From sequence record FJ373894: a stretch of DNA of 64,000 nt. One strand, given 5' to 3'. Positions within the stretch are counted from its first letter, which is position 1. The number at the start of each line of letters is the position of its first letter. A program made the position numbers and the translations under genes. Shown here one piece after another: positions 1 through 64,000 of this stretch. This DNA comes from Shigella phage Ag3. Below the pieces are notes generated by a model. That model did no database searches, was not told the DNA's origin, and was given only the letters and a program-made list of their open reading frames with translations.

Positions 1-2757
1 ATGAAAATGCGCAAGTCCGAGCACTTCATCCGCTCGTCGTCTTCCATTCAGGGGCAGGCGTTTAACGTCAAAATGAACGACAAGATGTTTGAGACTCTGT
101 TCTCATCATTGTATCGTTACAAAGAGGCTGCAGCCCTGCGTGAAACCACCTGTAACGCCATCGACTCCCATGGCATGCGTGATCGTATGCACCGCATGGT
201 AGCATCCCACTACGCGCCTCTCACTCCCCCTCCTGCCCGCCACAGCAAATACCTGGCACCGAAGGGCACACGAGTTGTTGTGCATTTGCCTGATGACTTT
301 GAGCCATGGCTGGAAATCCGTGATTACGGTATCGGTCTGCCGCTTGAGAAGATCATCGGTGAAGCCATCCCAGCGCAGGAAGATGAGGTGCTGCTGGAAG
401 GCAACATGGTCGTGAAGGAAGACGAGATCCCCGATTCGGCCGAAGTCATCGGTATTCCAGGGTTCTACAATGGGTCTTTGGTGTTCCGTCGTGAAGACGG
501 CGAGATCATTCGTACGCCTGGATTGTACACCACCCTCTTCCACAGTACGAAGGAAGAAGATGATGATCAGATTGGGGCATTCGGTCTTGGCTCCAAATCA
601 CCATTTGCGGTATCGGATTCGTTCACTGTGGAAAGCCGCATGAACGGTAAACTCCATCGCTTCCTGATGTACCTGAACGCCAAGCGCATCCCGACTGTTG
701 ATCTGATCACCAAAGATCTTGAAACCCGTGATCCTAAGCCGGAAGACACCGATGAGTTCAACGGCATGACGGTGAAGATCCCGGTGAAGAACGCTCGTTT
801 CTCTGCATTCTCCGATGAACTGGTCCGTCTTGGTCGTGTTATGCGCCCTGAACAACGCCCGGTTGTCGAGAACGCTTCATACCGCTTCAGCTGGGAAGAT
901 ATCAGTTATGATTTCAAGGTCAACAATACGTACATCCAGCCGAAAGGCCAGGGGAACACCCATTATGCTGTGATGGGCGGCGTGTCATACCCGATTGACC
1001 TGGATCAGCTCGACCCAGACACTGCTTCTATCATGAGCAAGTTCCCGTCGTCTTATACATTCTTTGAACTCGGCTCACTGAACGTACCACCGTCACGTGA
1101 AGACCTGTCGTATGACGAATTCACGCGTGAGACGCTCTCTGAGGAGTTTAAGGGCACCGCCAATGCAATCTTGGCAGAAAAGATGCGCGACCTGGAGTTG
1201 GCGTGTAAGCGTGGTCCTCTTGCCCTGTATATGGAGAAGGCAAGACTGAGCGAAATGTTCGGCAGCGGGTTCCGTAAGATGGTTGAAAAGGAATACCCGG
1301 CGGACAAGCGCTTCCACGATTCATATTATCGTTACCCTCTGCCTGTTGAGATTGATCGCGATTATGACCATACCGCTCCGTTCAATGAGCTGTCATCGCC
1401 GTTCTCTATGGAGATCTTCTATGACTGGGGTGAGTCCAGTACTTTGACCATTTCAGAAATCCAGAAGTGGATTGATCGTGGACAGCATGTTACTGTGGTG
1501 ATCGAAGATAGTGTTCGTGCTCGTAACCTGAAGATCAAGCAGCTGAAAGATACAGGGACGATGGTCATCGTGGCCAAGCCGAACACATCCTATGTCACCA
1601 AGCGCAACCAATCTAAGGACAACCCTGCGTTCAAGAATTCTCAGGCTCTCTATGATTTCTTTGAAACTTGGATTGGCAAAGAAGAAACGACAGTCGATTA
1701 TCTGTGCTTCGCTGACAAGTTCGTCGATTGGCTGAGTGCGGTGCTGGAGCCTGCTGAAGTCAAGTTCATGAACGAACTGACGTATGTCACGCCTCCGGTC
1801 ACCAAAGACCCTGGCCTGTTTCCGTTCACGTCCAGCAACTTCGACATAAAACAGTATGAAGAACTGACGGGCGACCAGATCTCAGATATTATCAACAAGG
1901 GCGAGCGCATCGTCTATATCGAAGTGTCTGGGCACGAGTGTATCCACCAAGTAATGGACAGAACGTTGACAGCTGCGGCGGCGCGGGGTATTCGTAAATC
2001 TCTGTATGAGCACGCAGTCAGTGTTGACGATGAAGGCAAGCCAGTGTATATCAGCGATATGTTGAATGTCCACAATAGGATCTTCCTGGCTCGCCGTAAA
2101 TCCGTGCCAATGATGAAGAAGTTCCCAGAAGTCTTCATCCCGATTGATGAAATCCTGAAGATCATGTTGGAAAACGTGAAGCCTATGATGGAGCGCGATA
2201 GCGCCAGGCGCATACTGGAATCATACCGCCGCATGCGCCTTGGGGCAGATCGTTTAAAATACGGGAGCCGTCTGGTTCACCAGGCGTTTGGTGTTGTTGA
2301 AGACGATCGTTATGGCAAATTGGTCAACCGTTACAACAAGTTAATGAAAGTCGTGGACGATATCTTGGATGAGCAGACTGTACGTCATTACCAAAGCCTG
2401 GCGAAAGCCCCGGTTTCAATCAATGACAAGCGTCGCTTTAGCCATTTCCAGGACACAATACATTCTCTTAACGTGAATTTGTACGCCAACGAGCGTGACG
2501 AAAAGATCTTCCGTTCAGAACATCAGATGCTACAGATCTTTGGCTACGCTTCGGATGTGTTGCGGTCTCATGGTTTTACGCCGTTTGATATATCGAGGAC
2601 TCCGTCATTGAAAGCAAGGCGGGAAAACCGATTGACCATCGAGCGCCACCGTGTTATCCGGTTCTTGAAAGAGAATTACAAACCAAGCGCCCTGAACCCG
2701 ATTGAAAATTCTTCGGATTACTTGGACGTTATTTCAAATTCCATCATCAGGGCATAA
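1..2757 (+). CDS. rIIA: rIIA-like protein with N-terminal GHKL (Hsp90/GyrB-type) ATPase domain
   Basis: 918-aa ORF; GHKL motifs in canonical order: N-box ETTCNAIDSHG, G1 IRDYGIGLP, G2 GAFGLGSKSPF; followed by rIIB-like gene. ATG at window position 1, so the true N-terminus could lie upstream. Confidence 0.55.
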   Translation: MKMRKSEHFIRSSSSIQGQAFNVKMNDKMFETLFSSLYRYKEAAALRETTCNAIDSHGMRDRMHRMVASHYAPLTPPPARHSKYLAPKGTRVVVHLPDDFEPWLEIRDYGIGLPLEKIIGEAIPAQEDEVLLEGNMVVKEDEIPDSAEVIGIPGFYNGSLVFRREDGEIIRTPGLYTTLFHSTKEEDDDQIGAFGLGSKSPFAVSDSFTVESRMNGKLHRFLMYLNAKRIPTVDLITKDLETRDPKPEDTDEFNGMTVKIPVKNARFSAFSDELVRLGRVMRPEQRPVVENASYRFSWEDISYDFKVNNTYIQPKGQGNTHYAVMGGVSYPIDLDQLDPDTASIMSKFPSSYTFFELGSLNVPPSREDLSYDEFTRETLSEEFKGTANAILAEKMRDLELACKRGPLALYMEKARLSEMFGSGFRKMVEKEYPADKRFHDSYYRYPLPVEIDRDYDHTAPFNELSSPFSMEIFYDWGESSTLTISEIQKWIDRGQHVTVVIEDSVRARNLKIKQLKDTGTMVIVAKPNTSYVTKRNQSKDNPAFKNSQALYDFFETWIGKEETTVDYLCFADKFVDWLSAVLEPAEVKFMNELTYVTPPVTKDPGLFPFTSSNFDIKQYEELTGDQISDIINKGERIVYIEVSGHECIHQVMDRTLTAAAARGIRKSLYEHAVSVDDEGKPVYISDMLNVHNRIFLARRKSVPMMKKFPEVFIPIDEILKIMLENVKPMMERDSARRILESYRRMRLGADRLKYGSRLVHQAFGVVEDDRYGKLVNRYNKLMKVVDDILDEQTVRHYQSLAKAPVSINDKRRFSHFQDTIHSLNVNLYANERDEKIFRSEHQMLQIFGYASDVLRSHGFTPFDISRTPSLKARRENRLTIERHRVIRFLKENYKPSALNPIENSSDYLDVISNSIIRA

Positions 2758-2788
2758 TAGTCCTGTTAACCAACGTGGGAACTACAAG

Positions 2789-4351
2789 ATGAACAAGATT
2801 GACGAAAAGATCCTCAAGCATTTGAAGGCAGGCATGAGCCAGAGCGCAATTGCTACTCTGTTGGGCATACCCCGCTCGACTGTACAACGTGTTGCAGACA
2901 CGGAACTCGGTGTTAACCCGTTATCGCTGAAATCTCTGACCACTGAAGAGATTCAGCAGATTCAGGTGAAGAGCAAGGCTGGTGAAAGCAACCGCGCCCT
3001 GGCTGAGTTCTTTGCTGTAAGCGCCAAGACCATTGCTCGCGCTCTGCTGGTCCGGATTACTGAGGAGGAAAACAAGGTAACTGTGATCTCTCCTATCAAG
3101 CAGGAAGAGCAGGAAGTATTCGAAGTACAGCCTGGTGGAACAGCCAAAGACAAAGATGGCTCAGAATGGTATGTTGGGGCATACCTACCGAACCACAACA
3201 AGTATCTGTGTCTCACTAACGACGGTAATTTCAAAGGGGCTTTCTTTGAAAAATCCGAAATGACTCCTGTGGAAGGTGATAGTCGCGCTTTCGGTGTTGA
3301 AGCTATCGGCAAGATGGCAGAAATTTCTGTGGCGCTGTCAGAAGGTGCGGATAAAGTTCCGAGCAACGTTGAAATCAGCGTTGTGGTTGATGGGGAAACC
3401 TATCCTATTCGTGGATCCTTGGATGCCCGTCGTCGTGTTGGTTACTTCGATGCCATCCTCGGCCGCACCCTGCGCCTGGCTCTGTCTTCTGTAGAATTCA
3501 CCGTCGCTATCAAAGACGTTGAAGAAGTGGCTGATGACAAGAAGACCAAGCAGGACTTCGGTGCGAAAGACCTGGACGTGTTCCTGAACGAACACCAGAT
3601 CCTGATTCTGCCTGACAGCGTTGTTATCGCGATTGATGGCAAGCCGGAAACGATCACCACTTCACATCCAGCATATGACCGCATCGTACAGGCGATCAAA
3701 GACAAAGACGTGAAGCTGGCTTACTCCCTGATGCGCCCTCGTGATGCCATCGCGAAGTACGCTGAAGGTCTGGTAGACGTGTCTGACAACCGTGTCCGCT
3801 GGTCTGGCCATGACATCACAGGCACATCCATCGCCAAGCGCGTACTGGCGCTGATGCTGAAGGGCGACTTCCACAACCTGGACCGCATGGCGAAGTTTAT
3901 GGACAAAATGTTCCAGAACCCGTCGGCTGCTCTGGTTCAGTCTGGGCGCATCTATGAGTTCATGGCGTACTCCGACATCGAAATTGACGACGATGGTGAC
4001 ATCATCCTCTACAAATCGGTGCGCGGCAACTACATGGACAAGCACAGCAACACGATCAGCAACGCCCCTGGCACTATCGTGCGGATGGCTCGCTCATTCG
4101 TGAACGACAACAACTCCGACCTGTGTTCATACGGTCTGCATGTGTGCTCCCTGGCCTACCTGAAACAGTGCTTCGGTTCTGTTGGCCAGCGCGTTGTTCG
4201 CTGTAAGCTGAACCCGAAAGATATCGTGTCTATCACCAACGATTACGGTTCCAGTAAAATCCGCTGCTGCGAATACCTGGTGTTGGATGACTACACTGCT
4301 GAGTACAACCGTCAGCACAAGTCTATTGACGTGACAGGTCTGTACAAGTAA
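2789..4351 (+). CDS. rIIB: rIIB-like protein with N-terminal helix-turn-helix
   Basis: 520 aa from ATG 2789 (GGGA upstream); HTH-like MSQSAIATLLGIPRSTVQRV; directly downstream of rIIA-like gene; assignment by position and size only. Confidence 0.4.
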   Translation: MNKIDEKILKHLKAGMSQSAIATLLGIPRSTVQRVADTELGVNPLSLKSLTTEEIQQIQVKSKAGESNRALAEFFAVSAKTIARALLVRITEEENKVTVISPIKQEEQEVFEVQPGGTAKDKDGSEWYVGAYLPNHNKYLCLTNDGNFKGAFFEKSEMTPVEGDSRAFGVEAIGKMAEISVALSEGADKVPSNVEISVVVDGETYPIRGSLDARRRVGYFDAILGRTLRLALSSVEFTVAIKDVEEVADDKKTKQDFGAKDLDVFLNEHQILILPDSVVIAIDGKPETITTSHPAYDRIVQAIKDKDVKLAYSLMRPRDAIAKYAEGLVDVSDNRVRWSGHDITGTSIAKRVLALMLKGDFHNLDRMAKFMDKMFQNPSAALVQSGRIYEFMAYSDIEIDDDGDIILYKSVRGNYMDKHSNTISNAPGTIVRMARSFVNDNNSDLCSYGLHVCSLAYLKQCFGSVGQRVVRCKLNPKDIVSITNDYGSSKIRCCEYLVLDDYTAEYNRQHKSIDVTGLYK

Positions 4352-4369
4352 TCTTCAGTAAACCTACAA

Positions 4370-4392
4370 GGGGGCTTCGGCCTCCTTTTCTT
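4370..4392 (+). terminator. intrinsic terminator after rIIB-like gene
   Basis: GGGGGC-TTCG-GCCTCC hairpin (one G-U pair, UUCG tetraloop) followed by TTTTCTTT, 19 nt after the stop codon. Confidence 0.6.
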
Positions 4393-4402
4393 TGAGGTCG
4401 AT

Positions 4403-4708
4403 ATGTTAACCACTGATGTCTACTTCAAATATGCCCAGCAAGCATATGGACCACACCGCCGGATAACGAAGTTCCTGATTGACTCTTTCCAATTCGAAGG
4501 AGAGACCAGGGAATACTCCCACAAACAATTCCCTCCCCGTGAAGTGCATGGCGACCAGTTCGTGAAGTTGTTCTGTCGCTGTGGTGGTTGTGACTTCACA
4601 GATGATGGGTATGCAATGCACGTATACTGCTGCAATTGCTGTGGTAAATACATAACAGTCTATAGGAGAACCAATCATGGCGAAGAAACCCGAAACCAAG
4701 AAAGTTGA
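4403..4708 (+). CDS. hypothetical Cys-rich protein
   Basis: 101-aa ORF with GAGG 5 nt upstream of ATG; Cys cluster CRCGGCDF...CCNCCGKY; overlaps next ORF by 32 nt, so uncertain. Confidence 0.3.
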   Translation: MLTTDVYFKYAQQAYGPHRRITKFLIDSFQFEGETREYSHKQFPPREVHGDQFVKLFCRCGGCDFTDDGYAMHVYCCNCCGKYITVYRRTNHGEETRNQES

Positions 4709-5102
4709 AACCGCAACTACAGCCCCCGTTGATGACATCCAGGCGAAGGAGGAAGGTGTGTTACCTACCTACCTGCAACGCGCTGTAGACAACATGCCTA
4801 CAGGCGGGGATGGAGGCGTCGTCTACGCTGGCGGGTACGGTTGGGTGTGCGAATACCAAGACGGCACCAAAGAACTCCTCCAGGAGCTTCCAGGGCTGGC
4901 GTCCACGCTGAAGCGTTATGGTCGCGACAAGTATGGCAAGCCGTTTGAGAAGGGCGCTGTCATCTCCACCAACATTACAGCAGATACTCTGAACCTTCTG
5001 GGTGTGGACGACCTGAAGCTGCTGGCTGAACCTTTGGGTATCACAGTAGAAGATCGCATTACGTTGATTGCTCAACTGATCGAAAAATTGCAGATTAAAT
5101 AA
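4677..5102 (+). CDS. hypothetical protein
   Basis: 141-aa ORF, AGGAG 8 nt upstream of ATG; no recognisable motif. Confidence 0.45.
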   Translation: MAKKPETKKVETATTAPVDDIQAKEEGVLPTYLQRAVDNMPTGGDGGVVYAGGYGWVCEYQDGTKELLQELPGLASTLKRYGRDKYGKPFEKGAVISTNITADTLNLLGVDDLKLLAEPLGITVEDRITLIAQLIEKLQIK

Positions 5103-5131
5103 AGCAGTGTACAACAGCTGAATTAATCTAT

Positions 5132-5524
5132 ATGGTTATCGTTGACGAAAGCAATCTGATAGAGTATGCCCTGAGGCATTACATTGTTGATTCTATCTCA
5201 CGGGATGAGTTGCTGACAGACATACAGCGAATTTCGCTAATTAACCAATCATTGAAGAGATTTGTGCCTGGCAAGAGTCCAAGGCTCATATTGAATCAGC
5301 TGATCACTCTCTTCAATACGTTCGAAGCAGAAGCAGTCTGTCGTATGCTTGTGTTGAAAACGGATAAGTCTCAGCTTCCGCGCCTCAAGGCTGCTTTGTT
5401 GACGTTAGGCGTATGGCGTGATGATTTATGTTCCGGTTCATACGAACCAGATAACGAGCTATTAATGGCTCTGAACAACGATTTGGGCGAGTGGAGGAAA
5501 CCATGCCAACAATCACTGTATTAG
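5132..5524 (+). CDS. hypothetical protein
   Basis: 130-aa ORF; weak RBS; no recognisable motif. Confidence 0.4.
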   Translation: MVIVDESNLIEYALRHYIVDSISRDELLTDIQRISLINQSLKRFVPGKSPRLILNQLITLFNTFEAEAVCRMLVLKTDKSQLPRLKAALLTLGVWRDDLCSGSYEPDNELLMALNNDLGEWRKPCQQSLY

Positions 5525-6312
5525 TAGCACCGGAAGTTGTTCGCAACAAACCGGAAACCGAGCGTCTGCACACCGTGACAGGCACTGCCAAGGGTTGGGA
5601 AAAGACCAGTCTTAACCAAGACCCTGACGAGATCCTGACCGAGTGTAAAGGCCTGGATGCACTTCTGACCAAGAGCAATCTTCAGGCTGATGGCGTGACC
5701 AAAGTTGATCCAACCAAGCCTATCGGCTTCGAGATCTCTTACGAAATCCACGACCCAAGCGCCGTGCTGACCACTGGCCTGACCATCACCCCTGCGACTG
5801 CTGGTGGTGAAGTCGGTCAGGTTGTTGAACTGCTGGCGACCGTCGCTCCGGCGAACGCGACCTACCAGGGTGTCAACTGGTACTCTGGTGACATCACCAA
5901 AGCTGTACACATCGGCGGTGGTAAATTCAAGCTGCTGGCTCCTGGTTCTGTGACTGTGTACGGTGTTACCATCGAAGGTGGTCACACTGACTCTACCGTC
6001 ATCACAGTGGCGGGTGCGCTGGCTCTGTCTACTGATCTGGCCGCTTCTCAGGATGTGACAGCAGGTGCTGACGCAACCTTCACCATCGCCGCTACAGGCG
6101 GCACTACCCCATACACATATGCTTGGTACTTCTCTGATGTCCCTGGCGGTGAAGGTGTGGTGATCGATGCTGGCGCTAACGCCACTGCTGCTACAGCAAG
6201 CCTGGTTATCACTGCCGTTGATGCCGCCGACGAGGGTGAGTACTGGTGCGTTGTTGAAGACGCCGACGGCCACTCTGTGACCTCCACCCGTTGTGAAATG
6301 GCTGTGGTCTAA
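5503..6312 (+). CDS. Ig-like domain protein (Big_2-like plus second Ig-like domain); possible virion decoration protein
   Basis: 269 aa from ATG 5503 (GGAGGAAA upstream); Big_2-like segment VVELLATVAPANATYQGVNWYSGD...TVITV; second Ig-like segment with TYAWYF and DEGEYWCVVED, as in phage Hoc-type proteins. Confidence 0.5.
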   Translation: MPTITVLVAPEVVRNKPETERLHTVTGTAKGWEKTSLNQDPDEILTECKGLDALLTKSNLQADGVTKVDPTKPIGFEISYEIHDPSAVLTTGLTITPATAGGEVGQVVELLATVAPANATYQGVNWYSGDITKAVHIGGGKFKLLAPGSVTVYGVTIEGGHTDSTVITVAGALALSTDLAASQDVTAGADATFTIAATGGTTPYTYAWYFSDVPGGEGVVIDAGANATAATASLVITAVDAADEGEYWCVVEDADGHSVTSTRCEMAVV

Positions 6313-6314
6313 TC

Positions 6315-6545
6315 ATGAAGGGCTTCCAGGACTTTCTTGAAGACTCGGCAGCCCCTGGCACCACTACCACCGATGTGGGGAAACCCGAAGGTGGTATGGT
6401 GAAAGAGCCTGTCAAGAAGCCCAAGGATCTTGAGGAAGAACAAGAGCAGACCCCCTTCCAAAAGATCTTTGGAAACATCTTCAAAGACCTGGATCTGAAG
6501 AATGCGCGAAAGTGGAACTTCAGGACAGGCAAATATGAAGACTAA
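6315..6545 (+). CDS. small protein with capsid-targeting-sequence-like N-terminus (candidate internal head protein)
   Basis: 76 aa; N-terminus MKGFQDFLEDS resembles T4 internal-protein CTS (MKTYQEFIAE, recalled); same N-terminal motif in ORFs 60863..61102 and 61112..61681. Confidence 0.4.
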   Translation: MKGFQDFLEDSAAPGTTTTDVGKPEGGMVKEPVKKPKDLEEEQEQTPFQKIFGNIFKDLDLKNARKWNFRTGKYED

Positions 6546-6546
6546 A

Positions 6547-6568
6547 AGAGGCTCCGGCCTCTTTTTCA
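6547..6568 (+). terminator. intrinsic terminator
   Basis: AGAGGC-TCCG-GCCTCT hairpin followed by TTTTTCATTT, starting 2 nt after the stop at 6545. Confidence 0.65.
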
Positions 6569-6633
6569 TTTCCAGCATTCGGTGTATAATGGACCCGTTC
6601 CCCATGAGCGGAACCTAACTGAGGATACACCAA

Positions 6634-7146
6634 ATGCAATCCATGATCAAACGTAAAGTAGAAATCTCCCTGAATGCCCATGTTGAAATGATCCAGCAGC
6701 TTGTGTCTGACGCATATGAGATACAAAAGGATCGCCAATCGAAGGGAGGCGTGATGGACCCCACCTGTCCCGGAAACATACTACACTATCGCATGCTGCG
6801 CTGGACTGGGCATACGGCTGCTCTGAAGAAACTGCTTTCTAAAAGATTCCAGGCCGAAAACGATGCCTATGTGTTTGGCGTCTTCCATAATTCGCGTGAA
6901 CGCGATGCGCTCTTCCATCCTTCCCGCAACCCACAGACAGGCGAAGAACTGCCTATCCCTGATGTCGACAAGAAAGAGAGCACGGCCACCATCGCTCATT
7001 TCATGGGCACGGATATCGATAAAGCAAACATCATCGTGTTCTCTGATACACTTCATGATCCGAAACGCTTGGCTGCCGCCCATGAAATGTTGCGTAATAG
7101 CCGCAGTGCTTTCACAAATTTGACTTTAGTAGTGTTTCTGGGCTAG
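6634..7146 (+). CDS. hypothetical protein
   Basis: 170-aa ORF; GAGGA upstream; TATAAT at 6585-6590 about 45 nt upstream. Confidence 0.45.
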   Translation: MQSMIKRKVEISLNAHVEMIQQLVSDAYEIQKDRQSKGGVMDPTCPGNILHYRMLRWTGHTAALKKLLSKRFQAENDAYVFGVFHNSRERDALFHPSRNPQTGEELPIPDVDKKESTATIAHFMGTDIDKANIIVFSDTLHDPKRLAAAHEMLRNSRSAFTNLTLVVFLG

Positions 7147-7195
7147 ATAGTTACAGGGGAGGAAACTCCCCTATTTCCCTAACAGGAGGCGCACA

Positions 7196-7393
7196 ATGTA
7201 CAAGTTCAGAATTAACAGAGAACGTAATTCGTTCAAGTTCGGTGTAGTCGCTGGAGTTTGTTTGTTCCTGGCGCTCGAAAGCGTTGTCAGCCTGCTTACA
7301 ACATCACAAATGCAGGTGACTCGTTACCTACTTGCCATTATATTTTCTGCTGTCGGTTTACTCTGCTCCTATTTGGGGTGTGTGAAGAAATAA
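7196..7393 (+). CDS. small membrane protein
   Basis: 65 aa, AGGAGG RBS; two hydrophobic segments (VVAGVCLFLALESVV, LLAIIFSAVGLLCSYL). Confidence 0.4.
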   Translation: MYKFRINRERNSFKFGVVAGVCLFLALESVVSLLTTSQMQVTRYLLAIIFSAVGLLCSYLGCVKK

Positions 7394-7435
7394 ACTGGCT
7401 GCACACAGCAATACTTTGATTTGAGAAACTACATC

Positions 7436-7924
7436 ATGATGCTGTTAATGAGCGTTCCACAGAACAAGATGACCCCTGAAACAGAGGGTAAGAATCACTT
7501 CAACATCTACAGCCAGAGCCAAACGGAACTCGGGCGCTTCCTCTCGCATTTTGCCCATCATCCAGTGACTACCTATGAGCACGGCGTGTTCAACTCCATG
7601 GAAGGCTACTGGTATTGGCTAAAGTACAGGGATGACAACCTGCGCTTGCTCGACGGCTACGAAGCCAAGCAATATGGGCAGGGGTTGGCGGCCACTCGCA
7701 TCGCTGTCCTTGATCCATCATCCGAAGAATTCAAGCGCGACATTCTGTTTGCCACCAGCATGAAACTCCAGACAATGCCCGACCTGCTGAAGATCAGATT
7801 GGCGTACAGTCGACTCCCTCTGATCCATGCATACGTTCGGAACGGGAAATATAGTTTTCAAAACTCTATGGACTTTATCATAGACCACATTAATCGTCTC
7901 CGCATACAAGGAACTTTGAAATGA
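7436..7924 (+). CDS. NADAR-domain (YbiA-like) protein, putative ADP-ribose/N-glycoside hydrolase
   Basis: Segment IYSQSQTELGRFLSHFAHHPVTTYEHGVFNSMEGYWYWLKY matches the YbiA/NADAR core pattern (FYS.S..G.FSNF...P.....G..F.SxEhYFQ..KF) recalled from E. coli YbiA; about 162 aa, typical domain size. Confidence 0.5.
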   Translation: MMLLMSVPQNKMTPETEGKNHFNIYSQSQTELGRFLSHFAHHPVTTYEHGVFNSMEGYWYWLKYRDDNLRLLDGYEAKQYGQGLAATRIAVLDPSSEEFKRDILFATSMKLQTMPDLLKIRLAYSRLPLIHAYVRNGKYSFQNSMDFIIDHINRLRIQGTLK

Positions 7925-8502
7925 AATTTCTACATACCATCATTGGCACTTCTTATGATTGCACTGCTCATTGCCCTGACCGTTCGTCTGTGTTCGTCCT
8001 AGGTAAACTGGTAGAAGAATTGTGTGAGCTGTCTGATGTCTACAATGGCCTGGCGGCGTCGGAACCCCTGAACGGTGAAATCGCTGATGTTATCATCTCT
8101 GCGATTGATTTGCTATATGTCGTGGAGTTTAACCCTCACCAAATCAATGGTTGCATGAACAAGGAAGAAATGATCGATTCTGTTATCTTCCGTCTTGCAG
8201 AATTGGGGGCGACAGAATCAAAAGATGTGGAGAGCCACTGGTTCCATGTGGGTGATCTGAAACCGGAGAAGCATCTGGCGCTGGCCTTGCACTATCTAGG
8301 CAGAACAACCCGCCTTTTGAACCAACCATACCGTTCAGAAGACGATCTGGCGTACCTGGTGGACAGGATCATCACCTTCGCGGCCAAAATGGCTTGCGCT
8401 GTTGGCATCGTCAACTCTGTGTCTCAGTCGGACACGCGAGTGAAGGTGGAACACGCTATTGAACACAAAGTTGAAAAGTGGCGCACTAAATTTGGTCTAT
8501 AA
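7921..8502 (+). CDS. putative MazG-like nucleotide pyrophosphohydrolase
   Basis: 193 aa; ATGA overlap with upstream gene; acidic helix pattern LGKLVEELCELSD...GEIADVIISAIDLL resembles MazG-type EExxE motifs; weak. Confidence 0.3.
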   Translation: MKFLHTIIGTSYDCTAHCPDRSSVFVLGKLVEELCELSDVYNGLAASEPLNGEIADVIISAIDLLYVVEFNPHQINGCMNKEEMIDSVIFRLAELGATESKDVESHWFHVGDLKPEKHLALALHYLGRTTRLLNQPYRSEDDLAYLVDRIITFAAKMACAVGIVNSVSQSDTRVKVEHAIEHKVEKWRTKFGL

Positions 8503-8551
8503 CCCAAGCCCATACATAATCTTGTGTGTTTACCATTGACGGGATAGACCG

Positions 8552-10465
8552 ATGTCTGATAAAATTGATATTGAACGCAAGTACAAGAAGCTCACGCACG
8601 TCGAGCATATCCTCCTTCGCCCAGAGCGTCATCTGGGCAGCATCCGTTCGTCTGTTGGTACGGTGTGGGTGTACGACCCAACCAAAGACCAAGTCATTTT
8701 CCGTGACAACTTTGAGTACTCCCCCGCCCTGATCAAACAGTTTGATGAAATCATCACCAACTGTGTTGACCACAGCAAGACGCCTGAGGGTAAATCCCTG
8801 ACGGAAATCACTGTCACGGTTTCCCCGATGAACGGTCAAATCATCGTTGCCGACAACGGGGGCATCCCTGTTGTGAAGCACGGTGTTACCAACGAGTGGT
8901 TGCCTGAGATGCTCTTCGGCTCCCTGTATGCAGGCAGCAACTTCAACGACGAAGACGAAGAGTACAACAACCAGAAGTCTGGTGGCCAGAACGGTGAAGG
9001 GGCTTCGCTCGTCAACGTGTTCTCCAAATGGTTCCGTGTTGCTACCAGTGATGGCAAGAAGTCTTATGCCCAGCTGTTTGAAGACAACATGAGCAAGAAG
9101 TCTAATCCGGTCATCAGCAATACGCCGAAAGAGTTCGGCACCACCATCGCCTGGATTCCTGACTATGCTCGCCTGGGTGTCAAAGGGCTTGACCAGAACA
9201 ACCTGCTGATGATCTATCGCCGCGCGTTTGAAGTGGCTGCGTGTAACCCGCGCCTGAAGGTTGTGCTGAACGGGAAGCAAATCCGGATTGACCGCTTTGG
9301 TCACTTCGTTGATTACTTCCATGCTGGTTCCGCTGTTGATGAATCTGGTGAATGGTCGGTTGCTGTAGCCCCTTCATCCGGTACGTTCATGCACGCATCA
9401 TACGTGAACTCTATTGCCACCCACATCGGTGGTCCTCACGTTGATTATGTCGCCGACCAGATCGTGGCTGCGATTCGTCCTCAGCTGGTGAAGAAGTTCA
9501 AGACCGAGCTGAAACCTGCCGTGATCAAGAACCACATGTCCTTGTTCATCGCCGCCGACATCAACAACCCGCGCTTTGACAGCCAGACCAAGGAGCGCAT
9601 GACCACTCCTGTAAGCCAGTTCGGTACGTCGTACAAACCGAGTGACAAACTCATCCGCAAGGCGCTTGAGTTCGTTATGGCTGGTCTGAGCAAAGAACTG
9701 GCTTCCCTGCGCAATGAGCAGGATGATGCTGAGTTTGAAAAGGCCAAGAAGGATATCAGCAAGCGGGATTATCGTGAGATTGAGAAGTATTACCCGGCGA
9801 CCGCCCGTGGTGACCGCAGCGGATGCTCCCTGTTGCTGACAGAGGGTGATAGCGCCTCCAATCCTATCCTGAACGCCCGTGACACCAAAAAGATCGGATT
9901 GTTCCCGCTTCGTGGTAAGTTCATCAACTGCCTGAACGCCCCGCGCACAAAGGTGATGAACAATGAAGAGTTCAAGAACCTGTGTACGATTCACGGCGGC
10001 GCAGTGCCCGGTCAGCCACTTGACATCAGCCGCTACCCACAGACTGTTGTGGCTACCGATGCGGACGATGACGGCATTCACATCCGTGGGTTGTTGATCA
10101 CCCTGTATTGCACCTACTGGCCGGAGTACGTCCGTCAGGGCAGGCTGAAGCTCCTGCGCACCCCTTACATGCGTGTATGGTGTGGTAAGGTGATGCATGA
10201 GTTCATGAACAACGCCGAGTATGAGGAGTTCCTGAAGACGCCTGATGCCAAGAAGATCACGAAGAAGAAATATCTGAAAGGTCTTGGCGGTAACAGCACT
10301 GAAGACTTCAAACGTATTCTAAACAACCTGGATGCGTATACTACGACGGTCACGCTGGACGATGGCTACCAACAGTCACTGAAGAATGGCTTCGGTGATG
10401 AGGCCGCCGATTACCGCAAAACCTGGTTTAGCGATGTTTGCCTGTTTGAAACTGAGGATGAATAA
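8552..10465 (+). CDS. DNA topoisomerase II large subunit (T4 gp39 plus gp60 equivalent, fused), GHKL ATPase plus TOPRIM
   Basis: 637 aa; GyrB-like ATPase motifs (NCVDHS, IVADNGGIP, GGQNGEGAS) and TOPRIM EGDSASNP; size fits fused gp39/gp60. Confidence 0.9.
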   Translation: MSDKIDIERKYKKLTHVEHILLRPERHLGSIRSSVGTVWVYDPTKDQVIFRDNFEYSPALIKQFDEIITNCVDHSKTPEGKSLTEITVTVSPMNGQIIVADNGGIPVVKHGVTNEWLPEMLFGSLYAGSNFNDEDEEYNNQKSGGQNGEGASLVNVFSKWFRVATSDGKKSYAQLFEDNMSKKSNPVISNTPKEFGTTIAWIPDYARLGVKGLDQNNLLMIYRRAFEVAACNPRLKVVLNGKQIRIDRFGHFVDYFHAGSAVDESGEWSVAVAPSSGTFMHASYVNSIATHIGGPHVDYVADQIVAAIRPQLVKKFKTELKPAVIKNHMSLFIAADINNPRFDSQTKERMTTPVSQFGTSYKPSDKLIRKALEFVMAGLSKELASLRNEQDDAEFEKAKKDISKRDYREIEKYYPATARGDRSGCSLLLTEGDSASNPILNARDTKKIGLFPLRGKFINCLNAPRTKVMNNEEFKNLCTIHGGAVPGQPLDISRYPQTVVATDADDDGIHIRGLLITLYCTYWPEYVRQGRLKLLRTPYMRVWCGKVMHEFMNNAEYEEFLKTPDAKKITKKKYLKGLGGNSTEDFKRILNNLDAYTTTVTLDDGYQQSLKNGFGDEAADYRKTWFSDVCLFETEDE

Positions 10466-10466
10466 G

Positions 10467-10913
10467 ATGGAATACCCGCTAACTCATCAAATGCAGCCAA
10501 CAAAAGACACGTGCATGTCAACGTGTCTGGCGATGTTGCTTGGTCGCCCGGTTGCTGAGGTTGCTGAAACATGGCATGAAAGTTTCGCAAATTGGGAAAC
10601 CACGATTGGTGACGTTCTTTGTATGGAAGGGGTTCCGTTCTTGTGTGGGAAGGGAGTCAACCAAACTGTCACCATCTATCATGATTATGTCTACCTTCTT
10701 TGCGTGCCAAGTCCAGCAACGCCAGGGATATTGCATCAGATCATTATGGATACCCGAGGCGACAAAGTTGTCATACATGACCCACTGAAGGGTACTGGCA
10801 AAAGATATTACACCCTAGATGAAGACGACAAATCTCCTCTGGCGGTAAAACTTGAAACTTGGATTGTAGACTACATTGTCGACCCGTATGAAGTGGGAGG
10901 TTATCGTGGGTAA
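10467..10913 (+). CDS. putative papain-like (C39-like) cysteine peptidase domain protein
   Basis: 148 aa from ATG 10467, one base after the topo stop; N-terminal Q-x5-D-T-C-x-S-T-C-L-A-M-L-L-G resembles the C39 catalytic Cys motif; downstream His candidates (GILHQII, VVIHDP). Confidence 0.4.
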   Translation: MEYPLTHQMQPTKDTCMSTCLAMLLGRPVAEVAETWHESFANWETTIGDVLCMEGVPFLCGKGVNQTVTIYHDYVYLLCVPSPATPGILHQIIMDTRGDKVVIHDPLKGTGKRYYTLDEDDKSPLAVKLETWIVDYIVDPYEVGGYRG

Positions 10914-10914
10914 G

Positions 10915-12246
10915 ATGGTTGCCAAGAGCATTACTGTAACGGACTTTGTCAACACTGACCATAAGCAGTTTTCTGTGGTCAACAGCATCCGTCAAATCCC
11001 TCAGCTGATTGACAGCCTCAAGCCGAGCCAGCGCAAGATCCTTTTCGCTGCTCTTGAGTACAACAAGGAGGAGATCGTTGACCGCCTTGGTATGTTCGCC
11101 GCCGCCCGGACCAACTACAAGTCTGGTGGTGAGAACATGAGCGGCACTATCGTGAACATGGCTCAGGGGTTCCCAGGCACGAACAACATCCCATACTTTG
11201 ACCGCGATGGCCAGTTTGGTTCTATCATGGGGCGCGACGCGTCGTCGGCACGTTACATTTCGGTGGCTGTATCTGATGTTATCCGCAAGATCTTCCGCAA
11301 GGAGGATGAGGGCATTTTAGAATACAATTACCTTGGTGAAGAAAGACTGGAGCCGAAGTTCTTCCTGCCCATCCTACCCATGTTCCTGGTGAATGGGATC
11401 AATGGTATCGGCACCGGATATTCCACCGACACCCCGTGTCATTGCGTTAAGTCCGTGCTCAGTGCCCTGAGAGCGCTTCTCCGTGGCGAAGACCCGAAAG
11501 ACTTAAAACCGTACTGGAACGGCTACAAAGGGGAGACAGGCTATACTGAGGAAGGAAGAGCATACAGTCGCGGCATCTTCCGTCGCGTCAATGCCACCAC
11601 CCTGCATATCACCGAAGTCCCAGTGGGTTGGTTCGCCAAGACCTATGAGACCAAGGTGTTGCTGCCTCTGTACAAGGCTGGTATCCTGACCGAGTACGCC
11701 AACGACACGACCGAAGATGGCTGGGATATCACGGTTGTATTCAAGCGGGGTGAACTCTCTAAGCTGAGTGATGAACAGGTTGAGCAGATGTTCAAGTTGT
11801 ACTCTGCTAACAAGCCTGTTTGGACAGCATGGGATGAAGACGGGGTAATCCATCGTTATGCGGGCTGGCAGGATATGTTGCTGCCGTTCTTCAATTATCG
11901 CCTGTCGCGGTATGAAGATCGTCGCCAGTATCTGTTGAAGGACATGGCAGACAGGATCCGCAAGCTGGGTGACCGGGCGGTGTTCATTGAATGGGCGACG
12001 CGTGTTGATCTCCGCCAAAAGATTGACGTGCTGAAGTCTCTGTTCATGCAGGACTATCCGGACTTTGGCGGTGATCTTGACGAGTTGTTCAAGATGCCGC
12101 TGTCGTCTATTACTCTGGACGCCCGTGAGCGCCTACTCAAGCAGATTGAGAACCTTGAAGCACAACACAAGGAATTAAGTAAGAAAGAGGACATCGATCT
12201 TTACACTGAAGACCTTGATGACCTTGAAAAGGCTCTTGGCCTATAA
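10915..12246 (+). CDS. DNA topoisomerase II medium subunit (T4 gp52-like, GyrA-type cleavage-religation)
   Basis: 443 aa from ATG 10915 (GGAGG upstream); GyrA-like N-terminus with SQRKILFAALE and active-site region SSARYISVAV. Confidence 0.85.
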   Translation: MVAKSITVTDFVNTDHKQFSVVNSIRQIPQLIDSLKPSQRKILFAALEYNKEEIVDRLGMFAAARTNYKSGGENMSGTIVNMAQGFPGTNNIPYFDRDGQFGSIMGRDASSARYISVAVSDVIRKIFRKEDEGILEYNYLGEERLEPKFFLPILPMFLVNGINGIGTGYSTDTPCHCVKSVLSALRALLRGEDPKDLKPYWNGYKGETGYTEEGRAYSRGIFRRVNATTLHITEVPVGWFAKTYETKVLLPLYKAGILTEYANDTTEDGWDITVVFKRGELSKLSDEQVEQMFKLYSANKPVWTAWDEDGVIHRYAGWQDMLLPFFNYRLSRYEDRRQYLLKDMADRIRKLGDRAVFIEWATRVDLRQKIDVLKSLFMQDYPDFGGDLDELFKMPLSSITLDARERLLKQIENLEAQHKELSKKEDIDLYTEDLDDLEKALGL

Positions 12247-12250
12247 CATC

Positions 12251-12268
12251 GGAGGGGTTCGCCCCTCC
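12251..12268 (+). terminator. stable UUCG-tetraloop hairpin after topoisomerase genes (terminator or RNA stability element)
   Basis: GGAGGGG-TTCG-CCCCTCC, perfect 7-bp stem, 5 nt after stop; no U-tract, so terminator function uncertain. Confidence 0.35.
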
Positions 12269-12288
12269 TCACCTGCGAGGGTTGTGCT

Positions 12289-12576
12289 ATGTTCTATCTC
12301 CGTTCTGCGGCACCTGTGGTATTCATCATTTTCCTATTTGATTTCCTGGTTCCTCGCTTTATCAAAGAAGAGGTGGCGTTTGGTCTCTATGGTGAGACGG
12401 AAGACCCAGAGGTCGATGAATATTACCCAATGTGCGCCCTGAAAGATATCGAGGAAGGAGAAGATGTTGCAATGGTCGGCACCATGCGTTCTTTCAACCT
12501 GTTTGGGCTTGCACTCTTTCCGAAGCTGGTTGGTGAATTGCGCCCATACGATCCTGATGCTACTGTAGAGGGTTGA
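12289..12576 (+). CDS. hypothetical protein
   Basis: 95 aa; GAGGG RBS; hydrophobic N-terminus. Confidence 0.4.
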   Translation: MFYLRSAAPVVFIIFLFDFLVPRFIKEEVAFGLYGETEDPEVDEYYPMCALKDIEEGEDVAMVGTMRSFNLFGLALFPKLVGELRPYDPDATVEG

Positions 12577-12578
12577 CC

Positions 12579-12890
12579 ATGTCACAGCTTCTGAGTCCTA
12601 AACTTCTGTCTATGGGTGATTCCCTGTATTTTCACTGCCCTGGATGTGATATGCTTCACCCATATCGCGTGAAGGGTGATGCCCAAGGTCCGATGTGGTC
12701 GTGGAACAACAATGTCGTTGCTCCTACGTTCACGCCGAGCCTGCTGGTGGATGCATCTGATCCAGCATCACGTTGCCATCTGTTCCTGACCGACGGCAAA
12801 ATACAATTCCTCGGCGACTGTTTCCATGATCTGAAGAACCAGACAGTGGATATGGTCGACATCCCTGAACCTGAAATTTGGATTGAATAG
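12579..12890 (+). CDS. hypothetical protein with putative zinc-binding Cys/His cluster
   Basis: 103 aa from ATG 12579 (GAGGG upstream); CPGCDMLH ... CHLF ... CFH. Confidence 0.4.
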   Translation: MSQLLSPKLLSMGDSLYFHCPGCDMLHPYRVKGDAQGPMWSWNNNVVAPTFTPSLLVDASDPASRCHLFLTDGKIQFLGDCFHDLKNQTVDMVDIPEPEIWIE

Positions 12891-12893
12891 ATT

Positions 12894-13304
12894 ATGAAAT
12901 TACTCGGTTATTTTCGCGAACTCCCAACGGGCACTGAAGGCAAGTTGTTCTCACAGGTGAAAGGGAATGACATCGGTGATACGATGGTTCCTCTGTACAC
13001 CCGTGACCTTCCTGCCGAAGGTGCCTGGGAGCGCCGTGTGGTCGCTGCTGCAAACAAGTATGGTGACGTGATCGTCGTTGCCGACCGTCACCATAGCAAA
13101 TTCATGAACAGTCAGCTCAAGATCCTGAAAGAGGCTGGTGTGATTAAATCCACCCATACCCGTGAACAGGGCTTTATCGACAATCAGGGCAACTTCCTCA
13201 CTCGTGAAGAGGCTTGCGTCGTAGCCCGTGAAGCCGGACAAATCAATCAGGTGCGCCTGAAGACAACCCCATTCCGTGAACTCTTTTCCGAAGACCTCTA
13301 TTGA
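12894..13304 (+). CDS. hypothetical protein
   Basis: 136-aa ORF in operon context; no recognisable motif. Confidence 0.45.
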   Translation: MKLLGYFRELPTGTEGKLFSQVKGNDIGDTMVPLYTRDLPAEGAWERRVVAAANKYGDVIVVADRHHSKFMNSQLKILKEAGVIKSTHTREQGFIDNQGNFLTREEACVVAREAGQINQVRLKTTPFRELFSEDLY

Positions 13305-13311
13305 AGAAAAA

Positions 13312-13329
13312 GGCGGTATCATTACCGCC
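13312..13329. terminator. hairpin, possible terminator
   Basis: GGCGGTA-TCAT-TACCGCC perfect 7-bp stem 8 nt after stop; flanked by AAAAA upstream and TTGACCCCTTGTTTGG downstream (U-tract imperfect on plus strand). Confidence 0.35.
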
Positions 13330-13354
13330 TTGACCCCTTGTTTGGTAAGACAAA

Positions 13355-13597
13355 ATGAACCCAGAATTTGAAAACCTGTTTGAGCGTTGTTTTGAGCCTG
13401 CGTCTGTTGCGGGTTACATGGACCGCCTCAGTAAAGAGATCATTGTCCGTCTGGCGGCGAAGGGTATCCATGTTGGTACGCTCGTGCGCAACGGTGACAA
13501 CTTCATCATACAGATGTCCGACTGTCGTCATCGTTCTGGCATCTTCTACGTTAAATGCATTGACAACAGCATTATTGAATGGAGACAGTACGCATGA
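13355..13597 (+). CDS. hypothetical protein
   Basis: 80-aa ORF; stop overlaps start of macrodomain gene (ATGA). Confidence 0.4.
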   Translation: MNPEFENLFERCFEPASVAGYMDRLSKEIIVRLAAKGIHVGTLVRNGDNFIIQMSDCRHRSGIFYVKCIDNSIIEWRQYA

Positions 13598-14193
13598 CCA
13601 CATATGTAATCAACGGCGGTGATTTACTGAAAGCCGCCTGTAGTTTCAACCTGATCGACATCTTCGCCCATGGTGCCAACTGCTGGTCTACCATGGGTGC
13701 GGGTATTGCTCTGCATATCGGCAACAACTTCCCCGCCCTGCGTGAAGCCGATGCGAACGATCCTCGTGGTCCAGAGCAACGCCTGGGTGGCATGTCCTAT
13801 GCATTCGACCACAGCAAGGGCGTTTGGGGCGCGAACCTCTACACTCAGTTCTATCCAGGTCCGAATGCCCGCATGCCGTCTGTCATCAGTTCTGTTCAGA
13901 CCCTGTTTGAGCAGGTTCACGAAATTGTGGAAGCAACTAAAGACGAAACCGTCTATGTCGGTCTGCCTGCTATCGGCTGTGGCATCGGTGGTCTGAAGCT
14001 CTTCAGCGTTGTCTGTCAGATCAACAAGGTGGCAGTATCCGTGTTTGAAGAAACGCGCCGCCGGGTTGTGCCTGTGTTCTACATCCGGGAGGAAGACGGG
14101 TTCGATGATGATCTGATGGATCTGTCAGATCTGATTGAAGATGGTATCATGATCGTCGAAGATGAACAAGAAATCATCGACGAGGAGGCGTAA
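13594..14193 (+). CDS. macrodomain protein (ADP-ribose binding/hydrolase family)
   Basis: 199 aa from ATG 13594 (GGAG 9 nt upstream); motifs HGANCWSTMGAGIALHI and GLPAIGCGIGGLK match macrodomain signatures (xNAAN..GGGV..AI and P.IS.G..G); acidic C-terminal tail. Confidence 0.65.
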   Translation: MTTYVINGGDLLKAACSFNLIDIFAHGANCWSTMGAGIALHIGNNFPALREADANDPRGPEQRLGGMSYAFDHSKGVWGANLYTQFYPGPNARMPSVISSVQTLFEQVHEIVEATKDETVYVGLPAIGCGIGGLKLFSVVCQINKVAVSVFEETRRRVVPVFYIREEDGFDDDLMDLSDLIEDGIMIVEDEQEIIDEEA

Positions 14194-14826
14194 ATGTACA
14201 AGTCTAACTTCCTTGCTGTGGCTGATAGCGAGACTCTGGGTCGCTGGGATGATGCTGTCGTGTTGTCCTGGGCGCATACCATCGCCGACCTGACCAAGCG
14301 TTATACTCTTCAGCAGCTGGTTGAGGAGCGCACGACGTTCATCAAGCTGAATGTCAAAGAGCAGATCGAACTCGGTCGCGTGAAGGACCAGGGGACGGTA
14401 GAATGGTGGTTGGGGACGGGTAAACGCAACCCGTGTGATGCGGCTCGCGCCGTCAGTCTATACCCGACTGAGCAGGACATCTCTATCTTCCAGCTGGCCG
14501 ATGAAATCCGCAAGGGTTGTCATCGCCTTGGTGTCGACCCGCGCTCGGTTGACTGGTGTGACCGTAACTTGTTCGATCTGCGCAAGGCTCAACACATCAT
14601 TGAGGTGACGTGTAAGCAGGACTCCAACGAGCCATGGAATTACCACCACACCTTCGACATCGTGAGCTGGCTGAAGGGTGTTGGGCAGCAGGATCGCTAT
14701 GCTGGTATCAAGGCATGGGAACTGGAAGGCATGGTCTATCATGATCCTCGTTATGACGCCGCGCTTGATTGGCTTCGCATTCAAAAGACTATGGAAGACC
14801 TGATGGGTCTGGAGGTGGTAGGATGA
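14194..14826 (+). CDS. DEDDh-type 3'-5' exonuclease (DexA-like)
   Basis: 210 aa; Exo I-like AVADSET, C-terminal YHDPRYDAALD (H-x4-D) typical of the DnaQ/RNase T/DexA fold. Confidence 0.5.
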   Translation: MYKSNFLAVADSETLGRWDDAVVLSWAHTIADLTKRYTLQQLVEERTTFIKLNVKEQIELGRVKDQGTVEWWLGTGKRNPCDAARAVSLYPTEQDISIFQLADEIRKGCHRLGVDPRSVDWCDRNLFDLRKAQHIIEVTCKQDSNEPWNYHHTFDIVSWLKGVGQQDRYAGIKAWELEGMVYHDPRYDAALDWLRIQKTMEDLMGLEVVG

Positions 14827-15128
14827 GCGCATTCTTCGAATTCGTCGGCGTCATAACAGTGACAGTATTCCTCGTGGTGACGTTGGGAGTTCTGTACTCT
14901 CTGTTTGTTCATCCTGTGTTCCAGGCCATCAGTATCATGCGTTGGATCACCGCTTGCTCCTTGTCGGTGGGTAACAAGCCGCCGACCCTGAAAGAGAGAT
15001 GGAGTTTCTTCAAATGGGGATATGAAATCGGTGGACCCAGAACAACCCGCTACTCTAACAACACCGGAGAATGGTGTGGGATAGGCCGATGGCAAGTATT
15101 CAAATCTGAAGAAGATGAAGCCCCGTGA
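14823..15128 (+). CDS. small membrane protein
   Basis: 101 aa from ATG 14823 (ATGA overlap); TM segment FFEFVGVITVTVFLVVTLGVLYSLFV. Confidence 0.4.
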   Translation: MSAFFEFVGVITVTVFLVVTLGVLYSLFVHPVFQAISIMRWITACSLSVGNKPPTLKERWSFFKWGYEIGGPRTTRYSNNTGEWCGIGRWQVFKSEEDEAP

Positions 15129-15140
15129 GGGGCTTTTCTA
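15119..15140 (+). terminator. intrinsic terminator
   Basis: AGCCCC-GTGA-GGGGCT hairpin (GNRA loop containing the stop codon) followed by TTTTCTATAT. Confidence 0.6.
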
Positions 15141-15192
15141 TATCCAGGATAGAGTATCATTGTTTCACCAATGAATCCTCGGGAGAGGCGAT

Positions 15193-15534
15193 ATGAAACC
15201 GTCTGTTGTGGTGAACGACATCACTATGTTGATAAACCTCGTCAAGGATGTGTTTCCACAACAGGTGGATGTCGAATATGTTGGAAAGAACGGGAAGTGC
15301 TATCAGGTTGCTCTGTTGTTGAAGCACGTGTACCCTCAAGCAGAGATCCATTACAGTCAGATTGAAGGCCACGTGTACACTCTGATTGATGGGAACTATT
15401 ACGACATCGACGGCATCCACTTCAGTGTCCCACCGGACACGTGTTTGCTCGAACACAACAGAGGCCACAAACCACATCGCTGGCATAAAGGATTTGTGAA
15501 CGTACCGATTTTAGAATGGTTGAGGAGACCATAA
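15193..15534 (+). CDS. hypothetical protein
   Basis: 113 aa; GGGAGAGG RBS. Confidence 0.45.
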
Positions 15535-16094
15535 TGGCAGGAATTGTGAAGTATCTGGGCGACACCCACCTTGGGCACAAGAAGATCTTCAAGCCCCGTG
15601 GGTTCGACACACAGGAAGCCCACGACGCTGCGGTCATTGACAGTATCTATCAGGGACTGAAGTCCCGAGACGTCCTTGAACTTGCAGGCGACATCTGCTT
15701 CATCGGGGCTGAGGGGTTCATTCGCCTGATGCGCGAGGGTGCCAAGCGGAACATTGATGAGTTCAAACGCCGCCCGGTTCCCGATGACTGGCGACCGAAC
15801 TTTATCATCAGGGTGGCGCAAGGCAACCATGACAGCTTCAAGATGTTGATGCAGCTGTATCAAGAGGGATGGATTAGCTCCTTCGGTGCCATGTATGAGC
15901 GTGACACTCCGGTTGGTCGTGTGCTGACCACTCACGTTCCTTATCAATTAGACCGCTGGGCGTATAATATCCATGGTCATCTTCACGGCGAAATGCGTGA
16001 AGAACGCGAATACCTGAACTGCAGCTGGGAACAATTCAAGCGCCCTGTGACATTGGCCGAGCTGCTCTATACCAATCTGGGGATTGAATTATGA
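15534..16094 (+). CDS. calcineurin-like metallophosphoesterase
   Basis: 186 aa from ATG 15534 (TAATG overlap, GAGGAG RBS); motifs GDTHLG, GDICF, GNHD, HGHLHG. Confidence 0.6.
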
Positions 16095-16128
16095 GGGACG
16101 TCGCTTTGGCTTTCTGTATGGGGGCTGT

Positions 16129-16542
16129 ATGCCTCCTCGTGTTAATCATTGTAAAAACGGTATTGTCATCATGATCATTGCAGTGGATTTTGATGGGACT
16201 TGTGTGACACATGAGTACCCAAAGATCGGGCGGGATATCGGTGCTGAAGACTGCCTGAAGAGGCTCGTTGCCAAAGGGCATCAACTGATTTTGTTCACGA
16301 TGCGTTCTGGAGCGGAATTGGAGCAAGCGAAAACCTGGTTCCATGTTCGTGGCATCCCTCTGTATGGGGTTAATACGAACCCATCACAGAAGACTTGGAC
16401 GGAGTCTCCAAAGGCATACGCTCAGGTTTACATCGACGACGCTGCTCTTGGCTGTCCTCTCGTGTGGGATGAAATTTCCAATCGCCCCTGCGTGAATTGG
16501 CCAGAGATAGAACGCATGTTAAAGAAGAGAGGCATCTTATGA
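16129..16542 (+). CDS. putative HAD-family phosphatase
   Basis: DxDGT-type motif IIAVDFDGT near N-terminus; start ambiguous (ATG 16129 or 16171). Confidence 0.4.
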   Translation: MPPRVNHCKNGIVIMIIAVDFDGTCVTHEYPKIGRDIGAEDCLKRLVAKGHQLILFTMRSGAELEQAKTWFHVRGIPLYGVNTNPSQKTWTESPKAYAQVYIDDAALGCPLVWDEISNRPCVNWPEIERMLKKRGIL

Positions 16543-16877
16543 AAAAGCCGCGTATTACAGGGCACCAACTCTTGGTTCTCTACGGAATAGAGAACTTTGA
16601 GAAAGGTCATCGCCGTTATGGTGAACGGTACTTGCATCCCAAATCCTGGGCCAATGACAAGGGCAACACCGTCTGGACGTTCCAGGTATGCCCGAACGCT
16701 GGTGGTTTCACCTCCGTCAAAGGCGACCCATGGGACACCCGCACAGGGGCTTCCCTGCTCGCCAAGGGGTTGATCGAACCAGCTGGCTCAATGGTTCATG
16801 ACGGTTCGTACGTGAACTGGCCGAACACTGAGGTGACGTTCTACCGCCTGACTGAACTCGGTAAGTCTTATCTCTGA
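16539..16877 (+). CDS. hypothetical protein
   Basis: 112 aa from ATG 16539 (ATGA overlap; AGAGAGG upstream). Confidence 0.4.
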   Translation: MKKPRITGHQLLVLYGIENFEKGHRRYGERYLHPKSWANDKGNTVWTFQVCPNAGGFTSVKGDPWDTRTGASLLAKGLIEPAGSMVHDGSYVNWPNTEVTFYRLTELGKSYL

Positions 16878-16899
16878 ATAAAGATTCAGCGGTTATTGA

Positions 16900-16933
16900 A
16901 GAAGGGGGAGTATATACTTCCCCTTAGTTTATT
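16900..16933 (+). terminator. intrinsic terminator
   Basis: Long hairpin AAGGGGGAGTATA/TATACTTCCCCTT (one G-U) followed by AGTTTATT. Confidence 0.5.
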
Positions 16934-16947
16934 AAGAGGAACCGGAA

Positions 16948-17262
16948 ATGACCCCATTAAAAGAAATGTATGAGCGCCTGGCTGAACTGCAGGCGAAGGA
17001 AAAGCGCTTCTCAGAAGATGAGTCTGAAATCGCCGAGCTGAACAACCTGATTGCCACTCGCGAGAAATACCTGCAGCGCTACATTAATCACCCGCCGCGC
17101 ATGGTAGACCGCGTCAGCACTATCATGGACCTGGATGAAGTTACTCCTGGTAAAGAAATCATTGCCAGAGAAGTTCACCAGATGGTCGCCATGGGTCAGA
17201 TCTTCGGTCGTGCAGACCAGGACGATATGATCTTCCTCCTTGAAAAGAAACTGGTGATGTGA
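16948..17262 (+). CDS. hypothetical protein
   Basis: 104 aa; AAGAGGAA RBS. Confidence 0.45.
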   Translation: MTPLKEMYERLAELQAKEKRFSEDESEIAELNNLIATREKYLQRYINHPPRMVDRVSTIMDLDEVTPGKEIIAREVHQMVAMGQIFGRADQDDMIFLLEKKLVM

Positions 17263-17768
17263 TGGCTATCAAACCCCGTATGTTGTTTGCGCATATGCGC
17301 TCGGCTCACGCATACGCTCTGTCCAGCTATGCACAACGCCTGAAGGTCGGCTGTGTTATCGTTGACCCGCGTGTTGACCAGCCCCTGTCTATCGGTTGGA
17401 ACGGGACTGCTCCTGGCGCTCCTAATGTCTGTGAGCAGGAAGTAGACGGTCAACTGGTATCGGTGGGTGTTATCCATGCCGAGGAGAATGCTCTAAGCAA
17501 ACTCCCCCAGCACACTGAAGACTGTTGTGGCCTGGTGATGTTTGTCACTCATAGTCCATGCCCAGAGTGCACCCGTCGTATTATCGACAGTGGCAAGATC
17601 GCTAAAGTGTTCTATGACCGACCATATCGTATCACAGACGGCATTATTGAAATGCTGGCTGCTGGAATTGAAGTGTACCGTATGTGTTATCAGCATACTG
17701 TTGTTCAGCATTCTGTGAAGAACGGTGAACTGGTATCCACCCCTGTTTTAGTGAACCCTGACAAGTAA
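17262..17768 (+). CDS. dCMP deaminase (cytidine/deoxycytidylate deaminase family)
   Basis: Zinc-binding motifs HAEENAL and PCPEC; 168 aa. Confidence 0.75.
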   Translation: MAIKPRMLFAHMRSAHAYALSSYAQRLKVGCVIVDPRVDQPLSIGWNGTAPGAPNVCEQEVDGQLVSVGVIHAEENALSKLPQHTEDCCGLVMFVTHSPCPECTRRIIDSGKIAKVFYDRPYRITDGIIEMLAAGIEVYRMCYQHTVVQHSVKNGELVSTPVLVNPDK

Positions 17769-17778
17769 GGAATTTATC

Positions 17779-18186
17779 ATGCGTTATGTAGATCGTATGC
17801 TCGGCAAAGACGAGCACGTTATTGCCTTCACCCGCCCGACTTGGTGGAGCGGCTTCTGGATGTATGTGTTGGTTGTGCTTCTGTTTGTGCCAACCTTCGG
17901 CGTCAGCCTGTTGTTCCTGATCCCGACTGTACTGAACGTCCTGACCACTGAATTCGCTGTGACCAACAAGCGTGTCATCGTCAAACGTGGTTTCATCCGT
18001 CGTGATGCTGATGAGTTGCGCATCGGCAAGGTGGAAACAGTGAAGGTCGACCAGTCCATCACAGGTCGCATCCTGGGCTTCTCTACCATCAGTGTCATCG
18101 GTACGGGCGGCACTCGCCTGCTGGCCACGGGTTGTGCTGGCGGCAATGCGTTCCGTCAGAAGATCTACGACCAGCTGGACGATTGA
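17779..18186 (+). CDS. membrane protein with bacterial PH-like domain
   Basis: 135 aa; AAGGAA RBS; TM segments WMYVLVVLLFVPTFGVSLLFLIPTVL followed by a beta-rich domain; pattern reminiscent of bPH domains. Confidence 0.35.
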   Translation: MRYVDRMLGKDEHVIAFTRPTWWSGFWMYVLVVLLFVPTFGVSLLFLIPTVLNVLTTEFAVTNKRVIVKRGFIRRDADELRIGKVETVKVDQSITGRILGFSTISVIGTGGTRLLATGCAGGNAFRQKIYDQLDD

Positions 18187-18188
18187 TT

Positions 18189-18401
18189 GTGATCACTTCA
18201 GGCTACACCATCGACCTGTATTGTGAATGCTCCGACTGCAAATCATGTAGTTGGGCTTGGGAAGAACACCACCCCAAATGCGGGTTCAAGCAGTACTCTG
18301 GTGAGACTTGGGGTGAGTGTGTCAAACAGGCGCGAGCAGACGGCTGGCAAATCGGGCGTGACAGATATACCTGCTACGCCCCTGGCCACAAAAGAAGTTA
18401 A
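18189..18401 (+). CDS. possible small Cys-rich protein
   Basis: GTG start 18189; CECSDCKSC ... C ... C; weak RBS; 4-nt convergent overlap with next gene. Confidence 0.2.
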   Translation: MITSGYTIDLYCECSDCKSCSWAWEEHHPKCGFKQYSGETWGECVKQARADGWQIGRDRYTCYAPGHKRS

Positions 18402-19012
18402 GGCAATAGAAGTCCATCATCCCGCTCCGTTGGGGCGGGTTTAATCTCCTTCCGCATCTGTTCCTTCAGCACCCTGACGCGTTCGGCATGTCGGCGGTCT
18501 TGCATCTCCATATCCCGTTTCTTCTTCGACTTCAGCTCAAACTGTTTGCGGACATCCGGATCTTCACCTGGAACAAGATGCTCTTCAGTCCAGATAATGA
18601 ACTTCCAGTTCTTCTTGGCACACAGTTCACGGGTAGCCTCCCACTTGGCAGAGTTGACCAGCCAGGTTCGCATCGCATTGTTGAATGTCGACTCCTTCAT
18701 GTTCGGAGTCTTCTTCGGCTGCTTGATCTGGTCTTTGGGCTTGATCTCAATGAGGGTGACCTGCAGTTCCTCTTGCCCTTCACGGCGCGTCCAGACCTTG
18801 AGGTCCATGAAGTAACGATGGGTGCGCCCGTCGACTGGGGAAATGTAAGGGATTACAGTCTCCTCGCTCGACCACTTCACTATCGCGGAGTTCATATCAC
18901 AGAACTTGAAAGCCACCAACTCCAGCGAAGAGCGGAAGATGATGTTGTTCACATTCCCCTGATACTTCTTGGGATTAACCGGGGTGTATTTCCCCTGAAG
19001 ATAGTTGCTCAT
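18398..19012 (-). CDS. gp4-like head completion protein
   Basis: 204 aa; N-terminal pattern GKYTPVNPKKYQGNVNNIIFRSSLE...VKWSSEETVIPY...RYFMD...EIKP matches the T4 gp4/gp2 family signature as recalled. Confidence 0.5.
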   Translation of the reverse strand: MSNYLQGKYTPVNPKKYQGNVNNIIFRSSLELVAFKFCDMNSAIVKWSSEETVIPYISPVDGRTHRYFMDLKVWTRREGQEELQVTLIEIKPKDQIKQPKKTPNMKESTFNNAMRTWLVNSAKWEATRELCAKKNWKFIIWTEEHLVPGEDPDVRKQFELKSKKKRDMEMQDRRHAERVRVLKEQMRKEIKPAPTERDDGLLLP

Positions 19013-19062
19013 AATTTAGTCCTAAATAGCCATAACACTCTATCTATTTAAGGGCTGAGACC

Positions 19063-20031
19063 ATGTCCGACTTCAAAAAGACAATCGATAAGATCAAAGT
19101 TCTGAACACGAAGGGATTGTCCCAGGCTCAGAAGCAATTGACTTATCCCCTGGACGTCACTGGGGGTAAGACCCTGGGACACTATGTCCTATTCAACATC
19201 AACCGCATCTCCGGTTCATCTTACGGTGACACGGCTACCCAGACTGTCGAGAACCCAATACAGAATCCTCTGGGGAATACTCCTGTGGTCTATGGGTCCA
19301 AGTCTGGTTCCATCACCAAATATGCATGGGCGCGTCACGTTCGCTCGAACGAATCTATTGTTCTGTGTATGCCAGAGTCCATTACAACCAACTATGGCGT
19401 TGGCTGGAATGGCAGTGAGCTGGGGCTGGCTGGAATGGGGGCACAGTTCCTTTCCCGCGCCGCCCAAGACATGACTCAGTTTAAACTGGGTGATGCGCTC
19501 AACGTCGGGAAGGAGATGGGGCGATTCGCTGCCACCAAGGCCATTCAGTCGGCCTCTGAGTCTATTCCGTTCCTACCGACCATCAACGCCCATGACACCC
19601 TTGAGTTGTTCACAGGCACCATGACCAACCCGTATGTGGAGATGATCTTCCAGGGCGTCCGCAACCGTGAGATTCCATTTACATTCAAATTCACGCCGCG
19701 ATCTCAGAAGGAAGCCAAGATGGTCCGTGAGATCATCCGTCTGTTCAAGATGCACATGTACCCTGAGTACAAGTACAACAAGAACTCCAGTGCCTTCTAT
19801 CTGCATCCATCGACCTTTGATATCACGTTCATGGTCAATGGTGAGCGTAACCAATGGCTCCACCGCATCTCCACTTGTGTACTTTCCAACATGTTCGTCA
19901 ACGAGACGCCGGACAGTTCATACGCGGTTCACAAAGATGATGGTATCGTGTCCACGCAGGTTGACATGACCTTCATCGAACTGGAGCCTCTGCATAAAGG
20001 GCGCTTTGAAACCGAAGGCGATAGCTTCTAA
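19063..20031 (+). CDS. putative baseplate/tail structural protein
   Basis: 322 aa; heads an operon ending in a tape-measure-like gene; call by context only. Confidence 0.3.
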   Translation: MSDFKKTIDKIKVLNTKGLSQAQKQLTYPLDVTGGKTLGHYVLFNINRISGSSYGDTATQTVENPIQNPLGNTPVVYGSKSGSITKYAWARHVRSNESIVLCMPESITTNYGVGWNGSELGLAGMGAQFLSRAAQDMTQFKLGDALNVGKEMGRFAATKAIQSASESIPFLPTINAHDTLELFTGTMTNPYVEMIFQGVRNREIPFTFKFTPRSQKEAKMVREIIRLFKMHMYPEYKYNKNSSAFYLHPSTFDITFMVNGERNQWLHRISTCVLSNMFVNETPDSSYAVHKDDGIVSTQVDMTFIELEPLHKGRFETEGDSF

Positions 20032-20042
20032 GAGAGGATGCC

Positions 20043-20597
20043 ATGAAATATTTTGAGAAGTTTCCCCTTGTTTGGCATCAATTGCAAGATGTCCAAGAGA
20101 ATGACCAGGTGCTGTTACAGAACTTAACGCGCCGGGTAATGATCTTACAGAAAATTAAGGACATCGAAGGGCTTCTCCTGCCGTATACGATCCAAGAGGG
20201 GGAAACCCCAAGGTCTTTCGCAGAACGCGTTTACGGATCCTTCGAGTTGTTTTGGATACCTTGTCTGATAAACGGCATCATGGACATCAATAAGGACTGG
20301 CCGAAACCGGAACGTCGTATTGTTGAAGAACTGACTGCAGACTATGGCATCGATGGTATGTGGGATACAGCCTATTATGTCGACCAGTTCAACAATGTGA
20401 CCGACGCCCGTGCGATCAAATTTGCGTATAACCTGGACCTGGATGAGCCGTCCATAATTGCTAACTATGGTCTGACGGCAGTTTCATATCATGATGATGC
20501 AATCAGTAAGAACGAAGCCAAACGGAACATCCAAGTACTCGACCCAGATTATGTGTCTTCGTTTGTCAATCAGCTGGAGCAGGAGTTGGCGAAATGA
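20043..20597 (+). CDS. putative baseplate hub subunit (gp28-like by size and position)
   Basis: 184 aa; AGAGAGGA RBS; context only. Confidence 0.3.
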   Translation: MKYFEKFPLVWHQLQDVQENDQVLLQNLTRRVMILQKIKDIEGLLLPYTIQEGETPRSFAERVYGSFELFWIPCLINGIMDINKDWPKPERRIVEELTADYGIDGMWDTAYYVDQFNNVTDARAIKFAYNLDLDEPSIIANYGLTAVSYHDDAISKNEAKRNIQVLDPDYVSSFVNQLEQELAK

Positions 20598-21982
20598 TCG
20601 AAAACAGAGAGACCCAAGACGGTATTGTAACACCGTCAACAACATTTGACCTGAAGTATATGGCGATCCTCCCTCATACACCCCAGGGCGGAACACCAAC
20701 GCCATATGACCTGACGGCGTTGTTTGAGGAGTTCAACGTCTTCCAGGATCTGGGTCTTGAAGGGAAGTCATCTCCATCGCTTACAGCCAATGTCTTGATA
20801 AAAGAGGGGTGGGACATTCTGGACACAATGCCTATCTTGGGTGGTGAAGAAGTTGTGGTGTCATTCAAGAGTCCGGCGGCCTCGGATTACACCACTCTCT
20901 CCCTGCGCGTGGCGCGGGTAGGGCGCGTGGCCGATGAGTCCAACAGCTCGTCCAAGAAAGCATTCTGGTTGCACATGGTGACTACCGATGCCTACAAGGA
21001 CAGCATGATCCGCTGCTCCCTCGGTCTTGACGGTTCGTACTCTGACATGGCAAAGGTAATCTTCAATCAGCTGGAGTCGCGCACCAAGTTCGAAGACATC
21101 GACCCGTCATATGGCATTCAAGAGCGATTCGCCACCCCGCTCTGGCCTGTGCTGCGATCTATCGATTATATGGCGAGCCGTTCTTATGACGAATTGTTCA
21201 TGCCATTCGTTTTCTATGAAGACTTCAATGGCTATCACTTCAAGAGCCTGACGACGTTGTTCAACCAGGGAAGCCAGTCATTGACGGCAGAAGAGAAGCA
21301 GGAACTGGCTCAGCAGAACAAGTTATTCCGTGATCCTCAGGACGCACCGCTCATGCAGGATAACAACTTCAACTCTGAGCGTTTCATGCGCACTATCATT
21401 AAGGCAGAGAAGAAGCTGGCGCGTGACCAGTTCATGGCAAACTACCGTGATGTCCTAGCGGTGAACGAGCGTGTCTACGACTTTGAGACCAAGACAGTCA
21501 CCCCAACACAGCGCATCTACACTGAGTGGTTTGCAGAGACGGCTCACCTTGACCCATTCCCGATGTTCTCAGATGAATTCGATCGTCAGAACGTCCGTTA
21601 TATTGAAGCCCAACCGGATGGAGCGGAGCAGATTGATTATGCTCGTCGTGTTATCAACTTCAGTCTTGCCAGTACTGTGATGCGCGTGTTGCTCGTTGGT
21701 GATAACCGCCTGAACGTCGGCCAGGTATTCTACATCGAAGACCAGTCCAACCGTCCTAAGAAGAACGAAAACCTGGCAGAGTTAAGTAAGCTATCGACAG
21801 GCCACTATATCGTGACCAAAGTACGTCACAAGATTTCCCGCCTGACCAAAGATTATCAGTGCATCGCTGAGATTGCCAAGGACAGTTTGCTGGAGCAGGT
21901 GCTTCCACCTCAGACCAATCAGACAACTGCTTCCACCACTACTCCTCAGGCGATTGAGAAAGGCCAAGCACAGAAGGTTTAA
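20594..21982 (+). CDS. putative baseplate hub subunit (gp27-like by position)
   Basis: 462 aa; ATGA coupling; context only. Confidence 0.3.
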   Translation: MIENRETQDGIVTPSTTFDLKYMAILPHTPQGGTPTPYDLTALFEEFNVFQDLGLEGKSSPSLTANVLIKEGWDILDTMPILGGEEVVVSFKSPAASDYTTLSLRVARVGRVADESNSSSKKAFWLHMVTTDAYKDSMIRCSLGLDGSYSDMAKVIFNQLESRTKFEDIDPSYGIQERFATPLWPVLRSIDYMASRSYDELFMPFVFYEDFNGYHFKSLTTLFNQGSQSLTAEEKQELAQQNKLFRDPQDAPLMQDNNFNSERFMRTIIKAEKKLARDQFMANYRDVLAVNERVYDFETKTVTPTQRIYTEWFAETAHLDPFPMFSDEFDRQNVRYIEAQPDGAEQIDYARRVINFSLASTVMRVLLVGDNRLNVGQVFYIEDQSNRPKKNENLAELSKLSTGHYIVTKVRHKISRLTKDYQCIAEIAKDSLLEQVLPPQTNQTTASTTTPQAIEKGQAQKV

Positions 21983-21993
21983 CGAGGTGACCC

Positions 21994-23940
21994 ATGGCAC
22001 AGGAAGCAACGAACAATGATGTTGTCAAAGTTCTAGACAAGATCAAGGCGGAGATGATGCAGCGCAAACAACTCCGCGCTCAGAATGAAACCAACAAACA
22101 GCTTGACCGGATGAACAAGAATCTGGCCAAGCTGGAATCTGCTGCTAAACAGGACACCAAGGCCGAGTCCAAGCCATTTGAAATCCGCATCCCGACGGTC
22201 AATGAGATCGTCATGGGATTCGCTCGCATGTCTCCGATCTTCACCCGCGACTTCGGCGTGTGGATGAAGGATACCGTCGATGTGGGCAACGAAGGCAATC
22301 GGGAACTGGAGAACATCGCAGGCAAGATTGACCGCCTCGGTGAGATCACCCGCATGCCAACAGATGACACGTCCCTGGAGTATCTGAACCTCATCTCAGA
22401 TCAGTTGAAGTCGGCCAATGATGACAGCCTCAAGCGCATGGACGAGCAGAGCGTGTCTCTGGTCCGCGTGGGATCATTCCTGAACATGATCGACGGAGTG
22501 ATGATCGAGGTTCGTGATGATGTTGCTGAACTGAAAAAGAACTCCGACGACAGCCTTACTCGCTTGTCTAGCATTGAAGACAAGATTGGGCGCACGGGTG
22601 GTCATATCGTTGGAGCGCTGACACGCATCTTTGATGAAGACCAGAAGTGGCGTGAGAAGGACGAGATGCGCCGTGGGGAAACCGACAAAGAAACGGGTGG
22701 TCATCCTCAGGCGAGTTCTGTTATACCCAAAGACGATGACCAGAAAGACGATTCCTCCGGTATCGGGGCGGCGGTGGCGGCCATGCTTGGCCTGAATGCA
22801 CTGAAGGGATTCCTGCTCAAGCCATTCAAGATCATCGGCGGCGTTGTCGGGGCTTTCCTCGGTATGTTCTCCAAGCTGGGAGAAGGTATCACCAAACTTC
22901 TGGGTCCATTTGGGAAGGTGTTCAAGTTCCTGAAAGTCGGTCCACTGGCTCTTCTGTCTATGATCTGGGACTTCGGTAAAGGCTTCATTGATGCGAAGGA
23001 GATCCTGGGTAAAGGTGCTGTCACGATAGTTGACCGGGTACGGGCGGGCATATCCGAGTTGGTTGGCGGCTTTGGTGATCTATTTGACTGGGTGTCCAAG
23101 ATCTTTGGCTTCGATACAGAGGCGGGAGAAACCCTGCGCAAATACACCCTCATGCTCACTGAGGCTCCCGCTCGCTGGCTGAATGGTATTGTAGACTGGA
23201 TTAGTAACGACTTGTTTGCAGGGATCGGGAGAGGCACGTCTCTTACGGATATCCCCGGCAAGCTGGCAGACAACCTTCAGTCGGAATTGATGAAGCTGGT
23301 CGACTGGATCACAGGGGGTATCGGTAGTGTGATCGACGAGGGCATGGGTGTGGCCAACAAGGTCATTGACGATATCAAGAAGGGATTTGCTGAAAACGTG
23401 AAGAAGCCTTTCTTCAACATGCTGAACGCTATCACCAACGCGATGTTCGATATCGTTGACAAATTCGTCAGTATCATCCCAGACGCTCTGGGTGGACAGG
23501 CTGCGAAGCAGAAGATGGATGAGGCTCGCCAGTCTATGCTGATTGGCACTGATGAGAATCCGTCTCCTAATACGACAGCGGCCTCGCAGCCACAGACGCC
23601 ACCACAACCGAACATTGATCCACAAACGCTGACTCCGATACCTTCTGGTGTGTCTTCAGATTACAAGAATGTGACTGATGACCGCACCTCTCAGCTGAAA
23701 GATGCGTATGGTTCTATTGGGGGTGGTACTCTGGGTGGGGCTATGCCATCACAAGGGAGGGCGCTGTCTAATATTGAACAAGTGCAAGGCGGCTATTCAC
23801 CGCCTCCAGCCAGCGTCGTAATGCCAGTGCAGCAGAATGTGGATGCTTCTAAGAAGATCAACACGACCAATAACTTCAACAGCTCATCCCTTGAGCCTGA
23901 GAACAAAACAGATAATTCCCGCATCCTGTGGGAATGGTAA
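21994..23940 (+). CDS. putative tail tape measure/baseplate hub protein (gp29-like)
   Basis: 648 aa; N-terminal coiled coil, Gly-rich hydrophobic middle (GIGAAVAAMLGLNALKGFLLKPFKIIGGVVGAFLGMF), Pro/Thr-rich C-terminal part. Confidence 0.4.
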   Translation: MAQEATNNDVVKVLDKIKAEMMQRKQLRAQNETNKQLDRMNKNLAKLESAAKQDTKAESKPFEIRIPTVNEIVMGFARMSPIFTRDFGVWMKDTVDVGNEGNRELENIAGKIDRLGEITRMPTDDTSLEYLNLISDQLKSANDDSLKRMDEQSVSLVRVGSFLNMIDGVMIEVRDDVAELKKNSDDSLTRLSSIEDKIGRTGGHIVGALTRIFDEDQKWREKDEMRRGETDKETGGHPQASSVIPKDDDQKDDSSGIGAAVAAMLGLNALKGFLLKPFKIIGGVVGAFLGMFSKLGEGITKLLGPFGKVFKFLKVGPLALLSMIWDFGKGFIDAKEILGKGAVTIVDRVRAGISELVGGFGDLFDWVSKIFGFDTEAGETLRKYTLMLTEAPARWLNGIVDWISNDLFAGIGRGTSLTDIPGKLADNLQSELMKLVDWITGGIGSVIDEGMGVANKVIDDIKKGFAENVKKPFFNMLNAITNAMFDIVDKFVSIIPDALGGQAAKQKMDEARQSMLIGTDENPSPNTTAASQPQTPPQPNIDPQTLTPIPSGVSSDYKNVTDDRTSQLKDAYGSIGGGTLGGAMPSQGRALSNIEQVQGGYSPPPASVVMPVQQNVDASKKINTTNNFNSSSLEPENKTDNSRILWEW

Positions 23941-24606
23941 TCAGATTCCGTGGGCTTGTATTAGCTCACGGAGTCTCTGTTTTGAATATGTTGTATCCTC
24001 ATCCGGAACTACAGCATTCGTCTTCCTGAGCAGGAAAGCCTCAGAGTTCCAGTAGACGTCCTCCCGCAGCTGGGTGTCATACAGGTGGATGAACCCCACT
24101 ATCTTGTTCAGACCAACCAGGAACCACATCGGGAACCGCTTGGTGATGATGTCTGTCAGCAGCGCCGGGTGCCCCTGGCCTGTACCCTTCACATAATCAA
24201 TGAACGTCAGGTTGCGCTCTTTGATGGCCGGGATCATCTCCCTCTCGAACTCCTCAAGGAAGTTGTATGTGAAGTTGTCGTATAGCTTGCGATATTCATC
24301 ATAATTCGATTGCGCCTGGCGGGTAAGCAATGTTGTTACCCAGGTCTTTGGTGATTTGATGAAGTTGGCGATGATGTAATTCTCTACCACTTCACCCTGG
24401 GATGTTTCGAACCGACGAGCCAGGCGAGCAAACTGTTTGCACACGGCTTCCTTCGCCAAGAAGGTTTCGAACTTGTAGTTCATCGGTCCATACAAACTGT
24501 AGTCGAAGTCCTTGGTGGTGAAGTGCAGCTTGATCGCCATGAAGACACAGTAAACGTTGAACGCCCGTTCAAACTGCATTTTTTCCCAATCGGTATACTC
24601 ACGCAT
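23941..24606 (-). CDS. gp59-like helicase loader
   Basis: 221 aa (T4 gp59 about 217); N-terminal hydrophobic/aromatic pattern similar to T4 gp59 as recalled; moderate. Confidence 0.4.
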   Translation of the reverse strand: MREYTDWEKMQFERAFNVYCVFMAIKLHFTTKDFDYSLYGPMNYKFETFLAKEAVCKQFARLARRFETSQGEVVENYIIANFIKSPKTWVTTLLTRQAQSNYDEYRKLYDNFTYNFLEEFEREMIPAIKERNLTFIDYVKGTGQGHPALLTDIITKRFPMWFLVGLNKIVGFIHLYDTQLREDVYWNSEAFLLRKTNAVVPDEDTTYSKQRLRELIQAHGI

Positions 24607-25294
24607 TTTTCATTTCCTCGAAAAACTTAACCCAATTCTCATCATTGTACGGCACCCATCCTTTTTGAAATCTTTGTATGCAACTTTTGGCGGTCATTTC
24701 GGCGCGATCTACCCCCAATTCCTTGGCCATCGTTACATTTCGACATATGCCCAACCTGGCACCATCGGCTACCCACCAATCATAGAATACTCCTGCCAAA
24801 GCCCAATATTTGCGGGTATGCTTCGCATTTGGACTCTCCCAAGGCTTTGAATGGATTTGTTTTAATTTGGAACGTTGTGAATCTGATTTGGGTCTGTCCA
24901 TCAGCGAATCGGAAATTTTCGATCTGTGTTCGCGGGATAACGCCACCCCCTTGAATCTTTCACTGCATTTTCGTTTAAACTCTGGAGTGCTGTTGGCTGC
25001 CTTCATCCTTTCCCATTTTCTGAGAGCAAACTCTTCATATTGGCGTGAAGTTTGTGATTTTGATCTATTTCTCATCAAAGAAAAGATTTTCACGTATGCA
25101 GGGGACATACTGAATATCTTGGCCAAAAGTTTGTGAACTATGAAATGCTCCCGAGCAGTTAGAACAGCAATATTCTCCGCAGTATCACTCCCTCCCAAGC
25201 TCCTGGGTTCTCTATGGTGTCTTTCTGAATACCCAATCAGATTGCGAGAATAAGACCTTTCAAGGATAGAAAACAACGCTCGGGTGTAGTTCAT
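24599..25294 (-). CDS. HNH homing endonuclease
   Basis: HNH motif ERHHREPRSLGGSDTAENIAVLTAREH; paralogous to ORF 55663..56355 (shared MNY.., GYSE.HH..P..GGSD, KPWESP, GWNP motifs). Confidence 0.75.
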   Translation of the reverse strand: MNYTRALFSILERSYSRNLIGYSERHHREPRSLGGSDTAENIAVLTAREHFIVHKLLAKIFSMSPAYVKIFSLMRNRSKSQTSRQYEEFALRKWERMKAANSTPEFKRKCSERFKGVALSREHRSKISDSLMDRPKSDSQRSKLKQIHSKPWESPNAKHTRKYWALAGVFYDWWVADGARLGICRNVTMAKELGVDRAEMTAKSCIQRFQKGWVPYNDENWVKFFEEMKNA

Positions 25295-25629
25295 TTGCGC
25301 TTCCTCTTATTTCGCCCAGCTTCTACATCATTTAGTTTCAGCCAGTTGGTCTCCTTGACGTCAGAAGACCCCCAGCCCTGGGATTCATGGTGTTTGATGT
25401 ATTTCATCAACTCTGGCATGAGGTCCAGTTCGTGAATAAACCGCAACACCAGCATGAACCGCTTGAAGGAAACAGGAATCTGTCGATACCCCATAGTCCA
25501 ATGGTTCACCACGTTAGAGCAAGACAGCACCCTTGTCAATGCGCTCTGGTTCATCCCCATCATCTTCAAGAATTTCAATAGGAACAGAGAGTCATTATTT
25601 TCCTTGACTTCTCGAAGTTTTGAAATCAT
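25291..25629 (-). CDS. putative XRE-type helix-turn-helix protein
   Basis: MNQSALTRVLSCSNVVNHWTMGYRQIP resembles Cro/C1-type HTH; start uncertain (25629 or an internal Met). Confidence 0.35.
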   Translation of the reverse strand: MISKLREVKENNDSLFLLKFLKMMGMNQSALTRVLSCSNVVNHWTMGYRQIPVSFKRFMLVLRFIHELDLMPELMKYIKHHESQGWGSSDVKETNWLKLNDVEAGRNKRKRK

Positions 25630-25852
25630 GATATTTGTCCGCTAATGTCTTGTAATGTTTGTCAGGATTATACTCCTGTTTGGAATAGTGAAGAGTAAGG
25701 GAAGCGCTCAGACCGAGGATCATCACGGCGATGAGAACCCTGTGGTTCTTGATGTCGGGAATAGCTATCCACACCAGCACCATCACAAGCGAGCTGACAA
25801 CCAAGGACAGCAAGAACGTTAATGTACACACCAATGCGAATAGCTCGTCCAT
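25595..25852 (-). CDS. small membrane protein
   Basis: 85 aa; two TM segments. Confidence 0.4.
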   Translation of the reverse strand: MDELFALVCTLTFLLSLVVSSLVMVLVWIAIPDIKNHRVLIAVMILGLSASLTLHYSKQEYNPDKHYKTLADKYHDFKTSRSQGK

Positions 25853-25853
25853 A

Positions 25854-26099
25854 TTACACCTCTTTGTGATTCTTCATCTTGCGAACAGTGCCCACAAATC
25901 CAAGATCCTTCCCACAGTGGGTGCAGATAGCATGGCAAGCACGGTTCTCGCGGTAGGTGCTGTGCTTACAGCGCCATTGCCTGAAAGCCGAACGGATAAC
26001 CGGAATCATGCCGATACAGAAGAGGACCAGGAACACGATACCGGATATCTGAAGTTCAACCAAGAACTTCGCCCACCAGAAACTCATATACTCGCCCAT
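25854..26099 (-). CDS. small membrane protein with C-terminal zinc-ribbon-like motif
   Basis: About 81 aa from ATG 26099 (GGAG upstream); TM helix, then C-x6-C-x2-H-C (CHAICTHC); overlaps the ligase 3' end by about 44 nt. Confidence 0.35.
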   Translation of the reverse strand: MGEYMSFWWAKFLVELQISGIVFLVLFCIGMIPVIRSAFRQWRCKHSTYRENRACHAICTHCGKDLGFVGTVRKMKNHKEV

Positions 26100-27522
26100 T
26101 ATCCGACTCCAACAGGAACACGATGTTTTCGATGTACGCTTTTTGAATCGCATAGACTTCATCCAGCGTGTTGGCCACTTTCTTGTCAATACGGATTTCC
26201 GCAAGGCGTGGCAGGAACAATGACTTCAGCGCATCATCTGTCTTATCCTGTACGCCATTGGAGAGCACTGCGGCAATCTTGCCAATGTAGTCGCCCTGGT
26301 TCTCCCACATCCGGAGCCTCAGCTCATCTGAGATCCCTGAGACGCCAACAACAAGCAAGCCATCGGAAGTCTTACACAGCAGGGAGCCAAAGGTCTTGGC
26401 GTGTTTGCCCTTCTTGTCCGCCTCGTTGAAGCCCACAATTTCAAGGTCACACTCAACCTCCATCTTCAGCTTCAGACCTTCGGAAGAAGTCCCATCTTCC
26501 CACGGCATGTCGGCGGCCTTACAGATCGTGCCTTCTTCTTTGCGAGCCAGCGCGTCTTTGAAGTGGTCGACAGCTTCGGCAAATGAGTGAACAACACGGG
26601 TTTCCTGGACCTGTACCAGCCCATCTTCTCCGTGGAACATTTGCATGATCATGTCGAAGCGGGTTTCATACGGTAGGTCTATGCGCTCGGCGTTGAACCA
26701 CTTCTCATAAGGTACGACATCCCACACCCGGTAGATCACCTGATAACGATCTTCCAGGGGTTCGCCAGTCTGAATCACGCTGTTGAGTTTGCCGTTGCCG
26801 ACAGCACGAGGTAGGATAGAATTCGACTTGAGGTCAACAACGAGTAGTTCGCCATGGAACACACTCTCACCAATCCCCGTATCATAGATGATGTCCTTGA
26901 ACACCAGTGACAGGTTATCAACCGAACCGCCTGCGATAAGGGAACCGGAGCGAGAGCGTATCTCAGGCGCTTTGTTGTAACGGCAGATGATATTGGCGAA
27001 CATACCGTCTGACTTCAGCTGGCTGTAGACGCCGCGCTTGAAGTCCATCTTCTTCAGCAGGTCAATCGTCATGTTGTCGTAACGATGATACGGAAGGATG
27101 TTGATCAGGCGTCCAGTGCCTCCGGCGGCGTTGAATGCAGCGTTGATGCCCTTCTCAGCAATACCCGCCTTGATATCACGGTCCAGGATCATCTGGATGA
27201 GTTCGTGATACTGTGGGTCCATCTTCAGGGCAACAGAGGCCAGCAGGGCATCAGCCTTTTGACCACCGACAAGGCGCTGCGCCATCTGGTCGAGGACGTC
27301 ATAGACTTCGCTGATGTCATCAGTCTTCTCACGGACGAGCATGCGAGGATACGCGCTGAGCTTCAACTCAGTCCGATAGAACGACGTCATTGGGTCATAG
27401 ACATACTGCAGGAAGTCTACCAAGTCTGGGTTGTTCTTGAATGCTTCAGTCAGCACGGCTTTCTTCGCATTGCTGCCTTTGGTTTCGCGAAGTCGGTGGA
27501 CTGTTTCGAGGATAGGGATCAT
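26056..27522 (-). CDS. ATP-dependent DNA ligase (T4 gp30-like)
   Basis: 488 aa (T4 ligase 487); adenylation motif region SQLKSDGMF (KxDG); GGAG RBS. Confidence 0.8.
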   Translation of the reverse strand: MIPILETVHRLRETKGSNAKKAVLTEAFKNNPDLVDFLQYVYDPMTSFYRTELKLSAYPRMLVREKTDDISEVYDVLDQMAQRLVGGQKADALLASVALKMDPQYHELIQMILDRDIKAGIAEKGINAAFNAAGGTGRLINILPYHRYDNMTIDLLKKMDFKRGVYSQLKSDGMFANIICRYNKAPEIRSRSGSLIAGGSVDNLSLVFKDIIYDTGIGESVFHGELLVVDLKSNSILPRAVGNGKLNSVIQTGEPLEDRYQVIYRVWDVVPYEKWFNAERIDLPYETRFDMIMQMFHGEDGLVQVQETRVVHSFAEAVDHFKDALARKEEGTICKAADMPWEDGTSSEGLKLKMEVECDLEIVGFNEADKKGKHAKTFGSLLCKTSDGLLVVGVSGISDELRLRMWENQGDYIGKIAAVLSNGVQDKTDDALKSLFLPRLAEIRIDKKVANTLDEVYAIQKAYIENIVFLLESDNGRVYEFLVGEVLG

Positions 27523-27531
27523 GCGGTGTCT

Positions 27532-27564
27532 CCAGGGTTATATGTGCTGCTATTATAACCCTGG
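27532..27564. repeat. 11-bp perfect inverted repeat with 11-nt spacer, immediately upstream of ligase start
   Basis: CCAGGGTTATA ... TATAACCCTGG; one arm overlaps the ligase GGAG Shine-Dalgarno sequence on the mRNA. Confidence 0.6.
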
Positions 27565-27577
27565 GGACTTCAATAGA

Positions 27578-27730
27578 TTATTGGCGGGTGCGGGATCTTG
27601 CCTGGCTGATAATGATGTCGACGTTCTTTGGGTGATGTTTCTTGGGCTTCAAGGAACGCACCGCAATACAGAACACCAGAACCCCGAATCCGAATAATAT
27701 ATTCGTCAGAAAAACATCAAAGAAAGTCAT
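27578..27730 (-). CDS. small single-pass membrane peptide, paralog 1 of 3
   Basis: 50 aa MTFFDVFLTNILFGFGVLVFCIAVRSLKPKKHHPKNVDIIISQARSRTRQ; ATGA overlap with upstream paralog; motif D-I-I-x-x-A-R-x-R shared with the other two. Confidence 0.5.
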   Translation of the reverse strand: MTFFDVFLTNILFGFGVLVFCIAVRSLKPKKHHPKNVDIIISQARSRTRQ

Positions 27731-27894
27731 TTCCGTCTTCCTCGAGCTTTGCTCACTATGTGGTCGATGCTTTCCTTCCGAAATTTCGATTTCAGAACAC
27801 CGATAGCCCCAGATGCGTGGAGTGCTATGGCGATCGCCACTAATATGGCCGGAGAAGCCCCGACCAGACCATTCAGAAAGTGTTCTAGCGTCAT
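27727..27894 (-). CDS. small single-pass membrane peptide, paralog 2 of 3
   Basis: 55 aa MTLEHFLNGLVGASPAILVAIAIALHASGAIGVLKSKFRKESIDHIVSKARGRRK; not in ORF track (under 60 aa); ATGA overlaps at both ends. Confidence 0.5.
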   Translation of the reverse strand: MTLEHFLNGLVGASPAILVAIAIALHASGAIGVLKSKFRKESIDHIVSKARGRRK

Positions 27895-28079
27895 TTGCGT
27901 CTCTTCCTGGCATTGTGAACGATGAGGTCAGTATGTGGAAGTCGGTCCAATTCCCTTCGGCGCTTGCGTTCCTTACGCCATTCATGGAATTTTTCGTCTA
28001 ACATTTCTGTGTTGATTATCGTTGCAATGATGCCAAATGCTCCAACAAAGGTCAAGATCATTTTGATCGAGTCCATCAT
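27891..28079 (-). CDS. small single-pass membrane peptide, paralog 3 of 3
   Basis: 62 aa from ATG 28079: MMDSIKMILTFVGAFGIIATIINTEML...HTDLIVHNARKRRK; ATGA overlap with upstream 180-aa gene. Confidence 0.5.
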   Translation of the reverse strand: MMDSIKMILTFVGAFGIIATIINTEMLDEKFHEWRKERKRRRELDRLPHTDLIVHNARKRRK

Positions 28080-28618
28080 GAACCCTCCGCCCAAACAAAG
28101 CCGTATTTGTTCAGTAGATCCACAGTTTCACCACGGGCGCGAGCCACGATGGATTCTACTGTTTCTTCCACCTCGAGTGGCGGGCAACCAGCCTTTTCGT
28201 ACGTGTTAAGCAAGAGAGCAAGTTCTTTTACGAACCCCTTTTGTTCCTCTCTTCCAAAGAACCACATCCGCAGATCGTCACGTTCCCCGTGCTTGTTCAG
28301 AGAAGCCATATTCGCGTACACGTAATCGTTTTTCTGAACAACGCCATTTATCTCCGGCCAATGCAACCCAGTCATCGCATAATTGAAGAATTCCGAAGGG
28401 GTGACTTCATCCGACAAATAATACAAACGGAAGTCACCGCTGGGACCATGTTTGCAAGTTCTATCCAGCATTATTGTGTGGATGTCCACGCGATTGCGGT
28501 AAGATATGAATTTCCGTTTTCTTCTACGTAAAAATTTCAGAGTAAAGTGGATTGTGCCGATCGTTACCATGGCTTGTATGGTGTACGCGAGGATGTCGTA
28601 TTTGTCAAGAATGATCAT
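28076..28618 (-). CDS. membrane-anchored protein (N-terminal TM helix plus globular domain)
   Basis: 180 aa; TM AYTIQAMVTIGTIHFTLKFL then RRRKRK; GGGGGA RBS; first gene of a four-gene translationally coupled chain. Confidence 0.45.
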   Translation of the reverse strand: MIILDKYDILAYTIQAMVTIGTIHFTLKFLRRRKRKFISYRNRVDIHTIMLDRTCKHGPSGDFRLYYLSDEVTPSEFFNYAMTGLHWPEINGVVQKNDYVYANMASLNKHGERDDLRMWFFGREEQKGFVKELALLLNTYEKAGCPPLEVEETVESIVARARGETVDLLNKYGFVWAEGS

Positions 28619-28629
28619 AAGATCCCCCG

Positions 28630-28655
28630 AAATGAATGAGGGGCTTTCGCCCCTC
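28630..28655 (-). terminator. terminator-like hairpin downstream of 28661..29269
   Basis: GAGGGGC-GAAA-GCCCCTC (GNRA loop) on the minus strand followed by ATTCATTTC. Confidence 0.45.
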
Positions 28656-28660
28656 CAATG

Positions 28661-29269
28661 TTATTTGCTCAGGCTGGCGAGGTAGTTGTCAGCTTCGATA
28701 GACGACGGGCTGTTAGCTGAGTAGCTCGAATCAGCGATTTCGGTTTCGCGCAGGATAGCATCAATATCGATGGTGGTCATGCCAGCGGCATAATCGATAT
28801 CTTCAGGGAGCACCAGACCCAGGTCGTTCGTCTCTTTTTGAACACGAACCAGCTCGAGGTTGGACTTCACTTCGTCCAGTTTGTCACCCAGCTGGATGAT
28901 CGCACCGTTCAGTTTGTCGCTGCTTGCTTCGATGTCCTTCACCTGAGCCAACAGGGCTTCGCCAATACGACGGCGATGCAGGACAATCAGGGCGTCGGCG
29001 CGGGTTGGCGTGACACCGCGAGCGATGGCGTCCTTCAGAACCTGCTCGCGCTTGGCGGCTTCGCCCAGGTTCTGTTCTGCGGTCTTCTTCAGCTTGACGC
29101 CGTTGCGAACGTTGGCGACACGGGCTTCTTCCAGGCGGCGGATTTCATCAGACAGCTTGCGAGCAGCCAGGTTCAGGCGCTTTTCGGTGCCGGTCAGTTT
29201 GTCCAGGCCTGTAGTGACGTTGGCTTCAACAGTGGTGAAGATGCGTTTCAGTAAATTTTTCAGTGACAT
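28661..29269 (-). CDS. coiled-coil protein, possible PspA/IM30-like
   Basis: 202 aa; N-terminus NLLKRIFTTVEANVTTGLDKL and extended heptad-like coiled coil resemble PspA ([22 protein letters not shown]) in pattern only. Confidence 0.3.
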   Translation of the reverse strand: MSLKNLLKRIFTTVEANVTTGLDKLTGTEKRLNLAARKLSDEIRRLEEARVANVRNGVKLKKTAEQNLGEAAKREQVLKDAIARGVTPTRADALIVLHRRRIGEALLAQVKDIEASSDKLNGAIIQLGDKLDEVKSNLELVRVQKETNDLGLVLPEDIDYAAGMTTIDIDAILRETEIADSSYSANSPSSIEADNYLASLSK

Positions 29270-29284
29270 TAGTGTAATCCTCAG

Positions 29285-29626
29285 TTATTTCTTCGGGGGT
29301 TTAATTGAGGTGAAAGAATCCTTCCAACTCTTGAATTGTTCAACCAGGGCTTCTTTACCCAGCTCGCCATTTGACACGCTGTGAACGTAGGCGAATGCTC
29401 CATAGCCGGATCCTGGCATAGCCTTGCAGATGCGCAGACTGACCAAAGACTCGCCCACAGAAACAAGGTAATGGTCGCGGCGATTGTTCATGGCATAGTG
29501 GTTGTCGTGAAACTTGTCGATAACAACACAGTTCTGAGGTTCGACGTCAATCGGTAGCCCGTTGGCTTCGGATCCACCGCGCCCAAGCACGCAGCCTGGG
29601 AATAATGTTTCTACGAGTGTGGTCAT
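29285..29626 (-). CDS. hypothetical protein
   Basis: 113 aa; TATAAT about 30 nt upstream; AAGGAAC RBS. Confidence 0.45.
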   Translation of the reverse strand: MTTLVETLFPGCVLGRGGSEANGLPIDVEPQNCVVIDKFHDNHYAMNNRRDHYLVSVGESLVSLRICKAMPGSGYGAFAYVHSVSNGELGKEALVEQFKSWKDSFTSIKPPKK

Positions 29627-29654
29627 GGTCTGTTCCTTCTGTAAGTTCCCATGT

Positions 29655-29660
29655 ATTATA
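29655..29660 (-). promoter_or_regulatory. sigma70-type -10 element (TATAAT) for 29285..29626
   Basis: Exact TATAAT on minus strand about 29 nt upstream of ATG, inside near-palindrome CCCATATAATACATGGG; -35 weak. Confidence 0.3.
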
Positions 29661-29680
29661 TGGGTGAATCGTTTAATGAA

Positions 29681-30031
29681 TTATTTGTTATGAAATCCCA
29701 AAGCCTTGCGGACTTCTTCACGGTGTTTCTGCTCTTTCTGAGCCTCTGTGCGATTAATCCGGCGATTGTGATGTCGGACGAGAGCTTTGTACACAGCCTT
29801 GGCTTCATGGTGAGGCAGGCAATCTGTGTGATAACCAATATCGACTGTGTAGCCTGAACAGCTGTTGACCGTGTAAGCATACACTTTGACGCCGTTATAG
29901 ATCACAGCATCGATCCCAACCAGTCGCTCTCCGTTCCATTCAACGTCATCGGCGTCAATGGCATCGATTAGACAACGGATTTCGGCGCTCAGTGGTGGTA
30001 TACAGAACAACCAGTTGATAAACTTGATCAT
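29681..30031 (-). CDS. hypothetical protein
   Basis: 116-aa ORF in operon context. Confidence 0.45.
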   Translation of the reverse strand: MIKFINWLFCIPPLSAEIRCLIDAIDADDVEWNGERLVGIDAVIYNGVKVYAYTVNSCSGYTVDIGYHTDCLPHHEAKAVYKALVRHHNRRINRTEAQKEQKHREEVRKALGFHNK

Positions 30032-30032
30032 G

Positions 30033-30248
30033 TCACTTCCTCATCAGTGAGAGCAGGTTGACCGCAGCCGGACGCGCATCAGGGGCGTAGAAGACGTCCT
30101 GAGAGTGCCTCTTACAGCACGGGCAGTCCTTCGTGGCGATTACACAGGGAGCCTTGCTTACGGCAAATCCGGCGGCTTCGGCTTCCTTCACGGTGGTGAA
30201 TGGCAGGTAAGCACTTGTACCCTGCCCTCCGCATGAACATTCCATCAA
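30033..30248 (-). CDS. small Cys-rich (putative zinc-binding) protein
   Basis: 71 aa; CSCGG ... C ... CPCC; start ATG 30245 or TTG 30248. Confidence 0.4.
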   Translation of the reverse strand: MMECSCGGQGTSAYLPFTTVKEAEAAGFAVSKAPCVIATKDCPCCKRHSQDVFYAPDARPAAVNLLSLMRK

Positions 30249-30361
30249 CGTTTCCTCTTAAAGGGGATGATCAGAGCTATGATGACAAGCATAGCTGTAA
30301 TCACCCCGCATGCTATCAGACCAAAGGCGAACGACTTCAGAACAAACTCAATCAAATTCAT
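30245..30361 (-). CDS. possible 38-aa membrane peptide
   Basis: MNLIEFVLKSFAFGLIACGVITAMLVIIALIIPFKRKR; ATGA overlap with upstream gene stop; not in ORF track. Confidence 0.25.
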   Translation of the reverse strand: MNLIEFVLKSFAFGLIACGVITAMLVIIALIIPFKRKR

Positions 30362-31563
30362 AACTTCCTCAATTTGGCTCTGGTGACCTGAGTTTGTTTA
30401 ACGCCATTATACTCGGTCAGTTCTTTGACACGACCACGGATGATCATGTCGCCCTGCAGGAACTCGGTATCCATGTACGAGGTCTTCCAGGTAATTGTAT
30501 TACCTTCTGCTGTTTTGAAAGTGAACAGGTAGCTGTCGCCGTATTCATTAGAGAAGAGGAAGGTACGCTTGTCAAACGTGACGCGGACTTCCAGCATTTC
30601 ACCGACTTCTGCTACCCACTTGTTCTCCGTCTTGCGGTCGGTGCGAGGACGATGGATGTAATCGTAATACTTCTTGGCACCCCAACGGACTGTGTTATTG
30701 TCCTTGATGAGGTGATAGCCAGGTTCACACATGCGTTTCAAGCGAACATTGAATTCGTTGGATTCAGACAGCGCGCTGATGAAGAGCTTCATGTGGTACA
30801 TTTCTGACTCGGCGTCTTCGCGATATTCACGTGCCTTAATCAGAAACATCTCGGCATCAGAACCCGCCTTTGGCTTCTGCCCAGCACGCAGGTAGCCCAG
30901 CACCTGGTCAAACAGTTCTGATTTGATGTCCACTCCGGCCAGCAGCACCTGGAAGCATGCACGCAAATAACCGTGGGTGTCCACGAAGCGTTCATTCCGG
31001 ACGCGATAGATCCCCTCTGGGTCGTCTTCATCCGGAATGAAGAATTCGGTGATACCCAGATAGTAGGACATAATCGCATCAAGCGATTTCTGATGCGGTA
31101 CGTAGTGATGCATGCAGGTGCTACCAATCAGCATCTGGGTGTGGGTCTGCTCATTCTCAATCACATATGTGTTCTTGCGATTGATGAGCAGATTGCAGTG
31201 CTGGCACCAAGAGACGTTCTCTCCCTCGAAGCGACGGATGAAGTCGGCATTGATGTTGTCAGACAGTTTGTTCAGGATGACCTTTGGGTATTCGTGATTG
31301 AACTGACCGATAATCTTCCACCCGCCGTAAGAAACCGGGCGGTCAATGCCTTCTCCTTCGAGGGTGACGGGTTTCCACCAGTGAGTGAGAATCTCACCAG
31401 TGATGTCACGGGTGTGGGTCTTGAAGGGTTCACCATAAGTCACAGTCGGGAACGGGACACCCAGCCTTTCGGCAGTGCGCTCGAGCTTCTTCAGCCGCTC
31501 AACGACCAGTTCTTCATTGTCGATCGGAATGTTGAATGTTTTGGCGTTCATTTCCAGCCTCAT
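30358..31563 (-). CDS. hypothetical protein
   Basis: About 400 aa (ATG 31563 or better-placed ATG 31551 with GAGG upstream); C-terminal beta-rich segment; no catalytic motif recognised. Confidence 0.5.
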   Translation of the reverse strand: MRLEMNAKTFNIPIDNEELVVERLKKLERTAERLGVPFPTVTYGEPFKTHTRDITGEILTHWWKPVTLEGEGIDRPVSYGGWKIIGQFNHEYPKVILNKLSDNINADFIRRFEGENVSWCQHCNLLINRKNTYVIENEQTHTQMLIGSTCMHHYVPHQKSLDAIMSYYLGITEFFIPDEDDPEGIYRVRNERFVDTHGYLRACFQVLLAGVDIKSELFDQVLGYLRAGQKPKAGSDAEMFLIKAREYREDAESEMYHMKLFISALSESNEFNVRLKRMCEPGYHLIKDNNTVRWGAKKYYDYIHRPRTDRKTENKWVAEVGEMLEVRVTFDKRTFLFSNEYGDSYLFTFKTAEGNTITWKTSYMDTEFLQGDMIIRGRVKELTEYNGVKQTQVTRAKLRKL

Positions 31564-31635
31564 GATTCAGTAACAACTCTTCAATAGAGATTAAATATTA
31601 GGCGCTTTATTCTTGAAAGTAAAGTTATTGAAATT

Positions 31636-31665
31636 AAAAAGCCCAGTACTTGACTGGGCTTCTTG
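31636..31665 (-). terminator. intrinsic terminator
   Basis: GCCCAGT-CAAGT-ACTGGGC on the minus strand followed by TTTTT, 14 nt after the stop of 31679..31999. Confidence 0.6.
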
Positions 31666-31678
31666 GTGTTCGGTCCGT

Positions 31679-31999
31679 TTATTCTTCAGCAGAATCAACG
31701 TTCGGGTCACGATCCGGCTTGGCGTTCGGGAACAAGGATTCATAAAGATCCTGATACTTCTCGCTCGTTTCGATCGTTTTCTGGTAGGTGCCATTCGCGC
31801 GGTCAGACACAACCTTACGCAGGTCGCTGGCCTTAATGCCCGTGTCTTTCGCCAGCTCGGCCAGAGTCTCAGTAATGAAAGTCTGTTCCGATTTGATGCG
31901 GACCTGGGCGGCGCGGCAGTTTTCAATCGCGCCCATCAGCTTGCGGCGAGACTCAGGATCAGACGGTAGTGCATAAAAGCCGATTTGTTCTACAGACAT
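31679..31999 (-). CDS. hypothetical protein
   Basis: 106 aa; last gene before the terminator in the helicase operon. Confidence 0.45.
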   Translation of the reverse strand: MSVEQIGFYALPSDPESRRKLMGAIENCRAAQVRIKSEQTFITETLAELAKDTGIKASDLRKVVSDRANGTYQKTIETSEKYQDLYESLFPNAKPDRDPNVDSAEE

Positions 32000-32014
32000 T
32001 TGTTGTTCCTCTTG

Positions 32015-32371
32015 TTAAGATCTCATGCCTTGTGGGATCAGATTAGCCCCACGGCGGCGTAAAAAGAAGTTTACGATGGAGTGATATTGGAACTTCGGGA
32101 TGATCTCTACACCGTCTTCCGTCGTATACCATTCCACTGTGTTGGTGCGCACTGGAAGGGGGAATGACGGCAGATCCAGCTGTACGAGTTCACCCTCTTG
32201 GCAGATCATGCCGATGCCATATTCCTCCCAGATTTTACGATTGTCAAAGAACTCCAGAGTCTGCTCCGGACTCAGCTCAATCGCTTGTTTGGTGTGGCAC
32301 ACCTGTTTGGCGGCCTGCACCAGGCCAGCCATAAAATCATTGTGTAACATGATGTGCTCCTGGTTTAACAT
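32015..32371 (-). CDS. hypothetical protein
   Basis: 118-aa ORF directly downstream of the helicase gene. Confidence 0.45.
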   Translation of the reverse strand: MLNQEHIMLHNDFMAGLVQAAKQVCHTKQAIELSPEQTLEFFDNRKIWEEYGIGMICQEGELVQLDLPSFPLPVRTNTVEWYTTEDGVEIIPKFQYHSIVNFFLRRRGANLIPQGMRS

Positions 32372-32412
32372 TCAGATCATAGAATTATACCCTATGACCC
32401 ACGGTATTGAAT

Positions 32413-33846
32413 TTAACCGAAATTCCAATTATTGACTGTTTGGGCTTTCTGCTCATCGCTCGCCGCCGAACCTGACTTGTTGAGGTCATGTTTGATGTGT
32501 ACATTCTCAACATATTTGGCCTCAGCCTCAGTCAGGTCCTTCTTAACTTCATTCCAGTCCAGGTCAAACAGGATCTGTTTGTCTTGGTCCATACCAAACA
32601 GGAATGACTTGAGCTTCTGCTTGTTGGCATAACGGTTCTTGAGTATTGAGGCTCGGGCTTTCTTGACCGCCGCCAGTTCGTCAGGAGCATAGAATGCCAT
32701 GATGAAGTCGGCCACCTTCGGGATACCGATAGCATCTGCCAGATCACTGATTCCACCGTCAGTGCTATTCTGATTCTCACGGTTGAACTGCATACCAGTC
32801 CATACAGGGACATCAAACTCAAATCCCAGCGCACGAAACTCACGAGCCACAGACGTGTAATAGACGTTCGTGTTCTGCATCAGGTGGGCAGGCAGGCGCG
32901 AGGAAGCAGCTTCACCAAGGTAGTCAATGATGATGACGTCAGGGGCGCGGCCTGTTGCTTGGATGTACTCAAGGATGTCGCGGCGGAATAAACCTGTGTG
33001 CCCAGCGCCGGACGGATATTCCTTGATGACGATATCACCCTTGGGTGCACCATCTTGGCGACTGCGGAGCTTCTCTATCGTGGCGATGTACTCGTGCCTT
33101 GTGAGTTTCTCTAAAGACTCAAAGTCGCGACGCATGATACGGGCATCAAGACGGTGTCGCCAGACGTTCTCGGCCACTTCGAGGGTGAATACAAAGACGT
33201 TCAGCCCCTGCTCCGAGTACCCTGCGGTCAGGTCAATCAGCGTTGTGGTCTTACCTGCGTTGATCGCGCCTGTTACGATGTTCAGTGTCTTCTTACCAAC
33301 GCCGCCGCGCGTCGCCTTGTTGAAGATCTCAACCGCGAACGGGATCTTGGCCTCGTTGGAGTTCATATGGTCATACTGCTCTGCCGCCATCTCCCAATAG
33401 ATGTGGCCGAGGTATGAATCAAACCGGATCGCCAGGGCTTCCTGCAACAGGGTCGGGATGTTGTTCATCTCGTCCTTGCGCTTCTCATCCCCATAGATGT
33501 TGACGGCGGTCTTGATTGCGTTATGTACAGCCTTTTGCCGCGCCCAGGTCTCTGTTTCCTTCGCCAGCCACTCTTCATTGAAGGTGTTGTCGTTGATGTT
33601 CTCCAGGGCAGATACCGCCTGGTCAAACACATATTCGTTCAGCTTTGTCCGTTCAAGAATGATAGACAGTGCTTCGATAGACGGGCGGGCATTGTACTCT
33701 GCGGCATAACTGTCAATCAGGCCAAAGATAACCTTTTCGCCTTCGTTGTCAAAATAATCGGCTTTCAGGTACGGCAGGATCTTTCTTTGATAATCTTCAT
33801 TGTAAATCAACTGTGAAAGCACGACAGATTCGAGTAACATTGGCAA
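32413..33846 (-). CDS. replicative DNA helicase (T4 gp41-like, DnaB family)
   Basis: 477 aa; Walker A GAINAGKTT; DnaB-like N-terminal region; downstream of UvsX as in T4. Confidence 0.85.
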   Translation of the reverse strand: MPMLLESVVLSQLIYNEDYQRKILPYLKADYFDNEGEKVIFGLIDSYAAEYNARPSIEALSIILERTKLNEYVFDQAVSALENINDNTFNEEWLAKETETWARQKAVHNAIKTAVNIYGDEKRKDEMNNIPTLLQEALAIRFDSYLGHIYWEMAAEQYDHMNSNEAKIPFAVEIFNKATRGGVGKKTLNIVTGAINAGKTTTLIDLTAGYSEQGLNVFVFTLEVAENVWRHRLDARIMRRDFESLEKLTRHEYIATIEKLRSRQDGAPKGDIVIKEYPSGAGHTGLFRRDILEYIQATGRAPDVIIIDYLGEAASSRLPAHLMQNTNVYYTSVAREFRALGFEFDVPVWTGMQFNRENQNSTDGGISDLADAIGIPKVADFIMAFYAPDELAAVKKARASILKNRYANKQKLKSFLFGMDQDKQILFDLDWNEVKKDLTEAEAKYVENVHIKHDLNKSGSAASDEQKAQTVNNWNFG

Positions 33847-34176
33847 CTACCCCACCAAAAATTTATTGTATTCCTGAGCATTACGCTGCATGAGGGTTAC
33901 AAGGATATCCCCTGTCACCTCAGTGAACAAGTCATTTTCTTTCAAATTCACAAACATCAGACGTAATGGTTTCTTCAATATATCGGTCACGAAAGACAGG
34001 CGGGGTTCGCCGTCCACTTCGTTGATGGCAACCTTGCCGAACCGGAATTGAACGCCACGGAATTTGCCAGAAGTGATCTTGATGATCGCCAGCTGATCAG
34101 CACCAGGGTCGATGATTGTGTAGTTATTGGGGGAGTTGCCTCCCCCTCCGTTGTCACTCGGATGTGTTGATAACAT
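33847..34176 (-). CDS. small protein in the gene-40 position
   Basis: About 109 aa from ATG 34176; call from uvsX-40-41 synteny only. Confidence 0.25.
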   Translation of the reverse strand: MLSTHPSDNGGGGNSPNNYTIIDPGADQLAIIKITSGKFRGVQFRFGKVAINEVDGEPRLSFVTDILKKPLRLMFVNLKENDLFTEVTGDILVTLMQRNAQEYNKFLVG

Positions 34177-35239
34177 GGTCCATTTGCTCCAGCATGTTCG
34201 CAGGCATAACAGTACCGTTAGAAACACCGAACATCTTCTTCACGTCATCGGCGAAGTCGACATTCTCCAGCAGCGGATACCAGAAATCATCATCCATCTG
34301 ACGCTTCTGATATTTCTTTTCCTTCTCAGGATCGAAGCCGCCCTTGGCTGTACGCACATACCAGCCGGAAGACGGCATATCAACGTAACCCAGAGCACGA
34401 GCGATCTCAAGTAGACCGCTCCAACGGTCAATACCGCCGTCGTACAGCACTGTCACAGGGAGTTTGGCTTTCTCTTTGACATGGCGACCTTTCATGATGC
34501 CGATGTTGAAGTTCCAGCCCAGCAGATCTTTGTCTTCCTTCACCTGAGAACGGGTGATGAACCAGATCAGGTTAGACGACAGGAAGCCCTGCTTGCCGCC
34601 TTTGATGTTAGGCTCGGCATACTGGTTGCCGATCTCGTCATAGTAGGAGTTGATCCACACCAGCACGAGGTCTTTGCTGTTGATTTCAGGAGTGATGACG
34701 CGCCAGAAGCTGTTGAGGGCACGGGCACGGGTCATGTCTTGGGTGTCGTTGCCTTTGATCGCATCTTCAACTTCCTTAGTGGAGGGAAGCTGGCTGATAG
34801 AGTCAATAAAGATGATGACATGGTCACCCTTCTTAACTTCCTGAAGGATTTGTAGTAGGCGGATCTTAGTCTGCTCAACGTTGTCAATCGGTACGTACAG
34901 GACGCGGTCCATGTCAATGCCCATGGAGGTCCAGTAATCGGCGTTGGCACCTTTTTCCGAATCCGCGAAGATACACAGGGCATCAGGGAACTTGTCCATG
35001 TACGCCTTGACATCTACCAGACCGAACATCGTTTTGAAGGTACGGGAATCACCCACCATCATCTTGATACCGGAGATCAGGCCACCGTCAATACGCCCAG
35101 ACCAGGCGATGTCGATCAGGGGAATACCAGTAGAACAGATGATAGACGGTTCCAGCGCGTCGGATTGGGACAGCACTGAAGCCTGGTCGTCATGTTTCTT
35201 GGCAACCTTCAGCATGCGGTCCATTAATGAACTGGCCAT
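34154..35239 (-). CDS. uvsX: UvsX recombinase (RecA family)
   Basis: 361 aa; extensive pattern match to T4 UvsX (GDSRTFKT Walker A-like, FIDSIS, DMTRARA, VKEKAK, DGGIDRWSGLL). Confidence 0.9.
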   Translation of the reverse strand: MASSLMDRMLKVAKKHDDQASVLSQSDALEPSIICSTGIPLIDIAWSGRIDGGLISGIKMMVGDSRTFKTMFGLVDVKAYMDKFPDALCIFADSEKGANADYWTSMGIDMDRVLYVPIDNVEQTKIRLLQILQEVKKGDHVIIFIDSISQLPSTKEVEDAIKGNDTQDMTRARALNSFWRVITPEINSKDLVLVWINSYYDEIGNQYAEPNIKGGKQGFLSSNLIWFITRSQVKEDKDLLGWNFNIGIMKGRHVKEKAKLPVTVLYDGGIDRWSGLLEIARALGYVDMPSSGWYVRTAKGGFDPEKEKKYQKRQMDDDFWYPLLENVDFADDVKKMFGVSNGTVMPANMLEQMDHVINTSE

Positions 35240-35766
35240 TTCACTTCCTCTTTATTGTTGATCGTCGTTAATAATTCTACACCCATAACCTTCTGGGACA
35301 AAATGTTAACCGCCTCTTGGATGCTCTTCAGGGACATCATCTCAACAGGAGACGGTGCGTCATTATGTCGGTCGGTTAGGTACATATTGCGCAGATTGTT
35401 GTAGTTCGTGCGGTTGATGCACGCAGCGTTCAGCGCAATATTCAGGATATACATCATCTGTTCAATGGTTACATCCTTCGGCATGGCGTGGATGTAATAG
35501 ATCGAGCCTTCGAAGTAGACGTCCACCAGTTCATCTGGTATCTCGACGCCACCACTGGCATACTCTTCGATCATCCTGAACAGAGACTCTGGTTGCTCGC
35601 TGGCGATCTTATGCGTGACAGTCGCCGAAAGACCATCACCCAGTTTAACAGGCCTGGTGTATTCAGTGAGGAATACATTATGACCGCCGCCGATGATGTG
35701 CTCGGCGAAATTAGCGGATGCGTTCGCCGCGTTGTCTGCATGATATGAAACGACGACTGTAAACAT
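35224..35766 (-). CDS. hypothetical protein in nucleotide-metabolism operon
   Basis: 180 aa; TAATG coupling to upstream NTP-PPase-like gene. Confidence 0.45.
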   Translation of the reverse strand: MFTVVVSYHADNAANASANFAEHIIGGGHNVFLTEYTRPVKLGDGLSATVTHKIASEQPESLFRMIEEYASGGVEIPDELVDVYFEGSIYYIHAMPKDVTIEQMMYILNIALNAACINRTNYNNLRNMYLTDRHNDAPSPVEMMSLKSIQEAVNILSQKVMGVELLTTINNKEEVKWPVH

Positions 35767-36320
35767 TAGAACTCCAGGGTCAGAGGGGTTTCTGTGGACT
35801 TGTCGTAATCCGCGCCGCCAGCAGCACGCAGACGATTGCGATCGTTCTTGCGCTTGTGTGCCAGCATGTAAGTCTCAATATCGATCTCCATGTAAGAACA
35901 CGCAGCCGACAGGAAGAACATGAGGGTCTCGACACAAGGTTCGTTCATGAACTGCCCAAGGCGATACGTCACACCGCGATGCCCAACAGCACCCAAAGCA
36001 GATGGGGTGAATTCGCGACCACCGAGGATTTCGAATTCTTCTTCGATCTCGCCTTTGGTGCGGTCCATAAGGATGAAGCACAGCATGAAGTGTACCACGT
36101 CCACCAGTTCATAGACTGCGTTCGCATGGTGAAACCCGACGTCGTTGCCATAGACCTTCCAGTCGCGACTGGTTTCGTCAAGGAACTCTGCCCATTCACG
36201 ATAGATGGAGTTGATGACTGCGTTCTGACTCCATACATTCTTCCACTCTTCCCCAAAGTAGGCCACGTTGGTGGCCTTTTGGAGTTCGAGCAGGCTTTTG
36301 ATATGCCCTGCTGTGATCAT
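35766..36320 (-). CDS. putative all-alpha NTP pyrophosphatase (dCTPase/dUTPase-like, gp56-like)
   Basis: 184 aa; acidic helix motifs YREWAEFLDETSRDW and ELVDVVHF typical of MazG/dimeric dUTPase-like enzymes; between dNMP kinase and UvsX. Confidence 0.4.
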   Translation of the reverse strand: MITAGHIKSLLELQKATNVAYFGEEWKNVWSQNAVINSIYREWAEFLDETSRDWKVYGNDVGFHHANAVYELVDVVHFMLCFILMDRTKGEIEEEFEILGGREFTPSALGAVGHRGVTYRLGQFMNEPCVETLMFFLSAACSYMEIDIETYMLAHKRKNDRNRLRAAGGADYDKSTETPLTLEF

Positions 36321-36886
36321 TTACGTTCTCCGTAGAATTTAACGAACGGTGCCCAACCATCAAATGGATTGAGGAATTCGTAGTCCACTTCCATCTTGTC
36401 AATGAAAGCCTCTATATCGTCCTCTATGATACCAGCGCGGTCGGCCTTTGAAATGCGGGTGATAGGACATTTCGTACTCAGCGCCCATTCATATTCCTGA
36501 GGGGTACGCAGGTCACTCACGATGTAATGGACGTGAGGGTTCTGCTCTACCAGAGGAAGCTGGAAGCGCTTGAAGAACGCCAGGAACAGATCGGGCTGTA
36601 CATAACGCAAGCCCGTATCGCTGCCGAGATGGAGCCAGATCTGCCTTGGGGTTAAGCCCTTGGGGTTATCAGGGTGGACGTAAGGAACGTCCTTCACGGC
36701 ATCCTCTACCTCCGCTGGCAGCCATGGGTAGATGTAGTTGGCAACCCGGCGCAGTTCGTCTGAGAAAGAAAGACGCTGGATATCCATATCGCCCTGTAGA
36801 TGGTGATAGCTGATGAGGGACTCCAAACAGAAGTCCTTACCGGAGCGCTTGCGCCCCGTAAAGAATTCGAGGTTCGGGTACATCAT
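36317..36886 (-). CDS. deoxynucleoside monophosphate kinase (T4 gp1-like)
   Basis: P-loop FFTGRKRSGKD matches T4 gp1 FLSGVKRSGKD; HYIVSDLRTPQEY matches gp1 YYIVPDTRQDHEM. Confidence 0.8.
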   Translation of the reverse strand: MMYPNLEFFTGRKRSGKDFCLESLISYHHLQGDMDIQRLSFSDELRRVANYIYPWLPAEVEDAVKDVPYVHPDNPKGLTPRQIWLHLGSDTGLRYVQPDLFLAFFKRFQLPLVEQNPHVHYIVSDLRTPQEYEWALSTKCPITRISKADRAGIIEDDIEAFIDKMEVDYEFLNPFDGWAPFVKFYGERK

Positions 36887-37932
36887 ACCACACCTTCCAG
36901 GAACTTAGGATCAACAATCTTGCGGTCAACTGGAGAATGGGTGAGCGCAATGTTCAAACCATGATCCTGAATCCGGTTCATGTTGATGAGCTTATCGTTC
37001 AGTTTGCAGTACAGGCAGTATGCCATTTGCATGATCAAGCCACGATCAGCATCATATTCCTTCAGGTGAGCAACCAAAGTTTCCCACGGGCTACCGATAT
37101 CACAATGATGGAGCACACCAGTGAACAGATTGCGGATATGGTTCTGGTTGGTCACGTTCTTGAAGTGAATCATGGAGTTGATGAACCCAGCTTCTACTTT
37201 GGTGTCCTTCGTGATCTTGCCCAGCTGCTTCTGGCTGACTTCATTGTTGTAGTAATGAAGATTGTTGGAGAAGAGCTTGTACTGGCCGACATCAACATCC
37301 AGCACCTGAGCAATCACTTCCTGAAGAATAGAGAACTCAATGAAGTTGATTGAACTCATCCCCCACAGAACATCCTGTGAGCGGTTGATGACCGTCAGGT
37401 TCAGGCGACCGTCAACGATGGCGAACAACAGAGCCAGGTTACACACCATGTCTTTAGTCTTCGCTTCGCCACTCTCGCTGAACTTCGCCAGGCCAGCATC
37501 TGAATCCAGAGCCGGATCATAGATGGTGAGGTACGCCTGACGGGTGTTTGGGTTCTTGCGCAGGCGGTTGATGACGCTATCCAGCTGGCCATGGGCGTAC
37601 AGACGCGGACCATAAGCGGCTCGCCATGTTACCCCATCATCCGAAAAGTTAGCAGCGCGAGGCAATACGCGTGACAGGAACTTTATGTCGTTGCGGCCTG
37701 ACAACACCCAGAAGGTCTCCCCAATAGCTGCGATAGCCGATGAGTTGCGACCTTCAACGGAGAGCCAGCGGTCACGAATATCGGAAACAGTGATCGTCAC
37801 ACCATCAAGGAATCGGGTGCCGTCCGTGTTGATCTCCGCGTTACCAGGGTCCGACTCAATTCCGTATTCGCGGATAGCCAAGACAGCCTGCTTCAGCATG
37901 TCATTGTTGTTAATTGCTTTGATTTCCATCAA
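36883..37932 (-). CDS. thymidylate synthase-fold pyrimidine hydroxymethylase (dUMP/dCMP hydroxymethylase-like)
   Basis: 349 aa; ThyA-superfamily motifs in order: FWVLSGRNDIKFL, catalytic Cys in DMVCNLALLF, INRSQDVLWGMSSINF, NNLHYYNN; occupies the gene-42 position near uvsX. Confidence 0.8.
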   Translation of the reverse strand: MMEIKAINNNDMLKQAVLAIREYGIESDPGNAEINTDGTRFLDGVTITVSDIRDRWLSVEGRNSSAIAAIGETFWVLSGRNDIKFLSRVLPRAANFSDDGVTWRAAYGPRLYAHGQLDSVINRLRKNPNTRQAYLTIYDPALDSDAGLAKFSESGEAKTKDMVCNLALLFAIVDGRLNLTVINRSQDVLWGMSSINFIEFSILQEVIAQVLDVDVGQYKLFSNNLHYYNNEVSQKQLGKITKDTKVEAGFINSMIHFKNVTNQNHIRNLFTGVLHHCDIGSPWETLVAHLKEYDADRGLIMQMAYCLYCKLNDKLINMNRIQDHGLNIALTHSPVDRKIVDPKFLEGVV

Positions 37933-38591
37933 TCAATACTCCCAAAATCACGACAGAGGAATGCCATTACAGCCTGGTCTACTGTTAGACCGTGAGACTT
38001 CATCATACCTGCGGCCACCGTAGGGAACAAGCCTTTATGGCGCTGGCGATGGTCTTGAACACGCTCCCACTTCTCTACCACGAGGCTCTCATTGAAGTCC
38101 GCACCGCCGTTGCGTGATTTCACACGGGCGATGCACGTTTCAAGAGGGGTGTCCATGAAGAGAACAACCAGTTCGCGCGGTGGGCGCGTCAGGCGGGGGA
38201 TCCAGGAACTCAGTAGAGTTGAAGGGATGATGCCTTCGAAGATCACATCGTATACCTGATATTCAGGTAGATCAGCGATGCTCAGGGCGAAGAGCATTTG
38301 TTCAGTGTCCTTCAGTGAATCAACCCCCTTGGACTTTGACTTGTCATATTTGCCGATACACACCACGTTGAATGACGGGCAGACCGTCAACATAATCTTG
38401 CCGTCATGTGTCACAACATACGCCTGAGGATCCCTCTCCGCCAGCTGAGACGGTACGGTGGATTTGCCGCTACCATTGGAGCCTTTGACGTAATAGAGTT
38501 GCCCTCGTGCTGGGTAGATCCCCTTTACGACGGGTGGTTTAATGAATGTGTGGACGGGGCGCTTGAGCAACCCCTTGAGGGAGTAGGACAT
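37929..38591 (-). CDS. P-loop kinase (candidate 5-hydroxymethyl-pyrimidine DNA or nucleotide kinase)
   Basis: Walker A GSNGSGKST; about 220 aa; translationally coupled upstream of the hydroxymethylase; specific substrate is inferred. Confidence 0.45.
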   Translation of the reverse strand: MSYSLKGLLKRPVHTFIKPPVVKGIYPARGQLYYVKGSNGSGKSTVPSQLAERDPQAYVVTHDGKIMLTVCPSFNVVCIGKYDKSKSKGVDSLKDTEQMLFALSIADLPEYQVYDVIFEGIIPSTLLSSWIPRLTRPPRELVVLFMDTPLETCIARVKSRNGGADFNESLVVEKWERVQDHRQRHKGLFPTVAAGMMKSHGLTVDQAVMAFLCRDFGSID

Positions 38592-38603
38592 AGACTGCTC
38601 CAA

Positions 38604-38635
38604 TAAACAAAAGGAGCTGCTATTATAGCAGCCCC
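38604..38635 (-). terminator. intrinsic terminator upstream of kinase gene
   Basis: GCTGCT-ATAAT-AGCAGC hairpin (extendable with GG/CC) on the minus strand followed by TTTTGTTTATT. Confidence 0.5.
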
Positions 38636-38665
38636 TTCATCTATTGAACAGCTTCTGAACTTAAA

Positions 38666-39532
38666 TTACGCGGCGGCTTTCGCTTCGGCCAGCGCCTGAG
38701 GCAACCATGCGTTGATTGCTTTGACCAGAGACTCAGCATCGGCCTCTTTGATCTTCTGGCGTTTGGTGAAGGACTTGCCGTTCACGTACAGACTGAAGCC
38801 CCAGCCGCCGGAAACGATAGGCGCGACGTCAACGTATGTGTTGGTGCGGGCGTGCAGGTTTTCAGGGTTGGCCAGTTCGGTGACCGGGAACTGGAACCAG
38901 CGCATGTCTGGGTTCACGTAGCTCAGGAACACACCTGGGACAACTCCTGCTTCAATCGCAGCCAAGACCGGACCGTGGGTAGATGCACGGGCGGCGTCAA
39001 CCATTTCTTCACGTTTGGTATGACGGCGTTTACGCTCTTCCAGCGCCGCCTGCGGGGTCAGGGTCTTACCCTTCGCCGCTTCTTTCAGCATAGAAGACGC
39101 CAGGGAACCTACTTTCGCGTCGGACGGCTGATTACCTTCTTCCAGCGCTGCGTTGACTGCGTCTTTAACCGCGTCTACCGGGGCGTCAGACACTGGGGCT
39201 TCACCTGCGTCGGCGTTACCAGCACCAGCGGTTGCGTCGGCAGAGATCGGCGCTTCAGCATCAACGGTTTCAGCGTCTTTCAGGGATACTTCAGCGTGGG
39301 CTTGCTCTTGGGCTTGCGCCAGAGCCTGCTGAGTTTCTTCCTTCTCTTCAGCGCTCAGACCTTCAATCAGTTCGAAGCCGTTGGCGGACTGAAGAACGCC
39401 TTCCACCATACGGCGCAGGGTAACGTTGCCGATCATCAGGCCTGCTTCTTTGATTTCAGCCTGGATAGCAGTAACGTCTTTGCCTTCAATTTCAATTTTG
39501 GTACCAGAATCTACATGAAGAATATATGACAT
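38666..39532 (-). CDS. hypothetical two-domain protein with Ala/Glu/Asp-rich linker
   Basis: 288 aa from ATG 39532 (AAAGGG upstream); low-complexity linker AEAPISADATAGAGNADAGEAPVSDAPVD between two globular parts. Confidence 0.45.
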   Translation of the reverse strand: MSYILHVDSGTKIEIEGKDVTAIQAEIKEAGLMIGNVTLRRMVEGVLQSANGFELIEGLSAEEKEETQQALAQAQEQAHAEVSLKDAETVDAEAPISADATAGAGNADAGEAPVSDAPVDAVKDAVNAALEEGNQPSDAKVGSLASSMLKEAAKGKTLTPQAALEERKRRHTKREEMVDAARASTHGPVLAAIEAGVVPGVFLSYVNPDMRWFQFPVTELANPENLHARTNTYVDVAPIVSGGWGFSLYVNGKSFTKRQKIKEADAESLVKAINAWLPQALAEAKAAA

Positions 39533-39602
39533 AATAAAAACCCTTTCGTTATTAAGACCGTCTTCGCGGCATATTGCTGTTCTGACTGTGTAGTGAGAAC
39601 AT

Positions 39603-39630
39603 AATATACTGCATTTTTCATAAATGTAAA
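39603..39630 (-). promoter_or_regulatory. sigma70-type promoter candidate (TTTACA-16-TATATT)
   Basis: On minus strand: -35 TTTACA, 16-nt spacer, -10 TATATT, about 70 nt upstream of ATG 39532, in a 176-bp AT-rich intergenic region. Confidence 0.35.
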
Positions 39631-39708
39631 CCACTTTTTATTGAAAAGAAGTTTACACCTTAGTGTTACATGGTGCCCCGCCAAGCGGAGCGCGAACTTG
39701 CGTGAATA

Positions 39709-40002
39709 TTAACTTTCTACGTCAATATTGAAAACCATTTCCGGCGGCCAACAAGTTGTTAGCTCGACTTTTGCGAACCGTGGTTGGCAGTACGCATCAA
39801 CTGACTCATCAAACAGACAGTGTTCTACATTTGCGACCATCAGATCATCATCCAGCACTTCAACAGAATGGACAATGATCTTGTGGTCATACGTCAGGCA
39901 ACCGTCTAAATGCATGTTGTCGGCGCGGAGGTGTTGCATGATGAAATACTCTATGATCGACTCAAGGACAGTCGTCATCTTCAGATAACGTTTCATACAC
40001 AC
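39709..40002 (-). CDS. hypothetical protein
   Basis: 97-aa ORF in operon context. Confidence 0.4.
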   Translation of the reverse strand: MCMKRYLKMTTVLESIIEYFIMQHLRADNMHLDGCLTYDHKIIVHSVEVLDDDLMVANVEHCLFDESVDAYCQPRFAKVELTTCWPPEMVFNIDVES

Positions 40003-40016
40003 CTCTCACAGTGGGG

Positions 40017-40766
40017 TTATTTGGACAGGTAGAAGTTTGGAACTTCAGGGAAATGCTCTGGTAGATATTCCCCCAGAATATCCTGCTTCACCTTCCCTTC
40101 GATATCTTCGCGGATCCGACGAATTACGTCTTCCTGTTGTTCTATCGCCATCACTTCTTCCATAGCGGAGTACAAGTTGTCTAGAATGACACCTACGTAG
40201 TTGTGGATGGCACGACAGGAGTTCTGGTCATACTCCATATCTGGATGAATCGCCAGGTCGACCTGATCACGCCCTACCAGCAGATGCCCAGACACCAGAT
40301 TTATCGGGTATTGGAATACTTCACCAGATTTGACAGCAACCCCGTCGGCTTGCTTCAGCAGGAATTCGGTTTCAGAGAAGCGTTCAAGTAGTTCCGATGG
40401 GAATACCATATCGAGATTCTGACGCTTGCGACTAAAGAAGTACAGACAATGCGCCAGTTTCAGGCATGCATCGGTAGCCATCTTCATGTGTGCTTTAGCG
40501 TGTTCATAACCAGCGATCACATCACGGACATAATCGTACAGGTCGGCATGACCAAAACGGATGTCCTCTTCGAAGCGGATTGCCGCCTCGCTGTCTGATT
40601 TCAAACCCAGCACGTCAAAGATGTTGTGTTCACGGACGGATCTGCCTTTGCGATCAAAGCCCAGAACACAACCGACTTCGAATCCACTCTTTTCAAAATT
40701 TGGGAGTTTCATATCAAGGCGAGCTGGGGTGAATTCCAACCCGAACATACGATAAAATTGTGACAT
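40017..40766 (-). CDS. hypothetical protein
   Basis: 249-aa ORF; no recognisable motif. Confidence 0.45.
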   Translation of the reverse strand: MSQFYRMFGLEFTPARLDMKLPNFEKSGFEVGCVLGFDRKGRSVREHNIFDVLGLKSDSEAAIRFEEDIRFGHADLYDYVRDVIAGYEHAKAHMKMATDACLKLAHCLYFFSRKRQNLDMVFPSELLERFSETEFLLKQADGVAVKSGEVFQYPINLVSGHLLVGRDQVDLAIHPDMEYDQNSCRAIHNYVGVILDNLYSAMEEVMAIEQQEDVIRRIREDIEGKVKQDILGEYLPEHFPEVPNFYLSK

Positions 40767-40828
40767 GTTATAGCCTCATTGTTTAGGTTTACCCGTTCAC
40801 GAATTATCCCTCGGAACGGGTTATAGAA

Positions 40829-41533
40829 CTATTTCTTCTTATGCATCCGACGCGCATCTTTCCAAACAGACATCTGACTCTGTTTCTGGAAGCGAGCGGT
40901 GCGCATGAAGAGGACGATCTCCCAGTACTGTGGCTCGATCTCATAGAGCTGAGTTCGGAAGCGGTCGGCGCGGTACAATTTCACACAGTGATTGTACAGC
41001 GGGTGGTTGGCGAACCGCTTCAGAGCATCCCAAGTGAGCTTCAGTCGCGTCTTTGAGCGGTACGCCCGTTCGTTGCGCAACTTGATGAGATCTTCGAACA
41101 CTAACAGCCTGAGCTTCGGTGGCAGGTAATGCATGTTCAGTCCCCAGAGGTATGTCACGCCCTTCTCTCCAAAGGTGATCCCATCACCCTGAGCGAAGTT
41201 GAAGAAGAACACCAGAGGATACATATCCCAGTACGGCAGTTCGTCCTTCGTCAGAGCGTCGTATTTGAAATAGAACATGCGCCCGACCATATACCGCACA
41301 CCCTGTACGGGGCGCTTGTGATCAGCGAACGCCTGTTTCATATGGTTGGGAGTCAGGTTGGCGTCCTTAGACACACGCTCCATGAACCACACATGCGAAC
41401 GGCGGATGTTGCGCTTCGCCTCTGGACCGAAGTGTTGGCGGTACTTTCGGATGTATCGCTTGACGAGTTCAGGGGCGTCCATCTCGGCCGGAAACAGCAA
41501 CGGATCTTCTTCGCCAGCTGCATTCTTTGCCAT
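40829..41533 (-). CDS. hypothetical protein
   Basis: 234 aa; basic C-terminus; no recognisable motif. Confidence 0.45.
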   Translation of the reverse strand: MAKNAAGEEDPLLFPAEMDAPELVKRYIRKYRQHFGPEAKRNIRRSHVWFMERVSKDANLTPNHMKQAFADHKRPVQGVRYMVGRMFYFKYDALTKDELPYWDMYPLVFFFNFAQGDGITFGEKGVTYLWGLNMHYLPPKLRLLVFEDLIKLRNERAYRSKTRLKLTWDALKRFANHPLYNHCVKLYRADRFRTQLYEIEPQYWEIVLFMRTARFQKQSQMSVWKDARRMHKKK

Positions 41534-41544
41534 TTGTCAACTCC

Positions 41545-41552
41545 TATAAATA
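41545..41552 (+). promoter_or_regulatory. T4-type late promoter-like element TATAAATA
   Basis: Exact TATAAATA on plus strand 35 nt upstream of the GTG start of 41587..42531, in a 53-bp divergent intergenic region; GGAG RBS 8 nt before start. Confidence 0.45.
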
Positions 41553-41586
41553 ACAACAGTTATCTTATTTAAGTGGAGTCCTCACC

Positions 41587-42531
41587 GTGGAAGACTATCG
41601 CAATTTTATCACACAGATGTTACAGCGGGGCTTGTCGCGCAAGAACCGCTTCAGAGTGACCATCCCTCTGCCACCAGGGATCTTTGACTCCAATGCCACT
41701 CTGGCTAATGACGGAAAGGCGTATAGCACCAATTCATCTTTCGGCGACTTGTTTAAGCAGTCAGCCCGTATTGTAAACGCTTTCTTTGGAGGGACAAACC
41801 AGACGTCCCGTTCGCTTCAGATGATGTGTATGGTTGCCTCATTGCCGGGGGTTGGTATCGACACCACCCCAATGACGAACAACGGCAACCACATCAAGAT
41901 GCCGAACAACAAGTCCAACGTCGACCTCGACCTGTCATTCTTGTTGGCTAATGACTATTACGAGAAGTCTGTGATGGACAAGTGGAAGAGTCTGATCTTT
42001 GATCCATACACGACCAAGATGGGCTATTACGAAGACTTCGTCACCGACATCTGCATTGAACAGCTTGACACCGAAGATCAAGTGGTCCACCGCGTCTACA
42101 TCGTCGAGGCTCATCCGATCAACTTCAGTTCCATCGAGCTGGACAAAGGTGCCACCGATCAGTTCAACCAATACAACATCTCTTTCTCTTACAACAAAGT
42201 GCTCTCGGAGACAGAATATGAAACACGCAGCCTCGCCAGCGACTTTCTTCCTCTCGGTATTACTGACGCTCTTGCCAGTGGTGACTGGGAAACTGCGGCC
42301 TCAAAAGCCGGACAGCTTTATCGGAAAGTCAAAGAAGGAAACTTCACAGGAGAGGCTCTCCTGGCTTACAAACAGCTTGACCAACTTGTAAACAACCTGG
42401 CTGGGATCAGCCTACAGGACTTCGAGCGCATCTCAGTGGGTATCTCTCGTGACATCATGGGCAACGATAACCTGACGGCGGCGGAGAAGACAAACCTGTT
42501 GGGGATATTGCAAGACGTGATGGGCAAATAA
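41587..42531 (+). CDS. putative late protein (possible virion component)
   Basis: 314 aa, GTG start; sole plus-strand gene in a long minus-strand early block; N-terminal RKNRFRVTIPLPPG faintly resembles the tail-tube family motif (RxNxFxVxI). Confidence 0.5.
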   Translation: MEDYRNFITQMLQRGLSRKNRFRVTIPLPPGIFDSNATLANDGKAYSTNSSFGDLFKQSARIVNAFFGGTNQTSRSLQMMCMVASLPGVGIDTTPMTNNGNHIKMPNNKSNVDLDLSFLLANDYYEKSVMDKWKSLIFDPYTTKMGYYEDFVTDICIEQLDTEDQVVHRVYIVEAHPINFSSIELDKGATDQFNQYNISFSYNKVLSETEYETRSLASDFLPLGITDALASGDWETAASKAGQLYRKVKEGNFTGEALLAYKQLDQLVNNLAGISLQDFERISVGISRDIMGNDNLTAAEKTNLLGILQDVMGK

Positions 42532-42532
42532 A

Positions 42533-42552
42533 AAGCCCTCCGAAGAGGGCTT
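42533..42552. terminator. bidirectional intrinsic terminator between convergent genes
   Basis: AAGCCCTC-CGAA-GAGGGCTT perfect 8-bp stem; A-run upstream (U-tract for the minus-strand gp32 transcript), T-containing tract downstream. Confidence 0.55.
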
Positions 42553-42557
42553 GTTCA

Positions 42558-43589
42558 TTAGTTAGACTTGAGGTACTGCTCGAAGTCGTCGATGGAAGCC
42601 GTGTTCTTGGCGTCCGGTGTAGACTGAGACTGAATTTGAGTCTGAGTCTGTGACGGCGCGGCCTGCTGTTGTTTCAGGCTGTCTTGAGCAGTTGGCTGCT
42701 GGTGAGCAGTCTGGGTGTTAGGGGCATGTGCCATCGTGGCCGCACCACCTTCAACCAGAGGCTGGTCATCAGGGATTGCCAGAACTTTACGCAGGCGCTT
42801 TTCCAGAGAGTCGTAGTCTTTGAAGTTAGCCGGATTGAAGAATTCAAACAGGCTGTGTTCACGAGACCAGACGTCTTCCATATACGCTTCGTCATCACTC
42901 AGCGGGGCAGGATTCTCCCACACCACCTTACTGAAGTTGGCCACCAGACCTTCCCAGTTCCCAAACTTCTTCTGCTCACCAAAGAGCTTCAGGTTCAGGT
43001 TGGCACCTTCCCACAGATCGAACGGATCGAATTTAGGGTCGGTTGGGAATTTCGGGTTCTGCGCCTGATCCAGGATTTTCTTGATGGCGTTACCAAACTC
43101 CAGCAGGAAGACCTTGCCGTTGTTTTCTGGTACGTTGACATCGTTGATCACCAGGATGTTGGCGTAGTATTTGGTGTCAGGCAGACGTTTCTTCAGGATG
43201 TCCTTCAGCTTTTCGTCGTTCGTTTCTTTCTGTTGCGCCCACAGCGGACGGTCATGGTCGCGCACCGGATCGTCGTTGCCGAACGTCTGAGGTGAGTTCT
43301 CAATGTACCAACCACCAGGTCCCTGGAACTGATGCTTCATGATCATGGCGCAAGGGGTCAGGATCTGATCTTTATCGATCGTTCCTTCTTCCTGTGCCTT
43401 GAGGTCTACCAGCGGGACTGGCAGGAAGCGGATGGTGTTCTCGGAGATGCCATCTTTGTTCCAAGTCCATTTCCAGATGCGAGGATCCTTCTGGAAGCCG
43501 GACTTCTGGCCTTGCTGTGCAAGACGCGCCTGCATTGCGTCAGTTTGCTGGCCACGGGACGCTTTCAGACGATCGAATAAATTACCCAT
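42558..43589 (-). CDS. single-stranded DNA-binding protein (T4 gp32-like)
   Basis: 343 aa; TIRFLPVP, YYANILVINDVNVPENNGKVFLLEFG, LWEGANLNLKLFG match gp32 signatures (IRFLP, YWANILVVKD..PENEGKVF, WEGANF.LK); acidic C-terminus. Confidence 0.8.
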   Translation of the reverse strand: MGNLFDRLKASRGQQTDAMQARLAQQGQKSGFQKDPRIWKWTWNKDGISENTIRFLPVPLVDLKAQEEGTIDKDQILTPCAMIMKHQFQGPGGWYIENSPQTFGNDDPVRDHDRPLWAQQKETNDEKLKDILKKRLPDTKYYANILVINDVNVPENNGKVFLLEFGNAIKKILDQAQNPKFPTDPKFDPFDLWEGANLNLKLFGEQKKFGNWEGLVANFSKVVWENPAPLSDDEAYMEDVWSREHSLFEFFNPANFKDYDSLEKRLRKVLAIPDDQPLVEGGAATMAHAPNTQTAHQQPTAQDSLKQQQAAPSQTQTQIQSQSTPDAKNTASIDDFEQYLKSN

Positions 43590-43687
43590 TTCTTAATTCC
43601 TCTGTTTCCGCCCCTCAGGGCTATTCTGTTACATGTATTTTCAGTTTGCTACAAAGCGGGGTAATTATACCCCGATACTACATTGAT

Positions 43688-43927
43688 TTAACCTTTAAGC
43701 ACTTGATTTGCTGGGTCAATTTCAATAATGTCGAACACGTCCGAAAACGTCTTCTTGCCTTCCTCGTGGGTATGGTACTCAACGACATATGAGCGACCAT
43801 CAGGGGTAACGTAACGAATACGATCTGTCTGGTCGGCATGCTCGTTCAGGCTGCCCACTCGCCAGCGCATTGCGCCAGGAAGAAACTCGGCAGCTTTCAT
43901 TGCGCTGTAAATTGATTCTTTGCTCAT
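43688..43927 (-). CDS. hypothetical protein
   Basis: 79-aa ORF. Confidence 0.4.
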   Translation of the reverse strand: MSKESIYSAMKAAEFLPGAMRWRVGSLNEHADQTDRIRYVTPDGRSYVVEYHTHEEGKKTFSDVFDIIEIDPANQVLKG

Positions 43928-43934
43928 AATAAAC

Positions 43935-44180
43935 CTACACTAATTTCTTGGACTTCAGCGTGTCTTTGATCAGGCGCGCATCGGAGCACTCAGCTGTCAG
44001 TCGCGACAACAACGGTGCTGTGATCATCTTTCTGACTTTGGTTTCGTCTATGTCGTTCTCTTCACAGACAGCAGCCAGAGTCTCAAGGATACTATCCTTG
44101 GTTTGGGCGGCGCGCAGTAGGACAATTTCAGAAAATGATTCTGGTGTCATTACAAGCGCTGGTAGTTTTTCGTCAGACAT
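43935..44180 (-). CDS. hypothetical protein
   Basis: 81-aa ORF. Confidence 0.4.
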   Translation of the reverse strand: MSDEKLPALVMTPESFSEIVLLRAAQTKDSILETLAAVCEENDIDETKVRKMITAPLLSRLTAECSDARLIKDTLKSKKLV

Positions 44181-44418
44181 CGATCGTGTTCCCCTTGCCC
44201 GAACCCTTCTTTATCGTGCGCAAGACGTCCTTGAAGCCGTCTGGAGCCGATTGTGGTCCCTTCACCCCAGAGACAATCTTGGGAGCACCCACCACCATTT
44301 TAATCTCCCCTCCGCACTCAGTGCAGGGGTTGGATTCAGGCTCATGGCGATCTGCAATAGATTTACGCAGTGTCAACGCGTTACCGCAGCCCTTGCATTG
44401 ATAATCATACAGCGGCAT
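44173..44418 (-). CDS. FmdB-family zinc-ribbon protein
   Basis: N-terminus MPLYDYQCKGCG and second CTECGG pair match the FmdB-type Zn-ribbon pattern. Confidence 0.5.
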   Translation of the reverse strand: MPLYDYQCKGCGNALTLRKSIADRHEPESNPCTECGGEIKMVVGAPKIVSGVKGPQSAPDGFKDVLRTIKKGSGKGNTIDV

Positions 44419-44716
44419 GGAACACCCCCACAGTTGTCAGTACAAACCGAACCATAATGATAACCAGCAGCAACACTGTAGAAAACACAATGCGCTTAAT
44501 CATTTTGTCACGGATCTGAATGAACTGATATGAGAGGATAGCCTCGGCCTGTTGATCGGCACGAACGTTCGTGTCACGATGTGGTGACAGTGTGTAGAAG
44601 TTGATCTGGTACACATACGCATGAACCAGAGTGAAGAACGACTTCACCCAGACCAAGACAACCACTAACAACAAAGCGAACGTCAGGAAGTTCGCCAACA
44701 ACCAGTAATCTACCAT
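44405..44716 (-). CDS. membrane protein
   Basis: 103 aa; hydrophobic segments at both ends. Confidence 0.4.
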   Translation of the reverse strand: MVDYWLLANFLTFALLLVVVLVWVKSFFTLVHAYVYQINFYTLSPHRDTNVRADQQAEAILSYQFIQIRDKMIKRIVFSTVLLLVIIMVRFVLTTVGVFHAAV

Positions 44717-45306
44717 TATACACCTCTGTTGAAGTCTGGATTATTCTCAATGAAGTAAGAGCCACAAGCCATTATCGCAAACGAATCTACGAGGTCATCG
44801 ATTGGCTTAGGATCCTTAACTTCCAACATGTCCATTATACCGCGCATATTAACATTGAACAGCGACTCGAAGTGAGCGATCATGGCGTGTTTATCCGCGT
44901 TGCCCTTGTCGGTGAACATCTTCTTCACATGGGATGGCGTCACGATCTGGAAGTCGAAATTGTTACGGCGCAGGGCTTGCTTCAACAGAGAGGTATTCTC
45001 TGCGGTCTGGCAGATGTTGTTGGAGTTCTTAGAGTTGCCCATGGCATACCCTTCAAGAGTGATCGCATCCGGCTTCTCGGTCAACAGGACAGCCTCAGCC
45101 CATTTACAGATGTTATAGAAGCGCTCTTCTGGGGTCTCCCACTTCGGCTGCTTCATGATGAGGATGTTCTGGCGAATCTGAGTGCAGTACTTTTCCACAG
45201 TATAATATGCGTAGAAGCGCAGATGATCAAAATCAAGAGGGTCTTTGTCATCCCAGAAGCACAGGGATGGGCAACCATAGGAGTAGTCGATTCCGCAATA
45301 TTTCAT
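44716..45306 (-). CDS. putative RuvC-like Holliday junction resolvase
   Basis: 196 aa; N-terminal GIDYSYG (RuvC GIDPG-like), acidic LEGYAMG, C-terminal IDDLVDSFAIMACG (D..DA.AIA-like). Confidence 0.4.
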   Translation of the reverse strand: MKYCGIDYSYGCPSLCFWDDKDPLDFDHLRFYAYYTVEKYCTQIRQNILIMKQPKWETPEERFYNICKWAEAVLLTEKPDAITLEGYAMGNSKNSNNICQTAENTSLLKQALRRNNFDFQIVTPSHVKKMFTDKGNADKHAMIAHFESLFNVNMRGIMDMLEVKDPKPIDDLVDSFAIMACGSYFIENNPDFNRGV

Positions 45307-45357
45307 GTAAATAGCCCATAACGAAGTTTCATTGGTGTATGGGCTATTTACGCCGGG

Positions 45358-45849
45358 TTAACGGGTGATGATTTTACCTTCAGGCAGAATCAGGCCTGGA
45401 TGATCCAGGTTCTTCTGCATCTGCTGGATGCTCTGCAGGATCACGGTGGTGTCAATGTGGCGCTTCACTTTGCGAGCCTCATCGCCATAAGAGATCTGCC
45501 CCTGAGGATCGATATAATGAGCCGACACAACCTGCAGATCATACCCGCATTTCATCAGGTACTTGGCGATGTTGCTGACTTCCAGCGACAGGGATTCACC
45601 GTCAACGCCGATGTTGGCTGAGTAGACGATAGCGCCGTTTTCTGCTGCTGTCGGGTCAAACAACACCATACCAGCGATCGTCTGGATCAAAGGAACTCCC
45701 TCTGTATCGAAAGCCACCTGATCGAACGCACCGATGAACTCATCCGGCACTTTACCTTCGGCATCAGAAACTGTATGTTTCATAAGGTCCAGGACGTGTT
45801 GTTGTACTTCCTCAATCGGAGCACGTTCAACGGGTTTTTCGTTTTGCAT
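45358..45849 (-). CDS. hypothetical protein
   Basis: About 163 aa from ATG 45849; longer ORF to 45960 overlaps upstream gene by 134 nt. Confidence 0.4.
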   Translation of the reverse strand: MQNEKPVERAPIEEVQQHVLDLMKHTVSDAEGKVPDEFIGAFDQVAFDTEGVPLIQTIAGMVLFDPTAAENGAIVYSANIGVDGESLSLEVSNIAKYLMKCGYDLQVVSAHYIDPQGQISYGDEARKVKRHIDTTVILQSIQQMQKNLDHPGLILPEGKIITR

Positions 45850-46357
45850 TACTTTTCTCCAGTTCATAATCGCGCTCCACAACATATTGGTAGACACGCA
45901 TCTTAATATAGTCGGCACCACCTGCTGAAGACAGCACCCTCCATCCACTACTGAGGGCATTCATCTTATATTGACCAACCCCCTCTTGAAAATAACTTTT
46001 AATCTGTTCCAGCTTTCGCCCACGATGATAATAAGAGATGAGTTCACCGATAACAATACAATCGGGATAATGGTTGTCAAGGGTGTCAATATTGCGGTGG
46101 ACGTAGACAGGCAACACTTCTTCATCGTCGATAGGGCTGTAGTGCGGGTCTACGATGACCACCTGTAGGCCATACGACAATAAATCCTTGACACCCAGAC
46201 GACAGAACTTATAATCTTCGTGCTTCATTGCCACCTGGAGGATATTCTCTTTCTTGGCATAATCGGTCAGGAAGATAAAGAAGTCTGTGTTGGGATCGGG
46301 ATATTGTATAGACAGTTCTTTGCCTATTTCACTAAAACAAAATCCGCGCATTTTCAT
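45827..46357 (-). CDS. hypothetical protein
   Basis: 176-aa ORF diverging from the plus-strand structural genes. Confidence 0.4.
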   Translation of the reverse strand: MKMRGFCFSEIGKELSIQYPDPNTDFFIFLTDYAKKENILQVAMKHEDYKFCRLGVKDLLSYGLQVVIVDPHYSPIDDEEVLPVYVHRNIDTLDNHYPDCIVIGELISYYHRGRKLEQIKSYFQEGVGQYKMNALSSGWRVLSSAGGADYIKMRVYQYVVERDYELEKSNAKRKTR

Positions 46358-46400
46358 TCCTCGTTATAATTACTCTTACAATATACCGTGGAGATACATT

Positions 46401-47207
46401 ATGAATTTGCCATCATTGCCCAGAACAGAAAAGACATATAAAAGCGACTTTTGGCCTACTGTGATCAAATATCGCGCCTTTACTGCGGGGCAACAAACTT
46501 TATTACTTCAGGTGTCAGATCCGCAAACGCCGATTGAAGAACGCGCGGCCATGATGGAGAGCCTCTTCAGCGAATGTGTAAATGCAGGTGCGCCTTTCAG
46601 CAAACTGCCAATCGGTGTTGTTGAGGAAGTGTTCATCCGTATGCGCATGATCGCCATCGGCGAATTGATGAAGATTCGCTACAAGTGCAATAATCAGGTT
46701 GAAGAAACGATCGATCTGGGAGATGGCCAAGAAAAGCGCCAGATGGTTCCCTGTGAGCAGGAACTGACTCTGCCTATCCCGCTGAACAATGTAAAATGCA
46801 TTGCTCAGGACGGCTTCCAGGAGACGTTTGACCTGCCAGGCGGATATCACCTCAAGATGCGCCAACCTTCCTTCTCGGACGCCACGGCGCTGTCTGATGC
46901 TGCAAGTGTTGAGATGATGCTGGCCACCTTTATCGACTGTCTGTACGACGATGACGGTCAGGTGTGGAAGGTTGAGAATCCTGAAGAAATCGGCATCACT
47001 CCGGAAGAGGCTACCGAGCGCCGCCGTGTGAAAGAAGCGTTTGTTGGGTGGGTGAAGGATAACATCGAATCAGATGTCATCGACAGCATTACGAAGAACT
47101 TCTTCCACAAAATACCGCGCATCCACTACAAGAGTTCAATCAAGTGTCCGAAGTGTGGTAAGGAACACAAGATCGAATTCAATAGCATTAATGAAATTTT
47201 CATCTAA
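46401..47207 (+). CDS. putative structural/baseplate-associated protein with C-terminal zinc ribbon
   Basis: 268 aa from ATG 46401 (GGAGA upstream); C-terminal CPKCGKEH; directly upstream of the gp5-like gene. Confidence 0.3.
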   Translation: MNLPSLPRTEKTYKSDFWPTVIKYRAFTAGQQTLLLQVSDPQTPIEERAAMMESLFSECVNAGAPFSKLPIGVVEEVFIRMRMIAIGELMKIRYKCNNQVEETIDLGDGQEKRQMVPCEQELTLPIPLNNVKCIAQDGFQETFDLPGGYHLKMRQPSFSDATALSDAASVEMMLATFIDCLYDDDGQVWKVENPEEIGITPEEATERRRVKEAFVGWVKDNIESDVIDSITKNFFHKIPRIHYKSSIKCPKCGKEHKIEFNSINEIFI

Positions 47208-47356
47208 TGTTTGAAACTGATTTACTATCCTACTTCGTGATGTGTGATGAATTGAAGTTACACGGCTATAGCATATTTGAAATCAACGAGTCGATGCCGT
47301 GGCATCTTGACTTGTTAACCGAAGCCCTCAAGGTCAGGTTGTCTAAGAAACAGTAA
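47207..47356 (+). CDS. possible 49-aa protein
   Basis: ATG overlaps upstream stop (TAATG); ends 1 nt before a strong terminator; not in ORF track. Confidence 0.25.
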   Translation: MFETDLLSYFVMCDELKLHGYSIFEINESMPWHLDLLTEALKVRLSKKQ

Positions 47357-47380
47357 TCCCGCTTCGGCGGGATTTTTATT
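47356..47380 (+). terminator. intrinsic terminator
   Basis: ATCCCGC-TTCG-GCGGGAT hairpin (UUCG loop) followed by TTTTTATT. Confidence 0.65.
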
Positions 47381-47426
47381 GGCTTAACTGTAAAACAGGT
47401 TAACGCGTGCTCTCTTTACCTGAAAT

Positions 47427-47435
47427 TGTTATAAT
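47427..47435 (+). promoter_or_regulatory. extended -10 promoter candidate (TGtTATAAT)
   Basis: TG-n-TATAAT on plus strand within the 360-bp non-coding stretch upstream of the gp5-like gene. Confidence 0.35.
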
Positions 47436-47717
47436 GGGCTTGTTCCTGAGTCATTTGTTGGGGATCGTCTATTTTGAATCAGATTGTCAGTAAAATACCA
47501 TTTTTCAAGGAGTGTTCTGAGGTGTACAGTTATTGCCTCGCTCTTATGCCTCCATGGCATTGGAATGGTGCTGCCTGCATAAGGCGGTGTGATGAGCGAA
47601 GCGAATAGGATCGAATAACAAATAAAATGAACGGAAGCAGAGCTTCCTATAGTATATAAGGCAAAATCCGCTGCGCATAAATACCTTCAAATCCTTGTTT
47701 GACAACCGGAACTCAAT

Positions 47718-49328
47718 ATGTTAGACAATATGAGATGGTTTTATGGCACCGTTGAAGATGTCAACGATCCAGACCAAAACGGGCGCGTCGCCGTCCGCAT
47801 CTATGGCGTCCACACTGATGACACCGTCCTCCTGCCTACGGACAAACTCCCATGGGCGAAGGTGCTGATGCCTGCTTCAAACGCCTCCTCTGCTGGTTTA
47901 GGTTGGTCTCCAACGGGTATCATTCCTGGCACTGAGGTTATGGGGTTCGCCCTTGACGAAGCATACCAGAACCTGCGTATCACTTGGACTTGGCCTGGGG
48001 CAAATCCCACTGATGGAGCTGACACGAATCCGCTGGCTCTCGGACAGGTCGTTCAATCTGTAGAACGTCAGGCGTACAACGCTGTCACTGACGTTCCTGT
48101 GAAACAAGAAGACGAACCACAACCAGATCCACAACCACCTGTTGGCGGGTATGATCCTGAAAAATGGATGACCATCGCTCGCGGCGAGCTGGGTGTCAAG
48201 GAGTACGCCGGAAAGTTCAACAACAACCCGCGCATTATAGAATATCACAAGACAACCTCCCTTGGCGCTTCTGAAGATGAAGTGTCATGGTGTGCGGCGT
48301 TCGTGGGCTGGGTTATGTTGCAGGCTGGATACACGTCTACGCGCTCCGCTCTTGCCCGATCTTACCTTACATGGGGTAGTGCACTGTCAGCACCACAATA
48401 TGGTGCTATCGTAGTCTTCCGGCGCGGTAACAACCCTACATTTGGACACGTGGCGTTTGTACAGAAGTTCGATGCAAACTATGTCTGGTGTATCGGTGGC
48501 AACCAATCCGATTCAGTGAAGGTCAGCCGCTTCAGCCGTTCGTCAGTCCTGGGCTACCGCTGGCCTGGTCCGGCGAATACAGCTTCAGCCGCCCCAGCGC
48601 AACAGAACGGGAAATGGTCTGAGCCTATCCCTGATCGTACCCCAAAAGAGCAGGCAACTCCGGCTCCTACAGGGCGCGTACAGGATATTGATAACACGGG
48701 CGAAACTATGGTTCCGGCAGCGGGTGGCTCCAAGTACCCGTACAACAACGTCATGGCATCCCGAGCAGGTCACATAATGGAGGTGGACGACACTCCTGGT
48801 GGTGAGCGTCTTCATTGGATGCACATGTCCGGCTCCTACAAACAGATGCTCCCGAACGGCGACGTCGTCAACAAGTCAGTGAAGGATCATTATGACCTGA
48901 CCATGTTTGACAAGCGCTATTATGTCGGCGGGGACCACAACCTGACGGTCAAAGGAACTGAAGTGCAGCGCAAGACTGGTGAGGTCTATCACCTTCACTC
49001 CAACAACTACTCCAACGTGGTTGCAGGTACAGCGCTGATGAAATTCAGTGACCTGGCTGAGTTGCAAGCGCAGAATATTCTGCGCATCATCTGCGAGACT
49101 CTGGAGGTCGGCGGGACGTTGAAGGTTCCTAAGATTCTGGCAACAGAGATCATCGCCGACAAACTGACGGTTGCTCAGACGATTAATGGTAACATCATAT
49201 ATGCCGAAGGTGCTGGTCGCGCTTCTTCTCTGTCAGGTGCAACCCCTGCATCCCCTACGGGACCAGGTGAGATTGATATCAAGGCAGAATTAAAAGACAA
49301 TGGTGGTAATTTCGGCACCGAAGAGTAA
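47718..49328 (+). CDS. baseplate central spike/hub protein (gp5-like) with cell-wall hydrolase domain
   Basis: N-terminal OB-fold pattern WFYGTVEDVNDPDQNGRVAVRIYGVH...LPWAKV as in gp5; central CHAP/NlpC-P60-like motifs WCAAFVGWVMLQAGY, GHVAFV, GGNQSD; CATAAATA 26 nt upstream. Confidence 0.7.
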   Translation: MLDNMRWFYGTVEDVNDPDQNGRVAVRIYGVHTDDTVLLPTDKLPWAKVLMPASNASSAGLGWSPTGIIPGTEVMGFALDEAYQNLRITWTWPGANPTDGADTNPLALGQVVQSVERQAYNAVTDVPVKQEDEPQPDPQPPVGGYDPEKWMTIARGELGVKEYAGKFNNNPRIIEYHKTTSLGASEDEVSWCAAFVGWVMLQAGYTSTRSALARSYLTWGSALSAPQYGAIVVFRRGNNPTFGHVAFVQKFDANYVWCIGGNQSDSVKVSRFSRSSVLGYRWPGPANTASAAPAQQNGKWSEPIPDRTPKEQATPAPTGRVQDIDNTGETMVPAAGGSKYPYNNVMASRAGHIMEVDDTPGGERLHWMHMSGSYKQMLPNGDVVNKSVKDHYDLTMFDKRYYVGGDHNLTVKGTEVQRKTGEVYHLHSNNYSNVVAGTALMKFSDLAELQAQNILRIICETLEVGGTLKVPKILATEIIADKLTVAQTINGNIIYAEGAGRASSLSGATPASPTGPGEIDIKAELKDNGGNFGTEE

Positions 49329-49400
49329 GTTGGTATAGTTTAGTGGCAGAGGGGCAGCATGCCTCTCTGCTCCTTATAGGCATCCTGAGAGGATCGCGAA

Positions 49401-49781
49401 ATGAAAGAGTACAAAGATGTCGATCTGAAGTTCGGCATGCACCCGGTGACCAAAGATGTCACCATGAAATCAGGCGTATACGCTGTCTTGCAATCTGTGC
49501 GGAATATTGTCATGTCTTCAGTCGGTGACTGGCCCACTTATCCTGGGATCGGCGCAGGGCTGTATAATCTCCTTGGAGAGAACACCACCCCAACGATTCA
49601 GGTAGATGTGAAGAACAAAGTTGAAGATGCTATTGCTCTGTATGAACCGCGAGCCGAGGTAGAAGAAGTCACGGTGAGTCTGTCAGAGGATTACCATTCT
49701 CTGGGTGTGACCATCACATTCTATGTGGTCAACAATCCAGATCCAATAACAGACACCGTGTGGTTGAAAAGGACGAATTAG
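49401..49781 (+). CDS. baseplate wedge protein (gp25-like)
   Basis: 126 aa; YEPRAEVEEVTVSL...GVTITFYVVNNPDPI matches gp25 pattern (YEPRI..L.V.V...Y.L.V.I.F.VIDNPD). Confidence 0.7.
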   Translation: MKEYKDVDLKFGMHPVTKDVTMKSGVYAVLQSVRNIVMSSVGDWPTYPGIGAGLYNLLGENTTPTIQVDVKNKVEDAIALYEPRAEVEEVTVSLSEDYHSLGVTITFYVVNNPDPITDTVWLKRTN

Positions 49782-50128
49782 AATTTCGTCCTGAATGCCG
49801 GAGCCACGACCAGCATAAAGTGGCTCAATAACCTGAACATCTCTTTACCGTTGAAGTGGTAGAGGATAATCATCGGTCTGACGTCAACCACTGATCCCTC
49901 CAGCTTCTTGTTCAACACAAATCTGGAACCGACACTGACCTTCCCACGCTCTTCGTCTCCTGGTTTGTCGTAGACCACGCAACTGGTGGCATAACCGATC
50001 TGAGTTCCATCCTCAGACCGCAATGGTAGCATGTGCCCTTCAGACATCAGATGATGCAGGTTCTGGTATAAACCTTTGTCTGGTATGGGGACTGCCAGCT
50101 GCATTCTCAACTCTTTGTAATCTTGCAT
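49778..50128 (-). CDS. hypothetical protein
   Basis: 116-aa ORF, convergent with the gp25-like gene (4-nt overlap). Confidence 0.4.
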   Translation of the reverse strand: MQDYKELRMQLAVPIPDKGLYQNLHHLMSEGHMLPLRSEDGTQIGYATSCVVYDKPGDEERGKVSVGSRFVLNKKLEGSVVDVRPMIILYHFNGKEMFRLLSHFMLVVAPAFRTKF

Positions 50129-50133
50129 GAGGT

Positions 50134-50595
50134 CTACTCCGCCAGGGTGATCACAACCATATTTAAGACTGTGTCGATAGCTTGGCCTGTTTCCTCTTCA
50201 TGGAGGGTTTCGGCGCGGAGGTGTACGTCGGTGATGAAATTGTCGATGTGCATTGACGTCAGGTACGGGCGGTGCTGGCTGACCGGACGGTTGATCAGTA
50301 CATAGTTGCGCAGTGTGTTGAAGTCCTGCTGAGAGCACCCTGTGGTGTCGATACGAAGGAAGCGTTCATTGTGGCTTGTCTTCAGTTCAGTTACTTTGCC
50401 GAGGTAGACCAGAGGTCCATTGCGACCGATACGGAACATAACATCAACAACAGACTTGAAGATTTCGCGTTCAATCAGTGCGGTGGGTGACCAGCAGATC
50501 TCTTCTTTGTCGTCGGCGTACAGGGTGTCGATCACCAGAGGGAGTTGAATGTAACCGAAGTTGTGCAGTGGGTTGGTGAGTACTTTGTTTGTCAT
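50134..50595 (-). CDS. hypothetical protein
   Basis: About 153 aa from ATG 50595 (GGGAA upstream); the longer ORF begins with TTG. Confidence 0.4.
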   Translation of the reverse strand: MTNKVLTNPLHNFGYIQLPLVIDTLYADDKEEICWSPTALIEREIFKSVVDVMFRIGRNGPLVYLGKVTELKTSHNERFLRIDTTGCSQQDFNTLRNYVLINRPVSQHRPYLTSMHIDNFITDVHLRAETLHEEETGQAIDTVLNMVVITLAE

Positions 50596-50661
50596 GATAT
50601 AGTTCCCGCTTTCAATTTGTGGCGAATGCCAATGAATTACTGGGAAGTATAGGGGAGGGTG

Positions 50662-50692
50662 TTTCAAAAGTAAAGCCCCTCAATGAGGGGCT
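50662..50692 (-). terminator. intrinsic terminator after nrdH-like gene
   Basis: AGCCCCTC-ATT-GAGGGGCT hairpin on the minus strand followed by TTACTTTTGAAACA. Confidence 0.5.
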
Positions 50693-50700
50693 TTGACAGA

Positions 50701-50925
50701 TCAGCGTTTGAGGCTGGCGGCGAGTCCACTAACGTCGGTCACGGTCTGGTCAGCGAGGACGATAACAGGCATAGACATGCGCTGTTTACCAGTCAACTTC
50801 TGAAGTTCTTCCAGCTGGTAGTCTTTGTCCAGCTTGAGGATCTTGTGTTCCATCCCTTTCATCTTGCACAGATTTTCGGCTGTTACACACTGAGCGCAAC
50901 CTTGTTTGGAATAGATCGTAATCAT
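50701..50925 (-). CDS. nrdH: glutaredoxin-like protein (NrdH-type)
   Basis: 74 aa; N-terminal MITIYSKQGCAQCV with CxxC redox motif; immediately downstream of nrdB. Confidence 0.6.
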   Translation of the reverse strand: MITIYSKQGCAQCVTAENLCKMKGMEHKILKLDKDYQLEELQKLTGKQRMSMPVIVLADQTVTDVSGLAASLKR

Positions 50926-50934
50926 TTCTCACCT

Positions 50935-52038
50935 TTAAGCGAATTTGAGGCCGTCGGATACTGAACCAGTCAGTACACCCATCAGATAATCGGGAGCTTC
51001 AGCTTCCTGCAATGCGTATTGCATTGTCTTATTATTTAGCCATTCGTTGATCCATGGCACTGGGCATTCCTTACGTGGTTCCCCAGGATATGGGTGTCCG
51101 ATAGCGCCCATGCGGTGGGTGAGCAACCAGTCTACCATATGGTGTAGGATCTTCGCGTTCAGACCAAGCATAGAGCCGTCCTGGAACAGATAGTCAGCCC
51201 ATTGCTTCTCCTGATTGCCCACGTCCAAGAACATCTGGGTCATCTCACCGCGCAGTTCCTCACGGATGATTTCGAAGTCAGGGTCCATACCAGGCAGGCG
51301 GTTCAGCAGCGTCTGGGTCAGGATCAGATGATCTTGCTCATCACGGGCGATCTGGCGGATGATTTTAGCATTGCCTTCCATCTTCTTCTGGAACTGTGTG
51401 AACGCCCAAGAGCATGCAAAGGACACGTAGAAGCGGATACCTTCCAGTGTGTTGGCAGCAAACAGAGCACGCCAGAATGCACGTTTGGCATTCATAATGT
51501 CTTCACGGGTAAAGGCACGACCAGCCATACGCATGCCGCTGTAACGAACCATGTCGTCATAGTGAGTACTAATCTGATGCGCGCAATCCACGATCTCTGC
51601 AACGTCCAACACGTGGTCAAACACGATGCCAGGATCGTTCACAGTGTTGCGCAGGATGTGGGTGTACGACAGAGAGTGAATGGCTTCCTGGCGTGTCCAC
51701 TCAAGGACGGCGAACTGCATTTCAGGGGTAGACGCCCACGGACCAAACGCCTCGAACGGAGCCGCACCCTGAATAGAATCCAGCATGGTCTGGCGCTTCA
51801 GGTTGCTCTCATAGATGCGCTTTTCAGCAGGTGTGAGGGTTGCATAGTCGGCCTTGTCCTTGGTGATGTCCACCTCTTCAGGACGCCAGAACTGGCTGAG
51901 ACCTTTCTCATACCACTTCTGTACGAATGGCCAGGCCACAATATCATAGCGCTGGATGCTCACTGGGTCACCGAAGAACGGCAGACCAGTGTTGTTCGAG
52001 CTTGGGTCGAATACGGAGAATTGTTTCTGTTCGCTCAT
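50935..52038 (-). CDS. nrdB: ribonucleotide reductase class Ia beta subunit
   Basis: Close pattern match to E. coli NrdB from FWRPEEVD through EAIHSLSYTHI and FYVSFACS; start taken at ATG 52038 by N-terminal alignment to E. coli NrdB. Confidence 0.9.
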   Translation of the reverse strand: MSEQKQFSVFDPSSNNTGLPFFGDPVSIQRYDIVAWPFVQKWYEKGLSQFWRPEEVDITKDKADYATLTPAEKRIYESNLKRQTMLDSIQGAAPFEAFGPWASTPEMQFAVLEWTRQEAIHSLSYTHILRNTVNDPGIVFDHVLDVAEIVDCAHQISTHYDDMVRYSGMRMAGRAFTREDIMNAKRAFWRALFAANTLEGIRFYVSFACSWAFTQFQKKMEGNAKIIRQIARDEQDHLILTQTLLNRLPGMDPDFEIIREELRGEMTQMFLDVGNQEKQWADYLFQDGSMLGLNAKILHHMVDWLLTHRMGAIGHPYPGEPRKECPVPWINEWLNNKTMQYALQEAEAPDYLMGVLTGSVSDGLKFA

Positions 52039-52039
52039 G

Positions 52040-52333
52040 TTATGCCTTGCCTTCGTGGAGTTTGATCTGTTCAGTGGTGATGTAATTCTTGATGTTAGCA
52101 ACAAAATCCTGGCGTTTGTCTTCAGGTAATTTGCTGAGGTCTAGAAGGAAGTGGGTACGGTTCACAGTATCCAATGGATCCGTGTAGTTCAACGGGATAG
52201 CCGTGACTTCGCCGCCGTTGTGCCAAGCAGCGGCCACCTTCACGTTGCGCAGAACATTCTCCGCTTCCATTTTGCTGTTGTGTTTGAGCAAGATACCTGG
52301 TTGACCAGGGACCAACAATAACGTCTGGAACAT
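52040..52333 (-). CDS. hypothetical protein between nrdA and nrdB
   Basis: 97 aa; AGGAG RBS; stop 1 nt before the nrdB start. Confidence 0.4.
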   Translation of the reverse strand: MFQTLLLVPGQPGILLKHNSKMEAENVLRNVKVAAAWHNGGEVTAIPLNYTDPLDTVNRTHFLLDLSKLPEDKRQDFVANIKNYITTEQIKLHEGKA

Positions 52334-52352
52334 ATAGAACTCCTGATGAATA

Positions 52353-52372
52353 AGGGGTGATATCTCACCCCT
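52353..52372 (-). other. stable RNA hairpin between nrdA and downstream ORF
   Basis: AGGGGTGA-TATC-TCACCCCT, perfect 8-bp stem; no U-tract on the transcribed strand. Confidence 0.3.
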
Positions 52373-52403
52373 GATGATATAACGGTAGCAGGTTTAGACC
52401 AAC

Positions 52404-54683
52404 TCACACCACACAGGTGTCACAAACTTCTTCAGCCTGTTTCAACTCTTCGTCTTCCTTGGCGTCCTTGTTCGTGTTGTAATACAGAGTCTTACCACCC
52501 CACATATAGAAGGACAGGATATCCTGCATCATCTTGGCGCGAGGGATCTTGCCATCTGGGTACTTCTCTGGGTCATACCACGTGTTGGTACTGATGGACT
52601 GGTCAACCCAGCGCTGGATGACAGCAGCGGTCTTCAGGTACTCAATGCAGTCCAGGTCCCACTTGAGGTCATACAGCGGTCCAAGGGTCTCAACATCCGG
52701 AACAACCTGCTTGTACGTGCCGTCCTTGCTGCCCTTAATGCTCACCAAGCCCTTCGGTGGCTCAATGCCGTTCGTTGCGTTGAGGACTTGTGAGGAGCTT
52801 TCGGTAGGGGCTACTGCCAGCAGGGTGGCATTGCGGATACCATAGGTCTTCAGGTCATCCTTCAGGTCATCCCAGTCCAGCCCATATGCCATGCCTTCCG
52901 GCTTCTTACCATTTGGCAGGATGTCAAGCGGAAGCGGCTGAAGATCGGCGGTGACCTGTCCCATACCATGGATGGTTCCACGTTTGCAAGCGCCGAACTT
53001 CATAGCCAGACGGTTGGATGCCTTGACCAGATAGAAGTGAAGGTGTGCCATCCATGCATCCAGCATCTCGAGGCCAGCTGGTGAGCCGTAGCCCGTGAAG
53101 TTCTTGGCCAAGAAGTGGGCCACGTTCACGATACCAACGCCCAGAGGACGATAGTCTTCAACAGCCTTGCGAGCCTGAATCGCTGGATAGTCCTGATATT
53201 CGAGCAGCATGTCCAGCGCAGACACCAACACGAACGCCACGTCTTCCATTTCGGTCGGGTCTTCGAATGCTGTCAGGTTGAAGGAAGCCAGGGTGCACAG
53301 AGCCACGCGCCCGTTTTCATCGTTGTACTGCTCAAACTCACGGGTCGGCAGGGCGATTTCAAGACACAGGTTGGAGCTGTAGATGGTGTCGAGGTTGAAT
53401 GGGCTGTATTCATTCATGTGATCGACGAATGCGATGTAGATGCGGCCTGTGTCTGAACGCTGGTCTAACAGCATCTGGAACACTTCTTCGGCCTGCAGCT
53501 TCTTAGAACGAACCAGGCCTGCATCGGCGGCCTTGATCATGTTCTCATACAGAGTACGGAACTTGTCAACGTCGGCGAAGTATGCTTCGTACATTTCGCG
53601 GTTGTCTTTCGGGTCGAACAGATACAGAGGCTGCTTGGCAACCAGGCGCTCAAACATCACGCGGTTGATCTGAATACCGTAGTCGATACGGCGTTCGCGG
53701 TTTTCTTCAGTGCCACGGTTATTCTTCAGTACAACGACGTCATCGAACTGGTAATGCCACAGAGGGATGTACGCTGTCGCCGCACCACCACGAATGCCGC
53801 CCTGGGAGCAAGACTTGAGCGCCCCAGTGAGATACTTGATGAATGGGATCAGGCCTGTGTGAACCATCTCTCCGCCGCGAATAGGACTGCCAATCCCACG
53901 GATAGCCCCGACGTCAAAGCCGATACCCGCACGTTTGGACACATAGTCAACGATGGTCTTGGCCGTTGCGTTGATAGAGTCCAGGGTGTCACCAGTTTTG
54001 ATCAGGACACAGGAACTGAACTGACGGGTAGGAGTACGAACACCTGCCATAATCGGGGTGGGAAGACTGAACTTGCCTGTGCTGGCATATTCATAGAACT
54101 TCTTCACCATCTCCAGGCGGCTGTCTTTGTCCCAGTTAGAGAACAACGCCATGGCGATTCCCATGTACATGACCTGTGGGGTTTCGTAGAAGATCTTGCT
54201 GTCTTTCTTGGAACGGTCGCGCAGCAGATACTTCTCTGTCAGCTGGCCCATGGCCGCCCACGTGAAGTTCTTATCGCGTTTGTGGTTAATGACATCGTTC
54301 AGCTCGTTGAACTCTTCTGTCGTGTAGAGATCAAGGAACTCACGATCATACACGCGCTGTTTGATGTTCTTGACGAAGATATCCAGCAGGTGAGGCGGCT
54401 TGTACTGGCCATAGACAGCCTTGCGCAGATCATATGACTTCAGACGAGCAGCCACATACTGGTAATTGGGTTTGTCTACAGAGATCAGTGAAGCCGCAGC
54501 CTGGATGAGGATATCCTGAATGCGATCTGTTCTCATGTTGTCGGTGAACTGAATCTTCGATGCAGCGATCACCTCTGACATTGATACACCAGTCAGTCCG
54601 TCACATGCGCGGTCTACGACTTCGTGTGGTTTCTCAATATCAAAGGGGACAGAAGATCCGTCCCGCTTAATGACGTTAATCAT
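52404..54683 (-). CDS. nrdA: ribonucleotide reductase class Ia alpha subunit
   Basis: 759 aa; N-terminal ATP-cone; active-site regions LCTLASFNL and PTESSSQ; contiguous, no intron or intein evident. Confidence 0.9.
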   Translation of the reverse strand: MINVIKRDGSSVPFDIEKPHEVVDRACDGLTGVSMSEVIAASKIQFTDNMRTDRIQDILIQAAASLISVDKPNYQYVAARLKSYDLRKAVYGQYKPPHLLDIFVKNIKQRVYDREFLDLYTTEEFNELNDVINHKRDKNFTWAAMGQLTEKYLLRDRSKKDSKIFYETPQVMYMGIAMALFSNWDKDSRLEMVKKFYEYASTGKFSLPTPIMAGVRTPTRQFSSCVLIKTGDTLDSINATAKTIVDYVSKRAGIGFDVGAIRGIGSPIRGGEMVHTGLIPFIKYLTGALKSCSQGGIRGGAATAYIPLWHYQFDDVVVLKNNRGTEENRERRIDYGIQINRVMFERLVAKQPLYLFDPKDNREMYEAYFADVDKFRTLYENMIKAADAGLVRSKKLQAEEVFQMLLDQRSDTGRIYIAFVDHMNEYSPFNLDTIYSSNLCLEIALPTREFEQYNDENGRVALCTLASFNLTAFEDPTEMEDVAFVLVSALDMLLEYQDYPAIQARKAVEDYRPLGVGIVNVAHFLAKNFTGYGSPAGLEMLDAWMAHLHFYLVKASNRLAMKFGACKRGTIHGMGQVTADLQPLPLDILPNGKKPEGMAYGLDWDDLKDDLKTYGIRNATLLAVAPTESSSQVLNATNGIEPPKGLVSIKGSKDGTYKQVVPDVETLGPLYDLKWDLDCIEYLKTAAVIQRWVDQSISTNTWYDPEKYPDGKIPRAKMMQDILSFYMWGGKTLYYNTNKDAKEDEELKQAEEVCDTCVV

Positions 54684-54716
54684 AGCGATCCTCGGTTTGT
54701 GTTATAAGCAGGTTTT

Positions 54717-54722
54717 ATTATA
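54717..54722 (-). promoter_or_regulatory. -10 element (TATAAT) candidate for nrdA
   Basis: Exact TATAAT on minus strand about 34 nt upstream of the nrdA ATG; preceded by a GC-rich hairpin. Confidence 0.3.
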
Positions 54723-54768
54723 CGCCGCCCTCGTAGATTGAAGGCGGCGGGGAGTGTTGGTGAGTTAC

Positions 54769-55641
54769 TTAAATGTCGTACAGATCGTTGACTTCCAGCA
54801 TCAGGCGGGTGAAGTCCCCGCGCCCGTTGCGGTCGGTCTTGTTGAATTCGATGATGCTGAACGGCTGAACCCATTCAGGATATTCATCACCGACACCAAC
54901 ACCATCGATCTTCAGAGTTCCGGCCTCCAGCTTGGCGTTGAAGTCGCGGAAGGAACCGACGTACTTTTCCAGGGCGCTATCACGCAGGCGCTTGTTGGAC
55001 TGTTTGATGTCACCGTTGACAAAGATGTAGGTTGAATCAGATGCGCGAGTCAGCAGGTTCTTCAGCTGCTCCATATCGCATTCTTGGGCTTCTTCGATGA
55101 TCAGGAAGGTGTCGTCAAAGGTCATCCCCTTGATGGTCTCCAGATCCTGGATCTCGATGATCCGCTTCTCCCACAGGTAGTTGAAGAAACCGTCGCTGCC
55201 AGTATCGGTCTTCAGCACCTTCTTCAACGTCTGAATCAGGGGCATCAGGTATGGCATGAGCTTTTCGTATGTGTCACCAGGACGGAAGCCTGCTGTCTGG
55301 CCTGTTGGCAGCGGAGAGCGCGTGATGACGATCTTGCTGACAACTTTATCGATCAGTAGCTTGGCGGCGGCTGAGGCACCACAGTACGATTTACCTGTAC
55401 CAGCAGGACCGATCGCGATGGTGAGGTTTTCTTCAAGAGCAGATTGATATGCGAGGTTCTGATTCTCTGAGAGGCCATTGAACGGAGCGATTCTGAAGTC
55501 ACCTTTGGAGAACTTCATCCAGTCATCTTCTTTCTGAACAGTCTCTTTCTTACGTGCTGACTTGGTCTTGCCCGCTGGCTTCATACTTACAACTTTGGTG
55601 GCAGATTGCATGGGAACCTTCCTATATCTCAGGGGTGTCAT
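54769..55641 (-). CDS. phoH: PhoH-like ATPase
   Basis: Walker A GPAGTGKS, Walker B-like FLIIEEAQ; 290 aa. Confidence 0.8.
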   Translation of the reverse strand: MTPLRYRKVPMQSATKVVSMKPAGKTKSARKKETVQKEDDWMKFSKGDFRIAPFNGLSENQNLAYQSALEENLTIAIGPAGTGKSYCGASAAAKLLIDKVVSKIVITRSPLPTGQTAGFRPGDTYEKLMPYLMPLIQTLKKVLKTDTGSDGFFNYLWEKRIIEIQDLETIKGMTFDDTFLIIEEAQECDMEQLKNLLTRASDSTYIFVNGDIKQSNKRLRDSALEKYVGSFRDFNAKLEAGTLKIDGVGVGDEYPEWVQPFSIIEFNKTDRNGRGDFTRLMLEVNDLYDI

Positions 55642-55662
55642 CTAATACTAAAGGACAAACAT

Positions 55663-56355
55663 CTATTGATTTACAAAACCTAACCATCCCGCGTCTTCTT
55701 TTGGGTTCCAACCATCTTTGAATTTATTGACCATAGTCCTCAATGAATTGTTCGGAGAGACGAAACCGAAATATCTACCGAGTCTGCAATATCCTTCTTG
55801 TTTTAATTTCCATTTCTCATAGTATTTATCGGCATCTTTCCATATCTTTAACGTGGTGGCGTTGGAAGCTGGGCTTTCCCAAGGAGGAACGCCTTTCATT
55901 TTGGAGTACATGTCTTTCATTTTATCCGGATAAAGTTTATGCATATTCTTCATTCTTTCCGAAGATTCTTTCCTTATATTTGGATTCTCTGAATTCAAAC
56001 GCTTCATCCTTTCCGATCTCATTTTTCTTAATTCAGGATCTTCTTTGCACCTCAGTTTGTGGGCAATTGAGGACTTCCTGCGAAGCCAACCATGAGTTTT
56101 GTTGTTTCTTCCGTTGTGTGGGTTGTAACCACCCATCATGTTGGCGGCGAATATCAATTTCCTGTTGTCTGGGTGCATCTTTACGAGCAAGAGATGAGCA
56201 ACATAATGTTCTTCCGGCGTCAGGCGAACAAGGTTGTCGGGGTTGTCCGAACCACCCATGCATTTCGGCACAACATGATGCAATTCGGAATATCCTTCTA
56301 TGGTTCTTTGTTTGGCTTTGTTGATTAGTGACTGATAGATATTGGCGTAGTTCAT
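55663..56355 (-). CDS. HNH homing endonuclease
   Basis: HNH motif ELHHVVPKCMGGSDNPDNLVRLTPEEH; paralog of ORF 24599..25294. Confidence 0.75.
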   Translation of the reverse strand: MNYANIYQSLINKAKQRTIEGYSELHHVVPKCMGGSDNPDNLVRLTPEEHYVAHLLLVKMHPDNRKLIFAANMMGGYNPHNGRNNKTHGWLRRKSSIAHKLRCKEDPELRKMRSERMKRLNSENPNIRKESSERMKNMHKLYPDKMKDMYSKMKGVPPWESPASNATTLKIWKDADKYYEKWKLKQEGYCRLGRYFGFVSPNNSLRTMVNKFKDGWNPKEDAGWLGFVNQ

Positions 56356-56441
56356 AGAGCACCTCCATATGCTCTAATTAAGGCGATAACCCAGCATACC
56401 CGAGGGGTGGATAAAGAAAAAGGCCGTTTCCGGCCTTTGAG

Positions 56442-57254
56442 TTAACTGAAACTCTTGTATGCAGCAGCGAGCTTCGTGTCGTACTGGTTCTTGGCATACG
56501 CCGGACCATTATAGCGCCGCGCAAACTCAGCCCAGTTCTTGTCCTTCAGAGCCTGCCAGAGCTTGACGTCGGCCTTGATGAACTTCACGAATGCCATCAG
56601 ATGAGCACGTTCGCCTGTCAGGAAGTCATTGAACATCTCCTTGGCGTTGGCGTACCCACAGACCTGGCAGTTGAAGCCCATGATCTGGAAGAGGCCGTAT
56701 GAAGCGCTCTCGTACGCACAATCCTCATCGATGTTGATGGCTGCGTGAAGTCGATCCAACTCCGCGTCGCCGCCCGTGTACCCGCCTGCCACTGGACTGA
56801 CAAGGGTTGGATACATCTGACCAGCAGCATTCGCCCGAGCCTGCCCGAACTTCGCCATCATCTTCTTGTACATGATGTGACGCTCAAACAACGTCTTGAT
56901 CTTACCAGACTTGGTGAAGCCAGTGCCACGGGATTCAACCTGATTGACTGCCTTCACAGAGGCGAGGTCAACTCCCAGCTGGTTGGCTGCGTCGATAAGG
57001 TCAGCCTCAGTCAGGTGATCCTGATGAGAGTCTCCGGCGTTGCGAATAGCATAGGAGGTCTTTGGACCCACAATACCATCAATGACAAGCCCCGCACCCG
57101 CCTGAACAGTCTTGACAGCGTTCTCTGTTGCCTTACCAAAGATGCCGTCAGCGACGAGGGTGAAGCCGATTTTGTTGAGGCTCTGCTGAAGTGATTTGAC
57201 TTCAGAGCCGCGTGTGCCAAGTTTTAGAATGGCCATAAGAAAATACCTCCGCAA
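56442..57254 (-). CDS. endolysin (peptidoglycan-binding domain plus muramidase/transglycosylase-like domain)
   Basis: N-terminal PG_binding_1-like repeat (LKLGTRGSEVKSLQQSLNKIGF...DGIFGKATENAVKTVQ); C-terminal catalytic signature ESASYGLFQIMGFN; start 57254 or ATG 57236. Confidence 0.65.
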   Translation of the reverse strand: MRRYFLMAILKLGTRGSEVKSLQQSLNKIGFTLVADGIFGKATENAVKTVQAGAGLVIDGIVGPKTSYAIRNAGDSHQDHLTEADLIDAANQLGVDLASVKAVNQVESRGTGFTKSGKIKTLFERHIMYKKMMAKFGQARANAAGQMYPTLVSPVAGGYTGGDAELDRLHAAINIDEDCAYESASYGLFQIMGFNCQVCGYANAKEMFNDFLTGERAHLMAFVKFIKADVKLWQALKDKNWAEFARRYNGPAYAKNQYDTKLAAAYKSFS

Positions 57255-57305
57255 TGAATGCGAAGGTATTTAAAGTGAAAGTGAACTACTTGAGGAACTG
57301 CCGTG

Positions 57306-57605
57306 TCACATATTATCGTGGATTTCTTTCAACTGGGTAATGTAATCTTCGACAGCGGACTTTAAACCTTCATATGCCATTATTGCAGAAGCAACATAAC
57401 GACTGGTAATACTATCATCATATTCTTTAAAACCAGAAAACCAAGATCCCGTGGTTAGTAGATGCTGAACGTAAACATCTCCGCAAGAAAGGATAACTTG
57501 GGAGAAAGAACATGTGTCTATTACCCAGGGTTTTGAAGTATGTGAAGCCAGCAGTTGTGCTGTTTCTTCCGCAATCTTGGTCGCTTCTGAGCTGCTCAGT
57601 TTCAT
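57306..57605 (-). CDS. hypothetical protein
   Basis: 99 aa; no TM segment. Confidence 0.4.
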   Translation of the reverse strand: MKLSSSEATKIAEETAQLLASHTSKPWVIDTCSFSQVILSCGDVYVQHLLTTGSWFSGFKEYDDSITSRYVASAIMAYEGLKSAVEDYITQLKEIHDNM

Positions 57606-57790
57606 CTTGCTACCACCACTGGCATGACTTCGTTGAAGGACGTACGAACTTCAGTGTCGTACCCATATTTTTCCAGGACTGCTAACATCGCCTGCTCGAG
57701 TTCCTCTTGGAACTGAGGGAAGACTTTGTTCGGAATGCGGTCGGCAACCCAGAGAGCGCCTGAAGAGGCTTGGATGACAGCGCGGGACAT
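57602..57790 (-). CDS. hypothetical protein
   Basis: 62 aa; ATGA overlap with downstream gene. Confidence 0.35.
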   Translation of the reverse strand: MSRAVIQASSGALWVADRIPNKVFPQFQEELEQAMLAVLEKYGYDTEVRTSFNEVMPVVVAR

Positions 57791-57844
57791 AATGGTCTCC
57801 TACCAAAAATCTGAATAAGGAGGGGAGTTTCCTCCCCCTTTCGA

Positions 57845-58333
57845 TTAAGCCAGTTTACCCACCAGGGTCTGAACGTCTTTGGCGGTCAGTTTACCCATTT
57901 TGACGTACTGAGCTTTTGCTTCACCACCAGCCGCTTTCACGATGTCTTCGTTTGCGTAGCCTTTCTTAGGGAAGACCATCACAGAGAAGGAACCGTTGTT
58001 CAGTGGGTTCAGCTGGATGCGACCTTTACCGACTACGATGGTGCCGTAAGTTTCGGTGTTCGCTTCGACAACGTGGATGTCGCGGCCCAGGTCTTTCAGC
58101 ATGCCAACTTTGTCGGCAGTCTTAGCAACCACAGCTTTGTCAACCACAACCTGCTCTACCAGGGTGAAGCCGTTGGTCGCTTTCACTTTGCCGTTCAGCA
58201 GGTTCATGAAGGAAGTTTTGCCACCAGTGAAGCCAGCTGCCTGAGCGATGCGGAACATTTCAACTTTAGCAACTTCGGTGTTCAGTTCGAAAGAGATGGT
58301 GCCGTTGGTGATCAGAGTTTTGGTAGTAGCCAT
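57845..58333 (-). CDS. hypothetical protein (probably highly expressed)
   Basis: About 162 aa from ATG 58333 (GAGGAA upstream); Val/Lys/Ala/Gly/Thr-rich; preceded by terminator and AT-rich region. Confidence 0.45.
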   Translation of the reverse strand: MATTKTLITNGTISFELNTEVAKVEMFRIAQAAGFTGGKTSFMNLLNGKVKATNGFTLVEQVVVDKAVVAKTADKVGMLKDLGRDIHVVEANTETYGTIVVGKGRIQLNPLNNGSFSVMVFPKKGYANEDIVKAAGGEAKAQYVKMGKLTAKDVQTLVGKLA

Positions 58334-58469
58334 GATGTAATTCCTCATAATGTAGTTGGTTCGTTTCACTTTTCATTCGGCGGTGTGTTGCCGCCCTATG
58401 TGAACTATAATAGTGCATCATTATTGAAGAGTAAAGTCTTTTTCAATAAATTTTTAAAATAATTTTGAA

Positions 58470-58500
58470 GTATTTTAAAAGGCCTCATTCGACGAGGCCT
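58470..58500 (-). terminator. intrinsic terminator
   Basis: AGGCCTC-GTCGAAT-GAGGCCT on the minus strand followed by TTTTAAAATA. Confidence 0.5.
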
Positions 58501-58528
58501 GGAGGGAGGTGATGTGAAGTAAAAAGTT

Positions 58529-58735
58529 TTAGCTCGGGCGAACTCTTACAAACTCGCGAGCCAATTCGGCCTGCTCAGCACTGATAGGAACCCCATGGAA
58601 GTCCACCTGGCCATTCTTCCAGCCGTGGATGAAACTCGGGGACTCTTCCCCAGATAGGACATACCCCTCACGAGATTTCAAGTATCCCCGCACGATCTCC
58701 CCGTCGTCCAGTTTGTTCAGTTCTTCTAACGTCAT
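58529..58735 (-). CDS. hypothetical protein
   Basis: 68 aa; ATGA-coupled to the primase gene. Confidence 0.4.
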   Translation of the reverse strand: MTLEELNKLDDGEIVRGYLKSREGYVLSGEESPSFIHGWKNGQVDFHGVPISAEQAELAREFVRVRPS

Positions 58736-59790
58736 TTCACTTTCCTCAGTTCAGCGAATTGCAATGAAGCGGCCATACCCTGGTAGACGTTCTTGGCGAT
58801 CAGCTTCAGGAGGTCTTGTATCGGCATGTTGCCCTTTGATGGCATGACCATGTCGTTGATATCCTTCCACGGAACGTCAGGCGGGAACAGCACGACCTTG
58901 ACACCTTTATCTATCATCTTCTGAATACCATCACAGACCTGCGGGTTCCGGTACTGATTATCAGGGATATAGATGTCGCCCTTCACGCTCAACAAGTCGG
59001 CATCTGCCGACGCCATACAATTCGGCAGGAAGAGGCTATCAATCGGACCTTCCACCACCAGCTTGGTCTTGTGAATGTTCACCCGGTCTTCCCCATAGAC
59101 TTTGGTGTCCTCGTCCTTGGGCTTGACTGTCGCGTATCGCAGGGTCGCGTTCTTGTCGAATGCACGCCCCTGAACGACCTTCATCCGCCCGTCTTGCGTC
59201 CAGAATGGAATTACCAGGCGCTCGTCATCAGGGATCTTCAGTTGCTTTTCGGGGTCTGTTTCAAACAGCTTCAGGTCTTCACGAAAGCGCTGTGTGTAGT
59301 ACAGTAAGGACCAAGTGCTCTCCGGCAGCCCTCGCCACTGTACGTACTGTCGAGCCTTATGGTCAGGCGGTAGTAGATCAAGCCGGAGCATATTGCCGAG
59401 GAGGCTTTCGTCGCGTTTTGCCGCCACTGAACCGATACGGGCGGTCTGTGTCAGCTTTGGCAACGGCTTCAGGGAAGGAAGTGGTCTGCCCGACGTATCA
59501 CCCAGCAGGCGGAACTTCTCCATGTTGTACTCTGTTGAGAGGCGTTCGTCGAACTTCTTCAGCCAGAACTCAAATGACCAGCCATTCATCTGGTTGCAGT
59601 TGTGGCACTTGAACCGGAAGCAGTCATGATCCCGATCATAGAAGAAGTATCCACGGCGCTTGTTAGCAGACTTCGTGGAGTCACCACACAGGGGACAACG
59701 GAAGTTTGCGACAGTACCAACGCGCTCCCACTTGAACTTGTCAAGGCGGGGCGACACGTTGTTGATAAATTGCTCGTCAAGAAATTTCAT
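58732..59790 (-). CDS. DNA primase (T4 gp61-like)
   Basis: 352 aa from ATG 59790 (T4 gp61 about 342); zinc ribbon CPLCGDS...CHNC; TOPRIM-type EGPIDSLFL. Confidence 0.8.
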   Translation of the reverse strand: MKFLDEQFINNVSPRLDKFKWERVGTVANFRCPLCGDSTKSANKRRGYFFYDRDHDCFRFKCHNCNQMNGWSFEFWLKKFDERLSTEYNMEKFRLLGDTSGRPLPSLKPLPKLTQTARIGSVAAKRDESLLGNMLRLDLLPPDHKARQYVQWRGLPESTWSLLYYTQRFREDLKLFETDPEKQLKIPDDERLVIPFWTQDGRMKVVQGRAFDKNATLRYATVKPKDEDTKVYGEDRVNIHKTKLVVEGPIDSLFLPNCMASADADLLSVKGDIYIPDNQYRNPQVCDGIQKMIDKGVKVVLFPPDVPWKDINDMVMPSKGNMPIQDLLKLIAKNVYQGMAASLQFAELRKVK

Positions 59791-60401
59791 TAGATCTTCG
59801 GCCTCTGGAACACTTCGGTCACAGTATAGTCTACACCACGACTTTGAGCTATACACAGTTGACGCCAAGCCCCATACAGGATATTCTGCTCCCCGGCAGT
59901 GTTGCGCTCAAAGTGGGCGAAGCCGTCCAGGAGTTCCATGTAGCTGCGCATGTGTCGGGTAACAGTCCTTCCTCTCTTGATCTGTTCATCAAGATACTTC
60001 TGATAATGCTCTGGTGATGACAATGAAGAGTACTGCATGTCTGGCACATGAACTGGCATCAGGGACTTGCGGGGTGTGAAGTAGAACAACCCCCACTTTG
60101 GTGGCAGGTCTTCAACCCTGATCACATCCTGAGGGCAGACATAAAAGCGGTATGCGCCCATCCCTGTTGTGGGGTCCATCCGATGGGGCTTCTTCTTGTC
60201 AGTGAGAAAGTCGGCGCGGGACACCTTCACTTCCATCAGGACAGAGCACCCGCCTGAACGAAACCCGATGGCATCAGGTGATTCTTTGTTGTCAAACGAA
60301 TTTGGCTCGATGAAGACAGCGCCGCAGTTCATGCGACCGCGCAGGTAGTTGGCCGCGATCTCACATCCTTCGCGGTGTGATGGGATAAAGATTTTGCTCA
60401 T
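59790..60401 (-). CDS. putative PD-(D/E)xK nuclease-fold protein
   Basis: 203 aa from ATG 60401 (AAGGAAAGGA upstream); motif PDAIGF...SVLMEVKVSRADF (D...E-x-K); TAATG coupling to primase. Confidence 0.35.
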   Translation of the reverse strand: MSKIFIPSHREGCEIAANYLRGRMNCGAVFIEPNSFDNKESPDAIGFRSGGCSVLMEVKVSRADFLTDKKKPHRMDPTTGMGAYRFYVCPQDVIRVEDLPPKWGLFYFTPRKSLMPVHVPDMQYSSLSSPEHYQKYLDEQIKRGRTVTRHMRSYMELLDGFAHFERNTAGEQNILYGAWRQLCIAQSRGVDYTVTEVFQRPKI

Positions 60402-60432
60402 TGTCCTTTCCTTTCGGTGAATAATGAGCAAA

Positions 60433-60438
60433 ATTATA
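60433..60438 (-). promoter_or_regulatory. -10 element (TATAAT) candidate
   Basis: Exact TATAAT on minus strand about 32 nt upstream of ATG 60401. Confidence 0.3.
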
Positions 60439-60458
60439 TGCCTTTATTTTGTATTGAC

Positions 60459-60866
60459 TTACGACAGCTGCTTCAGTTTGTAGATCGTCTGATAGCACAG
60501 CGTCTTGATTTCATCAAGCGTGTTCTGAAGGTGGGAGTCGCACTGCCTGTAGATGCCATCGACGTCTATCACCACGCTGTTGACATAGGAGATAGGGTCT
60601 GGGTTGTACAATTTGATGTTCTCAAACGACGGAACGTACTGGCCACCCGCACCGATGTATGCTTCGGTAAACGTGTCCAGCAAGTCCTCCAGTTCCCCGT
60701 AGAACTCCCCGAGTGCTTTGTGCTTGGCATAGGACGTTGTAACGAAGTGTAAGGCATGAGAGTGGGCTATAGCAAGCAGTCCACGGTTGATGAAAATACT
60801 CGCGTTAACCATGATTTGTTTCCTCAGAAAAAGAAATCCCCCTGTATTTAGGGGGATTGTAATCAC
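60459..60866 (-). CDS. hypothetical protein
   Basis: 135 aa from GTG 60866 (GTGA overlap) or 117 aa from ATG 60812. Confidence 0.4.
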   Translation of the reverse strand: MITIPLNTGGFLFLRKQIMVNASIFINRGLLAIAHSHALHFVTTSYAKHKALGEFYGELEDLLDTFTEAYIGAGGQYVPSFENIKLYNPDPISYVNSVVIDVDGIYRQCDSHLQNTLDEIKTLCYQTIYKLKQLS

Positions 60867-61102
60867 GGCTTGACCAGAGTCATCTTGACGGTTTCACCCG
60901 TGTCGGTGTCTGTCAGGGTCATGACGTCTTGCGCATTCACAGACTTCACTTTCCCTTGTCGTTTGTCGCCGTTGCGGTTGTAGTAGTCGATCAGCTCGCC
61001 TTTAGTTGGGCGACCAACATCAGTGATGTCATACTGTCCACGCTTACCCAGAGCACGATGGTCAACTTTCGCCTCTGCCAGGAAGTCTTTAAACCCTTTC
61101 AT
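60863..61102 (-). CDS. small protein with capsid-targeting-sequence-like N-terminus (candidate internal head protein)
   Basis: 79 aa; N-terminus MKGFKDFLAEAK resembles T4 internal protein CTS (MKTYQEFIAEA, recalled) including an L-A-E potential prohead-protease site. Confidence 0.45.
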   Translation of the reverse strand: MKGFKDFLAEAKVDHRALGKRGQYDITDVGRPTKGELIDYYNRNGDKRQGKVKSVNAQDVMTLTDTDTGETVKMTLVKP

Positions 61103-61111
61103 ACAACCTCC

Positions 61112-61681
61112 TTAGACAGGCTTGACGCCGAGGAACTTGGCGATATCAGCAGCCAGGTTTTTACCCTTGCTGATGTCCTGTTCCTTGCCATTGCATGTGA
61201 CGATCACATACGGGTCGTCTTCGCCGCCGAAGTTCACGGTGATCGCCTTGCCGATGCCAGGGATGCCAGAGTATTCGAACTCAGTGCGACCACTTTTGCG
61301 GGACTTGCCAACACCCAGTGCTTTGCCGATCATCTTGTCCATGTTCGCCAGTTCCTGAGCATAGGCTTCGGTCACCTGACCTTTGTCAGCAGACTTGCCA
61401 AAGAAGAATTCGAAACCGTCATGGACAGCAACGACTTCCTGACCTTGGGAGATACCGTGAGTCTGGTCTGGGGTCAGCTTCACCTTGATGGTATTGCCGT
61501 TGGTTAACTCCAGGTTGTAGACATCCGCCTGATTGTCAGGGGTAATCTGGGTCACGGTAGCACCTGAGCACCACTGAGTGCCGTCAGCTTGCTTGGTGAT
61601 GGATACGCTTTTGCCCTGGACACCAGCATGGGTCTGAGGCTGAGCAGCTTGTTCTTTAAAGTATTGAAGGAACGGTTTCAT
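61112..61681 (-). CDS. protein with capsid-targeting-sequence-like N-terminus (candidate internal head protein)
   Basis: 189 aa; N-terminus MKPFLQYFKEQAAQ; size similar to T4 IPIII. Confidence 0.4.
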   Translation of the reverse strand: MKPFLQYFKEQAAQPQTHAGVQGKSVSITKQADGTQWCSGATVTQITPDNQADVYNLELTNGNTIKVKLTPDQTHGISQGQEVVAVHDGFEFFFGKSADKGQVTEAYAQELANMDKMIGKALGVGKSRKSGRTEFEYSGIPGIGKAITVNFGGEDDPYVIVTCNGKEQDISKGKNLAADIAKFLGVKPV

Positions 61682-61738
61682 CTTGAATCTCCTCGGGGAT
61701 TTCAGTTATTTATAAGCCCCCGAAGGGGCTTTAGATGA

Positions 61739-63595
61739 TCAGATTTTAATCTGCATGTTGCCGCCCAGGGACTGCTCATACTCACTGTATGCGCTCTCCC
61801 CGTCGTCTTTCGCCCACTGGTCAGACTGCTGGGCGCGAGCCAGAGTCATCAGGTTTGGTTCAGTCGGGTTGTAACCCTTGGATTTCGCATCCTGGTACAG
61901 AGTCTGCAGGTACTGGTTGGCGCGGTCAATCTGAGCTTTGAACTCGCGATATGCACCTTCAGTTGTATTGCGGCGGAAGGTGATATCCCAGTCCACGTTC
62001 AGAGTCTGACCATCACGGCTTGCATAGATCTGCCAATCCAGGTCGCGACCTTTTGGAGCGTTGTCGCGGATGGAACCAGCGTATGTTGCAAGGTCAACAC
62101 CAGTCTTCTTAGCAGTATCCGGTTCTTTATCCAGGCGTTCTGTTTCTTTGGACAGGATACCCAACATAAATTCATTGGTGCGGCGATCCGCCATGTCGTG
62201 CCCGCGCCAAAGGACTGAACCGTTGTTGTCAACAAAAATGTCGTCCAAAAATACTTGTTTCGGATTATGTGACGTGCTGTTCAGAGTTTGCATATTCCGA
62301 GATATCATTTCCATTTTAGAAGAAATTTCATCGATCACGGCCTGAACAATATCTTTCTTCAAAGGAAGTTCATATGTCTTCGGATTGTTCAACAGTCGCC
62401 CTTTCTGAGAGATCATCGGCGTGAACGCGACTTTTCCTTTGTCGTAGTAATAGGTCACATTCGTGGTCAATACAGCACCATCATACTTCCCAGTTTTCGG
62501 GAAATTGACACCAGACCAAGTGATGGACATACCGTTGACAGTCTCACCAAACACCATGGCGTTGCGCGGCATCTTCAGGGTTCCAGAGTTGACCAGATCA
62601 GCGCCCTGGGCATTCAGGTCGATAGAACCATAGATGGTCCCGCTACGATCTTTCAGCATCAGGGTCTTGTCGCCCTTCTCTGGGATGATTTCCAGCAGGT
62701 GCTTGCCGCGCAGAGGCTCTTTGTTGAGTTCCAACAGAGCAGTGTTCCCTGGTTTCACACGATTCAGGACAGCGTCGGTCACTTTCAGAGTCCAGTTTGC
62801 GGTCTCAACATAACCCCAACCCTGAGAATGGCGAATACCCTTGATAGGGTAAGGGGCGCTCATCGGCACTGCGCTAATTTCCCATTCGCCGCGATACTGA
62901 TGTTCGGCCACGTATGTGATCGTTTCCATGATTTCGTTTGCCACCCGACGAGCATCGCCAGAGATGACACCAGGCTGAGTTTCGATTTCAGAGAACACGT
63001 TGTAGGTCAGATTCTTGCCATCGACTGAATCGAAGCTGACGATGATCACCAGACCACCTTTAGTTTGATAACGCGCCTGTCCGATCTTCTTAATGCTTTC
63101 CCCTGGGAGATAGCTTGCTTTCTGGTCAATGTTGGTATCAATGATACCCAGAACACGAGCGATGAAACCGCTGTCACGCAATTGATCGATACTGGTTGCC
63201 CCGATTGTGGTGTTGGAGTCAGCTGGCGCGGACTTCTGCTGAGAACCTTTCCAAAATTTTGTGGACGCCGTGGTGAAATCATTCAGGATACTGATAGGGA
63301 CTTGCGGTAATTTCAACTGACGAGCAATGAAATCAGCACTTTGCCCACGCACAGATTTCTCATTCATGTATGCGCCAACATACACGCCTGGCTCATTGTA
63401 GTGGGGAGCGATATTTGCCGTGTTCATGCGGCCTCTCTCCTTACCAACCCATATCAACATGGGTTGATCCCCGTTTGAAGTTAATTTCCATCCGTTGGAA
63501 TCATCAACAGAAGATGAAGCCCCCACATCTGGGGTATTGTCCTGAACCGGAACGTCGCCGACCTTGTCCGGGTCATCCCATGTGATGCCCTGCAT
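61739..63595 (-). CDS. large hypothetical protein
   Basis: About 618 aa from ATG 63595 (or GTG 63658, 639 aa); no catalytic motif recognised. Confidence 0.45.
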   Translation of the reverse strand: MQGITWDDPDKVGDVPVQDNTPDVGASSSVDDSNGWKLTSNGDQPMLIWVGKERGRMNTANIAPHYNEPGVYVGAYMNEKSVRGQSADFIARQLKLPQVPISILNDFTTASTKFWKGSQQKSAPADSNTTIGATSIDQLRDSGFIARVLGIIDTNIDQKASYLPGESIKKIGQARYQTKGGLVIIVSFDSVDGKNLTYNVFSEIETQPGVISGDARRVANEIMETITYVAEHQYRGEWEISAVPMSAPYPIKGIRHSQGWGYVETANWTLKVTDAVLNRVKPGNTALLELNKEPLRGKHLLEIIPEKGDKTLMLKDRSGTIYGSIDLNAQGADLVNSGTLKMPRNAMVFGETVNGMSITWSGVNFPKTGKYDGAVLTTNVTYYYDKGKVAFTPMISQKGRLLNNPKTYELPLKKDIVQAVIDEISSKMEMISRNMQTLNSTSHNPKQVFLDDIFVDNNGSVLWRGHDMADRRTNEFMLGILSKETERLDKEPDTAKKTGVDLATYAGSIRDNAPKGRDLDWQIYASRDGQTLNVDWDITFRRNTTEGAYREFKAQIDRANQYLQTLYQDAKSKGYNPTEPNLMTLARAQQSDQWAKDDGESAYSEYEQSLGGNMQIKI

Positions 63596-63626
63596 CTTCG
63601 GACCGTCGAATACCTGAGCAGGATCT

Positions 63627-64000
63627 TTACCCTTGCGAACCAGCCATACATAAACCACGGTCAGGGACAGGCGCGTAGGTCAGGTCCATGACGTTCAGCT
63701 TCTGCTTCAGGCCGGACTGGCGGATGATCTTAGGAATCAGGGTCATCCCGCGTTCCAGCGCTTTCTTAGAGAAGTTGACAGCATAACCATCGATGGTCTT
63801 GCCCAGAGGGGTCGCCAGGAACTGCTTGGTCGCTTCGATCATGGAAGCAATGACGCGCATTGGGTTCTTGAAGCGAGCGATAGCATCAGGATAGACGGAG
63901 CCGCGCTTCTGGCCGATGAAGACCTGACGAACGTTCTTGCCCAGCCCCTGAGGGGTATAGAACTGAATGCGGTATTCCTTTTCATCTTCGTCGATGAAGG
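63627..64000 (-). CDS. hypothetical protein, 5' part outside window
   Basis: Open reading frame continues in-frame to the window end; C-terminal 124 codons visible; ends at TAA 63627. Confidence 0.4.
   Translation of the reverse strand, partial: FIDEDEKEYRIQFYTPQGLGKNVRQVFIGQKRGSVYPDAIARFKNPMRVIASMIEATKQFLATPLGKTIDGYAVNFSKKALERGMTLIPKIIRQSGLKQKLNVMDLTYAPVPDRGLCMAGSQG

What the first reader, a model, noticed from the sequence alone, without database searches (positions are those of the whole stretch)
13594..14826. Macrodomain protein directly followed by a DEDDh 3'-5' exonuclease
ORF 13594..14193 has macrodomain signatures (HGANC..MGAGIA; LPAIGCGIGG) and an acidic tail; its stop abuts the start of a DexA-like exonuclease. 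Macrodomains remove or bind ADP-ribose (for example DarG-type antitoxins reverse thymidine ADP-ribosylation) or degrade ADP-ribose-derived signals. Together with the NADAR-like gene this phage would carry two distinct ADP-ribosyl hydrolase folds.
Basis: partly seen in the sequence, partly recalled or inferred. Interest (0 to 1): 0.6.

Follow-up and report, generated by a model that had tools for sequence, protein, structure and literature searches.

The report
Phage anti-DarT macrodomain beside DexA exonuclease
This Ackermannviridae phage carries a homologue of phage T4's Tk.4/AdfM macrodomain, which probably strips ADP-ribose off phage DNA to beat the bacterial DarTG2 defence; it sits next to an ordinary DexA-type DNA exonuclease, and the pairing is only local gene order.

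Summary
ORF 13594..14193 is a macrodomain: AF2 pLDDT 96, with best fold and profile matches to TARG1, DarG and SCO6735. ORF 14194..14826 is a DexA-family DEDDh exonuclease whose ATG directly follows the macro stop codon.

The macro protein falls in the same PHROG (335) as T4 Tk.4, with 34% identity and the same motifs. Tk.4 was recently shown to be AdfM, T4's anti-DarTG2 factor. The catalytic Lys80 of DarG is a Gln here (Q85, in NLYTQ). SCO6735 has the same Gln and is active on thymidine-linked ADP-ribose, and T4 AdfM has it too.

The window also holds a divergent NADAR gene (7469..7924). It is in the same PHROG (652) as T4 AdfN, so the phage has both T4-type anti-DarT enzyme folds.

The macro-exonuclease pairing occurs only in Ackermannviridae. 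In 15 of 22 such loci an extra ORF separates the two genes. None of about 58 macro loci from other phages has a DexA-like gene within 4 kb. I therefore read the pairing as synteny, not a functional module.

One feature is specific to the Ackermannviridae version: a confidently modelled, strongly acidic C-terminal module of 35 aa (charge about -16) of unknown role.

Verdict: new member of a known kind, modest interest.

The parts
13594..14193 (+). CDS for a stand-alone macrodomain protein of 199 aa, a T4 Tk.4/AdfM-family homologue
   Evidence: PHROG 335 at 1.2e-63; T4 Tk.4 hits the same PHROG at 1.3e-65. BLASTP against T4 Tk.4: 34% identity, 3e-16. NCBIfam DarG 2.4e-8 and PADLOC DarG 3.4e-7, macro part only. 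Family profile against PDB: DarG 5.6e-15, SCO6735 2.9e-14, TARG1 4.5e-14. AF2 pLDDT 96.3. Foldseek top hits are TARG1, DarG and Poa1p.
13669..13710 (+). Codons for aa 26-39, HGANCWSTMGAGIA: His26, Asn29 and the first glycine-rich ADP-ribose-binding loop
   Evidence: H26, G27, N29, G37 and I38 are invariant in 32 homologues. The stretch aligns to DarG 'NTVN..GVMGKG[VI]A' and SCO6735 'AHVCN..GKG'. The equivalent Asn (DarG N22, SCO6735 N27) is needed for activity (PMC13309987; PMC9411070).
13834..13848 (+). Codons for aa 81-85, NLYTQ; Gln85 occupies the position of catalytic Lys80 of DarG and Lys84 of TARG1
   Evidence: N81, Y83, T84 and Q85 are invariant in 32 homologues. The profile alignment places NLYTQ on DarG 'NFPTK' and on SCO6735 'NMIGQ'. 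T4 Tk.4 also has NLYTQ. Among the 83 loci the N-x-[YF]-[TS]-Q motif dominates, with a single K variant.
13966..13992 (+). Codons for aa 125-133, PAIGCGIGG: the second glycine-rich (phosphate-binding) loop
   Evidence: P125, G128, G130 and G133 are invariant. The loop aligns to DarG 'PPLGAGNGG'.
14086..14190 (+). Codons for aa 165-199: an acidic C-terminal module specific to the Ackermannviridae version
   Evidence: 17 D/E against 1 K/R, charge -16, while the core (aa 1-164) is -2.2, the same as T4 Tk.4 at -2.3. Modelled with pLDDT above 90 as helix 171-178, strand 185-188 and helix 191-198. Present in the close homologues in the alignment (P0006-P0029) and absent from the 146-164 aa members such as T4 Tk.4. 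Serratia phage phiMAM1 macro (201 aa, 29% identity) superposes over the full length with TMq 0.85. The tail diverges faster than the core: 51-53% against 76-78% identity.
14182..14188 (+). GAGGAGG Shine-Dalgarno sequence for the exonuclease gene, embedded in the last macro codons
   Evidence: Read directly from the sequence. There are 5 nt between it and the ATG at 14194.
14194..14826 (+). CDS for a DexA-family DEDDh 3'-5' exonuclease of 210 aa
   Evidence: PHROG 255 'exonuclease' at 5.7e-54. phmmer against PDB 8KEL (T4 DexA): 3.9e-5 over residues 9-207 of the query and 5-210 of the chain; 8KEL is identified as DexA in PMC12153337. Pfam Rv2179c-like exoribonuclease 0.0023, below the cut-off. 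The alignment with T4 DexA shows D11, E13, D128, H183 and D188. It is 91-95% identical across Kuttervirus-like loci, more conserved than the topoisomerase gene.
7469..7924 (+). Companion gene outside the reported coordinates: a divergent NADAR-fold protein (151 aa from the ATG at 7469; the open frame begins at 7421), an AdfN-like candidate
   Evidence: PHROG 652 at 4.6e-52, the same PHROG as T4 gp30.3/AdfN at 9.2e-51. One homologue is named YbiA/DUF1768 by JGI. AF2 pLDDT 90.7. The top three Foldseek PDB hits are all NADARs: YbiA 2B3W at 1.2e-4 with TMq 0.64, then 8BAU and 8BAT. There is no Pfam hit and no direct sequence hit to T4 AdfN.

Best explanation
Gene 13594..14193 encodes an orphan, stand-alone macrodomain ADP-ribosyl glycohydrolase of the ALC1-like class (TARG1, DarG, SCO6735, Poa1p). 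It belongs to the same phage family as T4 Tk.4, now called AdfM.

Proposed mechanism:
- The gene sits in an early/accessory gene cluster.
- The enzyme binds the ADP-ribose attached by host DarT2 toxins to thymidine in single-stranded phage DNA. Binding uses the two glycine-rich loops (MGAGIA and PAIGCGIGG).
- Asn29 holds Gln85 in place against the distal ribose. The N-glycosidic bond is then hydrolysed by a water-mediated mechanism that needs no lysine, as in SCO6735.
- Replication is restored in DarTG2-carrying hosts.
- The NADAR-fold gene at 7469..7924 would do the same job for guanine-linked ADP-ribose made by DarT1, as AdfN does in T4.

The downstream gene 14194..14826 is a DexA-family DEDDh 3'-5' DNA exonuclease. 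In T4, DexA serves host-DNA scavenging and recombination or intron homing. Its adjacency to the macro gene, and probable translational coupling through the embedded Shine-Dalgarno sequence, reflect compact Ackermannviridae gene order rather than a two-protein machine.

Shown here: fold, family membership, conserved active-site residues and gene order. Inferred: substrate (T-ADPr DNA), anti-DarTG2 role, timing of expression, and any role of the acidic C-terminal module.
For: Fold. The AF2 model has pLDDT 96.3 and pTM 0.92. Foldseek PDB top hits are TARG1 4J5Q/R/S (about 3e-9, TMt 0.75-0.81), DarG 5M3I, 5M3E and 5M31, Poa1p and SCO6735.

Profile. The family profile against PDB gives T. aquaticus DarG 5.6e-15, M. 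tuberculosis DarG 7.6e-15, SCO6735 2.9e-14 and TARG1 4.5e-14. DarG models in NCBIfam and PADLOC match the macro part.

Same family as T4 Tk.4. Both proteins hit PHROG 335 at about 1e-63 to 1e-65. Pairwise identity is 34% at 3e-16, with shared HGxNC, MGxG[IV]A, NLYTQ and PxIGxGIG motifs.

Function of the family.
- A tk.4 knockout sensitises T4 specifically to DarTG2 (10.1101/2025.11.20.689424).
- PhiKZ AdfM removes DarT2-made ADP-ribose from DNA in vitro (PMC13309987).
- SCO6735, which has Gln at the Lys80 position, efficiently de-ADP-ribosylates thymidine. Its Q85A and N27S mutants are inactive (PMC9411070).

Active site. H26, N29 and Q85 are invariant in 32 homologues.

Orphan status. The neighbours are DUF7234 and DexA, with no DarT.

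Exonuclease. Identified.

Pairing is only synteny.
- Of 22 Ackermannviridae loci, 7 abut or overlap and 15 have 243-622 bp between the genes. An inserted ORF was seen in the two gapped loci whose ORFs were listed: 127 aa in L020 and 114 aa in L021.
- The roughly 58 non-Ackermannviridae macro loci have no DexA-like ORF within 4 kb, by tblastn and by an HMM that includes T4 DexA.
- In T4, tk.4 (60.9 kb) and dexA (8.2 kb) are far apart.
Against: - No biochemical or genetic test exists for any Ackermannviridae member. A search for DarTG together with Ackermannviridae returned one paper, not opened, whose title concerns Klebsiella phage-host interactions generally.
- Identity to T4 Tk.4 is only 34% over the core.
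- The window protein alone scores below Pfam's Macro threshold (15.2 against 22 bits).
- The class also contains ADP-ribose-1''-phosphate phosphatases (Poa1p, profile 2e-9) and protein de-ADP-ribosylases (TARG1), so substrate cannot be read from the fold.
- The whole protein is very acidic (net -18, pI 4.35), which is unusual for a DNA-directed enzyme.
- One relative (L021) has a frameshifted macro gene. This may be an assembly error.
- From my own knowledge, Ackermannviridae partly replace thymidine with hypermodified 5-substituted dU. That could change both DarT2 targeting and the substrate.
Confidence: 0.65

Rival explanations
1. The macrodomain mainly processes small ADP-ribose derivatives rather than DNA adducts. 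Candidates are ADP-ribose-1''-phosphate (Poa1p-type 'A1pp phosphatase'), O-acetyl-ADP-ribose, and TIR- or Thoeris-type ADP-ribose immune signals.
For:
- Poa1p structures are significant profile and fold hits.
- The protein's strong net negative charge fits a small-molecule enzyme better than a DNA enzyme.
Against: - The only genetic phenotype reported for a family member, T4 tk.4, is specific sensitivity to DarTG2.
- The best profile matches are DarG and SCO6735, both DNA de-ADP-ribosylases.
- A literature search found no phage macrodomain acting on Thoeris signals.
- The acidic charge lies almost entirely in the C-terminal module. The core has the same charge as T4 Tk.4.
Confidence: 0.15
2. 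The macrodomain reverses ADP-ribosylation of protein or RNA. The modification could come from host ART toxins (for example an mRNA-targeting toxin of the CmdT type) or from the phage's own transferases.
For: TARG1 and SCO6735, both close structural relatives, also act on ADP-ribosylated proteins (PMC9411070).
Against: - No ADP-ribosyltransferase appears in the annotation of the corresponding region of the relative ChubbyThor.
- SCO6735 appears to use a different mechanism on proteins, and DarG is inactive on proteins.
- No member of the T4 Tk.4 family has been linked to such a role.
Confidence: 0.1
3. The macrodomain and the exonuclease form a functional two-gene module. For example, the exonuclease might resect ADP-ribosylated or de-ADP-ribosylated single-stranded DNA while the macrodomain recognises the lesion.
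For: - The stop and start codons abut, and the exonuclease Shine-Dalgarno sequence lies inside the macro gene.
- Both genes lie in the same neighbourhood in all 22 Ackermannviridae loci examined, including a distant member with 50% macro identity.
Against: - The genes are separated by 243-622 bp in 15 of 22 loci, with an inserted ORF seen where ORFs were listed (L020 and L021).
- Macro loci from other phage families have no DexA-like ORF within 4 kb, even by HMM search.
- The two genes are 52 kb apart in T4.
- Their evolutionary rates differ sharply: exonuclease 91-95% identity against macro 67-78%.
- Abutting or overlapping genes are the norm in this cluster.
Confidence: 0.05
4. The protein is a non-catalytic ADP-ribose binder or sponge, because the catalytic lysine of DarG and TARG1 is missing.
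For: Lys80 (DarG) / Lys84 (TARG1) is replaced by Gln85. One relative's GenBank annotation reads 'putative ADP-ribose binding protein'.
Against: SCO6735 has the same Gln and is the most active thymidine de-ADP-ribosylase of the three enzymes compared, with Gln85 essential. T4 AdfM also has Gln and protects against DarTG2. Asn29 and His26 are invariant.
Confidence: 0.05

Closest known systems
T4 Tk.4 = AdfM (anti-DarT factor macrodomain; HIDEN-SEQ preprint 10.1101/2025.11.20.689424)
   Same: Same PHROG (335) at comparable E-values. The HGxNC, MGxG[IV]A, NLYTQ and PxIGxGIG motifs are shared, including Gln at the DarG Lys80 position. Both are stand-alone orphans with no DarT neighbour. Core charge and size are the same. 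Both phages also carry a PHROG 652 NADAR (AdfN type).
   Different: Identity is only 34% over about 110 residues. The window protein has an extra, structured, acidic C-terminal module of about 35 aa. Genomic context differs: between DUF7234 and DexA here, between tk.3 and vs in T4. The window protein has not been tested.
Chimallivirus AdfM (PhiKZ gp104; Cell Rep 2026, PMC13309987)
   Same: A phage-encoded orphan DarG2-like macrodomain. It is shown to remove DarT2-made ADP-ribose from DNA and to protect against DarTG2.
   Different: PhiKZ AdfM keeps the DarG-type Lys (K78) and is imported into the phage nucleus. The window protein has Gln85, and Ackermannviridae are not known to form a phage nucleus (my own knowledge). 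I did not compare the two sequences directly.
DarG2 antitoxin macrodomain (T. aquaticus 5M31/5M3E, M. tuberculosis 5M3I)
   Same: Best profile hits in the PDB at about 6e-15. Same fold. The Asn and both glycine-rich loops are conserved.
   Different: Lys80 is Gln85 here. The C-terminal DarT-binding domain is absent: the match covers positions 6-134 of the 338-position NCBIfam model and scores 33.7 bits against a cut-off of 250. No adjacent darT gene.
Streptomyces coelicolor SCO6735 (PDB 5E3B; PMC9411070)
   Same: A stand-alone ALC1-like macrodomain. Gln sits at the catalytic-Lys position and the His-x-x-Asn motif is present. It is active on thymidine-linked ADP-ribose and rescues DarT toxicity.
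   Different: SCO6735 has a loop 5 residues longer after the Gln, carrying Lys89 and credited with its high DNA activity. The phage family lacks this insertion (alignment). SCO6735 is a bacterial chromosomal gene.
T4 DexA (exonuclease A; PDB 8KEL; PMC12153337)
   Same: Full-length alignment, DEDDh residues and the same PHROG annotation. [quoted passage not shown]
   Different: Low identity (phmmer 3.9e-5). The window protein lacks 7 residues after motif II and the C-terminal tail of about 15 aa found in T4 DexA. Whether it discriminates modified from unmodified DNA is unknown.

Membership tests
Macrodomain superfamily, ALC1-like class (TARG1 / DarG / SCO6735 / Poa1p) | Three-layer alpha/beta/alpha macro fold | tested here: met
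   AF2 pLDDT 96.3. Foldseek PDB finds 196 hits at E<=1e-3; the listed top hits are macrodomains or macro-scaffold designs, with the ALC1-like class best at TMt 0.75-0.81.
Macrodomain superfamily, ALC1-like class (TARG1 / DarG / SCO6735 / Poa1p) | Two glycine-rich ADP-ribose/phosphate-binding loops | tested here: met
   MGAGIA and PAIGCGIGG are invariant or nearly so in 32 homologues and align to the DarG loops.
Macrodomain superfamily, ALC1-like class (TARG1 / DarG / SCO6735 / Poa1p) | Pfam PF01661 score above the gathering threshold | tested here: inconclusive
   The window protein alone scores 15.2 bits against a cut-off of 22. Many homologues at 35-45% identity carry PF01661, and the family profile hits macro structures at 1e-14. 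This is a detection threshold, not a structural criterion.
AdfM, T4 Tk.4 type (phage anti-DarT2 macrodomain) | Sequence homology to T4 Tk.4 | tested here: met
   BLASTP gives 34% identity at 3e-16. Both proteins hit PHROG 335 at about 1e-63 to 1e-65.
AdfM, T4 Tk.4 type (phage anti-DarT2 macrodomain) | Conserved active-site residues (His, Asn, and Gln in NLYTQ) | tested here: met
   H26, N29 and Q85 are invariant and are present in T4 Tk.4.
AdfM, T4 Tk.4 type (phage anti-DarT2 macrodomain) | Orphan: encoded by a phage without a cognate DarT | tested here: met
   The neighbours are DUF7234 and DexA. The ten neighbouring ORFs scanned with Pfam gave no DarT-family hit.
AdfM, T4 Tk.4 type (phage anti-DarT2 macrodomain) | Removes DarT2-made ADP-ribose from DNA, or protects the phage from DarTG2 | not testable with these tools
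   Needs biochemistry or phage genetics. Shown only for T4 (genetics) and PhiKZ (biochemistry and genetics).
DarG2 antitoxin (type II TA system DarTG2) | Catalytic Lys80 | tested here: not met
   The profile alignment puts Gln85 at that position.
DarG2 antitoxin (type II TA system DarTG2) | C-terminal DarT-binding domain | tested here: not met
   The match covers positions 6-134 of 338 in the NCBIfam DarG model and scores 33.7 bits against a cut-off of 250. PADLOC DarG matches positions 20-132 of 329.
DarG2 antitoxin (type II TA system DarTG2) | Adjacent darT toxin gene | tested here: not met
   No such gene flanks the ORF.
SCO6735-type Gln macrodomains | Gln at the catalytic-Lys position, positioned by the conserved Asn | tested here: met
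   NLYTQ aligns to NMIGQ, and HGAN aligns to HVCN. The role of these residues is described in PMC9411070.
SCO6735-type Gln macrodomains | Extended mobile loop (5 residues longer, with Lys89) after the Gln | tested here: not met
   In the profile alignment SCO6735 has a 5-residue insertion ('gmktg') relative to the phage family.
DexA family, DEDDh 3'-5' exonucleases | D-E-D-D plus His motif residues in order | tested here: met
   D11, E13, D128, H183 and D188 align with the T4 DexA motifs IIDFET, SFDFP and AHDSIHD.
DexA family, DEDDh 3'-5' exonucleases | Full-length homology to T4 DexA | tested here: met
   phmmer against 8KEL gives 3.9e-5 over residues 9-207 of the query and 5-210 of the chain. 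PHROG 255 at 5.7e-54.
DexA family, DEDDh 3'-5' exonucleases | 3'-5' exonuclease activity on DNA | not testable with these tools
   Needs an enzyme assay.
NADAR superfamily / AdfN (companion gene 7469..7924) | NADAR fold | tested here: met
   AF2 pLDDT 90.7. The top three Foldseek PDB hits are YbiA 2B3W (1.2e-4, TMq 0.64), 8BAU and 8BAT.
NADAR superfamily / AdfN (companion gene 7469..7924) | Pfam NADAR (PF08719) match or direct similarity to T4 AdfN | tested here: inconclusive
   No Pfam hit at E<=1. phmmer with T4 gp30.3 gives E=9.8. Both proteins nevertheless hit PHROG 652 at about 1e-51. The family profile against 8BAU gives E=0.39 with a plausible LSNF / E-[YH] alignment.

The most novel reading that the evidence does not exclude
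The Ackermannviridae-specific C-terminal module (aa 165-199) may give this AdfM homologue a second activity. The module is confidently modelled, carries a net charge of about -16, and is conserved as an architecture down to 29% identity.

Two forms of this idea are open:
- It acts as a DNA mimic that occupies the single-stranded-DNA groove of DarT2, so the enzyme both inhibits the toxin directly and erases its product. DarG achieves this with its separate C-terminal domain.
- It acts as an acidic tail that docks the enzyme onto the phage SSB or replisome, as the tails of T4 gp32 and T7 gp2.5 do.

A further open point, from my own knowledge, is that this phage family has hypermodified thymidines. 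The enzyme may therefore be adapted to ADP-ribosylated 5-substituted deoxyuridine rather than plain thymidine.
Probability: 0.15. Interest if true: 0.55.

Novelty: new member of a known kind. Interest (0 to 1): 0.3.

Why it matters
The result extends the newly defined AdfM (T4 Tk.4) anti-DarTG2 family to Ackermannviridae. These are Salmonella, Shigella, E. coli and Klebsiella phages that are widely considered for biocontrol and therapy.

It also shows that these phages pair the macrodomain with an AdfN-type NADAR, as T4 does. They are therefore probably armed against both DarTG subtypes. This is a practical predictor of host range on DarTG-carrying strains.

Two further points are useful:
- The dominant phage version of this enzyme has Gln, not Lys, at the catalytic position. 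That supports the lysine-independent mechanism proposed for SCO6735.
- The acidic C-terminal module is a defined and easily testable variant.

The macro-exonuclease adjacency that drew attention carries no special meaning.

Tried and rejected
1. **Single-sequence searches for the macro protein.** Pfam (E=0.02, below threshold) and PDB (E=0.024) were too weak on their own. The single-sequence PDB alignment also misplaced Lys80 onto Gly. A 32-sequence profile corrected this.
2. **AdfB of phage ICP1.** I checked it as a possible macrodomain precedent. It is a small toxin-binding protein, not a macrodomain.
3. **Finding the NADAR gene.**
   - A regex for the LSNF motif failed.
   - tblastn and phmmer with T4 AdfN failed.
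   - Pfam failed.
   - A single-sequence PDB search failed.
   - ChubbyThor's GenBank annotation does not name it.
   - It was recognised only through PHROG, a homologue's name and the predicted fold.
4. **Macro-exonuclease pairing as a conserved module.** Rejected.
5. **Macro as an unusually fast-evolving arms-race gene.** Not supported. Its divergence (67-78%) is typical of the neighbouring accessory ORFs (33-84%). The outlier is DexA, which is unusually conserved.
6. **Promoter and terminator scan of 12000-16000.** Counts were close to shuffled expectation and gave no clear signal between the genes.
7. **Literature searches.** I looked for phage macrodomains acting on Thoeris signals and for DarTG in Ackermannviridae. 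Neither turned up anything relevant.
8. **Position of the acidic module.** Model coordinates are not exposed, so I could not see where the module packs on the core.
Full report
**Source of the window.** The window comes from an Ackermannviridae phage of the genus Agtrevirus. Region 13300-15200 is 95-98% identical at the nucleotide level to Salmonella phages P46FS4, SW16-7 and SP-9-14 and to Shigella phage MK-13. It matches 228 phage records in all. The taxonomy comes from the annotated relatives.

**Observation.** ORF 13594..14193 (199 aa) and ORF 14194..14826 (210 aa) are present on the + strand. TAA at 14191-14193 is followed directly by ATG at 14194.
- The quoted motifs are there: HGANC at aa 26-30, MGAGIA at aa 34-39 and PAIGCGIGG at aa 125-133.
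- The last 35 residues carry 17 D/E and 1 K/R.
- Close homologues in the alignment begin MTTYVI or a near variant, and GGAG lies 9 nt upstream, so the start at 13594 is preferred over the ATG at 13579.
- The exonuclease's GAGGAGG ribosome-binding site lies inside the last macro codons.
- Abutting or overlapping genes are the rule in this cluster, with gaps of -4, 3, 50, -4, 0, -4, 64, -19, -11, -4, 70, -4 and 10 nt. The abutment alone is therefore unremarkable.

**The first gene is a macrodomain.** Single-sequence searches were weak: Pfam Macro E=0.02, below threshold, and PDB 5M3I E=0.024. Stronger evidence came from family-level searches.
- PHROG 335 matches at 1.2e-63.
- DarG models match the macro part: NCBIfam 2.4e-8 and PADLOC 3.4e-7.
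- A 32-sequence family alignment (A1), used as a profile against the PDB, hits T. aquaticus DarG (5.6e-15), M. tuberculosis DarG (7.6e-15), SCO6735 (2.9e-14), TARG1 (4.5e-14), BT1257 and Poa1p.
- The AlphaFold2 model is very confident (pLDDT 96.3, pTM 0.92). Its best PDB fold matches are TARG1, DarG, Poa1p, TTHA0132 and SCO6735, with TM-scores of 0.65-0.81 on the target.

The protein is therefore an ALC1-like class macrodomain.

**Link to a characterised phage protein.** Several relatives annotate the gene as 'Tk.4 protein'.
- T4 Tk.4 is 34% identical over the core, at 3e-16.
- It carries the same HGCNC, MGSGVA, NLYTQ and PRIGAGIG motifs.
- It falls in the same PHROG 335, at 1.3e-65.

A transposon-sequencing preprint found tk.4 to be the single T4 gene conditionally required on a DarTG2 host. 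A clean knockout confirmed this, and the authors named the gene adfM (10.1101/2025.11.20.689424). Independently, the macrodomain of chimalliviruses (PhiKZ gp104), also named AdfM, was shown to remove DarT2-made ADP-ribose from DNA and to protect the phage (PMC13309987). An earlier paper had noted that T4 lacking AdfA and AdfN is still DarTG2-resistant (PMC11825919). The family is very common: tblastn finds relatives in 2,665 of 50,697 phage records.

**Active site.** The profile alignment places the invariant NLYTQ motif on DarG 'NFPTK' and on SCO6735 'NMIGQ'.
- Catalytic Lys80 of DarG (Lys84 of TARG1) is therefore Gln85 here.
- This Gln is invariant in the 32 aligned homologues, present in T4 AdfM, and dominant across the 83 loci examined, with a single Lys variant.
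- SCO6735 has the same Gln. It is the most active thymidine de-ADP-ribosylase among SCO6735, DarG and TARG1. It is inactivated by Q85A and by N27S, and a water-mediated, lysine-independent mechanism has been proposed for it (PMC9411070).
- The equivalent Asn (N29) and His (H26) are invariant here.
- The phage family lacks the loop insertion of 5 residues found in SCO6735.
- PhiKZ AdfM keeps the Lys (K78).

**Not a DarG antitoxin proper.** The DarT-binding C-terminal domain is absent: NCBIfam positions 6-134 of 338 match, at 33.7 bits against a cut-off of 250. No darT gene is nearby; the neighbours are DUF7234 and DexA.

**What is particular to this version.** Residues 165-199 form an extra module with a net charge of about -16. 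The core has the same charge (-2.2) as T4 Tk.4 (-2.3).
- The module is modelled with pLDDT above 90 as helix, strand, helix.
- It is present in the close homologues in the alignment (P0006-P0029).
- The whole architecture superposes on the 201-aa macro protein of Serratia phage phiMAM1 at 29% identity, TMq 0.85.
- It evolves faster than the core: 51-53% against 76-78% identity.

Its role is unknown. I could not inspect where it packs, because model coordinates are not exposed.

**The second gene is a DexA-family exonuclease.**
- PHROG 255 'exonuclease' matches at 5.7e-54.
- There is a full-length phmmer match to PDB 8KEL at 3.9e-5, and 8KEL is T4 DexA (PMC12153337).
- An alignment with T4 DexA shows D11, E13, D128, H183 and D188 in register with IIDFET, SFDFP and AHDSIHD.
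- The protein is 91-95% identical across Kuttervirus-like relatives, more conserved than the topoisomerase subunit (82-87%).

**Is the pairing meaningful?** I fetched 79 viral-contig loci encoding macro relatives; two further loci in the analysis were the annotated GenBank relatives fetched earlier.
- A homologue of the exonuclease occurs within 4 kb only in the 21 Ackermannviridae loci.
- An HMM that included T4 DexA found none in the remaining loci, of which there are about 58.
- Within Ackermannviridae, 7 of 22 loci including the window have the genes abutting or overlapping. The other 15 have 243-622 bp between them.
- P46FS4, which is 99% identical in both flanking genes, has a 127-aa ORF (PHROG 5613, unknown function) in that gap. 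L021 has a related 114-aa ORF.
- In T4 the two genes are about 52 kb apart.

The pairing is therefore family-level synteny with a variable slot between the genes, not a conserved module.

**The NADAR claim.** ORF 7469..7924 has no Pfam hit and no detectable similarity to T4 AdfN by phmmer. The positive evidence is as follows.
- It hits PHROG 652 at 4.6e-52, and T4 gp30.3/AdfN hits the same PHROG at 9.2e-51.
- One homologue is named YbiA/DUF1768 by JGI.
- Its AF2 model (pLDDT 90.7) has NADAR structures as its top three PDB fold hits, led by YbiA at 1.2e-4 with TMq 0.64.
- AdfN-type NADARs remove guanine-linked ADP-ribose made by DarT1 (PMC11825919).

The phage therefore carries both hydrolase folds, as T4 does. 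This fits the reported tendency of Macro and NADAR domains to co-occur in DNA viruses (PMC9503650).

**Mechanism and confidence.** The most likely reading (0.65) is an orphan, Gln-type AdfM that de-ADP-ribosylates thymidine in phage single-stranded DNA to defeat DarTG2, alongside an unrelated DexA exonuclease. The rivals are:
- small-molecule ADP-ribose processing (0.15);
- reversal of protein or RNA ADP-ribosylation (0.10);
- a macro-exonuclease module (0.05);
- a non-catalytic binder (0.05).

Fold, family and residues are shown here. Substrate and biological role are inferred by homology. A search for DarTG together with Ackermannviridae returned only one paper, which I did not open and whose title concerns Klebsiella phage-host interactions in general.

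**Novelty and verdict.** This is a new member of a known kind, and relatives already carry 'Tk.4', 'phosphatase' or 'ADP-ribose binding' labels. The acidic C-terminal module and the fact that this phage family has modified thymidines (my own knowledge) are the only elements that could make it more than routine.

Noticed in passing
window 7469..7924 (+) and 7921..8502 (+): A divergent NADAR-fold gene (PHROG 652, the same as T4 AdfN, and invisible to Pfam) overlaps by 4 nt with a MazG-like pyrophosphatase gene (PHROG 1247, 7.6e-36). This may be a small nucleotide or ADP-ribose counter-defence pair.
   Followed up: partly
L020 4597..4980 (Salmonella phage P46FS4); the equivalent slot in the window is the 14193/14194 junction: The junction between the macro and exonuclease genes is a variable slot. 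15 of 22 Ackermannviridae loci have 243-622 bp there. P46FS4 carries a 127-aa ORF of unknown function (PHROG 5613) in the slot and L021 a related 114-aa ORF, whereas the window has none.
   Followed up: partly
L021 3986..4601 (IMG/VR UViG_2974515140, Kuttervirus-like): The macro gene is split by a frameshift into a 108-aa ORF and a 144-aa ORF. BFVD also lists a 103-aa macro fragment from Salmonella phage bering. This is either a pseudogene, consistent with a conditionally dispensable anti-defence gene, or an assembly error.
   Followed up: partly
window 14194..14826 compared with 10876..12246: The DexA homologue is the most conserved gene in the neighbourhood across Ackermannviridae: 91-95% aa identity where the topoisomerase II medium subunit is 82-87% and small accessory ORFs are 33-84%. 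This suggests strong constraint on the exonuclease.
   Followed up: no
window 13355..13597 (+): An 80-aa DUF7234 protein (Pfam 1.2e-42) has its stop codon overlapping the macro start (ATGA). It diverges very fast among relatives (33-48% identity in Kuttervirus-like loci). Function unknown.
   Followed up: no
window 12573..12890, 12894..13304, 15193..15534, 16084..16542 (+): The surrounding early cluster holds further uncharacterised accessory genes: DUF6527, an 'Arn.3'-labelled protein (PHROG 839), a YunG-like protein, and a HAD-like protein with a DxDGT motif that PHROG 1238 labels 'phosphoheptose isomerase'.
   Followed up: no
window 24599..25294 (-) and 55663..56355 (-): Two ORFs with similar N-termini (SERHH / SELHH ... 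GGSD) lie at positions where the relative ChubbyThor annotates HNH endonucleases, inside the replication and nucleotide-metabolism regions. They are probably homing endonucleases.
   Followed up: no

Follow-up and report, generated by a model that had tools for sequence, protein, structure and literature searches.

A conserved hairpin of intrinsic-terminator type within the last codons of a gp59-like gene, at a zero-spacer convergent junction of Shigella phage Ag3

How can two convergent transcription units end when their last genes leave no space between them? This question is raised by a junction in the genome of Shigella phage Ag3 (sequence record FJ373894), an Agtrevirus of the Ackermannviridae and a ViI-like phage, of which we analyzed a stretch of 64,000 nucleotides, hereafter the window. 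On the plus strand, an open reading frame at 21994..23940 (648 aa), whose product is tape-measure-like, ends with a TAA stop codon at 23938-23940. On the minus strand, an open reading frame at 23941..24606 (221 aa), whose product is gp59-like, ends with a TGA that reads tca on the plus strand at 23941-23943. The spacer between them is 0 nt and the convergent stop codons abut directly. This geometry had been noticed in a first, sequence-only reading of the window, and it is borne out by the list of open reading frames, by the sequence itself and by the annotation of Shigella phage ChubbyThor (99% identity to the window), where both CDS are present and abut likewise. That reading had also proposed that such a junction leaves no room for a terminator, so that the late and early transcripts would read into each other as antisense RNA, a proposal that holds only in part, as detailed below.

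The abutment recurs among the relatives, and the junction itself is present in at least 266 members of the family. The orthologous junction has a 0-nt spacer in Agtrevirus, Limestonevirus, Kuttervirus and a metagenomic locus (L046), a 1-nt spacer in Erwinia phage phiEa2809 and a 2-nt spacer in Taipeivirus and Serratia phage phiMAM1, and it reaches 36-39 nt in the Vibrio members of the Ackermannviridae. The comparisons were restricted to such loci, and 60 distant gp59 loci from IMG/VR (22-34% identity) were kept outside them. The window contains a second zero-spacer convergent junction (49778-81), where a hairpin spans the stop codons as well, and other units end in canonical hairpin-plus-T-tract terminators, located at 42533-42552 and 47355-47374.

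The identity of the minus-strand gene, the last of a replication-gene unit running from the ligase to gp59, is supported by profile comparisons. Its product matches PHROG 269, 'DNA helicase loader', with an E value of 7e-62, and a profile built from seven gp59-like proteins of the Ackermannviridae matches T4 gp59 (PDB 1C1K) with an E value of 1.4e-8. The latter match is nearly full length, as it covers profile positions 15-216 and residues 18-214 of the 217 in the chain. As a single sequence, the protein gave no match in Pfam or NCBIfam and no true match in the PDB, where only spurious SH2-domain matches were returned, while a tblastn search with it found matches in cyanophage gp59 genes. The genes located upstream on the same strand, which encode a DNA ligase, a gp41-type primase-helicase and UvsX/RecA, are also those of a replication unit. 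We thus refer to 23941..24606 as a gp59-type DNA helicase loader gene.

The identity of the plus-strand gene has weaker support than that of gp59, and a tape-measure function is plausible. Its product returned no match in the Pfam, NCBIfam and PDB searches; the best family is phrog_3799, matched over the full length and devoid of assigned function, and the tape-measure family phrog_4200 is matched weakly (E 3.9e-5, residues 267-499). The ChubbyThor record lists the same gene as a putative tape measure, and the orthologous product of LIMEstone1, ORF027, was identified as a virion protein by mass spectrometry, with 7 peptides and 15.7% coverage (PMC3296691). Its placement is also in keeping with this function, as it closes a putative late baseplate/hub operon on the plus strand, after a gp48-like gene (19063..20031), a gp53-like gene (20043..20597) and a hub gene (20594..21982) that directly precedes it. 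Upstream of the gp48-like gene, a TAAATA at 19023..19028 on the plus strand is predicted to be the -10 element of a late promoter. An identical TAAATA stands at the same place in LIMEstone1, where it is annotated as a 'putative late promoter', and this element is likely the start of the predicted transcript discussed here. No enrichment was observed for the T4 late-promoter octamer TATAAATA, which has 2 matches.

Where, then, would this late transcript end? An intrinsic terminator is a stable, usually G+C-rich stem-loop, followed by a U-rich tract and located 3' of the last stop codon of a unit. Intergenic space is indeed absent here, as the first reading had stated; on the late strand, however, a terminator-type element was found inside the 3' end of the gp59 coding sequence, and it is a stable stem-loop 3' of the last stop codon of the plus-strand cluster. 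This element, termed hairpin A, occupies 23943..23976 on the plus strand, with a 5' arm at 23943-23956, a 6-nt loop at 23957-23962 and a 3' arm at 23963-23976. It comprises 14 pairs, seven of them G-C and two G·U, and a terminator scan, in which it ranked first in 10 kb, assigned to it the tail CTGTTTTG. It starts 2 nt past the tape-measure TAA and, with its tail, spans 2-45 nt past this stop codon, within the last 12-14 codons of gp59. The hairpin is the complement of the gp59 codons R-L-R-E-L-I-Q-A-H-G-I and the U-rich tail, CUGUUUUG at 23977..23984 on the plus strand, that of S-K-Q; read on the other strand, the same 42 nt give the C-terminal residues SKQRLRELIQAHGI. With the last bases of the stem, the tail reads UCUCUGUUUU, in which 7 of the 10 positions are U and the tract is interrupted. 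The tails of the relatives are clearer than that of the window in Kuttervirus (UUUUCCUUU(C/U)G), Taipeivirus (UUUAUUUUUGG) and phiMAM1 (UUUUUUCCUU); the tract is poor and interrupted in L003 (CACUUUCG), and there is none on the plus strand in phiEa2809. The fold of the plus strand reaches -23.6 kcal/mol (z -5.2), and none of 200 shuffled sequences was as stable. Among 42,634 windows of 50 nt scored on both strands, it is approximately the 21st most stable non-overlapping one, about 20 others being at least as stable. A search of 23500-24400 against Rfam, at E values up to 1, returned no family.

Since this sequence also encodes the end of a protein, its conservation could be that of the gp59 C-terminal peptide only, or the hairpin could be due to chance. 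The peptide (L/F)RE(L/M)Ix(A/S/T)HGI is indeed conserved, and T4 gp59 has a C terminus that aligns with it. The synonymous sites, however, argue strongly against this explanation. The fraction of synonymous differences falls to 0.04-0.09 in the last 11-13 codons of gp59, against a median of 0.43 for the gene; the lowest four of 211 sliding windows are those that cover hairpin A, in which the CGT, GAG, CAC and GGA codons never vary. The 3' end of the tape-measure gene shows normal synonymous variation (0.42-0.47). In 19 sequences drawn from Agtrevirus, Limestonevirus, Kuttervirus and Taipeivirus, the hairpin arms ATTCCGTGGG and CTCACGGA never change; gp59 protein identity across these four genera is only 75-97%. 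Base pairing is maintained in 94.9% of the cells of the stem alignment, versus 29-54% in slid controls. Two pairs show compensatory changes (G-C/A-U and C-G/A-U/U·G) and a further one goes from U·G to U-A, so that gp59 residues vary together with pairing kept: I (ATC/ATT) with R/K, A/S/T with L/M, and L with F. This covariation represents few independent events, in three or four clades, and variation is absent from 10 of the 14 pairs. In phiMAM1, the upper stem is re-registered and a hairpin followed by UUUUUU is still formed, and in the phiEa2809 lineage and L046, a hairpin of another sequence lies at the same position. Lineages with another peptide and another sequence thus keep a hairpin there, which, together with the shuffling result, leaves a purely peptide-based or fortuitous conservation disfavored and barely credible. 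A plus-strand open reading frame overlapping the element (23837..24055) is an unlikely source of the conservation as well, since the 2-nt insertion between the stop codons of Taipeivirus and phiMAM1 would shift its frame. It was also considered whether the C terminus of gp59 is an extension that grew over an ancestral terminator; this was rejected, for its alignment with those of the Vibrio homologues and of T4 gp59 stops no more than 3 residues short of the end. As the same 42 nt appear to code for both a hairpin on the plus-strand RNA and the gp59 C terminus, this sequence is best described as being under a double constraint, in which hairpin and peptide have co-evolved.

The site is already known as a predicted terminator in related genomes, where it was called twice independently. 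In LIMEstone1 (HE600015), a 'putative factor-independent terminator' is annotated at 23283..23323, in the orientation of the tape-measure gene and within the gp59 CDS, and corresponds exactly to the orthologous hairpin plus its tail; the terminators of this genome were called with TransTerm and Mfold (PMC3296691). In Escherichia phage KWBSE43-6 (MK373783), the core hairpin is annotated as a terminator at 42944..42969 from an ARNOLD prediction (-12.1). These two features share with the window an orthologous sequence, the junction, the strand and the location within gp59, and the window copy differs from them at a few tail positions; they are software predictions deposited in genome records, and carry no conservation analysis. 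In ChubbyThor, the closest relative, the 50 kb of the record that were examined carry no terminator annotation at the site. Further away in the family, the Vibrio phages K471 and SD25 possess textbook bidirectional terminators in the 39- and 36-nt spacers of their ligase-gp59/tape-measure-hub junctions. Like these, and like the terminator at 42533-42552 of the window, hairpin A sits at the end of a unit and has U's 3' of its stem on the late strand. Unlike them, it has no spacer and is contained wholly within a coding sequence, its stem is longer but weaker per pair (two G·U pairs and a 6-nt loop), its U-tract is interrupted and no A-tract adjoins it. We consider it somewhat more probable than not that two units meet at this junction, and that hairpin A serves the late operon as a factor-independent terminator or, failing that, as an element that forms 3' ends.

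What happens to the transcript coming from the opposite direction is less clear-cut, as terminator scanning, synonymous variation and folding revealed no convincing or conserved terminator for it in the 3' region of the tape-measure gene. The nearest candidate is hairpin B (23915..23935 on the plus strand), a lineage-specific stem of 9 bp with a 3-nt loop in the last tape-measure codons. The minus-strand version contains an A·C mismatch that weakens it, precedes UAUCUGUUUUGUUCU and is no more stable, at -8.7 kcal/mol, than shuffled sequences (z 0.02). It is absent from Kuttervirus and most other relatives, and the codons that contain it show normal synonymous variation, so that it was rejected as a conserved gp59 terminator and would be, at best, a weak and non-conserved candidate. 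Two terminator-like sites farther into the tape-measure gene, at 23164 and 22761 on the minus strand, are weak, and such sites occur at about the frequency expected by chance (12 versus 8.6 ± 2.7). A C-rich stretch of the minus-strand RNA (23680-23800, with a plus-strand GC skew of +0.24 to +0.32) is too weak to be retained as a Rho loading site. As no convincing terminator was found on this strand, antisense read-through of the gp59 transcript into the tape-measure gene is possible. The mutual read-through that had been proposed from the sequence would thereby be reduced largely to this one direction, the conserved hairpin arguing against it in the other.

Could hairpin A itself end both transcripts? 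On the minus strand it also folds, at -16.7 kcal/mol (z -6.4). In E. coli, overlapping bidirectional terminators are reportedly driven by RNA polymerase collisions, a finding ascribed to Ju et al. in 2019 and to Wang et al. in 2023. By analogy, a hairpin present in both RNAs could pause the polymerases, fix their point of collision and terminate both units. Several features of the junction agree with such a collision- or pause-type bidirectional terminator: a convergent pair with a hairpin exactly at its boundary, the folding of both strands, the lack of a separate gp59 terminator in the 3' region of the tape-measure gene and the case of phiEa2809, whose hairpin has no U-tract on the plus strand, only a weak U-rich stretch on the minus strand, and an equal stability on both. 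Collision-based termination at convergent gene pairs of E. coli is documented (bioRxiv 10.1101/2022.10.23.513370; review PMC13500782), and the geometry fits. In that class, the genes are co-expressed and their 3' ends overlap at an element that forms a hairpin, which need not resemble a strong intrinsic terminator. The strand asymmetry of the element, however, points elsewhere. Two G·U pairs make the hairpin more stable on the plus strand than on the minus strand. Across the four genera, each of the 10 distinct sequences favors the plus strand, by 3.4-9.9 kcal/mol, and L046 shows the same bias (-23.4 versus -13.4). It is only in phiMAM1 and phiEa2809 that the two strands are about equally stable; for the other 11 of the 13 distinct sequences that were folded, the minus-strand hairpin is the weaker one, by 3-10 kcal/mol. 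The mid-stem G·U pair is moreover invariant, even though the corresponding A·C mismatch on the minus strand could be mended synonymously, in the Ala/Ser/Thr codon. There are two such mismatches in the minus-strand hairpin of the window, followed by AAUCUGAUU, in which 4 of 9 positions are U, which departs from a canonical bidirectional terminator. The nearest A-tract (23905-23908) is located about 35 nt away, beyond hairpin B, and this lack of an adjacent A-tract makes a function in the reverse direction doubtful. In addition, the U-rich tails are conserved on the plus side only, hairpin A lies inside translated codons for the minus strand, and a collision mechanism requires both units to be active simultaneously. 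Hence, in contrast to the E. coli collision terminators, the conserved tail and the strand bias would point to ordinary one-way intrinsic termination, and a collision-type terminator appears unlikely.

One further aspect of the location of hairpin A deserves attention, namely its proximity to a stop codon. In a study of the E. coli tR2 terminator, intrinsic terminators placed very near a stop codon were found to be repressed by the ribosome (Li et al. 2016, PMC4824070). The situation is similar here, as hairpin A closely follows a stop codon, at a distance of a few nt, on one strand, and on the other is contained in the end of an open reading frame; that work made use of a synthetic reporter, whereas hairpin A is a natural element, and its bearing on late phage transcription is one of analogy. 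With only 2 nt between the stop and the hairpin, the latter could be kept from forming by a ribosome that completes the tape-measure protein, and it may therefore be leaky on the plus strand. The view of the first reading, in which the junction effectively terminates neither transcript and both run on into the opposite genes as long antisense RNAs, could draw on such a repression, on the zero spacer and on the absence of a convincing minus-strand terminator downstream of gp59. It is nonetheless difficult to reconcile with the strong purifying selection, across genera, on a plus-strand hairpin with a U-rich tail at the position expected of a terminator, with the unmistakable terminator at the same junction in the Vibrio relatives and with the two independent predictions in GenBank, and we hold it to be quite improbable.

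The preferred explanation, one-way termination of the late operon, can be formulated as follows. At this junction, the late plus-strand baseplate-hub/tape-measure operon would meet the minus-strand replication-gene unit that ends with the gp59-type loader, and the terminator would have been kept, folded into the gp59 coding sequence rather than lost. The plus-strand RNA is predicted to form the 14-bp hairpin 2 nt past the tape-measure stop, followed by the U-rich tract that extends to 23984, and the host RNA polymerase transcribing the late operon would end there. That it does so, and with what efficiency, we infer from the sequence and its conservation; a literature search found no usable transcriptome or RNA 3'-end data for the Ackermannviridae or Kuttervirus. 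The gp59 transcript would probably enter the tape-measure gene for some distance as untranslated antisense RNA, before being halted by Rho, by collision with a late polymerase or by weak termination at hairpin A.

If the hairpin works in this way, the overlap between the late transcript and the gp59 mRNA would be limited to about 40-45 nt, which leads to consider a role after transcription. It is known that mRNAs can be protected by stable 3' hairpins. Hairpin A, whose selected structure sits on the plus-strand RNA, could be mainly a 3' stabilizer of a processed late mRNA; alternatively, the complementary nt shared by the two mRNAs, provided that termination occurs at the tail, could form a duplex of about 40 nt that would be cut by RNase III, shutting down the gp59 mRNA late in infection. 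A terminator explains the same data plus the conserved U-rich tail, and nothing speaks specifically for a post-transcriptional element, which we see as a rather remote prospect. Equally speculative, and granted little weight here, is the idea that hairpin A acts as a timing device, in which an efficiency dependent on the translation of the two genes, together with the RNA overlap or with head-on polymerase collisions at the hairpin, would switch off the helicase loader once late transcription starts.

The case is a neat but ordinary one, and it opens no new biological question. It brings a correction to the way in which such junctions are read: convergent phage genes at zero distance may still carry a terminator, overprinted on the last codons of the neighboring gene. 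It also provides a small and clean example of dual coding, where mutual constraints tie an RNA hairpin to a protein C terminus. This is useful for genome annotation as well as for the recoding and engineering of these phages, which are therapeutic candidates, since a synonymous recoding of the 3' end of gp59 would destroy the predicted signal.

The two genes that meet at this junction converge and touch at their stop codons, as the sequence-only reading had described and as both the sequence and the ORF coordinates confirm. The tape-measure-like ORF (648 aa, 21994..23940, plus strand) ends with a TAA stop at 23938-23940, and the gp59-like ORF (221 aa, 23941..24606, minus strand) with a TGA stop that appears as tca at 23941-23943; the plus strand reads ...TGG TAA/TCA GAT TCC..., the boundary lying between TAA and TCA. 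Over a query of ~3 kb around the junction, identity to Shigella phage ChubbyThor (Ackermannviridae, Aglimvirinae, Agtrevirus), whose annotation carries both genes at relative coordinates identical to those of the window, is 99%; for other phages of Agtrevirus and Limestonevirus it is 82-98%. In many close relatives, the match is limited to 69-76% of this query, and an HNH/homing-endonuclease ORF (24599-25294, minus strand; PHROG 655, E 2.6e-54) that in the window lies immediately upstream of gp59, with an 8-nt overlap at the gp59 start, is missing. Because of these relatives without the insert, this ORF looks like a mobile insertion. Further along, the window has ~1.65 kb more than ChubbyThor at about 28600-30360, which shifts the downstream coordinates relative to that phage; the minus-strand ORFs of this extra region (28661..29269, 29285..29626 and 29681..30031) match phrogs 1203, 5022 and 8918, with no function assigned.

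Judging from its sequence relationships, the minus-strand gene is a real gp59-type helicase loader. This label, already proposed for the gene, is borne out by a match to PHROG 269 (E 7e-62) and by a profile built from seven members of the family, which matches the sequence of the T4 gp59 crystal structure 1C1K over almost its whole length (E 1.4e-8). A tblastn search with the protein also retrieves annotated gp59 genes in Vibrio phages and cyanophages, while the single sequence is too divergent to give any Pfam, NCBIfam or direct PDB match. The tape-measure-like label is reasonable, though not as firm: over its full length, the protein matches phrog_3799 (function not assigned), the match to the tape-measure family phrog_4200 is weak (E 3.9e-5), and no match was found among solved structures or curated families (Pfam, NCBIfam, PDB). 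The gene comes after gp48-like, gp53-like and hub genes in this order, and the LIMEstone1 orthologue of its product was detected in virions by mass spectrometry (PMC3296691).

It had also been proposed that this geometry leaves no room for a terminator, so that late and early transcripts would read into each other as antisense. For the late (plus) strand this does not hold, since a conserved hairpin with a U-rich tail is located 2-45 nt past the TAA, within gp59. This hairpin (23943..23976, plus strand), hereafter hairpin A, is the top site of a terminator scan over 10 kb; it starts 2 nt past the tape-measure stop and reads AGATTCCGTGGGCT-TGTATT-AGCTCACGGAGTCT, then CTGTTTTG, the U-tract being imperfect. 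With its tail, it takes up the strand opposite the final 14 codons of gp59, SKQRLRELIQAHGI. The plus-strand RNA folds at -23.6 kcal/mol (z -5.2; 0 of 200 shuffles equally good), and the reverse-strand RNA is weaker (-16.7 kcal/mol), because A·C mismatches take the place of the two G·U pairs. Hairpin A ranks about 21st among non-overlapping 50-nt windows (42,634 windows scored, both strands); stability by itself does not make it distinctive. In a 121-nt plus-strand fold, the upstream CAAAACAGA (23904-23912) pairs with the terminator tail UCUGUUUUG (23977-23985), enclosing hairpin A and a second stem-loop in the last codons of the tape-measure gene (hairpin B, 23915-23935). This long-range helix is present in the closest relatives only and, if formed, would sequester the terminator U-tract.

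Conservation at the junction was examined in an alignment of 19 genomes from Agtrevirus, Limestonevirus, Kuttervirus-like and Taipeivirus phages, in which the gp59 proteins are 75-97% identical and the stop codons are spaced by 0 nt or 2 nt. The hairpin arms ATTCCGTGGG and CTCACGGA do not vary in any of the 19, whereas the neighbouring coding sequence varies normally. In sliding windows (codon-wise test), the fraction of synonymous differences has a gene median of 0.43 but falls to 0.04-0.09 over the last 11-13 codons of gp59, and the four windows spanning the hairpin are the lowest of all 211. No comparable suppression is seen at the tape-measure 3' end (0.42-0.47), which confines the constrained element to the gp59 side. 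When a 14-pair stem is imposed on the alignment, 94.9% of the cells are paired, against 29-54% with the partners slid; 10 of the 14 pairs are without any variation, two show two-sided changes (G-C/A-U and C-G/A-U/U·G) and one shows a one-sided change from U·G to U-A. At the codon level, Ile ATC/ATT (synonymous) changes in step with Arg AGA/Lys AAA, as does Ala GCC/Ser TCC/Thr ACC with Leu CTA/Met ATG, and Leu CTC to Phe TTC converts the U·G pair into U-A; the gp59 peptide is thus being adjusted for the stem to survive. Since few independent evolutionary events are involved, this covariation is supporting rather than decisive evidence. The G·U in the middle of the stem never changes, even though the matching mismatch on the minus strand could be mended by a synonymous substitution at the third codon position. 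The plus-strand RNA is more stable than its counterpart by 3.4-9.9 kcal/mol in each of the 10 distinct sequences that represent the four genera of the alignment, as it also is in the metagenomic locus L046; in phiMAM1 and phiEa2809, stability is about equal on both strands. The invariant G·U and the consistent plus-strand excess point to selection acting on the plus-strand transcript, not on the gp59 mRNA or a DNA cruciform.

Orthologues of hairpin A are already annotated as predicted terminators, and elements of this kind are well known. The GenBank record of LIMEstone1 carries a 'putative factor-independent terminator' at 23283..23323, on the tape-measure strand and within the gp59 CDS, whose sequence is the exact orthologous hairpin plus 7 nt of tail; the corresponding paper lists 31 terminator predictions from TransTerm and Mfold (PMC3296691). 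The core hairpin is likewise annotated as an ARNOLD terminator (-12.1) in the KWBSE43-6 record. The dual-coding detail at the gp59 3' end is neat rather than surprising. In the LIMEstone1 record, the gp48-like gene is also preceded by an annotated late promoter (TAAATA) and the gp59-ending unit by a middle promoter, with no terminator annotated after gp59. In the window, two TAAATA motifs stand back to back where the head-completion and gp48-like genes diverge across a 50-nt gap (19023-19028, plus strand, and 19045-19050, minus strand), and they match the 'putative late promoters' of LIMEstone1 exactly in both sequence and position; of the full T4 octamer TATAAATA, the window has only two copies.

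In the proposed mechanism, the host RNA polymerase, redirected by phage late factors, would start near 19030, transcribe the gp48-like, gp53-like, hub and tape-measure genes, and reach the hairpin and U-tract 2-45 nt beyond the TAA, leaving a late RNA whose overlap with the gp59 mRNA would be only about 40-45 nt. As a possible late factor, ChubbyThor has a gene annotated as a gp33-like 'late promoter transcription accessory'; a literature search for an Ackermannviridae transcriptome found none. The hairpin structure, its position and the selection on it are shown; that termination takes place at hairpin A, though possibly not in full, we infer. In E. coli, the terminator tR2 is almost fully repressed at 8-9 bp from a stop codon and reaches an efficiency of about 0.9 only beyond 30 bp, and repression also affects terminators situated late in an ORF (PMC4824070). 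Compared with tR2, hairpin A is 2 nt from the stop on one strand and within the last codons on the other, and by analogy with these position effects it may be leaky or translation-dependent.

For the gp59 (minus) transcript, hairpin B followed by UAUCUGUUUUGUUCU was considered as a candidate terminator and rejected as a conserved element: it is weak (-8.7 kcal/mol, z 0.02), limited to the closest relatives and without synonymous constraint. Within the tape-measure gene, the remaining minus-strand matches of the scan are about as frequent as expected by chance, and for these reasons antisense read-through from gp59 into the tape-measure gene is possible. This transcript could be ended by Rho acting on untranslated RNA, a modest C-rich stretch being present at 23680-23800. 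Alternatively, polymerases that collide or pause at the hairpin could end it, as for convergent gene pairs in E. coli.

Across Ackermannviridae, the order in which ligase ... gp59 faces tape measure-hub is kept. Serratia phiMAM1 (2-nt spacer) has a homologous hairpin whose upper stem is re-registered, then UUUUUUCCUU; the hairpin found at the equivalent position in Erwinia phiEa2809 (1-nt spacer; no U-tract on the plus strand of the junction) and in L046 (0 nt) differs in sequence. Textbook bidirectional terminators occupy the same junction in Vibrio phages K471 (AAAAACCCCCTAGGA...TCCTAGGGGGTTTT, 39-nt spacer) and SD25 (AAAAAGCCCCAG...CTGGGGCTTTTT, 36-nt spacer). Vibrio phage YC (Campanilevirus) has a different solution: an extra small ORF after gp59 runs with its 3' end 18 nt into the convergent tape-measure gene (locus L025, 3481-3498), and no obvious hairpin was seen at this junction. 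From these comparisons, a transcription stop at the gp59/tape-measure junction looks like a family trait, placed within gp59 in the enterobacterial branch. A hairpin carried by an added gp59 tail is ruled out, as the C terminus aligns with the Vibrio proteins and T4 gp59 to within 3 residues of the end; the hairpin is thus written into an ancestral part of the protein.

Other units of the window end with canonical terminators, each a hairpin plus a T-tract: one in the 26-nt spacer of a convergent pair (42533-42552), another at 47355-47374. A further possible terminator within a convergent gene is a GC-rich plus-strand hairpin, CCCGCTCCGTTGGGGCGGG (18421-18439, then TTTAAT), about 235 nt beyond the end of the last plus-strand gene (18186) and within the 3' end of the minus-strand head-completion gene (18398..19012). 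Convergent genes meet without a spacer at a second site, between a gp25-like baseplate wedge gene (49401..49781, plus strand) and a minus-strand ORF (49778..50128; phrog_6103, function not assigned), whose stop codons overlap in TTAG at 49778-49781, in the loop of an 8-bp hairpin (AGGACGAA/UUCGUCCU, 49770-49792) with a UUUUC tail on the minus strand. Given the comparable arrangements at 49778-49781 and 18421-18439, stop signals embedded in the last codons of a neighbour seem to be routine in the compact genome of Ag3.

Follow-up and report, generated by a model that had tools for sequence, protein, structure and literature searches.

In T4-like and ViI-like phages, free-standing HNH homing endonucleases of the Mob type are a textbook feature. 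The T4 Mob proteins (MobA to MobE, of which MobE has been characterised) combine an HNH domain with a distinct C-terminal region, nick DNA and are encoded in promoter-less cassettes that can be translationally coupled (PMC2988022). The free-standing endonucleases of T4 often cut hundreds of base pairs away from their insertion site (PMC2988022). The HNH nicking homing enzymes I-HmuI and I-HmuII of Bacillus phages, which pair an N-terminal nuclease with a DNA-binding C-terminal part, are cited as behaving like MobA and MobE (PMC2988022). Another free-standing T4 enzyme, SegG, is among the "intronless homing" cassettes; its gene, located between genes 32 and 59, directly precedes an essential replication gene and embeds the expression signals of the latter in its coding sequence (PMC2988022). 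Within the Ackermannviridae, Mob-like HNH endonucleases have been described from Dickeya phage LIMEstone1 as F-LimIV and F-LimV, with proteins of Shigella phage AG3 listed as their best homologues, "MobC/MobE (phiSboM-AG3)" (PMC3296691). The text of the AG3 genome paper makes no mention of homing endonucleases (PMC3121705). Both genes treated below are already annotated as such in the AG3 record.

Here we describe these two genes, HNH1 and HNH2, and the structure of the loci in which they lie. The window, that is, the whole stretch of DNA that was analysed, comprises 64,000 nucleotides of Shigella phage AG3 (Ackermannviridae, Agtrevirus). The ORFs that a preliminary description had listed at both loci are all present (Table 1). 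At locus 1 the gp59-like gene starts within the final 8 nt of HNH1 (24599..24606), an overlap that had been noted correctly, and the stop codon of the small upstream ORF overlaps the HNH1 start (ATGA). The reported position of HNH2, between phoH and the endolysin gene, was likewise confirmed from the ORFs. The flanking ORFs are complete at both loci and collinear with those of relatives, and neither HNH gene is found in an intron or intein. An intron- or intein-encoded type was rejected because both genes lie between complete genes and the empty sites fall either in intergenic DNA or at the junction of two genes. No third copy was found in the whole window by tblastn with both proteins.

Table 1. 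Features of the two endonuclease loci in the window.
Feature	Position	Strand	Evidence and remarks
gp59-like DNA helicase loader	23941..24606	-	phrog_269, E=7e-62; identical to the AG3 Gp59-like loader
Recoded gp59 5' end, first 33 nt (MREYTDWEKMQ)	24574..24606	-	physical linkage to HNH1
Locus 1 segment missing in P46FS4	24595..25291	.	blastn breakpoints and junction sequences; 3 nt in its place
HNH1, putative free-standing Mob-type HNH homing endonuclease gene	24599..25294	-	ORF, 231 aa; identical to AG3 YP_003358523.1
Small ORF, AG3 gp037	25291..25629	-	112 aa; phrog_4600, E=1.6e-38
phoH	54769..~55611		
Locus 2 segment missing in P46FS4, ChubbyThor, CAU_YEP3 and pSal-SNUABM-02	55643..56371	.	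blastn breakpoints
HNH2, putative free-standing Mob-type HNH homing endonuclease gene	55663..56355	-	ORF, 230 aa; 100% identical to AG3 "putative homing endonuclease"
Cassette leader GAGCATATGGAGGTGCTC, inverted repeat with GGAGG Shine-Dalgarno in the loop	56357..56374	-	immediately before the HNH2 ATG
Intrinsic terminator following the endolysin gene and preceding the HNH2 cassette	56419..56438	-	terminator scan; conserved in empty-site relatives
Muramidase endolysin	56442..~57236		

Judged by their sequences and one structural model, HNH1 and HNH2 are very probably free-standing homing endonucleases of the T4 Mob type. Both proteins match PHROG 655 "homing endonuclease" (phrog_655) over their full length (E=2.6e-54 for HNH1 and 1.4e-62 for HNH2). 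T4 mobE and mobD are among their tblastn matches; the identity to the T4 proteins is 28-35% and covers part of the length. The motif HH-x2-P-x4-GG-x5-N-x4-T-x2-EH-x3-H is present in both, and in the alignment the family-invariant catalytic residues H26, H27, N41, H50 and H54 are intact in both. Shared with the T4 Mob family are the N-terminal HNH pattern MNY...HH..P...GG.D..N...LT..EH...H, a length of about 210-270 aa, a distinct C-terminal region and a free-standing location flanked by conserved genes, with genes of nucleotide metabolism and replication nearby. The Pfam HNH matches fall below the gathering threshold (15 bits versus 21.4; E 0.02-0.03).

Further support for this classification came from the AF2 model of HNH1 (pLDDT 91.6), which has a beta-beta-alpha arrangement at residues 24-60 (E24-27, E42-45, H47-60). 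In BFVD, Foldseek paired this model with homing endonucleases of phages, among them T4 MobC and MobB, with E about 1e-5. Against the PDB the best matches were HNH domains, including those of colicin E9 and pyocin S2, on which the HNH1 core superposes with an rmsd of 0.8-0.9 A over 33-34 residues; the E-values of these matches are not significant, probably because the HNH1 model is elongated and multi-domain. A search of PDB sequences found no match for HNH1, and for HNH2 it matched just the short HNH motif in McrA, in a pyocin and in Cas8-HNH. I-HmuI and I-HmuII, which differ from the AG3 proteins in being intron-encoded, are absent from both the PDB sequence matches and the Foldseek PDB matches.

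Each protein has a beta-beta-alpha-metal nuclease towards its N-terminus (about residues 20-60), followed by a helical stretch and a conserved C-terminal domain, PWE...GW.P..D..W. This last is presumably the DNA-binding domain, and its segment has matches in PHROGs 25551, 26163 and 7504, which contain only endonucleases. Neither NUMOD3 nor any other named DNA-binding domain was found in either window protein (Pfam, E<=0.1); PF07460 is present in many of the HNH homologues. The C-terminal domain is common to Ackermannviridae and related phages, and not every T4 Mob has the same one. The AG3 genes also differ from the T4 Mobs in their insertion sites, the gp59 start and the endolysin-phoH spacer.

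The preliminary description took both genes as free-standing HNH homing-endonuclease genes that mark insertion sites, and the comparison with relatives supports this. Close relatives, otherwise 96-99% identical, lack exactly the segments delimited in Table 1. In an indel scan against P46FS4, HNH1 and HNH2 are the only endonuclease-sized insertions between 14 and 64 kb of the window. The GC content of the cassettes is 41-44%, versus 50% for the window. Full-length HNH1 orthologues with at least 90% identity are present in at least five other genomes examined (ChubbyThor, A221, CECAV_050, SW16-7 and PC3), and the orthologue of RPN242 is frameshifted. F-LimIV and F-LimV come from a phage of the same family and are likewise Mob-like HNH enzymes, but their sites differ (the downstream genes are ORF33 and the DNA primase), and LIMEstone1 is naive at both AG3 sites.

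Aligned with each other, the two proteins match end to end (residues 1-227 versus 1-230, 29% identity, E=1e-27), and the similarity therefore extends well past the HNH motif. Among the motifs that had been listed as shared, MNY and GGSD are found in both proteins. PWESP is also common to the two, in the form KPWESP in HNH1 and PPWESP in HNH2, whereas GWNP occurs only in HNH2 and reads GWVP in HNH1. The earlier wording, two copies of one HNH lineage, holds for the family and the architecture but is overstated given the 29% identity and the closer same-site endonucleases in other genera. An HNH1 homologue from Erwinia phage Bue1 (48%) is encoded directly upstream of the gp59-like gene. The same-site homologues of HNH2, between endolysin and phoH genes, come from a Logan contig (85%) and Klebsiella phage K5lambda5 (54%); an IMG/VR scan for close HNH2 relatives gave only one distant (37%) partial match. 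Recent intragenomic paralogy was rejected on the identity matrix. Because each gene is closer to the same-site endonucleases of other genera than to the other, the two would be family members with separate targets and not recent duplicates. By these identities, HNH1 and HNH2 are two site-specific sublineages, each recurring at its own site.

The small ORF upstream of HNH1 had been described as inserted together with the endonuclease gene. This was not borne out, as the ORF is found at the same position in relatives with HNH1 and in relatives without it (P46FS4, SKML-39, Gloob, EspM4VN, YX22, AV101, pSal-SNUABM-02 and LIMEstone1). It exists in two allelic forms, and HNH1 lies downstream of both. 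The ORF was accordingly rejected as a part of the cassette and is a resident phage gene. Its description as an XRE-type HTH protein is tentative. In favour are an AF2 model with five helices, which is of low confidence (pLDDT 61.5), and a sub-threshold HTH_26 match in the remote tandem-repeat homologue P0251 (E=0.0047, 17.6 bits versus a 22-bit cut-off). Against it, the ORF has no Pfam HTH, PDB sequence or significant Foldseek match. Pfam searches on 12 family members found no HTH family except for one HTH_Tnp_ISL3 match at E=0.11, the family profile matched nothing among PDB sequences, and Foldseek with the model gave no PDB match at E<5. An exhaustive representative search with the ORF yielded only 8 family matches. 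The motif GxxQSxLxRxLxCSxxVVNxWxxGYRxxP is HTH-like by eye only. An HTH nature is plausible.

The insertion point of HNH2 is the endolysin-phoH spacer. The empty-site junction is ...CCTTAATTA-AAGGT-GATGACACC..., and the naive spacer carries ...TCGCCTTAATTAAAGGTGATGACACCCC... The leader in front of HNH2 (Table 1) is identical in the three occupied loci that are known (the window, L022 and K5lambda5), though the proteins are only 54% identical. It forms a local 8-bp hairpin in the MFE fold, and the z-score of the whole fragment is not significant (z=-0.31). A regulatory role of the hairpin is suggested by this conservation, which takes the form of one identical sequence in all three loci and so carries no covariation. 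Apart from the endolysin terminator, scans for sigma-70 promoters and terminators in the surroundings of both loci gave no signal beyond that expected from shuffled sequence.

At locus 1 the presence of HNH1 is linked to a recoded gp59 5' end. The first 33 nt encode MREYTDWEKMQ in the genomes with HNH1 (9/9), and the N-terminus is MLTEWQKME in those examined without it (8/8). Between the closest relatives 33-45% of these 33 nt are mismatched, versus 2.5-3.6% in the rest of gp59, a more than tenfold difference in density. The Dickeya phages Kamild and Ds25CZ retain only a ~52-nt HNH1 stub (the last ~20 codons) together with the recoded gp59 end, and phiD3 and phiDP23.1 have the same recoded N-terminus. 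The stub looks like a decayed copy of HNH1. Relative to AG3, the recoded 33 nt of Kamild and Ds25CZ are 97% identical (32/33), the stub about 90% (59-nt bin) and the rest of gp59 87%. The higher identity of the recoded stretch between genera is an indirect hint of preferential inheritance.

The recoded end may be either an immunity allele or a co-transferred flank. A tentative reading, to which we give slightly less than an even chance, is that the HNH1 cassette brings a new translation-initiation region and a recoded gp59 N-terminus, and that the recoded end would make the carrier immune and would have been kept in Limestonevirus as a functional scar after loss of the nuclease. Given the distant cleavage common among free-standing T4 endonucleases, the HNH1 target does not necessarily lie at the recoded end. 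The arrangement recalls SegG in that both genes are free-standing and lie upstream of an essential replication gene with its expression signals. The two differ in that SegG is a GIY-YIG enzyme and supplies promoters for gene 32, whereas HNH1 supplies a Shine-Dalgarno sequence, a start codon and the recoded gp59 N-terminus.

By analogy with T4 MobA and MobE, during co-infection with a relative devoid of the gene the enzyme would nick or cut the relative's naive allele, at the empty site or close to it. Repair by recombination, with the AG3 genome as template, would then transfer the endonuclease gene to the recipient along with a short stretch of flanking sequence. HNH1 would be a promoter-less cassette within an operon: its ATG stands in for the old gp59 ATG behind the old Shine-Dalgarno sequence GAGGAA, and its last codons provide gp59 with a new GAGGAA-N7-ATG initiation region and the recoded N-terminus. 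HNH2 is an intergenic cassette that has a leader and a Shine-Dalgarno sequence of its own and lies between the endolysin terminator and phoH. Promoter-less, translationally coupled expression (HNH1) and a leader hairpin around the RBS (HNH2) are likenesses to the T4 Mob family. We infer the predicted enzymatic activity, the exact cleavage site and the protection of the carrier by the recoded gp59 end.

Alternatively, both genes could once have encoded homing endonucleases and since have become inactive or domesticated; their ORFs would have stayed intact after homing was lost because they are embedded in operons, where HNH1 provides gp59 with its initiation region and N-terminus. The survival of the HNH1 3' end in Dickeya phages that have lost the nuclease body points to a use independent of homing, and the frameshift in RPN242 is consistent with decay. 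Among the T4 Mobs themselves, only MobE is marked active in the published table, MobA nicks according to the text, and MobB, MobC and MobD are given as undetermined (PMC2988022). However, the catalytic residues are intact in both AG3 proteins without exception, and the highly similar HNH1 orthologues listed above are full-length. HNH1 is also found after either allele of the upstream ORF, and genera resemble each other more closely in its end segment than in the flanks; both points argue for recent lateral spread. We therefore regard a loss of homing as unlikely.

Less probable still, indeed very improbable, is a non-homing phage role, such as that of a packaging-associated HNH protein or the degradation of host or competitor DNA, with turnover of the genes by illegitimate recombination. 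HNH nucleases do have many roles, and free-standing endonucleases are known to cause, as a side effect, marker exclusion against competing phages (PMC2988022). But the AG3 genes are not near the terminase, and their full-length homology is to the Mob family, not to the small terminase-associated HNH proteins. The recurrence of the same lineage at the same site in different genera and the seamless insertions with a linked recoded flank are hallmarks of homing and not of random moron gain. Putative Mob-type homing endonucleases remain the preferred classification.

HNH1 and HNH2 are thus of an ordinary, already known kind and not a new kind of system, with little import beyond annotation. What is added here are the exact insertion boundaries, the separation of the resident small ORF from the cassette, the fidelity of each endonuclease lineage to its own site across Ackermannviridae genera, the linked recoded gp59 5' end and the apparently decayed Dickeya stubs. 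Such details can serve the comparative annotation of the Ackermannviridae and the choice of phage pairs for homing work; AG3, ChubbyThor, Gloob and MK-13, for instance, share Shigella boydii as a host. If the recoded gp59 end does act as carrier immunity that outlasts the nuclease, the locus would be a natural staged series (naive, occupied, frameshifted and stub) of the life cycle of a homing endonuclease in an essential replication gene.

Both HNH genes of Shigella phage Ag3 (phiSboM-AG3) encode members of one homing endonuclease family. HNH1, beside the gp59-like gene (locus 1), and HNH2 (locus 2) give full-length matches to PHROG 655 'homing endonuclease' (E=2.6e-54 and E=1.4e-62, respectively). 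They share E24, H26, H27, P30, G35, N41, T46, E49, H50 and H54, the family invariants in an alignment of 28 sequences. The tblastn matches of both proteins include hundreds of phage endonucleases, T4 mobE and mobD among them. Pfam HNH matches are sub-threshold for both; no NUMOD domain was found by Pfam in either, and PF07460 is present in many homologues. AlphaFold models HNH1 with high confidence (pLDDT 91.6): residues 24-60 form a beta-beta-alpha element, and helices come after it. The top PDB matches of the model are HNH domains (Cas8-HNH, McrA, colicin E9 and pyocin S2) at E-values that are not significant; with colicin E9 and pyocin S2 the superposition spans 33-34 residues at 0.8-0.9 A. 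In BFVD the matches are phage homing endonucleases (best E 1e-14), including T4 MobC and MobB.

The coordinates in the preliminary description were all reproduced in the ORF lists. The proteins of HNH1, HNH2, the small ORF upstream of HNH1 and gp59 match AG3 proteins exactly; the records read 'homing endonuclease' (YP_003358523.1), 'hypothetical protein' (gp037) and 'Gp59-like loader' (YP_003358522.1). From DNA searches the window belongs to the genus Agtrevirus (Ackermannviridae, subfamily Aglimvirinae), with ChubbyThor, P46FS4, SKML-39, Gloob and MK-13 as the nearest database relatives.

Features of the two loci and of the comparison sequences (window positions unless a related phage locus, L, is named)
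Feature	Position	Strand	Remarks
gp59-like gene	23941..24606	-	from ORF list
HNH1	24599..25294	-	231 aa; stop 8 nt inside gp59 start
Small ORF	25291..25629	-	112 aa; stop overlaps HNH1 ATG (ATGA)
HNH2	55663..56355	-	230 aa; phoH on one side, muramidase endolysin on the other
Absent from P46FS4, locus 1	24595..25291		3 nt instead
Absent from P46FS4, locus 2	55643..56371
Endolysin terminator	56419..56438
nrdA-phoH site	54684..54768		empty in window and in P46FS4
nrdA-phoH Mob-like gene	L005 1050..1709; L007 1045..1704; L008 1044..1703
HNH1 orthologue, RPN242	L013 1900..2595		frameshifted; annotated as 199-aa protein
HNH1 stub, Kamild	L025 1905..1965
HNH1 stub, Ds25CZ	L026 1911..1975
Gloob gp34	L004 2095..2262		55 aa; annotated 'formylmethanofuran dehydrogenase'
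Absent from P46FS4	29287..29639		353 bp, 2 nt instead; 113-aa ORF (29285..29626, -)
Replaced segment, ligase gene to membrane-protein ORFs	25853..26096		244 nt vs 217 nt in P46FS4
Extra 404 nt in P46FS4	~17250 (17248..17252)
Other short replaced or indel segments vs P46FS4	16095..16536; 62115..62362; 62900..63548

Comparison with relatives lacking the insertions, as had been proposed, gave precise boundaries at both loci against P46FS4. At locus 1 the identity is 97% on each flank. In the naive junction, ...GAGGAAGCGCAA ATG CTG A... in gene orientation, the small-ORF stop overlaps the gp59 start. In AG3 the HNH1 ATG occupies the exact place of the former gp59 ATG and the GAGGAA Shine-Dalgarno is reused; a new GAGGAA-N7-ATG for gp59 comes from the final HNH1 codons (TTC GAG GAA ATG AAA AAT GCG TGA). 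The first 33 nt of gp59 are altered with the insertion. The start ATGCGTGAGTATACCGATTGGGAAAAAATGCAG (MREYTDWEKMQ) is common to all nine HNH1-carrying genomes (the window, ChubbyThor, A221, CECAV_050, SW16-7, PC3 and RPN242, with SP-9-14 and PH4 via database match), and ATGCTGACAGAGTGGCAGAAGATGGAG (MLTEWQKME) is found in 8/8 HNH1-less genomes examined. In these 33 nt 33-45% of positions differ, vs 2.5-3.6% in the remainder of gp59 for the closest relatives, and polymorphisms deeper in gp59 do not correlate with HNH1 presence. In Gloob, gp34 lies between the small ORF and gp59, so that the locus 1 junction has taken up another, different insertion; its C-terminus (..NPRKREC) imitates the small-ORF end.

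The preliminary description had the small ORF inserted together with HNH1, which was not borne out. All relatives have the small ORF, as one of two alleles, long (112-113 aa) or short (~80 aa), and HNH1 occurs behind both; the small ORF is therefore a resident gene outside the inserted cassette. Its proposed helix-turn-helix (HTH) nature is plausible from the sequence motif. Among 12 family members, Pfam gave no HTH profile save one HTH_Tnp_ISL3 match (E=0.11), and the family profile found nothing in PDB sequences. The AF2 model has five helices at low confidence (pLDDT 61.5), and Foldseek returned no significant match. An exhaustive search yielded only eight representatives of the family. In one of them, the remote metagenomic homologue P0251 (190 aa), the domain is tandemly duplicated, and the first repeat matches Cro/C1 HTH_26 sub-threshold (E=0.0047).

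Locus 1 also records decay and lateral spread. The frameshift in the HNH1 orthologue of Escherichia phage RPN242 is either pseudogenisation or sequencing error, as is that apparent in its upstream small ORF. The Dickeya phages Kamild and Ds25CZ (Limestonevirus) have lost the small ORF and two membrane-protein ORFs as well as the HNH body, and carry the last ~20 HNH1 codons joined to the gp59 start in its recoded form; in phiD3 and phiDP23.1 the gp59 N-terminus is recoded identically. Kamild and Ds25CZ agree with AG3 in 32/33 positions (97%) of the recoded stretch and in only 87% of the remainder of gp59. The stub scores ~90% in a 59-nt bin and is by eye identical for ~52 nt up to the breakpoint. 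This greater similarity of recoded end and stub argues for transfer of the cassette end between genera. The stub with the recoded start is a decayed footprint of the HNH1 cassette in another genus and shows that the cassette end is kept after loss of the nuclease, presumably because it now supplies the gp59 start.

At locus 2 the flank towards phoH is 99% identical to P46FS4 and that towards the endolysin 96%; the site is also empty in ChubbyThor, CAU_YEP3 and pSal-SNUABM-02. The empty site reads ...GGGTGTGTCGCCTTAATTA-AAGGT-GATGACACCCCTGAGATATAGGAAGGTTCCC ATG(phoH) and the filled site ...CCTTAATTA-(GAGCATATGGAGGTGCTCT ATG ... TAG ...TTTAGTATTA)-GATGACACC..., with HNH2 inserted downstream of the endolysin terminator. 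Mechanical ORF calls run upstream of the relatives' starts for phoH (55611..55641) and endolysin (57236..57254); the true starts are likely the ATGs at 55611 and 57236. The same position holds HNH2 homologues in a Logan contig (85%) and in Klebsiella phage K5lambda5 (Taipeivirus, 54%), and the 18-nt leader GAGCATATGGAGGTGCTC is identical in all three. The leader allows an 8-bp hairpin around the Shine-Dalgarno; its folding energy is unexceptional and covariation was not found. One intergenic region away, in the nrdA-phoH spacer, other Agtrevirus phages (ChubbyThor, CAU_YEP3 and pSal-SNUABM-02) have a third HNH gene of the Mob-like type (48% identity to HNH2), with a hairpin and a TATAATA-like box ahead of it. 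HNH genes in neighbouring spacers of different isolates mark adjacent intergenic regions as alternative endonuclease landing sites.

The two genes had been described as copies of one HNH lineage. HNH1 and HNH2 align from first to last residue (29% identity, E=1e-27), so their similarity is not confined to the HNH motif and a single family stands; the pairwise identities separate them into distinct site-specific sublineages. HNH1 is 48% identical to its homologue directly upstream of the gp59-like gene in Erwinia phage Bue1, and 24-30% identical to the same-site homologues of HNH2 and to Mob-like genes at other sites. HNH2 is 54-85% identical to its same-site homologues and 41-48% to other-site Ackermannviridae Mob-like genes. 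A recent duplication was rejected, as each is closer to same-site homologues elsewhere than to the other. The cassettes are AT-richer than their surroundings (GC 43.5% and 41.3% vs 50.4% for the window). They are the sole endonuclease-sized insertions at 14-64 kb in an indel scan against P46FS4, and tblastn with both proteins found no third copy in the whole window. The ORF in the segment at 29287..29639 was rejected as an endonuclease because it is too small.

By analogy with T4 MobA and MobE, on co-infection with a relative the HNH enzymes would introduce a nick or a break into its naive allele; repair by recombination would then copy the endonuclease gene into that genome. The analysis establishes the family, the architecture, the polymorphism of the sites and the footprints, and from these and the analogy we infer the activity of HNH1 and HNH2, the position of cleavage and a role of the recoded gp59 end in immunity. 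For T4 free-standing endonucleases the cut can lie far from the site of insertion (PMC2988022), so the recoded end might instead be simply co-transferred donor flank. Many of the T4 free-standing endonuclease genes have no promoter, and some show translational coupling or regulation through RBS hairpins (PMC2988022).

That HNH homing endonuclease genes occupy insertion sites here was correctly recognised and was already known. Both genes are named homing endonucleases in the AG3 records. Free-standing HNH endonucleases of the Mob-like type are also on record for ViI-like phages: the LIMEstone1 paper gives 'MobC (phiSboM-AG3)' and 'MobE (phiSboM-AG3)' as best homologues of F-LimIV/F-LimV (PMC3296691). 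The present analysis adds, modestly, the precise limits of the insertions, the recoded start of gp59 that is linked to HNH1, the Dickeya phage stubs and the fidelity of each lineage to its site across genera.
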